A stretch of 64,000 nucleotides of DNA, taken from contig NC_088794.1 in the NCBI RefSeq assembly GCF_011386835.1, positions 1,798,001-1,862,000 on the forward strand, given 5' to 3'. Positions 1-64,000 of the stretch are shown here, piece by piece; the first letter of the stretch is position 1, and each line of letters begins with the position of its first letter. The notes below the pieces were generated by a model. The model saw only the letters and a list, made by a program, of their open reading frames with translations, did not search any database and was not told the DNA's origin. Source of the DNA: Chrysemys picta bellii (lineage: Eukaryota). Both the position numbers and the translations under genes were made by a program.

Positions 1-96
1 TCGTCCCGCCCGGCAGCCTCCAGCGCCGGGACCCGAGTACGCGACACACCGCGCCCACGCGAGTCTGTGCCCGGCCGTGGGGCCAGAGAGCGCCGG

Positions 97-339
97 GCTG
101 GGGGCGGGGCGGGGACGCGGGGGGCGGGGCCGGGCTGTGGGGGGCGGGGCCGGGCCGTGGGGCAGGCGGGGGGCGGGGCCGGGCTGTGGGGGGCGGGGCG
201 GGGCCGTGGGGCAGGCGGGGGGCGGGGTCGGGCCGTGGGGCAGGCGGGGGGCGGGGCCGGGCCGTGGGGCAGGCGGGGGGCGGGGCCGGGCTGTGGGGGG
301 CGGGGCGGGGCCGTGGGGCAGGCGGGGGGCGGGGCCGGG
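97..339. repeat. GC-box-rich tandem repeat (GGGGCGGGGC units) in CpG-rich sequence, running into an assembly gap
   Basis: Repeated ggggcggggccgggc(c/t)gtggg units directly visible; ends at the N run. Confidence 0.8.
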
Positions 340-839
340 NNNNNNNNNNNNNNNNNNNNNNNNNNNNNNNNNNNNNNNNNNNNNNNNNNNNNNNNNNNNN
401 NNNNNNNNNNNNNNNNNNNNNNNNNNNNNNNNNNNNNNNNNNNNNNNNNNNNNNNNNNNNNNNNNNNNNNNNNNNNNNNNNNNNNNNNNNNNNNNNNNNN
501 NNNNNNNNNNNNNNNNNNNNNNNNNNNNNNNNNNNNNNNNNNNNNNNNNNNNNNNNNNNNNNNNNNNNNNNNNNNNNNNNNNNNNNNNNNNNNNNNNNNN
601 NNNNNNNNNNNNNNNNNNNNNNNNNNNNNNNNNNNNNNNNNNNNNNNNNNNNNNNNNNNNNNNNNNNNNNNNNNNNNNNNNNNNNNNNNNNNNNNNNNNN
701 NNNNNNNNNNNNNNNNNNNNNNNNNNNNNNNNNNNNNNNNNNNNNNNNNNNNNNNNNNNNNNNNNNNNNNNNNNNNNNNNNNNNNNNNNNNNNNNNNNNN
801 NNNNNNNNNNNNNNNNNNNNNNNNNNNNNNNNNNNNNNN
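340..839. other. Assembly gap (500 N)
   Basis: Run of N. Confidence 1.
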
Positions 840-922
840 CAGTGCATGCTGGGAAAGGGACTCCTGCCCCATGGTGCCCTCACCTGCCAGCTACCCCCAG
901 TGCTGGGGGGGGGCACTCCTCT

Positions 923-1200
923 CTGATTGGCTGGGCCAACACCTCAAGGCGCCCGGATTGGCTGGCACAATGCACGGCTGGGAGATGTCCCCTGCGGCTG
1001 GATGCGCTGTGCCCTCATTGGGGTGGCATGTCTGAGGCCTTTGCCCCCTCGTCTCTCATTGGCTGATTCTGCTTGCTCCGGAGAGGGGCTGTTATGATTG
1101 GATGGGGCCACTCACAGCTGTGCTAGCCTGTGATGCACTGGGCTCTCCCTTGTCCCTGTGATTGGGTGACGCCATACACCTGCGAGCCTCTGATTGGTTG
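923..1200 (-). promoter_or_regulatory. Cluster of 7 co-oriented CCAAT boxes (ATTGG on +)
   Basis: ATTGG at 926, 957, 1017, 1058, 1097, 1161, 1193; function inferred only. Confidence 0.4.
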
Positions 1201-1851
1201 GTATGGCAAGCACCAGCCCCCCCCCCAACTGCCCCCCATTAGTGCCTCAGCACTGTGATCAACAGCCGTCAGGGGCAGGGCATTGCTCTCACTAACCCCG
1301 CCTCTGGGGCTGTGAGCCTCTCCCCCACGGCAAAGGATGCTGGGAGTTGTTAAGCCCTCCCCTGACCTAGTTCAGTGTGGGGGGCAGCCCCAGGGTGATC
1401 CTAAAATCAGGGTGTGGGGGGGTTAGGGTGCCCTGCTGATGGACAGTGGCCAAGCTTGGCAGCAGGAAGGGATATCTGCACCCCTTGGCGTGAGTTCCAA
1501 GATGGCCACCCTTGTGAGAGGGAAGTGATGTCATCCGTGCCAACGCTCCCTCATCGTTCATCCCCTCCCTGCTGGCCTCCCAGACCCAGACCCAGCCCCC
1601 CAGGCAGGCTCTGGGAGCCCCCAGCAGCAGCTGTAGCATTAAATTCTGTCGTAGGATAAATGTCTCTTACCCATCATTCCCCCCCCCCCCGTGGGGGCTT
1701 AGGGGAGCCCAGGCACCCCCCATTCCCACGGGCCCCATCCCCCATTCCCAGGGAAGCAGCCCCCCCCCAGGCCCTGTCTGCCCCACACTTGAGGGGCCGG
1801 TTCCCCCTCCCGCCAGGCAAACCCTTATCAGCCATGCAGATGTCAAGTGTT

Positions 1852-1857
1852 TTTATT
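1852..1857 (-). terminator. Polyadenylation signal of NUPR1
   Basis: TTTATT on + (AATAAA on -) downstream of a non-coding last exon whose acceptor is at 2149-2148. Confidence 0.65.
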
Positions 1858-2318
1858 AAAGGGGGGGTGGGGGGACAGACCTGCCCCTTGATGCCCCCCT
1901 TCACCCTCTTCCCACAATTCCTCTCTTACTTCCCCGCTGGCAATGAGCCAAATCACCCCCACACCAGCAAGGTGGGTTGGGGCCCCCTCGCCGCCTGTCT
2001 CCCGAGGGAGCGTCAGCATGGCCGCCATGCGCCCTGCTTCTCGACGGGCATCGGCCATCTTGGCAGGGGTGTCCGTCCGGCTAGTCTCTGTGTCCGTGTG
2101 GCGTTGCCGTGGAGTCCGGAACCAGGTTTGCTTGGCGAGGCTCTGAGCTGGGGGGGGTGGGAGGACGGGATGTGAAGGGGGGGCTCCAAGGGAACCAGCT
2201 CTATTTCCCCCCCCCCCCCGGCGATTACCCCAGCCATACAGATGCCCGGCAGGAGTGGGCAGCCATCTTGGCTCCCCTGCTCGGCCCCCCTTCCCCCCGC
2301 GCGGCTCTCACCGTGGGC

Positions 2319-3168
2319 TCACTCCTGGCCACGCCGGCGCTCGGAGCGCTGCAGCTTCAGGGCAATCTTGCGCTCGTGGCCGGCAGGGTTGGGCCGGTTC
2401 GTATTCCCGGCGGCCTCCCGCTTGGAAACGGCCCTTCCGGCTGCACCCACCCGGCACTGGGGGGAGAGAAGGGGGTGAGGGGGGGGGGGAGAGAAGCCCC
2501 TGTGCCCCCTCCCCCACATCCCCTGGGGAGTGCACGCGGAGGGGCAGAGAGGAGGTTGTGAGGCCCCTGCCTCGGGCCCCCCCATTTCCAGTACGCACTG
2601 GAGAAAGGATCCGAATTACAGCAGGGAACCCCACAGCCCCGTGGGGAACAGACCCATAGTGGGGTCCGGGTGCAGAACCCAGGCCTAGGTTGGCAGTGAG
2701 GGGCGGGGAGTGGGAGGCACCGGCAGGGAGTGGGGGGCACGGGCAGGGCGGGAGGCGGCAGGGGGGCACTGGCAGGGCTGGGGGGCACCGGCAGGACTGG
2801 GGGGTGGGCACTGGCAGGGTTGGGAGACTACATGGCGGGAGGCACAGGCGGGCATGGGGGCTCTGGGGTGGGAGGGGGGGACACTGGCAGGGCTGGGAGG
2901 CGGGAGGAGGGGCTGCGAGGGGCTGGGGGGCAGGGCTTGGGGGGGAGGGAAGTGACAGGCACTGTCATGGCAGGGGGCTGCAGGGCAGCGCAGTGGGGCA
3001 CGGAGGGGATGTGGGGCAGGAGTGGGGGGCACCGGGGGGGCTCTGGGGCAGGCGGGGGGCACTCACTGCTGTAGCGTTCGGTCAGGCTGTAGTAGTCGTA
3101 GGGGTCGAAGTGCTGCCCCTCAAAGGGGGTGGGCACCAGCTTGTGGGGCTCGAGCAGGGCCCGGCCAT
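2319..3168 (-). CDS. NUPR1: Nuclear protein 1 (p8/NUPR1); two coding exons, two 1-bp frameshifts as assembled
   Basis: Exon 3168-3067 (gccATGg; LLEPHKLVPTPFEGQHFDPYDYYSLTERYS; phase-1 GTGAGT donor) and exon 2456-2312 (PGGCSRKGR..SKREAAGNTNRPNPAGHERKIALKLQRSERRRGQE*, stop 2321-2319). Matches the NUPR1 motif RKGRxKREAAxNTNRPxPxGHERK; position next to SGF29 fits. Confidence 0.9.
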
Positions 3169-3259
3169 GGCTGCACAGGGACGTCTGGGGCTGGCGCAGG
3201 AGGCGTCTGTCCGTCCGTCCGTCCGTCCGGCTTGTTTCCTCCCTGTGTCTGGCCCCCCC

Positions 3260-3290
3260 TTTTATTGCCACCGCACCCAGGATTGCATCA
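3260..3290 (-). promoter_or_regulatory. NUPR1 proximal promoter: TATA-like AATAAAAG plus C/EBP-ATF (CARE/AARE) element TGATGCAAT
   Basis: AATAAAA on - at 3266-3260; ATTGCATCA on + at 3282-3290, about 115 nt upstream of the ATG. Confidence 0.65.
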
Positions 3291-3774
3291 CCCCCCGGCC
3301 CCCCCGCCCTGGGGGAGGGGCCTGCCAGCAATACAACCCTGACATCATCATCCCCTCCCCCCCCGACACCACAGCCCCCCGCCCAGCCGGTGCCCCCTCT
3401 CCCCATCCCCCAGCCCCACTGGTGCCCCCCACTCCCAACGCAAAAGCCCCCCCCATGCAGCCATGCCCCTCCATCCCGACCCACACCCCCCCGGTGCCTC
3501 CCCAGAGCCCCTCCCTCCCATCCCCCAGCCCTGCCGGTGCCCCCACTTCTCTGACCTGCAGCCCCCAGCCCTGCCGATGCCCCCCCTCCCGACTTGCAGC
3601 CCGGGGGGTGCTGTGTTTAGGGGACTCTGTGGCAGTCGAGGTCTGGCCCCCGCAACCCGGCTTTGTGCTGGGGATTTTCCACCCGCGGCCTGGTGCCAGG
3701 CGCTGGCCGGGCGCCAAGACACACAGAGGCGGGTGCAGACACAGCTGCTGACTCAGTGTCCTTGTTCCCCCAGC

Positions 3775-4910
3775 GCCCCCACGTTCACCCCCAGAGCCAG
3801 CCCGCCCCAGGTCCCCTCCCCAGAGCCAGCCGCCCACTCTTCCCCCCCCCCCAGAGCCAGCCGCCCCCCGCGTTCACCCCCCCCAGAGCCAGCCGCCCCC
3901 GCGTTCTCCCCCCCGAGCCAGCCCCCCCACTTCCCCCCCAGAGCCAGCCGCCCCCGCGTTCACCCCCCCAGAGCCAGCCACCCCCAGTTCTCCTCCCCGA
4001 GCCAGCCGTCGCCCACACTTCCCCCCCCAGAGCCAGTCACCCCCGCGTTCACCCCCCTGAGCCAGCCGCCCCCGCGTTCACCCCCCCTGAGCCCAGCCGC
4101 CCACGACTTCCCCCCCCCTGAGCCAGCCGCCCTCAACTTTCCCCCCCCCAGAGCCAGCCGCCCCCCGCGTTCACCCCCCCAGAGCCAGCCCCCCCACTTC
4201 CCCCCACCAGAGCCAGCTGCCCCCGCGTTCACCCCCCCCAGAGCCAGCCACCCCCGCGTTCACCCCCCCCCAGAGCCAGCCGCCCCCAGTTCTCCCCACT
4301 GAGCCAGCTGCCCCCAGTTCCCCTCCCCAGAGCCAGCCGCCCACACTTCCCCTCCCCAGAGCCAGCCGCCCCCTGCGTTCACCCCCCAGAGCCAGCCGGC
4401 CCCCGCGTTCACCCCCAGCGAGCAGCCGCCGCCCACACTTCCCCCCCAGAGCCAGCCGCCCCCAGTTCTCCTCCCCGAGCCAGCCGTCGCCCACTACTTC
4501 CCCCCCCAGAGCCAGCCGCCCCCCGTTCTCCCCCCAGAGTCAGCCACCCCCGCGTTCTCATCCCAGAGCCAGCCGCCGCCCACACTTCCCCCCCCCAGAA
4601 CCAGCCGCCGCCCACACTTCCCCCCCCGCAGAGCCAGCCGCCCGCCCACACTTCCCCCCCCCCAGAGCCAGCCGCCCACACTTCCCCCCCCTCAGAGCCA
4701 GCCGCGCCCCAGTTCTCCCCCCCAAGCCAGCCGCCCCCGCGTTCCCCGCCCCAGAGCCAGCCGCCCCCGCGTTCTCCCCCCAGAGCCAGCCACCCCCGCG
4801 TTCACCCCAGAGCCAGCCACCGCCCACACTTCCCCCCCCCAGAGCCAGCCGCCGCCCACACTTCCCCCCCCCACCAGAGCCAGCCCGCCCCGCGTTCACC
4901 CCCCAACACA
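3775..4910. repeat. C-rich minisatellite (about 30-bp unit, ccccccagagccagccgccccc...)
   Basis: Dozens of degenerate tandem copies visible. Confidence 0.9.
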
Positions 4911-4989
4911 GACACAACCCCCCGCCCCCCCCCCCGCACTGCCCCCGGGCACAGGACACACCCCCCTCATTGCCCCAAGCGCTTCCCCC

Positions 4990-5330
4990 CGGCACAGACA
5001 CATCCCTCCCTGACCCTCCCCCCCGGCAGAGACACACCCCCTCCCTGCCCCCCCGCGCTGCCCCCCCCCCGCAGAGACACACCCCCTCCCTGCCCCCCCG
5101 CGCTGCCCCCCCCCGCAGAGACACACCCCCTCCCTGCCCCCCCGCGCTGCCCCCCCCGCAGAGACACACCCCCTCCCTGCCCCCCCGCGCTGCCCCCCCC
5201 CCCGCAGAGACACACCCCCTCCCTGCCCCCCCGCGCTTGCCCCCCCCCCCGGCAGAGACACATCCCCTCCCTGCCCCCCCCCGGCAGAGACACACCCCCT
5301 CCCTGCCCCCCCCGTGCTCCCCCCCGCCGG
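4990..5330. repeat. C-rich minisatellite (about 40-bp unit, gcagagacacaccccctccctgcccccccgcgctg)
   Basis: About 7 tandem copies visible. Confidence 0.85.
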
Positions 5331-5399
5331 GCACAGAGCCGCCCCCTCCCCCCGGGGCTGAGCATGACGCGGCCGGTCACTCTGCCCGAGGGGGCGGGG

Positions 5400-6005
5400 C
5401 CGGGTCACGTGCTCCTGTCACCCCCCCTAACGATGCGACGGTTGTGAACTACAAAGCCCAAGAAGCAACGCGCCGCTGTTCCCATCTCACCCCGAACGGG
5501 GAGGAGACAAAGGCGCATGCGTGGAGTCCCCTCGCAGAACCGGAAACTACACGTCCCATGGGGGCGCCGCACTACCGCGAGCATGCGCAGTGCATCCCTT
5601 TCGCCTTGCACCGCCCCGGAGCCTCCGCGCTGTCGCCAGCACCTCCCACGCTCCTCGTTCGGCCACGGTACGGTGCAGCCTGCAGCGGTGCGGGACTCCG
5701 GCCCATAGGAGCGTTTAGCCTTGGGGATTTCGTAGGCGGAGGCCGCGACTTTTCACCGGGGCGGAGGGCGGCATGTAAATCGGAGAGGGCGCATGCGCCG
5801 GAAGCAAAGCGCGCCGCGGCATAGAAAATGCGCATGCGCCGTAGATGGCGTTATTGGCGCGAGATTGAATGTGCGCATGCGTCACGGGCTTGGCCCCCTT
5901 GCACGTTAGGAAAGGCTCCTCAAGTTGATTGGGCTGCGCATGCGCCTTTTGTGAGCAAAAAAGGCGGGAGTTCACCCCCCTCATTTGCAGCTGCGCATGC
6001 GTGTG
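5400..6005 (+). promoter_or_regulatory. CpG-island promoter, probably of SGF29, with NRF1, ETS, YY1-like, E-box and ZNF143/THAP11-type motifs
   Basis: GCGCATGCG(C) at about 5513, 5789, 5830, 5873, 5936, 5993 plus a variant at 5580; ACTACAcgTCCCA 5546-5558; GTCACGTG 5404; CCGGAAG at about 5798; AGATGGCG 5843; 1.2 kb upstream of the first coding exon. Confidence 0.65.
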
Positions 6006-6068
6006 GGTGGGTTACAGCTCCTGCGGTGACCCCTGACCCCCCTGTATCCTAACCCAGGGCCTGCTGGG

Positions 6069-6835
6069 TAGGGTCACCCTACGTCCTCTTTTTCCCGGAC
6101 ACGTCCGGCTTTTCGGCACTCAAACCCCGTCCGGGGGGAATGGCCAAAAAGCCGAACGTGTCCGGGAAAATGGCGGCTCTGCTCCTCCCCGACTCTTCGG
6201 CTCTGTTAAGAGCCGGGCTGCCTGAGAGCTACCGCTTTGGCAGCCCCCGTGCCTCCGGACCCTGCGCCGCCAGCCGGGCACTTCCCCTCCGGGCTCCAGC
6301 GGCGCAGGGTCCGGAGGCACGGGGGCTGCCCAAAGCCGGTAGCGCTGGGGCAGCCCGGCTCTTAGAGCCTAAGAGGAGCAGAGCCTCCAGCTGCGGGGGC
6401 TCTGCTCCTCTTCGGCTCTGTGTAACTTATACAGTGTAGTTACGCAGAGCCGCCGGAGCCCCCGGAGGGGAAGTGCCCCGGCTGGGGGCGCAGGGTCCGG
6501 AGGCATAGGGGCTGCTCAAAGCCCGAGCGCTACCGGCTTCACGGTTTGCCGGGCAGCACCCAGACCCTGCGCCCCCGGCTGGGCGCTTCCCCTCCCGGGC
6601 TCCAGCTGCGCTGGGGAAGCGCCGGCCGGGGGCGCAGGGTCTGGGGGCTGCCCGGGAAACCGTGAAGCTGGTAGCACTGGGGCAGCCCTTTCCCCCTGGC
6701 TGGGAGTGGGAGGGAGGAGGGGGCGGAGTTAGGGTGGGGAAGGGGCGGAGTTGGGGCGGGGCTAGGGGTGGAATTGGGCGGGGCCAGGGCCTGTAGAGGG
6801 TCCTCTTTTTTTATTTATGAGATATGGTAACCCTA
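6069..6835. mobile_element. Non-autonomous hAT DNA transposon (MITE) with 8-bp target-site duplication
   Basis: Termini TAGGGTCACC...GGTAACCCTA; identical flanks CTGCTGGG at 6061-6068 and 6836-6843. Confidence 0.85.
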
Positions 6836-7020
6836 CTGCTGGGAGTGTCTGCCCCCCCACACACCTCCTGCCCCAGGGCCTGCTGGGAGTGTCTGCCCCC
6901 CTCCTGCCCCTGCCCCTGCCCCTGCCCCGGGGCCTGCTGGGAGTGTCTCCCCCCCCCCCCCTCCTGCCCCTGCCCCAGGGCCTGCTGGGAGTGTCTGCCC
7001 CCCGCCCCAGCCCCAGGGAG
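6836..7020. repeat. Short tandem repeat (cccagggcctgctgggagtgtctgccccc)
   Basis: About 4-5 copies; the first copy was split by the hAT MITE. Confidence 0.7.
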
Positions 7021-7204
7021 TGTCTTCTTCTCTGTCTTCTGCCCAGGGCATTCTTGCAGCTTCGGTTTTCCCCCCCCCTCCCCGCTCTCCTTGAGGATCA
7101 TGGAGTCTGCATGGGAGGGGCCAGGATTTGGAGGTAGTTTCTATAGTGGGTGGCGCGGGGAGGCTACTCCAGCGGCTAATTCTTTTCCTTTCCCTGTAGC
7201 CACC

Positions 7205-10200
7205 ATGGCTCTGGTGTCGGCTGATTCGCGCATCGCGGAGCTCCTGGGGGAGCTGCACCAGCTCATCAAACAGACACAGGTAACGGGGCCCCAGGGGCCT
7301 TCCCAGCATGTCCTGGGGCTGTTGGGAGCTCAGGGCTGAGGGGCCTTCCCATCATCCTCTGGGCTTCCAGAAGTGGGATGCCTTCTTGTTCTCTGGGATT
7401 GACTGAGGAGCCCTGCCAGCTCCAGAGGACTCTGGGATGAGGGAGTTGGCTTAGGGGAAACCATCTCCTTTGGTTGGAGTTAGGGCGTGGGGCCACCTAC
7501 CCCTTCTTGTGACAGGGAGCCACAGGCCACCACCCTTTATCCCCTTCCCTCTGTGCCCCCAGGAGGAGCGGTCGCGGAGTGAGCACAACCTAGTCAACAT
7601 CCAGAAAACACATGAGCGGATGCAGACAGAGAACAAGAGTGAGTGTGGGGGCTGGGAGCCAGGACTCCTGGGTTCTTTCCCAGGCTCTGGGATGGGAATG
7701 GGGTCTAATGGGTCAGAGCAGGGGATGGGCGGCACTGGGAGCCAGGACTCCTGTGGGTCAAGCTGTCCTGCAGTGACTTGACTGTGGGTACCAACCTCAG
7801 GGCAGACTGTTCGGAGCCAGGGCCCAAACCTCAAATTGTCTGTGAGTTCTGTACTTGCATTTCACCAACCAAGTATCGAATATCAGCTCCTCCGGCACCG
7901 ACACAGCCTGCCATGGAGTCACGGACAGCCCCCTGGGGCTATCCAGTCTGTCCCCAAATCACAGCAACATTCAGGTTACTCCCTGTCCCAAAGGACCAGT
8001 CACTCACCCCAGGTCAGCTGCACCTCAGATCTCAGCCCAGACACAACGCTGTAGCCAGTCCTACAACAAGCCAGCTACGGTTTTATTAAGCAGGGAGTTA
8101 CTCCCCAAGTAACGCTGGACCACACACACACGACGTTCCAGTCCCAAGTCCCCAAAGGTGACAGAGGTTCCTGTGAGAAGCAGGCTCTGCATGGCCATTG
8201 GGGCTACCCCAGGCGAACCCCCCGGAACCAGACTGACCCTGGACCATGGCTGAGCTGGCACCATACCCCACATCGTCACGGACCCTCCTGAATATGCCCC
8301 AGGCTCCCCGTCCCCTGTCCGCCGCTACAGTTCATTTCCCCTTGGTGTGGCCTCTTTCCACGTCAGACAGCTGCAGAGCTTAGCACCAGCGTAACCGCCT
8401 GGGTGGTCCCTTTGGTTCGGGTGCAACCTATTGGCAGTGAGTGCTCTGTTCCGGGGGAGCACACTGTCTCGAAACCCCCTCACACACATCTGGTAATAGC
8501 TGGCCAGACCAGTAAAGGATTGGACCTGAGCCTTGGTTTGTGGGGCAGGCCAGCTCCAAATGGCTTCTACCTTCCAAGGGTCATAGAATCACAGGACTGG
8601 CAGGGACCCTCGTGAGGTGTCTAGGTCCAGTCCCCTGCCCTCGGGGCAGGACGAATTATCTAGGCCATTCCTGACAGGTGTTTGGAGATTTTTTAACAGC
8701 AGGTTAGACAATGATGGAGATTCCACAACCTTCCTGGGCAATTTATTCCAGTGCTTAACCACCCTGACAGAAGTTTTTCCTAATTTTCAACCTAAACCTC
8801 CCTTGCTGCAGTTTAAGCCCACTGCTTCTTGTCCTGTCCTCAGAGGTTAACAAGAACAATTTTCTCCCTCCTCCTTGTAACAACCTTTTACATACTTGAA
8901 AACTGTTCTCATGTCCTCTCTCAGTCTTCTCTTCTCCAGACTAAACACACCCAGTGTTTTCAATCTTCCCTCATAGGTCAAGTTTTCTAGACCTTTAATC
9001 ATTTTTGTTGTTCTTCTCTGGACTCTCTCCAATTTGTCCACATCCTTCCTGAAATGTGGCGCCCAGAACTGGCCACAATACTCCAGTTGAGGCCGTATCA
9101 GCATGGAGTAGAGTGGAAGAATTACTCCTCGTGTCTTGCTTACAACACCCCTGCTAATACCTCCCAGAACGCCGTTTGCTTTTTTTGCAACAGCGTTACA
9201 CTCTTGTCTCATATTTAGCTTGTGATCCACTCTGACCCCCAGATCCCTTTCTGCCGTACTCCTTCCTCGGCAGTCATTGCCCATTGTGTATGTGTGCAAC
9301 TGATTGGTCCTTCCTAAGTGGAGCACTTTGCATTTGTCTTTATTGAATTTCATCCTATTGACTTCAGATGATTTCTCCAGTTTGTCCAGATCATTCTGAA
9401 TTTTAATCCTGTCCTCAAAAGCACTTGCAACCCATCCCAGATTGGTATCATCTGCAAACTTTATAAGTGTTCTCTCTATGCTATTATCTAAATCATTGAT
9501 GAAGAAATTGAACAGAACCAGACTCAGAACCGATCCCTGCAGGACCCCACTCGTTATGCCCTTCCAGCTTGACTGTGAACCACTGATAACTACTCTCTGG
9601 GAATGGTTTTCCAACCAGTTTTGCACCCACCTTATAGTAGCTCCATCTAGGTTGCATTTCTGTAATTTGTTTATGAGACGGTCATGCGAAACAGTATCAA
9701 AAGTTTCACTAAAGTCACAATATACCACATCTACCGCTTCCCCCCATCCACTAGGCTTGTCAGCCTGTCAAAGAAAGCTATCAGGTTGGGGTGACAGGAT
9801 TTATTTTTGACAAATCCATGGTGACTGTTACTTATCACCTTATTATCTTCTAGGTCGGGGTAGGCAACCTATGGCACGCGTGCCGAAGGCGGCACGTGAG
9901 CTGATTTTCAGTGGCTCTCACGCTGCCTGGGTCCTGGCCACCAGTCCGGGGGGCTCTGCATTTTAATCTAATTTTAAATGAAGTTTCTTAAACATTTTAA
10001 AAACCTTATTTACTTTACATACAACAATAGTTTAGTTTTCTATTATAGACTTATAGAAAGAGACCTTCTAAAAACGTTAAAGTGTATGACTGGCACGGGA
10101 AACCTTAATTCAGAGTGAATAAATGAAGACTCGGCACACCACTTCTGAAAGGTTGCCGACCCCTGGTCTAGATGTTTGCAACCAAGCCCACTGCCCACCT

Positions 10201-13200
10201 GTGTCCTAGGTGAGGTACCTCTGTGGCCCCTGGCTTGCATGTGGACACCTGGCTTCTCTGAGCCTTTGCAGTAGAATTCCCACATCGGCCAGGAGTCACT
10301 AAACAGTCAAGTCGTCTACATAGGGCCTTGAGAAGGTCTGTGATCCCTGCAGCACCTCCTTGAGAAGCCTCTGGAAGGTGGCCCCCATATTAATTAACCC
10401 AGAAGGCATAACCCTAAACTCCTACAGGCCGGACTCCGCTCTGAAACCTGACTTTACCTGGGCAGCACCCTAAGGGAATTTGGCAATACACTCGAGTCAA
10501 AACCAGAGAGTTTCTGAATCTTGCACTCCCCGTTAGATCCAGCAGGTCCTGTATCGAGGGTGTGGGCTACGGGTCAGGTTGGGTGACTGTGCTCACCCTT
10601 CCAAAATCCACACACTAGCTCATGGGTTTAGGCCTTTTCGGTCCCTTCACCATTGGAGATGCCTGGGGCTTTTCAACTCAATCACCCCCACCTCCAGCGT
10701 GCGGTCCACCTCCTCCTGAATGCATCCTTGTGTCGCCCCTTTGGCACAGTTACCCACACACTCTGGGGCACCCACCCTTCCCTTCCATGGGCTCAATGCG
10801 TAACCCGGTTAATTTAGGCACCTACCCTTTCCCGTTGCTGGGGCTCGGGGTGAAAGGCACCCACCTTTACCCCATTCCTGGGGCTCGGGGCGAAAGGCGC
10901 CCACCCTTACCCCGTTCCTGGGGCTCAAGGCTTCATTGTACCGCAACGCTCTCCTGGCAACAGAAATTATTACGTGACCCCAGGAAGGGAGACCAAAGCG
11001 TGAGCCCAGCCGCCCGGCACAGGGGGGCCAAAGGGCTTCAGCCCCAGGTGGGGGGGTCTGTAACCTGAGCCCTGCTACCTGGGGCTGAAGCCCTCGAGCT
11101 CGGGCTTTGGCCCGGACCCCAGCAAGTCTAACACCAGCCCTGGGGACCCCATTAAATCAGGGTCGCAACCTGCTTTGGCGTCCCGACCCACGGGTTGAGA
11201 ACCGTACCTCACATGGCATGTTTTACATGCAGTATCACAGTTCTATCGAAATGATGAACGTGGGGGTCCAGGGCGCTCCCCCCGAGGTATATGTGTCACA
11301 CCAATCAGGCCCCACCACCTTAGCTGTCATGGACCCCCAGGTCCCGGCGCTCTCCGCTCCATGCGGCCCCTGGGAGTAACCCCCTTCAGTGTGACATCCT
11401 TCCGTGACCGCTGCTCTCTCTCTTTGGGGGTAGCCTCCTCGTGCCCCCCTTTTTAACACAATACACAACGCTAGCCACAAGACAGCACCAGCTTCATCAC
11501 CACAGTAGACCCATGGTATTCTGGGTTGCTTTTCAGCTGCGCCAGCTTTTCCTGAAGTTCTGAAAGACAAAAGGAATATTTTTCTACCCCCTTTAGGGGG
11601 TGGCAGATTATTGCTTAACATACCCCTTCCTTCTACAGATCTCCTTGCAGGCGGCAGGCAAACAGAGGAATTGCCCCCGTACTTTCCTGTGTTTTGTTCT
11701 ATAGGCAGGGGCATCATCCCACTGCTCAGTCATGAAATTCAGGCCTCAGTTTCCCTTTTTATACAGCAGAGCAGGTTGTAATGTTTCTCCGCTGTGCCAA
11801 GCTCTAGGTATGGATTCACAGGTAAGAGCTGAGACGCATTAGTCGCGTAAAGCTTTTTAACCTGCGGTGTGTTCCCAATAACCGTTTCTAGCAATAACCT
11901 CCTGTTACAGGTTTTTCCCCAAATCACACACATGATACATTGTTACCGGGTTACTCATTAACATTAACTGTATCCCAGCGTTTAACCTTAACAACAACAT
12001 TAGCATCAAATCTCTGACAAGTGGGTGTGGATAAGTATCTTGTTATACCGCGCCGTTTATTTAGACAATCTGTCTCTGAGGCCAGTGTGTTCAGTACCCT
12101 CTTGGAATCTGTCTAGGCTTTCATTTCATTCTGTCCTGGGGGTTGGGTACGTTTTGAAGGGACTGTTGCCTGCTACGGGTTAACCTGTCCCTCAGTATCA
12201 CGACTGACTTGTTTCCCACCTCCCTTTGCTGGAGGGTCAGAATGCTGGCCAGGTGCCTCCCTTAGCCGCACCCCCGGGGATGGGCAGTTCTCTCCTTCCC
12301 CATCAGCTCGGTAACTTGCATCAGCATGGACTCCACTGCCTGTTGCTTTTCCTTGGAGATTTTGAAAACTGAACTAAACAATTTCTAGCCACCTTCCATG
12401 GTTTCAGTAGTGAGGAACGGAACCATTTTAGCCATGACTTGTTGGCGTCTTTGACCTTTTTTCTCCCCCGGTATGCTGTTGGGCTGGCCTTTCTCCGCAG
12501 CCTCATTTAAAGTCCGGGTTGCACCTTGTTGTCTCTCTGGTTCTTTTAAAGCACGCAGCCATCTGAAAAAGAAACCCACCTGTCCCGGCTCCTTTTGGAG
12601 CCCGTGCAGGGTTTGAATTAAATAGCAGGTTTTGTTTACGTTTCTTTTGCCGCTTCTCCGGTATGCACTGCGTGTGTCATGGGAAAATGCACATTCTTGC
12701 CCTGCCTGAACTTGTAGAACATTGTATTAGCCAGACCCGTTTTTACAGATGGTGTAACTGTTTCGTTTGTGCTCACGGAGTTTTCATGGACCCTTATCAA
12801 AGGGACTGTCTGATTCCTCACAGCCACCTTACGGCTCAGTGTCCCTAACGTCGCTGCTGTGTGCACCTCACCCCGCTGGTGCTGCAGAGGGGCACCCCTT
12901 TCATTTCATTACTGCAGCTCTTAGCTGCTGTTTTGTTACCAAAATCCAGACTCTCTCCCCATTCTCCTGGTTCTGGCTGCCCCAGCCACATCCTCTGGTC
13001 CTTATTTAAAATGATATTAAACTTTATAGAGCATAGAAGTACCCAAAGGGTTAAATGCTAAATACCAAAGCCAAACCACACTGGTGTGTCTGTCAATTTT
13101 GCAGCTTTGAATGAGAGATTCAAATGGATTTTTAGTGGCATTGTTTAAAAAAACCAAAACCAATTCCATCTTAAACCTACAAAACAGGAACGTCGGTTTA

Positions 13201-16200
13201 GGTACGCACACACACGCACGCACACGCACGCACACACACGTTAACGGTCAATGGAAACCCCTTATGTTCTTTTAGTGATTGTGACTAAATGGTCCATAGT
13301 CAAATGACTGAAATCCGCTTGTCCCTCTGCCTGCAGTAGTTATTTACAATGGATTGTTCACAGACCATTTCCTTGGAAAAGGGCCCATTTGCCTTCAGAA
13401 TGGCTGCAAAGAAACCGAGAATTCTCTTCCTATCCCACTTCCCCTCTTTAACATTTCCACAAAGTTCAACTGCTTAATTCCCCCCCGCCCCCGCCAACTC
13501 TGCAGAGTTCTCCCTCTCTTTCCTTAAATCCCTCATCTCCCAAAGTGACACCTGCCTCACCCAGATATCACCATTCCACGGATCATCCCAGGAGTCTGTA
13601 TGGTGCCAGCATGTGCTCCTTTCACTCCTGTCACTATGCCCAGCGTGTTCTCCAGTCTCTCTCCATTGCCTGCCTGCTTGTCAGGGCCTGATCCTGCTGT
13701 TCTTGCAGAACCATCCCTCCCCTGGGCACGGGCCTCATCCCACTACCCATTTAGCAAGGAGGGTGGGTTCCTCAACTAGCCCCCAGCCCTCCTGGTCCCT
13801 TTTCTTCCTTCCCTTTCCCTCTTGTTGTTCTGGGGAGGTCATTCTGCCAGGAAGGTGGCAATTCTTTCTGACAGAAGGCACTGGTACTCTGCTGTTATTT
13901 ATTGTATTAGACTCTTATCAGCTCAGTCCCAAAGACCTTAGGCTGCCCGCATTCCCCACCAAATCGGTTACCTACACACTGCAGGGCACTCACCTTTACC
14001 CTGGGCTCAAGGCCTAACCCAGTTAATGTAGGCACCGCTGACGCTTTCCCAGTTCCTGGGGCTCTGGGCGAAAGGCACCTACCCTTACCCCCTGAGCCTA
14101 GGAACGGGGTAATCTTTTGCAGATTTGTGGGGCCTTTTACCAGGGAAAGAGCCTTACACAGTAATATCCTTAACCTCTGTTCATTAACAGTTACCAACAC
14201 AGAATGTACACGCGGAGTGTACAGTGCTCACCGCACCCTGGAGTTGGTTCCAGAAAACTTCCCTTTGGGCCCCAGTCTATACAGTGACACTTGGGTCCTG
14301 CTTAGCTGTGCCGTAACCAGTCGTAAACTGAGTGCTACAAAGCAGTGTTTTCCCCCATCCTAGCCCATTATGAAACAGTTCTTTACCCAATCAGACCCCA
14401 CCACATTAGCTGAGTTAAATCTTGCAAAATAAGTTACCTCACAGACAGAAACAATCAAAGAACCAGACAGAAACGCTACAGCTAAACAAGGGAGACGTGG
14501 GCGCCAGAAAGGCAAAAGACTGGAAGTAGAGATTTCACAATCCCAACTGTTGAGAAGTGGTTCCTTGCCAGACAGAACGCTGCCAAACAACGTTTTCTGT
14601 AACCAGCGTAAGCTCTGCTTCCTTCTCTGGTGACGCTGGGCACTGTGGGGACAGGAGCCTTCTGGGCAGCCCCGTAGGACATGGTTCGCATGCAGTGTAG
14701 AGGGAACGTGAGGACGGGACTTTCTGCCTCTTAGCTTGTGGCTGCTGTGACTTACTAAAGAAAAGGGCCTCAGACCTTACAGTCCGGCTTGCCCTGCTGT
14801 GGGGGGCAGGGCCCTGGCTCTCCTGTGGAGCGCACTGTGGGGTTAGTTACACCCTGCCTGTGGTATATCAAGGGGGCCAACATCTCCTGCTTACCCCCGC
14901 TGGCCAGATCCCTTAAAGGGGCAGTAAAGGCTCCCTCCCCAGCCCAACAGGTCAGGCTCTCCCCCGTCTCCTCTCATCCCATTGCCATGTACGGTTTGCA
15001 CAGCTGCCCTTCTGTGGCGTGTCCTTGCACCATGTGACCTATCGCCTCGAAAGATCCCTCCCAGCAATCCTGCATCTCGTTCTTCCTCACCGGGATCCAC
15101 ACTAGCACCACGAGGCCTGGCTGCAGCCTGCCTGACAGGCCGCGCTCTCCGGGACACCTGGCTCTTGGCAGGTTCTGATGCACCAGGTCCTTCATAGCCT
15201 TCACGTTCTCTTGAAAAGGCAGGACCGACTCCCCATGGGCCATCCTGTCTCCTCGGTGCTGCCTTCCCATGAGCCTCCCGTGAAACCTAGGAGTCCCCTC
15301 GCCTTTGTCCCACAAGGGAGATTGGCACTTGCGGCTGAGAGTCATTCCAGACAACGGGACAATCTCCCATCAGACCGTCAGAAAACAGGGCAGGCCCCCC
15401 AAGCTGGGGGTGTGCGTCTGTCATTAGATGTCACCAAGCCAGTGATAACTGTGCGCCCCTGGATCACTACGATTCCCATTGAGCCACAGACAGTCCCCGT
15501 AGGGACATCTTACCACCCAGACACACGGGACTTGGTGATACTGGTCGCTATACTAACCTCACATCCCATTAGCTCACTCCCAGCCCCAAAGGGTCAGTCA
15601 CTCACCCCAGAGACAGCGCTGGCAGCCGATTTCTCTAAGGGTTTATTAGCTCAGCAAAGGGAATGAGCTACTGAGAGGTTAAAGCAGGTAAAATACAGTA
15701 ACAGGTGAGCCCAGGTTTGTAAGTCCAAAGCAGTAGCATAGATGTGGTGATCTGGGAGTTTTCCATGCGTCTCTCAGGGATACGCAGAGTAACTTTGGGG
15801 ATCTTCCATGTGGAAGGCTTCCCTGTGAGTGGCCAAACAGTTTCAAGGAAAGATCCTTCATCTCCAATCCATCTTTTATGTCTTCTTTGCCCAGAAAGCT
15901 CATTGGCGGGTTCTGTACCCGCATGGGCCTTCCTTGGCTGGTGGTGCGTGAGGGATGCAGACTGTGTCTGTGAATTCCCACCGAGAACTCAATGGCCCTT
16001 GCTTTGAAGTTAGCAACCTTCTTCATTTACATTTCCAAGGCTCCAGTCGCGTTTGGTGGGTAAACGTCATTACCGGGCTAGACGCTGTGTACGTGGCAAT
16101 GGAATAGCCCACAACGAGCCCTCCTTTGTTTTCATGAAGTTCACCCGTCGAGTACATTCACATCTCAGTGCGAGCACACACTTTGGCTGTAGGGTTAATG

Positions 16201-19200
16201 AAGTACAGGGATATACATAATGTAATGGGTAGTAATCAACAGGTTTTGGATACGTGAAGACAATCGCATTCATGTTCCCTTTGCACTAGATGAACATTCG
16301 AGTGAATTCGTTCACTTAGCATTTCTTTGGTGGTCACACACAAGTGAATTGACCTGTTGCTCTGACCTGATATGGCCTGTCAGACACATCTCAAGGTTCC
16401 CCGTTCTCGATAAGGCATCTGCAACCATGTTCTCCTTTCCCTGGATATGAATTATGTCCCTGTCAAATTCCTCTAGGGCTAGACTCCAACGACATCATCT
16501 TGAATTGGTCCCCTTGGCTGGTGCAGCCCTGGCAAAGGGACGTGAGTGCTTCAAAGAGGACATCTTTTACTATGAACAGCCAGGCAGCAGCCTAGCACTC
16601 CTCCTCGATCACAGCGTAGCTTTCTTGAGTGGGGGTCAGCTTTTTACCTAGACTATCTCCTAGAGCTGGAAGGGACCCTGAAAGGTCATTGAGTCCAGCC
16701 CCCTGCCTTCACTAGCAGGACCAAGTACTGATTTTGCCCCAGATCCCTAAGTGGCTCTCTCAAGGATTGAACTCACAACCCTGGGTTTAATAGGCCAATG
16801 CTCAAACCACTGAGCTATCTCCCCCCCACACACACACTTTTTGCTTAAGTCGTCGTGGGGTGCCTGTTACCCCCTCCCATCTGGCAGCAGCGTTGCACCT
16901 AGCCTAGGGTTAGCAGCGTCCGTGCACAGCACGAAGAGCTCTCTGAATTCCGGGCTGACCAAAAATGCCTCTGTGGTATTGTGGAGCCTTTCTCACCGGC
17001 CTCCAGCCCCGCCACCCGCTCTGGCTTCCCCTCTTTTGTAAGGTCTGCTAGGGAGGCCACGGTGTCACTAAACCCCTTTGGCCAGACCAACCCAGGATTC
17101 GGCTTGGCTCGAGGGGCAGCCCACCTCCACATGGCCTCTACCTTTCGTGGGTCGGGGCGAACCGACCCACTGCCCAGCCTGTCCCCGAGCTGGGACACCA
17201 GTGCAGCCTCCAGCATGCGCTTGGAGACACAGGCACCATCTTTCCAAAGTGTTCGACCCCCGGCTCAGGCCCCGCCCCCATTCCAGCCCTTCCCCTAAGG
17301 CTTCGTCCCCGCCCTCCTTCTTTCCCTCCCCTGAGCACGCCATGCCCTCGCTCCTCCCCCCTCCCTCCCAGCCTCCTGCGAAACAGCTGTCTGCGGTGGG
17401 CGGGAGGCGCTGGAGGGGTGAGAGGGATCTGATAGGGGGCTGCCAGTGGGTGCTAAGCACCCACCATTTTTTCCCCATGAGTGCGCCAGCCCCGGAGCAC
17501 CCATGGAGTCGGCACCTATGCTTGGGGACCTTGACAGAGAGGTTGGCTTCCCTCAGCCTTTGTGACACGACTCCCCCGTGAGTCAAGTGGTCGTGCCAGG
17601 AGCAACTGAAAATAGCCAAGTCATCTACATAGACCCTGGCAAGTGTGTGTACCCTGCAGCACCTGGCTGAAAGGCAGCCCCCAAATGTATTAATCCAAAA
17701 GCCATAATCTTAAACTCCGAGAGTCCAGATGCTACGAGAAAAGCAGATTTTTCCTGGACATCAGCATCTAAGGGAATCTGCCAATACCCATGAGTCAAAT
17801 CCAGTGTGTTTCTGAACTTCGCACCCGGTACCTGGAGGTCCCGTAACTCCTCTGTTCAGGTGTGGGGTATGGGTCAGGCTGGGTATCGCGTTCAGATTCC
17901 TGTAATCCCCACACACAGTCTCGTGGTTTAGTCTTGTCTAGGACTAGGAGACGCCCAGGGGCTGTTTGACGTAATGATTACCTCCCACTCCCTGCAGGCT
18001 TTCCACCTCCTCCTGGAGGTGCTGCCGCACGTCCCATTTAGCCCAGGATGATCTGCCAGGCTCAAATAACCTGTAAGCTCTTGTCCCTTAAACCTGGCCG
18101 GTTGGCAAATCCCAGTCTGTGGTGCTCTGCGGGCCCACATTTCCTGCTTTGGGGCTGGAGTTAAACCCTCCCCCAACCCAGTGCTTTCCAGAGGGCCCCC
18201 CTCCCGATCAATTAAAGGGGCGGATAATATTTCCTCATCGCACAACAGATCACGTTCACAGCCATCTCCCTTTCCTGGTAAGCTTTTAACCCGTTGATAT
18301 GCGCTGTTTGAACAGCTCCTCTCCCCTTGGGCTCCCTTACCTCATATGTGACTTCATTCACTCTCTGTCACCTCAAAAAGTACTTCCCAGTAATCCCGCC
18401 TTTTGGTTTTCCTCACCGGCATCAGCATTCACACCAGATCACCGATACCAAGTGACCTTTCCTCAGCAGGCCGATCCTACCAAGCTTTCTGACTCGCCTG
18501 ACTTTTCTTAAGGTTCCAGCCACCTGCAAATTCTCCTTCACCGGCTGTCCTGTTTCCTCTGTACTGTGTTCCCAAGAGCTTCGAATCAAATCTAGGAGTC
18601 CCCTCACCTGCCTCCCATACAGAAGCAGGGGAGCAAAGCCAGTAGGTTCTTGGGGTTCACATCTGTACACATATAGAAGCAAACAGCATGTTGGGAATCA
18701 TTAGGAAAGGGATAAATAACAAGACAGAAAATATCATATTGCCTCTATATAAATCCATGATACACCCACATCTTGAACACTGTGTGCAGATCTTGTCGCT
18801 CCCTCTCAAAACAGATAGATTGGAATTGGAAAAAATTCAGAAACGGGCAACAAAAAATAATTAGGGGTGTGGAACAGCTTCCGCAGGAGGAGAGATTAAT
18901 AAGACTGGGACCGTTCAGCTTGGAAAAGAGATGATTAAGGGGGGATATGTTGGGAGCTATAAAATCATAACTGGTGTGGAGAAAGTAGACAAGGAAGTGT
19001 TATTTACTCCTTCTCATAACACAAGAACTAGGGGTCTTCAAATGACATTAGTCAGCAGCAGGTTTAAAACAAACACAAGGAAGTATTTCCACAACGCACA
19101 GTCAGCCTGTGGAACTCCTTGCCAGAGGATGTTGTGAAGGCCAAGACTATAACAGGCTTCAAAAAAGAACTAGAGAAGTTCATGGAGGATAGGTCTTTCA

Positions 19201-22200
19201 GTGGCTATTAGCCAGGCTGGTCAGGGATGGTGTCCCTAGCCTCTGTTTGCCAGAAGCTGGGAATGGGCGACAGGGGATGGATCACTTGATGATTCCCTGT
19301 TCTGTTCATTCCCCCTGGAGCACCTGGCACTGGCCACTGTCGGAAGACAGGACACTGGGCTAGATGGACCTTTGGTCTGACCCAGTCTGGCCGTTCTTAA
19401 GAAACAGGAACAAAATGTCCCAGTTGTTCTCCTCCTGGAAACATACGTTCTTCGCATAGCTTTCAAAATTCCATTAAATCCTTCCATAAGTCCCTTCATT
19501 TCGGGGTGGTAGGGAGCAGCCTTTATATGTTTCACTCCATGCAATTCCCATAACTTTTTAAAGACAACAGACATAAAGTTTGCACCACGGCCTGTCAGGA
19601 ATGCTCTGGGAAAATCTGCTCTGCTGAAAATGGTAAATAAAGCTGTAGCCCCAGTTTCAGCTTCACTCTTAGACACTTCAGTGCCTTCAGGATTCCTGGT
19701 GGCAAAATCCACCACACCAAGTATATATTTCTTTCCACCCCTGGAAGGTTTAGTGAGAGATCCCACAATATCGACAGACCTTGTGGGAAACCCCTTCTTA
19801 ATAATGGGCGAAGGCTGCCGTGGTGCTTTGCACGGTCCCCTTAAGCCCTTACGCTTCTGACACAAATCACAGCTTTTGCAATAATCTTTCACTGTCTGAA
19901 ACATAGGAGGCCAGTAGAAATCCCTTAGCCTGTCACAGGTTTTCTCCACTCCTAACTGTCCCACGAATGGGCCGTCATGGGCTACCTGAAGCAATTCTCT
20001 CCTGTATCATTCCAGCACAACTGTTTGCTTGCAGATTTCACCAGGACGCCTTTTCTTCCCTGTAGGAGCTTCCCTAAACAATACATCTTGCATAAGAAAC
20101 CTCCCCCTTCCTTCCCCAGCCGGGGTGCCACTCTGAGCTGCAGCCTGCTCTTGTTCCAGAGAAGGATCAGATTGCTGGGCAGATAGAAAATCTTTTTGTG
20201 TTTTCACTTAAGCCCCGAGCAGATTCTGGCACAACACAAGAATTTCCTGCCTCAGCTGGCGAGCTGCTGTTCTCAACAGAAAAAGGCTTGAGGGCACTTC
20301 CCTCCCCTTGACAGCCTTCCCCACTGCTCACAGACAAAGCAGGTGTATCGACCCACGCTTTCCCTGGGACCTGCTTAGACAGGGCTACAGTGTTCTTACC
20401 TATTCAAATATCAGCTGGCAGCAAATTCCTAATGCCGGCCACAACGTCACCCTTAAAACCTTCCCCCTCATGGTGGACTTTAACCAGAGGCACAGTCACA
20501 GAAAATGCAGCCAAAGCCAAAATATTCAGACTTTTGCCTGGCTGTCTGTCCTCCTCCCTCACAAAACTGTCCTTAACCAAAGTAACTTGGGAGGCCGTGT
20601 CCCTCCGCCCAGCACACTCAATGCCATTCACTCTTGCACTCTTAATAAACTCCTCACTACCGTCCCCAGACTCAGTCCCAATACAGGTTATGAGGCCGTT
20701 CTCTTCCACCACAACTTCCTCTGGGATCTAGGGGGCAGCATTAGCGCTCACAGTGGGAGCTCTGGCATGTACAGCGGGGGCTGTGGGTGCAGATTGTGGG
20801 ATGACCTTAAGTTCTGGGCACTTTGGTTTTCTATGCCCAAGAGCCCCACAGAGATGGCAGAGCCTGCCTTCCCTTAGTGTAAGCGGCTTTAAAATCTGGG
20901 CTCCCTGGAGGTTTTTTAACAAAGTTGGAGTTAGGTTTCTCCTAGATCCCTCATTTTGACCTGGGGAAACCCTTCTCCTGGGGGTTGCGCCTCTCCTGAG
21001 TCCTTGACTCAACTTATTCATCAGCAATATCTGCTGCCTCCAAAACGGTGGGAGGTTTTTGTCACAGGCGGCGCCGCTTTTACCTCATCAGTGACTACCC
21101 GCAAGAACTGCTCGTGTGCCATCAAATCAAGCCACGTGTCAAAGGGACCATCCGCCCTGCCCCAGTTATCCATATTGTCACATAACTGCGCAGCGTAGGC
21201 ACTTACGCCAATTGAGTGATACTGGCAGACAGTTTAAGATTTCTGATGATGGGGCAATCACTCGTTACCGAGGATGATCATCTTCCATGGGAACTATGGG
21301 TCCTCATGTGGCCAATCCTTGAACCACAAGTTCTGTTGCAAGGAGGGCAGATGTTTTCAGGCTCAGCAAGAGGCTGTTGACCATGACTGGAGACCAGTCT
21401 CCCCTTCCTCCTCTTATCCTCTTCGGCTTGTCGGCGAGCAAGTCCAAACTGCAGGGGACCATCACGTAGGACTTCACTCCATTTTAAGTGATCCTGGGCA
21501 AGTGTCTCCCAAGTGTCAGTGTTTTAGGTTGTCTTCAGCAAGTCCTTATAACGCTTCCGTTGTCCACCCACGTTACGGTACCCTTCTTTCAGCGGAGAGA
21601 ACAGGACCTGTTTTGGGAGGCGATGGTCTGGCATCCGGACAACGTGAGTAGTCCAGCAGACTTGCTGACTGATGATCATTGCCTCGATACTGGTGGTCTG
21701 TGCCTCTTCCAGAACACTAATATTGGTGCGCCTGTCTTCCCATTTGATCTTCAGAATCTTACGAAGGCAGCGTTGGTGGTGCCTCTCAAGGACGTTCAAG
21801 TGGTGTCTGTAGGTTGTCCAAGTTTCGGACCCATACAACAGTTTTGGGAGAATAATGGCTTAATAAACGAGAAGCTTGGTGTCTGTTTGAATGTCACGAT
21901 CTTCAAAAACCCTGAAAAAAGCTACACTGGCACAGCTCAGGCGACGTTGAATTTCTGCATCAATATCTGTCTTGGATGAAAGAGGACTTCCACGGGAGAG
22001 GAAATGATTGACGTTCTCCAGTGCCACTCCAGTGATTTTGATAGATGGAGCATGTAATACCTCATTTGGAGAGGGCTGATAGAGCACTTTAGTCTTCTTG
22101 ATGTTAAGAGTGAAACCAAGACATGCGTAAGCATCGGCAAACACATTCAAGATAGTTTGAAGATCTTTCTCAGAGTGGGCAAAGATTGTGATGTCATCAG

Positions 22201-25200
22201 CAGACTGAAGTTCCACAATAGATGTTGTGGAGATCTCTCTCTTGGCTTTCAGCCTGCTAAGCCTGAACAGCTTTCCGTCCATTCTGTAAGTGATTTCAAC
22301 GCCAGCTGTAAACTTCCCAGCAATTAGGTAAAGAATGACAGCAATAAAAACCGCAAACGTGGTTGGAGCGATGATACAGCCCTGTTTGACTCCTGTTTGT
22401 TCTTTGAAAGGTTCGCTCTGGGAGCCAGTGCTGCTCAGAACAGTCGCTTTCATGGTATCATAAAGCAATTTTAGGACATTTGATGTATTTATCAGGACAT
22501 CCATCTTAGAAAGTATAATCCAGAGGGCACGGTGATTCACTGAATCAAAGGCTTTTGTTAGATCAATAAAAGCCATGTTCAGTGCTCGGTTTTGCTCCTG
22601 ACACTTTTCTTGCAGCTGCCGTGCTGTGAAGATCATATCCGCAGTTCCGTGACATGGTCGGAAACCACTCTGTGACTCCAGTAAAATTTCTTCTGACGGG
22701 GCAGAAGGCGGCTTGCAAGGATCCGTGCCGTCAGAACTTTGCCTGCAATGGCTAGGAGGAAAATACCATGATAATTTCCACAATCCGCTTTATCCCCTTT
22801 CTTGCAGAGGGTGACAATCAGGGCATCCCTCATTTCACTGGGTATCTCCTCCTTTATCCAGGTAAAGCTGCCGAATTAGCTCTGGTCCACCGTCTTTAAA
22901 GATTTCAGCGGGGATCCCATCTAGACCTGCTGCCTTGTTGTTCTTCATCTGCTTGGTGGCTTTGTGTACCTCCTACAAATTGGGAGGGTCTCAGAGCTCA
23001 TCCCTAAATGGTTGTTGAGGGATTTGCTCAAGGACTTCATCTGCAATCATAGAATTACAGTTAAGGAGATCTTCAAAATATTCTTTCCAGTGAGAATTGA
23101 TGGCTTCGTTGTCCTTCAGAAGTGTAGTTCCATCCTTAGAGCTAAGAGGATTCATACCATGACAAATTGGCACGTAAACAGCCTTGGTGGCATTAAACAT
23201 CAAGCGATAGGACTCCAGGGTGATCTTAAACCTTTTCAGTACGGTTTCTTTAAACTTCCTGTATATCATAGCATCACCCATCTCCATTTCATTAGACTTG
23301 CCTGGCTTTTCCAGTCAGTTTGGGTAAGAGGATTGGCCTCCATTTATCCCCAGGAATCCTATGGCTATCACAGTCTATCAAAGGTGGTTAGGAATTCCTC
23401 AGTGCCCTCAGACTCACGATACATTGGGCAGAGTTTCTCCCACTCCCTGCTGTTGAGAGGGGATGTACCCACCAGCTGAGGCTGTTCCTTTCGCTTCTTC
23501 AGAGTTTCCAGCTGCAGCCCATGAGCATTTCTCTCCGCTTCCAACGGCTCCCTGCATCTCTGGTGGGCTCTTTCCTCAATATCCTCCTTCTCCTTGATCC
23601 GGAGTTCCACCATCGTTTCCTCGTGCTCACTGGGCTTCCAGGTGTCTCAACCACCCCATGTCGGCTGCAGCGCCTTCTGGGGCCTGGGGGAGGGGGCTGA
23701 GACCCTGCTCTTTGGTCAAAGTCCATGAGCAAAGCTCCCAGTCCTGATTGAGTTTTTCTTCTTAAAGGAAGAACACAACTGCTCAAGGTCTTTTCCGTCA
23801 AGATCCGCGTGTGACTGTGATTCACCCATTGTGACTAACCCTTAACCCTTAAAAATCCCGATATCAAATGTACATTTTACCTAGCGCTGGGTTCTGAGCT
23901 TTCAGCCCAATTTACCTGTGGATGTCACTTCTGCCGACTACGCCAATTGGCCCGCTGGCCGAGTGGCTCACAGCTGCGAGTGCCAATCCCCAGTCAGAAA
24001 ACAGGGCAGGCCCCCAAGCTGGGGGTGTGCGTCTGTCATTAGATGTCACCAAGCCAGTGACAACTGTGCGCCCCTGGATCACTCCATTCCCATTGAGCCA
24101 CGGACAGTCCCCGTAGGGACATCTTACCACCCAGACACACGGGACTTGGTGATACTGGTCGCTATACTAACCTCACATCCCATTAGCTCACTCCCAGCCC
24201 CAAAGGGTCGGTCACTCACCCCAGAGACAGCGCTGGCAGCCGATTTCTCTAAGGGTTTATTAGCTCAGCAAAGGGAATGAGCTACTGAGAGGTTAAAGCA
24301 GGTAAAATACAGTAACAGGTGAGCCCAGGTTTGTAAGTCCAAAGCAGTAGCAGAGATGTGGTGATCAGGGAGTTTTCCATGCGTCTCTCAGGGATACGCA
24401 GAGTAACTTTGGGGATCTGTTCTTCCATGTGGAAGGCTTCCCTGTGAGTGGCCAAACAGTTTCAAGGAAAGATCCTTCATCTCCAATCCATCTTTTATGT
24501 CTTCTTCGCCCAGAAAGCTCACTGGCGGGTTCTGTACCCGCGTGGGCCTTCCTTGGCTGGTGGTGCATGAGGGATGCAGACTGTGTCTGTGAATTCCCAT
24601 CGAGAACTCAATGGCCCTTGCTTTGAAGTTAGCAACCTTCTTCATTTGGTGGGTAAACGTAATTACCGGGCTAGACACTGTGTACGTGGCAATGGAATAG
24701 CCCACAACGAGCCCTCCTTCGTTTTCATGAAGTTCACCCACCGAGTACATTTGCATCTCAGTGCTAGCACACACTTTGGCTGTAGGGTTAATGAAGAACA
24801 GGGATATACATAATGTAATGGGTAGCAATCAACAGGTTATGGGTCCACGAAGACAATCGCATTCACGTTCCCTTTGCACTAGATGAACATTCGAGTGAAT
24901 TCGTTCCCTTAGCATTTCTTTGGTGGTCACACACAAGTGAATTGACCTGTTGACCTGAGCTGGCCTGTTAGCATCACAGAGATAAAAGGGGGCAAATCCC
25001 ATAGACTCTGGGGGGGACACTCCTGTACCCAGATAATAAGTCGGGGAGCAACACACCAATCATTCTCTCACACTGTACCATACAGCGCCCGCATAGACTT
25101 CAGGGCCCCATGGAATCTTTCTACCAAACCATTAGTCACTGGGCAATGGGGAGCAGCTTTCACATCCCTCACTCCGCTCAGCACCCGTCACTTTTTGAAA

Positions 25201-28200
25201 ACTGCAGACATGAAATTTGCATCCCGGTCTGACAAGATTTCCCCGGGGAAACCAACTTGGCTAAAAACGGTGACTAGGGCAGTAGCCAGTTTCAGCTTCT
25301 ATATCAGACAGAGCTGGGCCTTCAGGGTACCTAGCGGCAGCACCCACCACTCCCAGGCTGTTTCTTTCCGTTCCTGGGAGGCCAGGGTAGGGGGCCCACC
25401 ATGTCCCCGGACCCTCTGGCAAACACCTCCTTAGCGATAGGCAGAGGTGCCCCGCAGGGTCTGTAACCGCTGGCGCTTCTGACACGACTCGTACTGTGAT
25501 TTTCACTGTCTCAAACGCAAGGCCAGGAGCCTCGTTTGAGCCTCGCACGGGTTCTCTCCACACCTCCCTGTCCAGCACAGGGGCAGTCATGAGCCACGTG
25601 CAGCAGCTCAGTTCTGCCCTTATCAGGCCCAACACCTGCTTGCAAAACGCAGCAGGGTGCCTCTTTTTCCCTCCGCACGGCAAACCTTCTCGAAAAGCCG
25701 ACGGAGGCGTTATTCTGAGCCACCTTCCTCTCCCTGGCCTGGGGTGCAGCCTGGTGAGCCTCCATAAACTCCCTTGGAGTCTCACTCGCGTTAGGAGCCA
25801 ACTCTGGCAAAGCAACGGACTCTCCAAACTCTCCTCTGGGGACAAACAGTTACTTTCTGCTGACAAAGGCCTGAGGGCGTTTCTCCTCCCTGCTGGCCAC
25901 AGATAAGCCAGCGCGGCAGAGCCAGACTTCTGGCTGCAAGTTCTGATATTACCCTGCTGAGACGTGGCTCCAGTGTCCTTACCTCATAAAACAGGTGTGG
26001 GAAGCAGATTCCTAATGCCCAGAATACTACCCCTGGAAAGTCCTCACGCTCCAGGTAAACCGTGGTCAAAGGTACAGAGACAGGGAATTTGGCCAGTGCT
26101 CATATTTGTAAGTTTTTACCTATATTTCTCCCTTACCAAACTTCCCTTGACCAAAGTGACTTGGGGTGCGGTGCCCCTCCAGCCCTTACCACAGCCCTCT
26201 TCATCAATTCTTCACTACCCGCCATGGCTTGTTCTAGACAGCCATAATGACTGCTTCTTGGAGCAGCTGGTCCTGGAACCCCCAAGAGGAGACGCAATTC
26301 TTGGTTTGGTCCTAAGTGGAGCACGGGATCTGGTCCAAGAGGTCAATAGAGATGAACCACATGGTAGTGGCGATCAACGTGTAATTACATCTAACATTCT
26401 TTGGGGCTGGGGGCGAAGGATACCAAAGAAGCCCCCCACAGTAGCATTTAACTTAGAAAAGGAGAAGTACACAAGAACGAGGAAGCTAGTTACATGGAAA
26501 TTAAAAGGAACAGTCACAGGCGTGAAATCCCGGCAAGCCGCGTGGAAACATTTTAAACACACCGTAATAGAGGCACAAATGAAATGTGTGCCCCAAATTG
26601 AAAAAACCCAGTAAGCTGACCAAAAACTACCACCACCACTAAACAACGGAATAGAAGAGGCAGGTAGAGGCAAAAAGGCATCCTTTAAAAATTGGAAGTT
26701 AAATCCTCCTGAGGAAAATAGAAAGGAGCATAAACTTTGGCAAGTCAAGAGTTTGTATAATTAGGCCAAACAAACAAACAAAAAAGAATTTGAAGAGCAA
26801 CTAGCAAAAGGCCCAAAAACTAACAGCAACAAAGAAAAAGTCCATCCAAAGCAGGAAGCTGCCAAACAATCAGTGGGGCCCCTGGCCGATCAAGGTGCTA
26901 AAGGAGCACTCAAGGACGATAAGGCCAGTGCATCTTTCTTCGCTGAGGTTCCCACACCTGAGCCATTCTGTTTAGATGACAGATCCGAGGACCTGTCCCA
27001 CATTGAGGTGTCAGTAGAGGAGGTTTTGGAACAAATTGATAAATGAAACAGTAACAAGTCACCAGGACCAGATGGTATCACCCAAGAGTTCTGAAGGACA
27101 TTGCAGAACTAACAACGGTGGTCTGTTCCCTATTGCTTAGATCAGCCTCAGGACCAGACGACTGGAGGCTAGCTAATGAAACACTGAGTTTTAAGAGGCT
27201 CCTGAGGCGATCTGGCAATCACCGGAATAAGCCCTGATAAAAACCCTGGGAGCCCAGAGGTTAAAGCCCCTACGTCTGCCACCACTGGGGGGCTCCTGGC
27301 CAGAGAAAACCAAACTGTGGCTGGTGGGGGTGCGGCTTGTGGGGTTTTATCAGGGTTGGGGTTGGATTTCCTTCCAATCCCCTCCCCCCTCTTACCCTGG
27401 GTGCCTGGGGGGTTTCCCTTCCCCTGCGACTTGCATCCTCCATGGGCCCCTCATTCAACAGCAATTTCTGCAGCCTCTAAACCTGTGGATGGTTTTCACC
27501 TCACAGCTGCCTACACCTCCCCTGGAATTACCCATAACGGCTGCTCCTGGCATCGGACCGGACAGCTTTCCACAGTCCCCTTCAGCCCCCGCCCCCATTA
27601 TCGCAGCAAACACCACATTTTATCCACACACTCAACATGAGGGACATAGTCAAACACCCTGACGTTTCTGTCCTTCAGTCGATAGCTCTTGGGGCTAGTG
27701 GGTTAGAGCAGGGGGGGCTGGGAGCCAGGACTCCTGGGTTCTCTCGCTGCTCTGGGAGGGGAGGGGGGCTGGTGGGTTAGAGCAGGGGGGGCTGGGAGCC
27801 AGGACTCCTGGGTTCTAACACCCCCATCTCCTGCAGTCTCCCCCTATTACCGGACCAAGCTTCGTGGACTCTACACGACTGCCAAAGCTGATGCGGAGGC
27901 TGAGTGCAAGTGAGTGCCCCTCCTCCCCGCCCCCCGCAGCTGCCGATGGCCCCGCCCCACTGCTCACCCCCTGTCTGTCCTCTCACCCCCAGCATCCTAC
28001 GCAAGGCGCTGGACAAGATTGCAGAGATCAAATCCCTTCTGGAGGAGCGGCGCATTGGTGAGTGTCCTCCCCTTCCCCCCATGCCTCCCCCCAGAATAGG
28101 CCAGGGGTCCAGCCCCACACTGGGAGCACTCGGCATGAGCAGGGACTCCGATCATCCTTTGGGGCTTGGACGATGGAGTGTCTCGGAGGAGGGTGGGAGC

Positions 28201-30606
28201 TCCCATGATCCCCTGGGGCTGGGTGTCTGTGCTTGGGGGTGCTGGGGTCGGGGAGCCAGGCCTGCAGTTTCATCAATGGGGTGAATGGGAGAGGTGGGGC
28301 GCCCAGGGTGGGTGTGGTAATCCGGGCTGGGTGGCATGTGAACACAGGGTCAGAGTGTCTGCAGTGGGGTCAGTGTCTGTGTCCGAGTCACTGGGGGCAG
28401 GAAGAGGGGGCTCCCCCTAGCTCTGTGGGGCTCACCTCCCTTTCTCCCCCCACCCACAGCTGCCAAGATTGCCGGGCTCTACAACGACTCAGAGCCGCCC
28501 CGCAAGACCATGCGCCGGGGCGTCCTCATGACCCTCCTCCAGCAGTCAGCCATGACGCTGCCCCTGTGGATCGGCAAACCTGGGGACAAGTGAGTGTCGC
28601 TGGGGTCGCCCAGAGCAGCCCGGGGTGGGACTCTGTCCCCACACCCCAGGTAACCTCGCCCTCCTCTCCCCGCAGGCCGCCCCCGCTCTGCGGTGCGATC
28701 CCCGCAGCCAGCGATTACGTGGCCAAGCCGGGGGACAAGGTGGCCGCTCGTGTCAAGGCTGTGGATGGGGACGAGCAATGGATCTTGGCCGAGGTGGTGA
28801 GCTACAGCCACGCCACCAACAAGTGAGCACCGGGTGTGGGTCCCCGGGGCTCCTGGGAAGAGTCAGCCCCACGCAGCTACAGCCAGCTTGGGGCATCCAG
28901 CCATAGAGGTGGGCGACAAGGGGTACCAGACAATCCTACCTAGAAGTGCCAATCTAGGCCCTCAAGGGAGATGGCTCTATGATCCTGCAATCTTTTGGAC
29001 TTAAGTCCCCTTTTTTTGCCACTTCAGAAGGGTAACTCTATGGTTCTACCACCTTAGAGAGGTAGAAACACCTCTCCAGACACTTCAGGATGGCATCCCT
29101 ATGGTTTCTGCTGTCTTGGTAGCATAGAAACCCCTTTCCAACTTTGCAGCAGGTGTGACTCTGGTCCTACCACCTTAGAGGTATGGAGGCTCCCCTCTAG
29201 CTGCTCGAGGGTGGTGGCTCTATGGTGCTGGATTGTGCTTATTTAGGGACTTGACGGAGATGGTCTGTGGTATTGCAGCTCTAGGGGCATAGATACTCTC
29301 TAGCCACTCAAAGGAGATGGCTCCATGGTTCTCCAGTAAGCGCTGCATAGTAATGCCTCTCTAGCTGCTCAGTGGAGATGGCTCTATGGTCCTGCAGCCT
29401 TAGGTCCTCCACTTGCCTGCCCCTCACGGCGACGTCTCCTCTCTTTGCAGGTACGAGGTGGATGATATTGATGAAGAAGGCAAAGAGTAAGTGAGAGGAG
29501 AGGAGAGGAACGGAGAGGGGAAGGTGGTGGTGATGGGGAGGCTTTCTCGTCCGGGGGGGGAGTCCTGTCTCACCCTGTCTCCCCCGCCCGCCCCCCCCAG
29601 GCGTCACACCCTGAGCCGCCGCCGCATCATCCCGTTGCCCCAGTGGAAGGCGAACCCTGAGACAGACCCTGAGGCACTGTTCCAGAAGGACCAGCTGGTG
29701 TTGGCGCTGTATCCCCAGACCACCTGCTTCTACCGGGCCCTGATCCACGCCCCACCCCAGCGGGTAAGGGGCAGTTCCCCTCTGGGGGGCACTGATCTGA
29801 GACTGGTGGGGGCACGGGATGGGGCCTTTCCTTACTAAGGGCTACCCAGACTCATCCAGCCCAGGGCGGGGACTGGCTGGCTCGGGGGTGGGGGCCTGTC
29901 CCCGGTGGGGGACGCTGGCTCCGATCCAGTCCCAGGGCAGGGACTGGCTGGCTCAGGGGGGCGGGGAATGGGGCGGGGGCCTGTCCCCGGTGGGGAACGC
30001 TGGCTCCGATCCGGCCCCAGGGCAGGGACTGGCTGTCTCAGGGGGGCGGGAAATGGGGCAGGGACCTGTCCACAGGGCGGGGCGCTCGCTCCAATCTGGC
30101 CCCAGGGTGGGGATTGGCTGGCTCGGGGGTGGGGGCCTGTCCCCGGTGGGGGACGCTGGCTCCGATCCGGCCCCAGGGCAGGGACTGGCTGGCTCAGGGG
30201 GGCGGGGAATGGGGCGGGGGCCTGTCCCCGGTGGGGAACGCTGGCTCCGATCCGGCCCCAGGGCAGGGACTGGCTGGCTCAGGGGGGGCGGGGAATGGGG
30301 CGGGGGCCTGTCCACGGTGCAGGGCGCTGGCTCCGATCCGGCCCCAGGGCAGGGACTGGCTGGCTCAGGGGGGGCGGGGAATGGGGCGGGGGCCTGTCCA
30401 CGGTGCAGGGCGCTGGCTCCGATGGCGGGGAATGCGGCGGGGGCCTGGGGTGCAGAAGGGCTCCAGTGTCTGACTCTGCCTCTCTCCAGCCCCAGGACGA
30501 TTACTCGGTGCTCTTCGAGGACACGTCCTACGCGGACGGCTACTCCCCGCCCCTCAACGTGGCCCAGAGATACGTGGTGGCCTGTAAGGAGACCAAGAAG
30601 AAGTGA
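7205..30606 (+). CDS. SGF29: SAGA complex-associated factor 29 (CCDC101), tandem Tudor H3K4me3 reader, 293 aa
   Basis: Coding exons 7205-7279, 7563-7638, 27837-27909, 27993-28057, 28460-28589, 28676-28822, 29451-29486, 29601-29763, 30490-30606. All GT-AG, sum 882 nt; MALVSADSRIAELL...AQRYVVACKETKKK*. Confidence 0.98.
8581..9855 (-). mobile_element. CR1 LINE 3' fragment (RT C-terminus plus 3' UTR)
   Basis: ORF 8847-9728: DFSETFDTVSH...GVLQGSVL...KFADDT...[26 protein letters not shown]; CR1 3' tail (catagaatc on +) at 8582. Confidence 0.92.
9856..10165. mobile_element. Charlie-like hAT MITE (about 310 bp)
   Basis: Termini CGGGGTAGGCAACC / GGTTGCCGACCCCTG; degenerate 8-bp TSD TTCTAGGT / GTCTAGAT around a TCTAGA-type target. 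Confidence 0.8.
10750..14781 (-). mobile_element. Unclassified composite insertion (LTR-like ends, internal degenerate repeats, includes a hAT-type MITE near 10950-11204)
   Basis: Interrupts the older element between integrase and RT; related segments at about 10750-10930 and 13965-14100; TGTAAGG-type terminus on - at 14781; GGTTGAGAACC MITE end at about 11195-11204. Confidence 0.4.
15316..16388 (-). repeat. 3' LTR of the younger element (terminal 53 bp inverted)
   Basis: 15377-16388 closely matches 23993-24978. Confidence 0.85.
16646..16836 (-). mobile_element. tRNA-derived SINE with CR1-like 3' tail (tortoise Pol III/SINE type)
   Basis: Minus strand GGGGAGATAGCTCAGTGGTTTGAGCATTGGCC...GGGTTGTGAGTTCAATCC head (A/B boxes) plus CR1 tail; TSD CTTTTT at 16640-16645 and 16837-16842; splits RNase H at LSKK/LTP. 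Confidence 0.85.
17240..17520 (-). mobile_element. Short non-autonomous DNA-transposon-like insertion within RT
   Basis: Terminus CATAGGTGCCGACTCC on -; RT reading resumes on the other side; left boundary uncertain. Confidence 0.5.
18677..19402 (+). mobile_element. CR1 LINE 3' fragment inserted in integrase
   Basis: CR1 ORF2 C-terminal sequence and 3' UTR ending ...ctggccgttctta; integrase frame flanks both sides. Confidence 0.85.
21245..23195 (-). mobile_element. RTE-clade LINE, 5'-truncated, inserted in gag
   Basis: ORFs with ESQSGFRP...AFIDLTKAFDSV...GVKQGC...ADD and MYGSETWT...RCLRKILKIKWEDR...RMPDHRLPKQVLF...GGQRKRYKD; (ATC)n tail at about 21245; gag YRLMF|RNLKL rejoins across it. Confidence 0.9.
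23931..23945 (-). other. Primer-binding site complementary to the 3' end of tRNA-Ser
   Basis: TGGCGTAGTCGGCAG on -, 2 nt after the LTR end; reverse complement CTGCCGACTACGCCA matches the 3' end of vertebrate tRNA-Ser(AGA/TGA) as recalled. Confidence 0.8.
23948..24978 (-). repeat. 5' LTR of the younger element
   Basis: TG...CA termini; followed on - by the PBS and gag; flanked by GAGAT at 24979-24983. Confidence 0.88.
26195..27233 (+). mobile_element. CR1 LINE internal ORF2 fragment (endonuclease-RT linker)
   Basis: DCFLEQLVLEPPRGDAILGLVL...GSGDQRVI...; ends in a DWR.AN...GD.GN-type segment. Confidence 0.8.
29850..30430. repeat. G-rich minisatellite (about 65-70 bp unit) in the last SGF29 intron
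   Basis: About 8 copies of ccggccccagggcagggactggctggctcagggggggcggggaatgggg... Confidence 0.85.
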
Positions 30607-30644
30607 GGGGGTGGGGGCGGAGCTTGGGGGGCGCCCGTGAGTAT

Positions 30645-30650
30645 AATAAA
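30645..30650 (+). terminator. SGF29 polyadenylation signal
   Basis: AATAAA 39 nt after the stop codon. Confidence 0.7.
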
Positions 30651-30771
30651 GGCTTCTCCGCCCCCCCATTGCGCTCTGCTGTGGTTCATGCCAATGCCGA
30701 CGCCACCCCTGGCATGGGGCCGAGGGAACCGCGCCCCACGGGGCCACGGAGGTCAGCATCTTCCAGCAGAG

Positions 30772-31341
30772 CCTCGGGGCCCGGCAGTTCAGAGCCCGGC
30801 ACCTCGGGGCCCGGCGGTTCAGAGCCCGGCACCTCGGGGCCCGGCGGTTCAGAGCCCGGCACCTCGGGGCCTTGGAGTTCAGAGCCCGGCACCTCGGGGC
30901 CTGGCGGTTCAGAGCCCGGCACCTCGGGGCCTTGGAGTTCAGAGCCCGGCACCTCGGGGCCTGGCGGTTCAGAGCCCGGCACCTCGGGGCCTGGCGGTTC
31001 AGAGCCCGGCACCTCGGGGCCTGGCGGTTCAGAGCCCAGCACCCCTGGGCCTGGCGGTTCAGAGCCCGGCACCTCGGGGCCTTGGAGTTCAGAGCCCGGC
31101 ACCTCGGGGCCTGGCGGTTCAGAGCCCGGCACCGCTGGGCCTGGCGGTTCAGAGCCCGGCACCTCGGGGCCTTGGAGTTCAGAGCCTGGCACCTCGGGGC
31201 CTGGCGGTTCAGAGCCCGGCACCTCGGGGCCTGGCGGCTCAGAGCCCGGCACCTCGGGGCCTGGCGGTTCAGAGCCCGGCACCTCGGGGCCTGGCGGTTC
31301 AGAGCCCGGCACCTCGGGGCCTGGCGGTTCAGAGCCCGACA
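30772..31341. repeat. 30-bp minisatellite (cctcggggcctggcggttcagagcccggca) x about 19
   Basis: Exact 30-nt periodicity visible. Confidence 0.92.
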
Positions 31342-32725
31342 CCTCTAGGCTCCCTGCATCAGTTATGAAAGTAAAAACCTTCCTTGAGCCCCAGCCCGTC
31401 TTTGATCATAAATGAAGCCCTGGGTGTCCCCACCCCTGGGCCGGTCTGTACAGGGCCGGGCCGGGCCAGAGAGCTGGGACCCGCCTGGTACCAGCCCCCC
31501 GGGTGGTCAGTGTGCCCTCGAGGGGGTACCAGCCTGTGCCCCCCATCTCCTGTCAGACCGGGCCAGGTCTTTCGTCTCGGTTCCTACCCCCGGAGTTGGG
31601 CTAACGCCAGGTCACCCCACACGGCCTCTGTCAGGGTCTTGCCCCCTTGGTGCCAGCCCCAGCCCATGGTGTCTGGCCCGTGGGTGCCAGGCAGTGCCAG
31701 GGCCCACCAAGACAGGGCTCTCCAGTACCTCCCCGCAGCCGCCCCACGGGACCCACGCCGCTAAGGGGCACCATGCCTGGCTGGGCAGGGCAAGGCAAGG
31801 GGCAGGCATGTCCCTGCGCCCGGCTGCTGCCCACCTGGGGCCTGAGCCCCGCCCCTCCACCCACCCTGGGGGGGGCTCTGCCCCTCCCTCTCCTGGTGGC
31901 CATGTGGGATTGGCGGGGGGGCGTGTCGGCAGCAGGCCAGGCCCCAGCTCTCCTGCTGGGCTCCTGCGTCTCGGGGGGACTGCTGCTGGGAGTCTGAGGC
32001 CTCTGGCTTTAGCTGGGGGGATCCCCCAGATCTAATGGGGGGGTGCACAGTTACCCCCCGGGGTGAACGAAACAGCCGATTGCACCAAACACCCCGGCTG
32101 TGTGACTCTCCCCTCCCCACAGCTCCTGCCCCACAGCTCCCCCCACGTGCACCCTGCCCCCCAACTCCCCCCACACAGCTCCTGCCTCTCTGCCCCCAAC
32201 TCCCCCCACCCGCACCCTGCCCCCCAACACCCCCACAGTTCCAGCGCCCCAACTCCCCCCACCCACACACTGCCCCCAACTCCCCCACACAGCTCCAGCC
32301 CCCCAACTTCCCCCACCCGCACCCTGCCCACACAGCTCCTGCCTCTCTGCCTCTCACCTGCACCCTGCCCCCCAGCTCCTACCACACACACCCTGCCCCC
32401 CGACTTCCCCCAGACAGCTCCTGCCTCTCTTTTCCCCCCCCCCCCCCGCATCCTGCCCCAGTTCCCCCCAAAACCCTGCCCCACAGCTCCGGCCTCTTTA
32501 CCCCTACACCCTGCCCCCTGCAGTGCCCAGAGCCCTGCCTCCCTCCGCCCCAGCACTTAGATCCAGCCCCAAACCGTTTCCCCCACTGGCTGCCTTATTG
32601 ACCCCTTCTAGGGTTTGTTCATTAACTACTCTTCACCAGACCCTTTGACCCGCTGCCTGGACACCTGGGTTCTGGCTCCTCGCCCGGCCTGGGCGCGATT
32701 CCTGGCGTCGGGGGCTCGAGGGTTA

Positions 32726-32731
32726 TTTATT
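32726..32731 (-). terminator. Probable SULT1 polyadenylation signal
   Basis: TTTATT on +, about 400 nt past the stop. Confidence 0.55.
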
Positions 32732-33132
32732 GTTCTGGGCCCAGTGTGGCTCCCATCCCCTTCCGCTCCCCCCCCCAACCACTGGGTCCCACCCCCGTCC
32801 TGGAGCCAGGGGAGAACCCAGGCGTCCGGGCTCCCCTCCCCCCAGCCCGCTCTAACCACTGGGTCCCACTCCCCTCCCGGAGCAGGTTGGGGGGGCGGAT
32901 TATTCAAGAGGCTCTGGCAGGGAGGCAAGTGGAACTGGAGTCAGAGCTGGGGGGGGGGGCTGCGAACTGGAGAAAAGTCCCCCCCCAGCACCCCCCACGC
33001 ACAGCCAGTGCCCCTCCCCCTCGCCACGGCGCTCCCTGCTGCAATGAACCACACGAAGCGGAGGGCAGAGCAGGTAACTCAGCTTTATCTCTCTGCAGTG
33101 GGGCAGGGGGGGCTGATGTGGGGCGGGGGGGC

Positions 33133-37885
<4,753 letters not shown>

Positions 37886-38072
37886 TCAGGAACCGGGGCG
37901 GGGGGGAGGCGGTTGCCCCTTTCTGTAGGGCGGCAGGAGGGTCCCCGCAGGAGAAGGGCAGGTCCTGGGGACTCGGCGCCCCATCCCTCTGCCCGTCCTG
38001 CGGGCTCCGGACACCTGGGTCCCTTCTCCTGCCTGGGGGGCCCTGGGGAGCTGCCCCCCCACACACACTCAC

Positions 38073-38130
38073 TTGCTCGGGGCTCGGCGGGGTCCGGAGA
38101 AGCTCTGCGCGAGGCCGGGCGGGTTTTATC
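38073..38130 (-). promoter_or_regulatory. Probable SULT1 non-coding first exon with a TATA-like GATAAAA
   Basis: Donor CAA|GTGAGT at 38072; GATAAAA at 38130-38124; the coding exon has an acceptor at 37519-37518. Confidence 0.5.
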
Positions 38131-38972
38131 GGCGGAGCCAGGAGCGGGCGGGGCTGTGGAGAGGGGCCAGGAGGGGGCTGGTCCCATCGCCATGGGGTGC
38201 GGGAGGCGGACGCCTGGGTCCGTCCCGGTGTTCATCTTTCTGTCATCCCCCTCCCCCTCCCGAGCGCTCAGGGTCACCGTTCCCGGACGCCTGGGTCCCC
38301 TTCCCCATCCTTGTCTGCCCCCCCGCCCCACGGACGCCTGGATTCCCTTCCCCATCCTTATTCCCCCCCCCCCACTCCCGGACACCTGGGTCCCCTTCCG
38401 CACCCCCTTTCCCCATCCCTGTTCCCCCTCCCCACCCGGACGCCTGGATCCCCTTCCCCATCCTTGTTCCCCCCCACACACACACGCCCGGACGCCTAGG
38501 TCCCCTTCCCCATCCTTGTTTCCCCCACCCCCGCCCGGACGTCTGGGTCCCCTTCCCCATGCCTGTTCCCGCTCGGACGCCTGGGTCCCCTTCCGCATCC
38601 CTGTTCCCCCTCCCCCGATGCCCAGACGTCTGGGTCCGCTTCCCCATCCTTGTTCTCCCCCCCCCCCACCTCGGTCCCCTCCCACCCACGCCGGTGTCAG
38701 GGGCTGCAGGTTGGTCAGGTCATACATTCCCGGAGCTCACTGGGTGGGGGAGGGGTCCCTGTGCCCCATGGGCCCCCCCACAGCTCAGTACTCGGACGCC
38801 TGGGTTCAGGGCGGGAGGGAAAGGTTCCAGCATCCTCCCCCGAAAGCCTGGGGCTCCTCCCCCACTCTGCCCCTCCCCCCACCTGTCCCTGTCCCCCCTG
38901 CTGGGCTCCCTCGCCGGACGCCTGGGTCCGTCCCCGTGTCAGGCAGAGCCGGGACTCGAATCTCCTGAGATT

Positions 38973-38978
38973 TTTATT
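38973..38978 (-). terminator. Probable SLX1 polyadenylation signal
   Basis: TTTATT on +, about 135 nt past the stop. Confidence 0.6.
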
Positions 38979-39111
38979 TCATGTAATCCCATAATTATCC
39001 CCTGGGCCCCCGGGGTCCAGGAGGGGGCGGGTCCATCGTCCCGGTGGGTGGGGCAAAGGGGACCGGTCCTTTGCCCCGCCCCCTCCAGCGCAGGCTCCTC
39101 CCCTCTGGTCT

Positions 39112-42100
39112 TCACGTCTGCAGCTCCTCTGTCCAGTGTCCCTGTGGGCAGGAGGGGGTCAGAGAGGGAGGAGCTTCCCCGTGAGGGGGCGGGGACAGGA
39201 TGAAGGGGTGCGGCTTAGCTGCCCTAAGGCGGGGCTACAAAGGGAGGCGGGGCAGGGGTTTGTCTGCCTGAGAAGGGGAGTTTAGCAGCAAGACACTGTG
39301 AAAAGGGAGGGGAGAGAATGGGGGCGGGGCTTACCTGCGAGAGGGGGCGTGGTCAGTGAGGGGCAGGCACAGGGAAGGGGTGGGGTTAAAGGCAAGAGGG
39401 GCGGGGACAGAAGAGGGAAGCCCGATGGGCCCACACAATGGGCGGGGCTCTTGTGCCAAAGGGGAACACACGAGGGGTGGAGCTTAGCAGCAAGTGGGCG
39501 GGGCTTACCTGGGAGGAGGCAGGGACTTCTTCCAAGTCACCATAGCAACCCTGGTGGTAGCGAATCAAGTCGCCCCACAGGAGCAGGTTCTTGCAGCTGC
39601 AACAGGAAATGGGGGGGCCTTCACCATGGGAATTGGGTCACCAAGGCAACATGCTGGGGATGTTGCCCTGGGCAACTGCGTCCCATCCCTGCCCTCCCTG
39701 GAGATCCCCCCTCCCCCAGGGGATCCCCCGGGCCCCATACCCTGGGCAGCGCCCCTCCACGGGCAGGATCTGCTCCGGCTCCTCCCGCAGGAACTCCCGC
39801 GCCAGGCAGGCGGGGTGGGCAGCCAGGGGGCAGCCGGGGTGGAAGCAGCGCAGGGGGGGGTTGTCCGCATCCTGCAGGGGGGAGACAGATGTGTGGGGGG
39901 GTACAGCCCCCACACCCCTCCCCTCCCCTCTCAGCCCCCCCTCTAACCACCAGCCCTCACTCCCCACCCCCTGGCTCCCAGCCCCCCTCTCTAACCACCA
40001 GCCCTCACTCCCCCCCCCGGCTCCCAGCCCCCCCCTCTGACCACTAGCCCCCACTCCCCTCCCCTCAGCTCTCAGCCCCCCCCTCTGACCACTAGCCCCC
40101 ACTCCCCTTGGCTCTCAGCCCCCCCCAACCACTAGCCCCCACTCCCCTCCCCTCAGCTCTCAGCCCCCCCCAACCACTAGCCCCCACTCCCCTCCCCTCG
40201 GCTCTCAATCGTCCCCCCCATCACCAGCCCCCATTCCCCTCCCCTCGGCTCTCAGCCCCCTCTTTCCCCCCACTCTAACCACCGGAGACCCCCCCTCCCC
40301 TCCCAGAGCTGGTAGAGAACCCAGGAGTCCTCACTCCCAGGCCCCACTGCTCTTACATTAGGCTCCCCCTCCCCTCCCAGAGAACCCAGGTGTCCGGGCA
40401 CCCCCAATGTACCTGGAGTCTCTTCAGGCAGAGAGCGCAGCGCTGGGCCTGGGCTGCCTGCCCCGGTGGAGGCCCGGGTTCTTCCTGCCCCCGCTCCCCG
40501 CGGCCCCTGGCTCGGCCCAGCGCCCGGACCTGCCCGAAGGCCACGGGCATGTGCAGGGGGGGCTGGAGGGCGGGGGGGAAGTCCCGGCGGTACCCTGGCT
40601 CCAGCCAGCGCACCGTGAGGGGCAGGCGGCACCAGGGCGCCGCGCGAAGCATGTGGGCCAGAACCCGGAGGTGGAAATCAAAGCGGGTCTCCCGGCGGGC
40701 GCGACGGCTCACGTGGGAGAGACGGCGAGAAGTGTGCGGGTGCTGCCAGGCCCACTCAAACTGGAGAGCAGAGAGACAGCGGAGTTAGAGAGCAGGGGCT
40801 GCGGGTCGGGAGTGAGGGGCACCGGCAGAGCTGGGGGGGCAGGGCTGGGGTAGCAGGGGCTGCGGGTCGGGAGTGAGGGGCACCGGCAGAGCTGGGGGGG
40901 CAGGGCTGGGGTAGCAGGGGCTGCGGGTCGGGAGTGAGGGGCACCGGCAGAGCTGGAGGGGGCCCAGGGCTGGGCTAGCAGGGGCTGCGGGTCGGGAGTG
41001 AGGGGCACCGGCAGAGCTGGGGGGGGCCCAGGGCTGGGCTAACAGGGGCTGCGGGTCGGGAGTGAGGGGCACCGGCAGAGCTGGGGGGGGCAGGGCTGGG
41101 CTGGCAGGGGCTGCGGGTCGGGAGTGAGGGGCACCGGCAGAGCTGGGGGACAGGGCTGGGCTAGCAGGGGCTGTGGGTCGGGAGTGAGGGGCACCGGCAG
41201 GGCTGGGAGGGGCAGGGCTGGGCTAGCAGGGGCTGCGGGTCGGGAGTGAGGGGCACCGGCAGAGCTGGGGGGAGCCGGGCTGGGCTAGCAGGGGGCTGTG
41301 GGTTGGGAGTGAGGGACACCGGCGGAGCTGGGGGGGACTGGGCTGGCAGGGGGCTGCAGGTTGGGAGTGGGAGGCACGGGCAGGGCTGGTGCGGGGGGCA
41401 GGGCTGGGCTGGCAGGGGCTGCGGGTCAGGAGTGAGGGGCACCGGCAGAGCTGGGGGGAGCCGGGTTGGGCTGGCAGGGGCTGTGGGTTTGGAGTGAGGG
41501 GCACCGGCAGAGCTGCGGGGGACTGGGCTGGGCTGGTGGGGGGCTGCAGGTTGGGAGTGAGGGGCACCGGCAGGGCTGGGAGGGGCAGGGCTGGGCTGGT
41601 GGGGGGGCTGCGGGTTGGGAGCGAGGGGCATCGGCAGGGCTGGGAGGGGCAGGGCTGGGCTGGTGGGGGGGCTGCAGGTTGGGAGTGAGGGGCACCGGCA
41701 GAGCTGGGCGGGGCAGGGCTGGGCTAGCAGGGGCTGTGGGTCGGGAGTGAGGGGCACCGGCAGGGCTGGGAGGGGCAGGGCTGGGCTGGTGGGGGGCTGC
41801 AGGTTGGGAGTGAGGGGCACCGGCAGAGCTGGGCGGGGCAGGGCTGGGCTAGCAGGGGCTGTGGGTCGGGAGTGAGGGGCACCGGCAGGGCTGGGAGGGG
41901 CAGGGCTGGGCTGGTGGGGGGGCTGCGGGTCGGGAGTGAGGGGCACCGGCAGGGCTGGGAGGGGCAGGGCTGGGCTGGTGGGGGGGCTGCGGGTTGGGAG
42001 CGAAGGGCATCGGCAGGGCTGGGAGGGGCAGGGCTGGGCTGGTGGGGGGGCTGCGGGTCGGGAGCGAGGGGCATCGGCAGGGCTGGGAGGGGCAGGGCTG

Positions 42101-42833
42101 GGCTGGTGGGGGGCTGCGGGTTGGGAGTGAGGGGCACCGGCAGAGCTGGGAGGGGCAGGGCTGGGCTGGTGGGGGGGCTGCGGGTTGGGAGCGAGGGGCA
42201 CCGGCAGATACCCGCAGCGCAGCCACGTCGGAGGGGAAGCCGTGGACAATCAGCACCATCTCCCTGCAAGGAGAGAACCCAGGTCACGCCAGAGCTCCCA
42301 GCATGCCCTGCTCCCTCAGCCTCCACTCCCAGCATGCCCTGCTCCTCCCTCCCCAGGCCAGCCAATTCTCCCAGCATGCCCTGTTCCCTCAGCCTCCACT
42401 CCCAGCATGCCCTGCTCCTCCCTCCCCAGGCCAGCCAATTCTCCCAGCATGCCCTGTTCCCTCAGCTTCCACTCCCAGCATGCCCTGCTCCTCCCGCCCC
42501 AGGCCAGCCAGTTCTCCCAGCATGCCTTGCTCTGCTGCTTAGGTTGTCACGAGTGCATGGCCTGCTGGGAGCCTACCCCTGCAGCATTGCATGCTGGGAT
42601 TATCCCACCACCACCACCATTGCATGCTGGGAGCCGTGTCCCCAATCCTCCTGGGGTTACCAGGGCCCGCGCCCGCTGGTCTTCCAGGCCCCGCCGCGGC
42701 GCTTGCCGGCATTGTGCTGCCCGATGCGGCGCTGGGGGGCCACGGTGAAGCCGACGTAGACACGGCCCCGGTACCGGGGGTTGGTGCAGAACAGCAGGTA
42801 GACGCCGAAGAACCCCCGCGGCTCCGCCCCCAT
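39112..42833 (-). CDS. SLX1A: Structure-specific endonuclease subunit SLX1 (GIY-YIG plus C-terminal zinc-binding domain), 273 aa
   Basis: Exons 42833-42661, 42263-42212, 40760-40413, 39871-39741, 39596-39509, 39141-39112; sum 822 nt. FFGVYLL...[23 protein letters not shown]-terminal GHWTEELQT*. Confidence 0.95.
40790..42205. repeat. About 60-bp minisatellite family array filling an SLX1 intron
   Basis: More than 20 copies of the same unit as 36560-37330. Confidence 0.9.
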
Positions 42834-43469
42834 GGCCGGGCCTGGGGAGAGGGGACGGGAAAGGTCATAGCTGGCCAGCCCCACTTCCCAGCATGCCCCG
42901 GGTCCCCCCCAGCCCCCATCTCCCAGCATGCCCCAGGTCCCCCCATACCACCTACTTCCCAGCATGCCCCCTGTGCCCCCCACTTCCCAGCATGCCCCAG
43001 GTGCCCCCCCAGCCCCCACCTCCCAGCATGCCCCAGGTCCCCCCCCCGTGTCCCCCACTTCCCAGCATGCACCAGGTGCCCCCCAGCCCCCACCTCCCAG
43101 CATGCCCCAGGTCCCCCCCCCCGTGTCCCCCACTTCCCAGCATGCACCAGGTGCCCCCTCATGTAGCAGGTCCCCCCCCCCCGTGCCTCCCACTTCCCAG
43201 CATGCACCAGGTGCCCCCCCATGCACCAGGTCCCACCTGTGCCCCACACTTCCCAGCATGCATCAGGTCCCCCGCCCGTGCCCCCCACTTCCCAGCATGC
43301 ATCAGGTCCCCCGCCCGTGCCCCCCACTTCCCAGCATGCACCAGATGCCCCCCACTTCCCAGCATGCCCCGGGGCCCCTCCAATCCTGCCTCCAGCCTCA
43401 GCTCCTGGAGCCACCGCCCGGGCCCAGCCCGGGAACAGGCACCAGGCGACTCCCGCTGATTGGTGCTTT

Positions 43470-43850
43470 TGGGCAGCGCCGCTTCCCACGATGGATCCTA
43501 TTGGTCGCATTGCGGGAAGCCCGCCCCCAGCCCAACTCTGATTGGAGGAGCTCGGGCGAGTGGCGCATTGGGATGGGACCTGAGGCGGAAGTGGGGCGGT
43601 ACTATAGGCGGAAGTGGCAGTACCAGAGACGGAAGTGAGGCGGCACCAGAGGCGGAAGTGAGGCGGTGACTATAGGCGGAAGTGGCGGCACCAGAGGCGG
43701 AAGTGAGGTGGTACTATAGGCGGAAGTGAGGCGGTGCTATAGGCGGAAGTGGCGGCACCAGAGGCGGAAGTGAGTCGGTGACTATAGGCGGAAGTGGCGG
43801 CACCAGAGGCGGAAGTGAGGCGGTGTCTAGAGGCGGAAGCGGGCGGGATC
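43470..43850. promoter_or_regulatory. SLX1/BOLA2 bidirectional promoter: CCAAT boxes plus a 12-copy ETS (CGGAAGTG) array
   Basis: ATTGG at about 43478, 43500, 43541, 43567; CGGAAG at 43586, 43609, 43630, 43653, 43677, 43698, 43721, 43744, 43765, 43789, 43810, 43834; the genes are head-to-head. Confidence 0.8.
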
Positions 43851-43870
43851 CCAGCGCCTTGCGGAGCGGG

Positions 43871-44952
43871 ATGGAGGCGGCCGAGCCGGCTCTGAGCGCG
43901 GAGACCCTCCGGGGGCGGCTGCTGCGGGGGCTGGAGGCGGAGCACGTGGTGAGTGTCCCCCAGGCCCCTCCCCCGCGCGGCGCGGGCTCCGGCCCCCGGG
44001 GCCTCGCATGGGGGGGGGCGGGGGCCGGTATCGGGGGGTGGCAGGTGGGGGGGCGGGGGCCGGTATCGGGGGGTTCCCGGTGGGGGGGCAGGTGGGGGGG
44101 GCTGGGCTGGTATCGGGGGGTTCCCGGTGGGGGGGCAGGTGGGGGGGGCGGGGGCTGGTATCGGGGGGTTCCCGGTGGGGGGCCCGGTGGGGGGGGCGGG
44201 GGCCGGTATCGGGGGGTGGCAGGTGGGGGGGCGGGGGCCGGTATCGGGGGGTTCCCGGTGGGGGGGCAGGTGGGGGGGGCGGGGGCTGGTATCGGGGGGT
44301 TCCCGGTGGGGGGGCAGGTGGGGGGGCGGGGGCTGGTATCGGGGGGTTCCCGGTGGGGGGGGCGGGGGCCGGTATCGGGGGGTTCCCGGTGGGGGGGCAG
44401 GTGGGGGGGGCTGGGCTGGTATCGGGGGTTCCCGGTGGGGGGGCGGGGCTGGTATCGGGGGGTTCCCGGGGGGGCAGGCGGGGGGGGCGGGGGCTGGTAT
44501 CGGGGGGGGCAGGTGGGGGGGGCGGGGGGCTGGTATCGTGGGGTTCCCGGTGGGGGGGGCGGGGCTGGTATCGGGGGGTTTTGGGGTCACCCCCCCACTC
44601 ATGTCTCCCCCCAGGAAGTGGAGGACACGACCCCGAGCCGCTGCTCCACCAGCTTCAAGGTTCTGGTTGTCTCGGGCCGGTTCCGGGGGAAGCCGCTGCT
44701 CCAGCGACACCGGTGAGCCGGGACCCCCCCCCCCCCCCCGGGACCCCCAAGTCCCGGAGTTCTGGCTCCGGGGGGGGCTGGGGGAGCTCTGGGGCCTGAC
44801 CCCAGGGGGCTCCTGCGGCTCCGGCACTGACCCCCCCTCCCCACAGGCTGGTGAACGAGCTGCTGGCCGAGGAGCTGAAGCACATTCACGCCTTCGAGCA
44901 GCGCACGCTGACCCCCGAGCAGTGGGAGAAGGAGCGGGGGGGCCTGCAGTGA
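43871..44952 (+). CDS. BOLA2: BolA-like protein 2, 93 aa
   Basis: Exons 43871-43948, 44615-44712, 44847-44952; LSAETLRGRL..LEAEHVEVEDTT..RCSTSFKVLVVS.RF.GKPLLQRHRLVN..LAEEL.HIHAFEQRTLTPEQW. Confidence 0.96.
44005..44580. repeat. G-rich minisatellite in BOLA2 intron 1 (ggtatcggggggttcccggtggggggcagg...)
   Basis: Tandem copies visible. Confidence 0.85.
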
Positions 44953-45014
44953 GCCCCCCCGGAGCAGGACGGAGCTGGGACCCCCGCGCCCCACGGAGAT
45001 CAGCCATCGGCTGG

Positions 45015-45020
45015 AATAAA
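45015..45020 (+). terminator. BOLA2 polyadenylation signal
   Basis: AATAAA 63 nt after the stop. Confidence 0.7.
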
Positions 45021-45758
45021 GGATTATGGGCAACGAAATAGTGTCTGACTGGTGCCCCTCACTCCCGACCCGTGGACCCCCCCCAGCCCTGCCCCCCCTC
45101 CCCCAGCTCTGCCGGTGCCCCTCACTCCCGACCCGTGGACCCCCCCCAGCCCTGCCCCCCCTCCCCCAGCTCTGCCGGTGCCCCTCACTCCCGACCCGTG
45201 GACCCCCCCAGCCCTGCCCCCCCTCCCCCAGCTCTGCCGGTGCCCCTCACTCCCGACCCGCAGCCCCTGCCCCCCCAGCCCTGCCTCCCCCAGCTCTGCC
45301 AGTGCCCCTCCCTCCCGACCCGCAGCCCCCCCCAGCTCTGCTAGTGCCCCTCCCTCCCGGTGCTCTTCACTCCCGACCCGCAGCCCCTGCTAGCCTAGCC
45401 CTGCCCCCCCCCCAGCTCTGCCGGTGCCCCTCACTCTCGACCCGCAGCCCCCTGCCCCCCCAGCCCTGCCGGTGCCCCAATGCACAGCTGTACCCCTTAG
45501 TCCCAGCCGGGGGGGGGGGGAAATCTCAGGTTATGAATTGTGAGGGGGCAGTTGAACTATTTGTGGCCTTAACAATCCCTTGGTTCAATGCATCCTGCAA
45601 AGCTGCCATCAGTAGCCTTCAGAGTCAACATATGTCCCTGCTCTGTCCAAGCCTCAGGGACATGATGCGTGGGGGCATCCTCCGTCTCCCCCTCTCCAGC
45701 ACAGGCCGGGTCTCAGCCACCCCCAGCACAAAGCGAGGCACAGGTGCTATTTACAATG

Positions 45759-45764
45759 TTTATT
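45759..45764 (-). terminator. CORO1A polyadenylation signal
   Basis: TTTATT on +, convergent with the BOLA2 3' end. Confidence 0.65.
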
Positions 45765-46180
45765 GGTAGAAACCTTCACAGCAGACAGACACTGGTGCCT
45801 GTCCCCTCCCCTGGGGTGGCCCCCAGTTCCGCCGTATCCCCCCCCGTTACTCCCCCCCCATGACTTAAAAAAACAAGGTAAAAAAGATAAAACCTTCTCT
45901 GTACAGGGCGGGAGGGAACCGGCCTCCCAGAGACGGAAGGGAATGGGGGTTATGGGGGCATTTGAGGGTTAACTGGGCAGGACCTGGCCCCCCACGAAGG
46001 CATCTCTTTGGCCATGGCAGATGCTGGGGGGGGGGGGGGGAGCGCCGCCTGCTGGCAGCCGGGGGGGGGGCAGGAGGAGGCTCCAGCCGGCAAAGCTTGT
46101 GGGGGGCAGGAAGGTTCCAGTGTCGTGGGGCAGCCCTGAGTTAGACAGAAGGTTGCGGGGGGGACGGAGGCTCCCCCCGG

Positions 46181-53378
<7,198 letters not shown>

Positions 53379-54619
53379 TCACTGCCGACCCGCAGCCCCT
53401 GCCAGCCCAGCCCTGCCGGTGCCCCTCACTGCCGACCCGCAGCCCCTGCCAGCCCAGCTCTGCCGCTGCCCCTCACTGCCGACCCGCAGCCCCTGCCAGC
53501 CCAGCTCTGCCGCTGCCCCTCACTGCCGACCCACAGCCCCTGCCAGCCCAGCCCTGTCCCCCCCAGCTCTGCCGCTGCCCCTCACTGCCGACCCGCAGCC
53601 CCCTGCCCCCCCAGCCCTGCTGGTGCCCCTCACTCCCAACCCGCAGCCCCTGCTGTTCTAATCTGTCTCTGTGCCACCCCCCCCCAGGTTACCTCATGAG
53701 ACCTCCTTTCCCAGCTGCCCCCAGAGATCCCCTCTCCAGCATTGGAGGAGGAGGGGGCAGAGGATACAGCCCCCCACCCAGCCCAGTGATCCCCTCTGCT
53801 GAGACCCCTCCCCATGCCCCAGGTAGCTGTCTACACCATCACCCTGCCTGCCCCTCCCAGCCAGCTGCAAGCGTCTTCACAGCTCAGGAGATGATTCCCC
53901 AGGGCTCGGCAGGGAGCCGGGCTGGGAGGAGGAGACCCAGACTGCTCAGAAATGGGCCAGCCAAGAGAACCCAGGAGTCCTGGCTCCCACCCCCCTCCCA
54001 GAGACAGAACCCAGGAGTCCTGGCTCCCAGTCCCCTCCCAGAGCCAAGAGAACCCAGGAGTCCTGACTCCCACCCCGCTCCCAGAGCCAAGAGAACCCAG
54101 GAGTCCTGGCTCCCACCCCGCTCCAGAGACAGAACCCAGGAGTCCTGGCTCCCAGCCCCCTGCTCTCACCGGCTCCAGATGCTCTGGTGTCACAGTGAAT
54201 CCGGAGGCTGCAGATCAGAGCGTTTTAACGCCCTTCTCTGTCACAGCTTGGAGGGGGTGGCGCCTTAAAGGGACAGGACAGTCACAGGCGCAGGGAGGGG
54301 GGGCTGGGGGAGGAGCCTTCGACACCCCCCCCTTCACTTCCCCCATCTGGGACCCAGGGGCCGGCTCACTCTGGGAGGAAGGGAACGGGGGTGGAAATAA
54401 GGTGTAGGGGACACAGCTGTAAGAGACCGAGCTGGGGCACGGGACCCAGGTGTCCGGGCTGTCAGCACAAGGACCCAACCCCCAGCGGCTCTTCACTGAA
54501 CTAGCCAACCCCCACTCTTCCTTTTCTGCCTGTCTGGCCTTCTCCAGGCCCCTCCGTCCAGGCATGGCTGGCCCGTGTCTCCAGACACCTCTCTGTCTGT
54601 CTGTCTGTCCATACCCATA

Positions 54620-55700
54620 GACCGCCTCTACCAGCCTACCTACCTATTCACACATCTATCTATCTATCTATCCCCACACACCCCCTCTATCTATCTATCC
54701 ATCTATCCATCCCCATCCGCCCCATCTATCTTTCTATCCCCTTCTACCCTATCTATCTATCTATCCCCACACACACCCTCTATCCATCCCCATCCACCCC
54801 CTCTATCTATCTACCTACCTATCCCCTTCCACCCTCTCTCTCTCTCTCTATCCCCATCCACCCCATCTATCCCCACACACCCCCTCTATCTAATCTATCT
54901 ATCCCCACACACCCCCTCTATCTATCTACCTACCTATCCCCTTCCACCCTCTCTCTCTATCTGTCCCCATCTATCTATCCCATCCACCCCCTCTATCTAT
55001 CCCCGCACACCCCATCTATCTATCCCCATCCACCCCCTCTATCTATCTATCCCATCCACCCCCCTCTATCTATCCCCATCCACCCCCTCTATCTATCTAT
55101 CTATCTATCCCCATCCACCCCATCTATCTATCTATCCCCACACACCCCATCTATCTATCTCTCTATNNNNNNNNNNNNNNNNNNNNNNNNNNNNNNNNNN
55201 NNNNNNNNNNNNNNNNNNNNNNNNNNNNNNNNNNNNNNNNNNNNNNNNNNNNNNNNNNNNNNNNNNNNNNNNNNNNNNNNNNNNNNNNNNNNNNNNNNNN
55301 NNNNNNNNNNNNNNNNNNNNNNNNNNNNNNNNNNNNNNNNNNNNNNNTATCCATCTATCTATCCCCATCCACCCCCTCTATCTACCTACCTATCCCCTTC
55401 CACCCTCTCTCTCTCTATCTATCCCCATCTATCTATCCCCATCCACCCCCTCTATCTACCTACCTATCCCCTTCCACCCTCTCTCTATCTATCCCCATCC
55501 ACCCCATCTATCCCCACACACCCCCTCTATCTAATCTATCTATCCCACACACCCCCTCTATCTACCTACCTATCCCCTTCCACCCTCTCTCTCTCTATCT
55601 GTCCCCCTCTATCTATCCCATCCACCCCCCTCTATCTATCCCCATCCACCCCCCTCTATCTATCCCCATCCACCCCCTCTATCTCTCTCTCTATCCCCAT
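54620..55700. repeat. (TATC)n/(CCCCAT)n low-complexity microsatellite tract containing a 181-N gap (55167-55347)
   Basis: Directly visible; lies between the CORO1A and MAPK3 5' ends. Confidence 0.9.
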
Positions 55701-56177
55701 CTAGCCCAGCAGCTGTCTGGGGGCCGTCAGACATGCCCTGTGCTCTGGCTTTCCCCCTCCTCCCCTGCCCTGTGGCAGGAGGTGCCCGGGGCTGGGTGTG
55801 CTGGTTCCCACCCCCCACAGGCCGGCTGCCTTGGGGCAGGGATGGCCTCTCCCTCTCTGTCTCGTTCCCAGTGGTTGAGGCCAGGAGGGGGCATTCGCTC
55901 ATCCCCTCGGACCCCCTGAGGGCCTAGCTCCAGGCAGGGAATTTCAGCCTCCTTCCCCGGTCGGGCCCCCAGTCCGGAGCACAGCCAAACGGAGATGGAG
56001 GCTGTCCCACGGCCCGGGGTCTCTCTCCCAGGGGTTAATCACAGACCCGCCCCCATGACTCCCAGCTGGAACTGGCCTGGCATTGCTGGCCAGCCATTGG
56101 GCTGGGCCGGAGCCGGGGCTGGCTCCCTTTGCAAGCAGCTGAGCGTCTCTCTCAGCCCCAGATCCTCTCCGAGTCGT

Positions 56178-56677
56178 NNNNNNNNNNNNNNNNNNNNNNN
56201 NNNNNNNNNNNNNNNNNNNNNNNNNNNNNNNNNNNNNNNNNNNNNNNNNNNNNNNNNNNNNNNNNNNNNNNNNNNNNNNNNNNNNNNNNNNNNNNNNNNN
56301 NNNNNNNNNNNNNNNNNNNNNNNNNNNNNNNNNNNNNNNNNNNNNNNNNNNNNNNNNNNNNNNNNNNNNNNNNNNNNNNNNNNNNNNNNNNNNNNNNNNN
56401 NNNNNNNNNNNNNNNNNNNNNNNNNNNNNNNNNNNNNNNNNNNNNNNNNNNNNNNNNNNNNNNNNNNNNNNNNNNNNNNNNNNNNNNNNNNNNNNNNNNN
56501 NNNNNNNNNNNNNNNNNNNNNNNNNNNNNNNNNNNNNNNNNNNNNNNNNNNNNNNNNNNNNNNNNNNNNNNNNNNNNNNNNNNNNNNNNNNNNNNNNNNN
56601 NNNNNNNNNNNNNNNNNNNNNNNNNNNNNNNNNNNNNNNNNNNNNNNNNNNNNNNNNNNNNNNNNNNNNNNNNNNNN
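56178..56677. other. Assembly gap (500 N), likely containing MAPK3 exon 1
   Basis: Run of N; no ERK N-terminal exon (GEGAYGMV) seen elsewhere. Confidence 0.75.
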
Positions 56678-57600
56678 CCCGGCCCCACCGTACCCGGCCC
56701 GATCTCCGATCCCCCGCCCCGCTCCTCCCGGCCACCGTACCCGGCCCGATCCCCCGCCCCGCTCCTCCCGGCCACCGTACCCGGCCGATCCCGATCCCCC
56801 GCCCCGCTCCTCCCGGCCACCGTACCCGGCCCGATCCCGATCCCCGCCCCGCTCCTCCCGGCCACCGTACCCGGCCCGATCTCCGATCCCCCGCCCGCTC
56901 CTCCCGGCCACCGTACCCGGCCCGATCTCCGATCCCCCGCCCGCTCCTCCCGGCCACCGTACCCGGCCCGATCTCCGATCCCCCCCCGCTCCTCCCGGCC
57001 ACCGTACCCGGCCCGATCTCCGATCCCCCGCCCCCGCTCCTCCCGGCCACCGTACCCGGCCCGATCTCCGATCCCCCCCCGCTCCTCCCGGCCACCGTAC
57101 CCGGCCCGATCTCCGATCCGCCCCGCTCCTCCCGGCCACCGTACCCGGCCCGATCCTCCGATCCCCGCCCCGCTCCTCCCGGCCACCGTACCCGGCCCGA
57201 TCCCCCGCCCCGCTCCTCCCGGCCACCGTACCCGGCCCGATCCCGATCCCCCGCCCCGCTCCTCCCGGCCACCGTACCCGGCCCGATCCCGATCCCCCGC
57301 CCCGCTCCTCCCGGCCACCGTACCCGGCCCGATCCCGATCCCCCGCCCCGCTCCTCCCGGCCACCGTACCCGGCCCGATCCCGATCACCCGCCCCGCTCC
57401 TCCCGGCCACCGTACCCGGCCCGATCTCCGATCCCCCGCCCGCTCCTCCCGGCCACCGTACCCGGCCCGATCTCCGATCCGCCCCGCTCCTCCCGGCCAC
57501 CGTACCCGGCCCGATCTCCGATCCGCCCCGCTCCTCCCGGCCACCGTACCCGGCCCGATCTCCGATCCGCCCCGCTCCTCCCGGCCACCGTACCCGGCCC
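56678..57600. repeat. About 40-bp CpG-rich minisatellite (cccgctcctcccggccaccgtacccggcccgatctccgatcc)
   Basis: More than 20 tandem copies visible. Confidence 0.92.
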
Positions 57601-57799
57601 GCCCTTCCCCGAGCCTCCTGCTCGGAGCGCTGCTGGCCGCCGTACCGGGATCCGATTCTGTCTCTGCTCTGGGCGGGGCCGTGGGGGCGGGGGGCGGGGC
57701 GGGGAGCCGGACTCCTGGGTTCTGGTTTCCATGGCGCCGCGGGGGCTCTGCCGGGCCCCCCCGCCCCCTCCGCGCCCCATGGCTCCCCTCTCTGCCCAG

Positions 57800-61325
<3,526 letters not shown>

Positions 61326-61369
61326 GCGCTGGTCAGTACCTCCTTCCGCCCCAGGGGGCCAGGACATGG

Positions 61370-63110
61370 GGCTGTTCTCCAGGGGGCGCCAGCTCCCATC
61401 AGCCCCTGGGGGGACTGGCTGGCTCGGGGCTGGGACACGGGGCCGTTCCCCTCCAGGGGGCGCCAGCTCCCATCAGCCCCTGGGGGGACTGGCTGGCTCG
61501 GGGCTGGGACACGGGGCCGTTCCCCTCCAGGGGGCGCCAGCTCCCATCGGCCCCTGGGGGGACTGGCTGGCTCGGGGCTGGGACACGGGGCCGTTCCCCT
61601 CCAGGGGGCGCCAGCTCCCATCGGCCCCGGGGCGGGGGGGGGACTGGCTGGCTCGGGGCTGGGACACGGGGCCGTTCCCCTCCAGGGGACGCCAGCTCCC
61701 ATCAGCCCCTGGGCGGCGGGGGGGACTGGCTGGCTCGGGGCCAGGACACGGGGCCGTTCCCCTCCAGGGGACGCCAGCTCCCATCGGCCCCGGGGCGGGG
61801 GGGGACTGGCTGGCTCGGGGCCGGGACACGGGGCCGTTCCCCTCCAGGGGACGCCAGCTCCCATCGGCCCCGGGGCGGGGGGGGACTGGCTGGCTCGGGG
61901 CTGGGACACGGGGCCGTTCCCCTCCAGGGGACGCCAGCTCCCATCGGCCCCGGGGCGGGGGGGGACTGGCTGGCTTGGGGCCGGGACACGGGGCCGTTCC
62001 CCTCCAGGGGACGCCAGCTCCCATCGGCCCCTGGGCGGCGGGGGGGACTGGCTGGCTCGGGGCCAGGACACGGGGCCGTTCCCCTCCAGGGGACGCCGGC
62101 TCCCATCGGCCCCGGGGCGGGGGGGGACTGGCTGGCTCGGGGCCGGGACACGGGGCCGTTCCCCTCCAGGGGACGCCAGCTCCCATCGGCCCCGGGGCGG
62201 GGGGGGGGACTGGCTGGCTCGGGGCCGGGACACGGGGCCGTTCCCCTCCAGGGGACGCCAGCTCCCATCGGCCCCGGGGCGGGGGGGGGACTGGCTGGCT
62301 CGGGGCCGGGACACGGGGCCGTTCCCCTCCAGGGGACGCCAGCTCCCATCGGCCCCGGGGCGGGGGGGGGGGGCTGGCTGGCTCGGGGCTGGGACACGGG
62401 GCCGTTCCCCTCCAGGGGACGCCAGCTCCCATCGGCCCCGGGGCGGGGGGGGGGACTGGCTGGCTCGGGGCTGGGACACGGGGCCGTTCCCCTCCAGGGG
62501 ACGCCAGCTCCCATCGGCCCCGGGGCGGGGGGGGGACTGGCTGGCTCGGGGCTGGGACACGGGGCCGTTCCCCTCCAGGGGACGCCAGCTCCCATCGGCC
62601 CCGGGGCGGGGGGGGGGGGGACTGGCTGGCTCGGGGCCAGGACACGGGGCCGTTCCCCTCCAGGGGGCGCCAGCTCCCATCAGCCCCTGGGGGGACTGGC
62701 TGGCTCGGGGCTGGGACACGGGGCCGTTCCCCTCCAGGGGACGCCAGCTCCCATCGGCCCCGGGGCGGCGGGGGGGACTGGCTGGCTCGGGGCCAGGACA
62801 CGGGGCCGTTCCCCTCCAGGGGGCGCCAGCTCCCATCGGGGCGGGGGGGGAGGGACTGGCTGGCTCGGGGCTGGGACACGGGGCCGTTCCCCTCCAGGGG
62901 GCGCCAGCTCCCATCGGCCCCGGGGCGGGGGGGGGACTGGCTGGCTCGGGGCTGGGACACGGGGCCGTTCCCCTCCAGGGGACGCCAGCTCCCATCGGCC
63001 CCGGGGCGGGGGGGGGGGCTGGCTGGCTCGGGGCTGGGACACGGGGCCGTTCCCCTCCAGGGGACGCCAGCTCCCATCGGCCCCGCGGGGGCTGGCTGGC
63101 TCGGGGGGTC
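61370..63110. repeat. About 65-70 bp minisatellite filling the MAPK3 3'-UTR intron (61332-63138)
   Basis: About 25 copies of gggactggctggctcggggctgggacacggggccgttcccctccaggggacgccagctcccatcggcccc. Confidence 0.92.
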
Positions 63111-64000
63111 TCACTGCCTCTCTCTTACCCCCCCCCAGGTCCGTCACGCTCCAGCCTAGACCTGCCTCCCTCTGAGAAGGTTTTGACCTGGTCCCTGCGC
63201 CCGGAGCGCCCCTCGGACTCTGATTTGGGGGGCTGGGGGGCCCCGCCCGAGGGGGCCAGCCCTGCCATCGTGCTGTATAACTGCTTCGCAATGTGGCTGT
63301 GACTCCTAAACCCCCCAGGCTGTGCCTCTGGGGGGGCCGGCGGGGGGGGCCCAGTGGGGGAATCTCTCCTGCTTCGTATCTAATGAGTTAACAATTGTAA
63401 TTAGCCCCTGCCGTGCTGCTGGGAATGTGGGGGGCGTGGGGGGGCCGGGGTACTCCCTTAGGAGTTCCTATTGCCTCCCAGTTCCTGTCTGTCTCATGGG
63501 GGGGGTTAGTGCCTGCCCTGCTAACATGTGAGGGGTCCAGCCCCCTCCCCTGCCTGCCCTGCCTGCTCTAGTCTGGCAGGGAGGGGGGAGGATTTCTACT
63601 GCCCCCCCTGGGGGGGGGCCTGGGTGTGAATTGATGAGCCAGGGTTGGCGGCTCCCCCCGGGGTGAAAGAACCCTAGAGTTGGGGGGGGGGGGGAGGGGC
63701 AGATATTTGTATTTTCATCCCTCCCCCCACCTGGGGGCGCCACCCTCTGTTCAAAGGGCTACAGCAGCACCTGCTGCCTCCTCCTGGAGCCCCCCCCCAA
63801 CTGACCTGCACATGAACCCCGGAGTCTGGGCTCCCTGTCCCCCCCCCCAACCCACTGGCAACACCCCCTCCCAGAGCTGGGAGAGAACCCCGCAGTCCTG
63901 GCTCCCCGCTCCCCCCCCCCCCCACTGGCAACACCCTCCTCCCAGAGCTGGGAGAGAACCCCAGAGTCCGGGCTCCCCGCTCCCCCCGCCCCCCCACTGG

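Follow-up and report, generated by a model that had tools for sequence, protein, structure and literature searches.

Between the divergent genes SLX1 and BOLA2 of Chrysemys picta bellii lies a minisatellite in which an ETS-type motif, CGGAAGTG, recurs at intervals of about two helical turns. The locus raises the question of whether this array is the working promoter of both genes or a passive product of tandem duplication, and of what its copy number means. An earlier note had proposed a bidirectional promoter built from a variable-number tandem repeat (VNTR) of phased factor sites, with which this lineage may tune the dosage of SLX1 and BOLA2. The analysis was based on a window of 64 kb (the whole stretch of DNA analysed; all coordinates refer to it), on public sequencing runs and on the corresponding loci of other reptiles.

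SLX1 (− strand) and BOLA2 (+ strand) were identified exon by exon with Pfam and stand head to head, with an ATG-to-ATG distance of 1037 bp. In addition to the matches listed in Table 1, an SLX1_C match was obtained in a downstream SLX1 exon. The four ATTGG boxes between the genes are spaced by 41, 41 and 26 bp within the SLX1 non-coding exon; this puts them downstream of where SLX1 starts, and 190 bp or more upstream of the BOLA2 5′UTR. Intron 1 of BOLA2 (44010–44580) consists almost entirely of a G-rich minisatellite with 35–48 bp units and 82% GC. The BOLA2 gene measures 1082 bp in Chrysemys versus 441–557 bp in Carettochelys and Gopherus, so that the intron 1 repeats are lineage-specific, unlike the ETS array.

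The array was assessed by exact motif counting and by shuffling. The motif CGGAAGTG is present 11 times within 43586–43810 and nowhere else in the 64 kb window; the shuffles gave an expected count of 1.7 and a maximum of 5, and none of 100 reached 11. Together with one CGGAAGCG these copies form 12 units, all co-oriented on the + strand, with unit-to-unit spacings of 23, 21, 23, 24, 21, 23, 23, 21, 24, 21 and 24 bp (mean 22.5 bp). The copy number, orientation and 21–24 bp spacing claimed in the earlier note are thereby confirmed. Its two recurring spacer types were also seen, alternating and with the endings ACTATAGG and ACCAGAGG. The array was said to end 30 nt before the BOLA2 ATG; the close placement holds, but the measured distance to the ATG at 43871 is 29 nt. 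Tandem Repeats Finder (TRF) delimited the array to 43578–43846, with periods of 45, 68 and 112 bp and 83–88% matches, from which the array is read as unit pairs plus a five-unit higher-order block.

Neither a TATA box nor an ATG on the + strand was found in the array. Its CpG observed/expected ratio is 1.08, with one CpG in each motif and none lost, versus 0.18 in the adjoining intronic minisatellite A; this difference fits a germline-unmethylated active promoter. Elsewhere in the window, a G-rich minisatellite of 32 bp units (3800–5000) carries GGGGAAGTG in about one third of its units, on the − strand. GGAAGTG alone can therefore recur by chance in repeats of the window, whereas CGGAAGTG does not.

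Table 1. Features of the SLX1/BOLA2 intergenic region and adjoining exons (window coordinates).
Feature	Position	Strand	Remarks
SLX1 first coding exon	42661..42841	−	ATG 42833-42831; Pfam GIY-YIG, E = 2.8e-7
SLX1 5′UTR intron	42842..43389	−	548 nt, GC-AG
Minisatellite A, in SLX1 5′UTR intron	42875..43353		35–39 bp units with TTCCCAGCATGC, resembling the ZNF143/Staf site core
SLX1 non-coding exon 1, minimal	43390..43659	−	5′ part formed by array units 1–4; actual start no further left than 43659
ATTGG boxes (CCAAT on the SLX1 strand), n = 4	43459, 43500, 43541, 43567 (43459..43571)		
ETS-motif minisatellite	43578..43846	+	12 units of 21–24 bp with (A)GGCGGAAGYG, arranged as ~45 bp A/B dimers
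CGGAAGTG starts	43586, 43609, 43630, 43653, 43677, 43698, 43721, 43744, 43765, 43789, 43810	+	
Twelfth unit, CGGAAGCG	43834-43841	+	
BOLA2 minimal 5′UTR	43770..43870	+	Final three array units and 29 nt; actual start no further downstream than 43770
BOLA2 exon 1, coding part	43871..43948	+	26 codons, then GTGAGT donor; annotated gene model agrees
BOLA2 exon 2	44615..44712	+	Pfam BolA, E = 1.2e-5
BOLA2 exon 3 with stop codon	44847..44952	+	Pfam BolA, E = 4.7e-5; AATAAA near 45016

Transcripts reaching the array were sought in public runs, of which 14, belonging to four studies, contain no fewer than half of the words sampled from 43380–43960. Four runs (X4, X8, X12 and X15) were examined in detail as assembled contigs, which cannot show transcript starts. 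On the BOLA2 side, contigs of X4, X12 and X15 contain the splice from 43948/9 to 44615/44616, and the mRNA contigs begin at 43770 (X4), 43796 (X12) and 43829 (X15). On the SLX1 side, an 804 nt contig of X4 joins the SLX1 coding sequence to 43388–43628, and a contig of X12 extends to 43659. The coding side of this joint maps uniquely to 42810–42839, in the start-codon exon; the joint itself has a 4 nt ambiguity, for which GC-AG is the sole canonical option. The donor context of this intron is kept in other turtles. The non-coding exon is further supported by the NCBI SLX1 model of Chrysemys, which starts within it at 43510.

The TRF array thus overlaps the transcripts of both genes and sits in promoter and 5′UTR. 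With contigs of both transcripts in the array, SLX1 and BOLA2 must start inside it or beyond. No more than 110 bp separates their known 5′ limits, both in the array; this is within the <1 kb used to define bidirectional promoters, and the head-to-head arrangement given by Pfam together with the 5′ contigs of both genes supports the proposed bidirectional SLX1/BOLA2 promoter. Two RNA runs leave a mid-array contig hole (43696–43758 and 43675–43737), a region covered by the DNA-like run X8. Such a hole is compatible with initiation to either side of a short centre that is not transcribed; as a contig hole it proves nothing and is suggestive only.

These results bear on annotation, as the gene models of two species begin translation in or beside the array. 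The SLX1 model of Chrysemys has 317 amino acids, compared with 273–288 in other turtles, and probably uses an in-frame upstream ATG that is not the real start. In Mauremys mutica, the public BOLA2 model (148 amino acids) places its ATG within the ETS array, so that array units are translated; the conserved ATG lies at position 3166 of that locus (L007). Both models are probably annotation artefacts.

Related loci were found by a word search with the exon 2 BOLA2 reference, further turtles were added from the members of the protein cluster, and the loci were then compared. Units were counted as (A)GGCGGAAGTG directly 5′ of the BOLA2 ATG. SLX1 and BOLA2 are head to head in every informative reptile locus. 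Two units 22 bp apart were found in the lizard Hemicordylus and in the gecko Sphaerodactylus (the second unit of the gecko being CGGAAAT), and two units 35 bp apart in the side-necked turtle Emydura. Carettochelys has six exact CGGAAG[TC]G and three looser GGAA sites in a different unit. Eight units were counted in Mauremys, nine and one degenerate in Gopherus, nine and one decayed in Eretmochelys, 12 in Chelonia (in very regular 24/21 bp pairs), 12 in Chrysemys, and 18 and 24 in two assemblies of Caretta. A single unit was found in the emydid assembly GCA_028017835.1, a state that rests on this one assembly. Its BOLA2 protein is identical to that of Chrysemys and its unique flank is 3.5% diverged, which indicates a species other than Chrysemys picta. 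Chelonoidis was left out owing to an N gap at the promoter, and the N runs in the Chelonoidis and Caretta loci were left unfilled. The alligator contig ends 248 bp upstream and is uninformative on the ETS array.

Emydura and the emydid, testudinoid and sea-turtle loci compared have each kept two to four ATTGG boxes. Each lizard has one, directly preceding the ETS pair, and none was seen in the short Carettochelys spacer. From this comparison the ancestral state appears to be a pair of ETS sites at a distance of about 22 bp, together with a CCAAT box. Sea turtles and Chrysemys have in common the left flank, the last unit and the B-type spacer; the pair seems to have been amplified no later than in the last ancestor that sea turtles share with pond turtles, and copy number has gone on changing, with a collapse to one unit among the changes. 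The earlier note had treated the array as peculiar to `this lineage', which does not hold: it is common to turtles and grew from a two-site module present in lizards. With two units in Emydura and the lizards and one in an emydid, a long array is not needed for viability.

Copy number also differs within species. The two Caretta caretta assemblies, with 18 and 24 units, differ in internal order. In the painted turtle, contigs of X4 and X8 continue from 43643 with TGACTATA, which is the exact reference sequence minus 43644–43666, that is, minus one 23 bp unit. A further contig of X8 joins the left flank to units like those at 43690–43766; this allele has either lost five units, in step with the 112 bp block, or undergone conversion. 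With depths of 6.9 and 4, the two X8 paths together account for about the flank depth of 12, and X4 contains one more rearranged junction in the array. The painted-turtle polymorphism is contig-level evidence and not genotyping. The Chrysemys picta bellii assembly GCA_011386835.2 has the identical 12-unit pattern, and the two haplotype assemblies of Eretmochelys are identical in the array. The array is a true VNTR. The promoter VNTR of the earlier note is upheld by the range of 1 to 24 units across species, by Caretta and by the one-unit deletion junction in the painted turtle; an invariant array, which the note had named among its grounds for rejection, was not what was found, as copy number varies both between and within species.

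The same comparison bears on whether the 12 units are a false expansion made during assembly. Arrays of this kind can be mis-assembled: one Caretta caretta assembly (GCA_965140275.1; L010, 4988–5420) shows, after a 200-N gap, a second ETS array, incomplete and full of errors, with an ATG like that of exon 1; it is probably a false duplication. For the painted-turtle array, however, contigs of three further studies tile the repeat, the stretch being covered by independent contigs from four studies in all; 14 runs contain half or more of the sampled words, and an ETS pair or array stands at the same place in ten other assemblies. An assembly artefact, another of the grounds for rejection named in the note, is accordingly given a negligible probability.

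The mutational setting was considered next to this variation. Minisatellite A and a second repeat (42295–42525) flank the SLX1 start-codon exon and carry T[TC]CCAGCATGC. Within the 2 kb 5′ of the BOLA2 ATG this motif is present 20 times in Chrysemys and 12–39 times in other hard-shelled turtles, and in only one or two copies in Emydura, Carettochelys and the two lizards. Similar units of about 30 bp were observed on the other strand of the alligator contig (L002, 1–330). To judge from these counts, the same lineage appears to have amplified both promoter motifs, the ETS and the ZNF143/Staf-like one. The window as a whole is crowded with GC-rich minisatellites, including those in the SLX1 and BOLA2 introns, so that the origin of the array requires no selection, only a mutational habit.

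It may then be argued that the array is a neutral by-product, in which the habit of this genome of duplicating 20–50 bp segments amplified an ETS pair, one or two sites do the work, and the rest are passengers whose number drifts. The crowding of minisatellites and the amplification of the SBS-like site next door in the same lineage speak for this explanation, as do the single unit of one emydid assembly, the two units of Emydura and two lizards, and the strongly different internal structure of the array in the two Caretta assemblies. It is at odds with the overlap of the array by both SLX1 and BOLA2 transcripts, with the intact CpG-bearing motifs and the CpG ratio, with the persistence of the array, with common spacer types, in the sea-turtle and pond-turtle lineages and with the divergence pattern of motif and spacer.

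This pattern was measured between Gopherus and Mauremys, whose unique flank is 10% diverged. In seven orthologous units, the 8 bp motif is identical at 55 of 56 positions and the spacer at 86 of 103 (one-sided Fisher p = 0.003); with an 11 bp motif the values are 76 of 77 and 68 of 85 (p = 7e-5). The motif is thus near-perfect in units whose spacers are 17–20% diverged. The restriction to seven cleanly aligned units was made post hoc, after inspection of the alignment: the first, whole-array test of motif versus spacer gave no difference (p = 0.59), a 24-column terminal indel having fallen on motif columns. Sea-turtle units are freshly homogenized, and motif identity there is uninformative on constraint. 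On the alignments at hand, it does seem to take constraint for so many motifs to stay intact over long times, and we consider it unlikely that most units are neutral passengers.

Conservation was further examined in 86 turtle units. The core neighbours outside the anchor (AGG before and G after) are 93–97% conserved and the AC at −8/−7 86–92%, compared with 45–80% at spacer positions. Taken together, positions −8, −7, −5 and −3 to −1 are 83–97% conserved and position −4 is 74% conserved, so that the conserved stretch reaches about 16 nt, AC-Y-A-K-AGGCGGAAGTG. The same upstream pattern emerges when the units of Hemicordylus, Sphaerodactylus and Emydura are pooled; the whole flank can be clearly made out in Hemicordylus and Emydura, only part of it in the gecko. 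Compared with the strict GABP consensus CCGGAAGTG (PMC2077898), 11 units match at eight of nine positions (GCGGAAGTG); the mismatch is at −2, where the array has G and the consensus C.

The conserved upstream flank and the G at −2 leave room for a composite site, in which the longer AC-Y-A-K-AGGCGGAAGTG would be recognized by a different factor or by an ETS protein acting with a partner. The consensus forms of three candidate factors are ATGGC for YY1, GGCGGGAA for E2F and ACTACA...TCCCAG for ZNF143/THAP11. The array unit fits none of them, and the ETS assignment was kept. What does not vary in the unit is precisely the ETS core GGAAGT and the C at −1, and the 21–24 bp pairing fits the geometry of a GABP tetramer. 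A composite site is therefore judged to be decidedly unlikely as the main explanation. In view of the G at −2 and of conservation to about 16 nt upstream, another factor or co-factor may nevertheless act at the array.

The ETS assignment leads to GABP through spacing. The GABP tetramer requires two ETS sites in helical phase, and about 22 bp has been reported as the best spacing for the heterotetramer (PMC9481613). In the TERT promoter, a 22 bp duplication creates an ETS pair about two helical turns apart that recruits the GABP tetramer, and altered spacing abolishes activity (PMC9481613). Most divergent promoters are bound by GABP, and one added CCGGAAGTG can switch on reverse transcription (PMC2077898). 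Neighbouring sites are 21–24 bp apart in turtles and 22 bp apart in two lizards, which suits an α2β2 tetramer on paired sites. The phasing claimed in the earlier note is accordingly retained within neighbour pairs and given up for the array as a whole: at 10.5 bp per turn the site angles cover the full circle, the sites rotating round the helix with no whole-array phase.

We therefore favour the reading that SLX1 and BOLA2 share the array as their core promoter, and that it was tandem-amplified from an ancestral GABP-type two-site module with CCAAT boxes; we regard this reading as probable. In the ancestral module, two ETS sites of like orientation would have stood about 22 bp from each other behind CCAAT boxes, a layout that suits the GABP α2β2 tetramer. 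Tandem copying in the turtle lineage, with the 45 bp site pair as the usual amplified block, would have produced the array, and unequal crossing-over would keep altering its copy number. ETS-family factors, most likely GABP, are predicted to load on many units, transcription would initiate in both directions from within the array, and copy number may shift promoter strength or the spread of start sites.

A stronger, adaptive version, which follows the dosage proposal of the earlier note, holds that turtles set SLX1/BOLA2 dosage through this promoter VNTR in place of a human-type gene duplication. BOLA2 is present once in the window and at one place per assembly; human BOLA2 is described as copy-number polymorphic, with three to eight copies (10.1101/693952). 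Constraint on the motifs and the wide copy-number variation between and within species would suit such a dial. The mutational regime, however, by itself predicts such variation, close relatives range from one to 12 units with no known phenotype, and array length follows no obvious ecological or phylogenetic gradient among 11 species. By analogy with human BOLA2, dosage setting by copy number would be conceivable, but we hold it to be very doubtful.

Under the favoured reading of an amplified GABP-type core promoter, several known systems offer comparisons. Like the GABP/ETS bidirectional promoters of Collins et al. (2007; PMC2077898), the locus has divergent housekeeping genes and a CGGAAGTG-type motif at a shared TATA-less, CpG-keeping start region. 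Those promoters have one or a few sites, whereas the turtle promoter has 12, and that of relatives as many as 24, lined up as a regular tandem array into which the 5′ parts of both transcripts fall; the turtle site also reads GCGGAAGTG in place of CCGGAAGTG. The TERT duplications (PMC9481613) likewise place ETS sites about two helical turns apart by tandem duplication of about 22 bp. They are single somatic events in human cancers that activate a silent gene, unlike the germline, ancient turtle array, which is iterated up to 24 times and sits beside constitutive genes.

Copy-variable promoter repeats whose units contain regulatory sequence are known as expression modifiers (PMC4857002), and the unstable promoter repeats of Vinces et al. 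(2009), as cited in PMC4203960, are alike in being copy-variable and containing regulatory sequence. Such repeats modify expression, as the turtle array might, but the turtle array is itself the core promoter; some turtle units are, moreover, orthologous between families, which implies long persistence. The GGAA microsatellites used by EWS-FLI1 (PMC2654724, PMC10333306) are also length-polymorphic tandem ETS cores. They are, however, pure 4 bp GGAA repeats that become neo-enhancers only for the fusion oncoprotein, unlike the turtle array, which has units of 21–24 bp with a single GGAA apiece, full 8–11 bp sites about 22 bp apart, and belongs to a normal promoter. Close to human start sites, duplicated GGAA motifs (PMC3101357) likewise form clusters of ETS cores, but these are irregular pairs or small groups and not a regular minisatellite. 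A literature search returned no study of the SLX1/BOLA2 promoter, nor any of tandem CGGAAGTG with GABP and a promoter.

The array belongs to a known class, the promoter VNTRs of activator sites; what sets it apart is that it is itself the core promoter and that it has persisted for so long. The loci compared here, from related species and even from one and the same species, form a natural series of one promoter with 1, 2, 8, 10, 12, 18 and 24 activator sites between the same flanks and the same gene pair. This series makes it testable how a bidirectional promoter depends, in its strength, direction and spread of start sites, on the number and spacing of homotypic sites. Most minisatellites are thought to be short-lived; the SLX1/BOLA2 array indicates that a minisatellite with orthologous units can persist under constraint for tens of millions of years. 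As a tentative extension, for which we would not expect confirmation, the array might be a long-lived selectable rheostat whose unit number governs the strength and balance of divergent SLX1/BOLA2 transcription, and the tandem amplification of transcription-factor sites, here the ETS and the neighbouring SBS-like ones, might be more than repeat noise and a regular mode of regulatory evolution in turtles.
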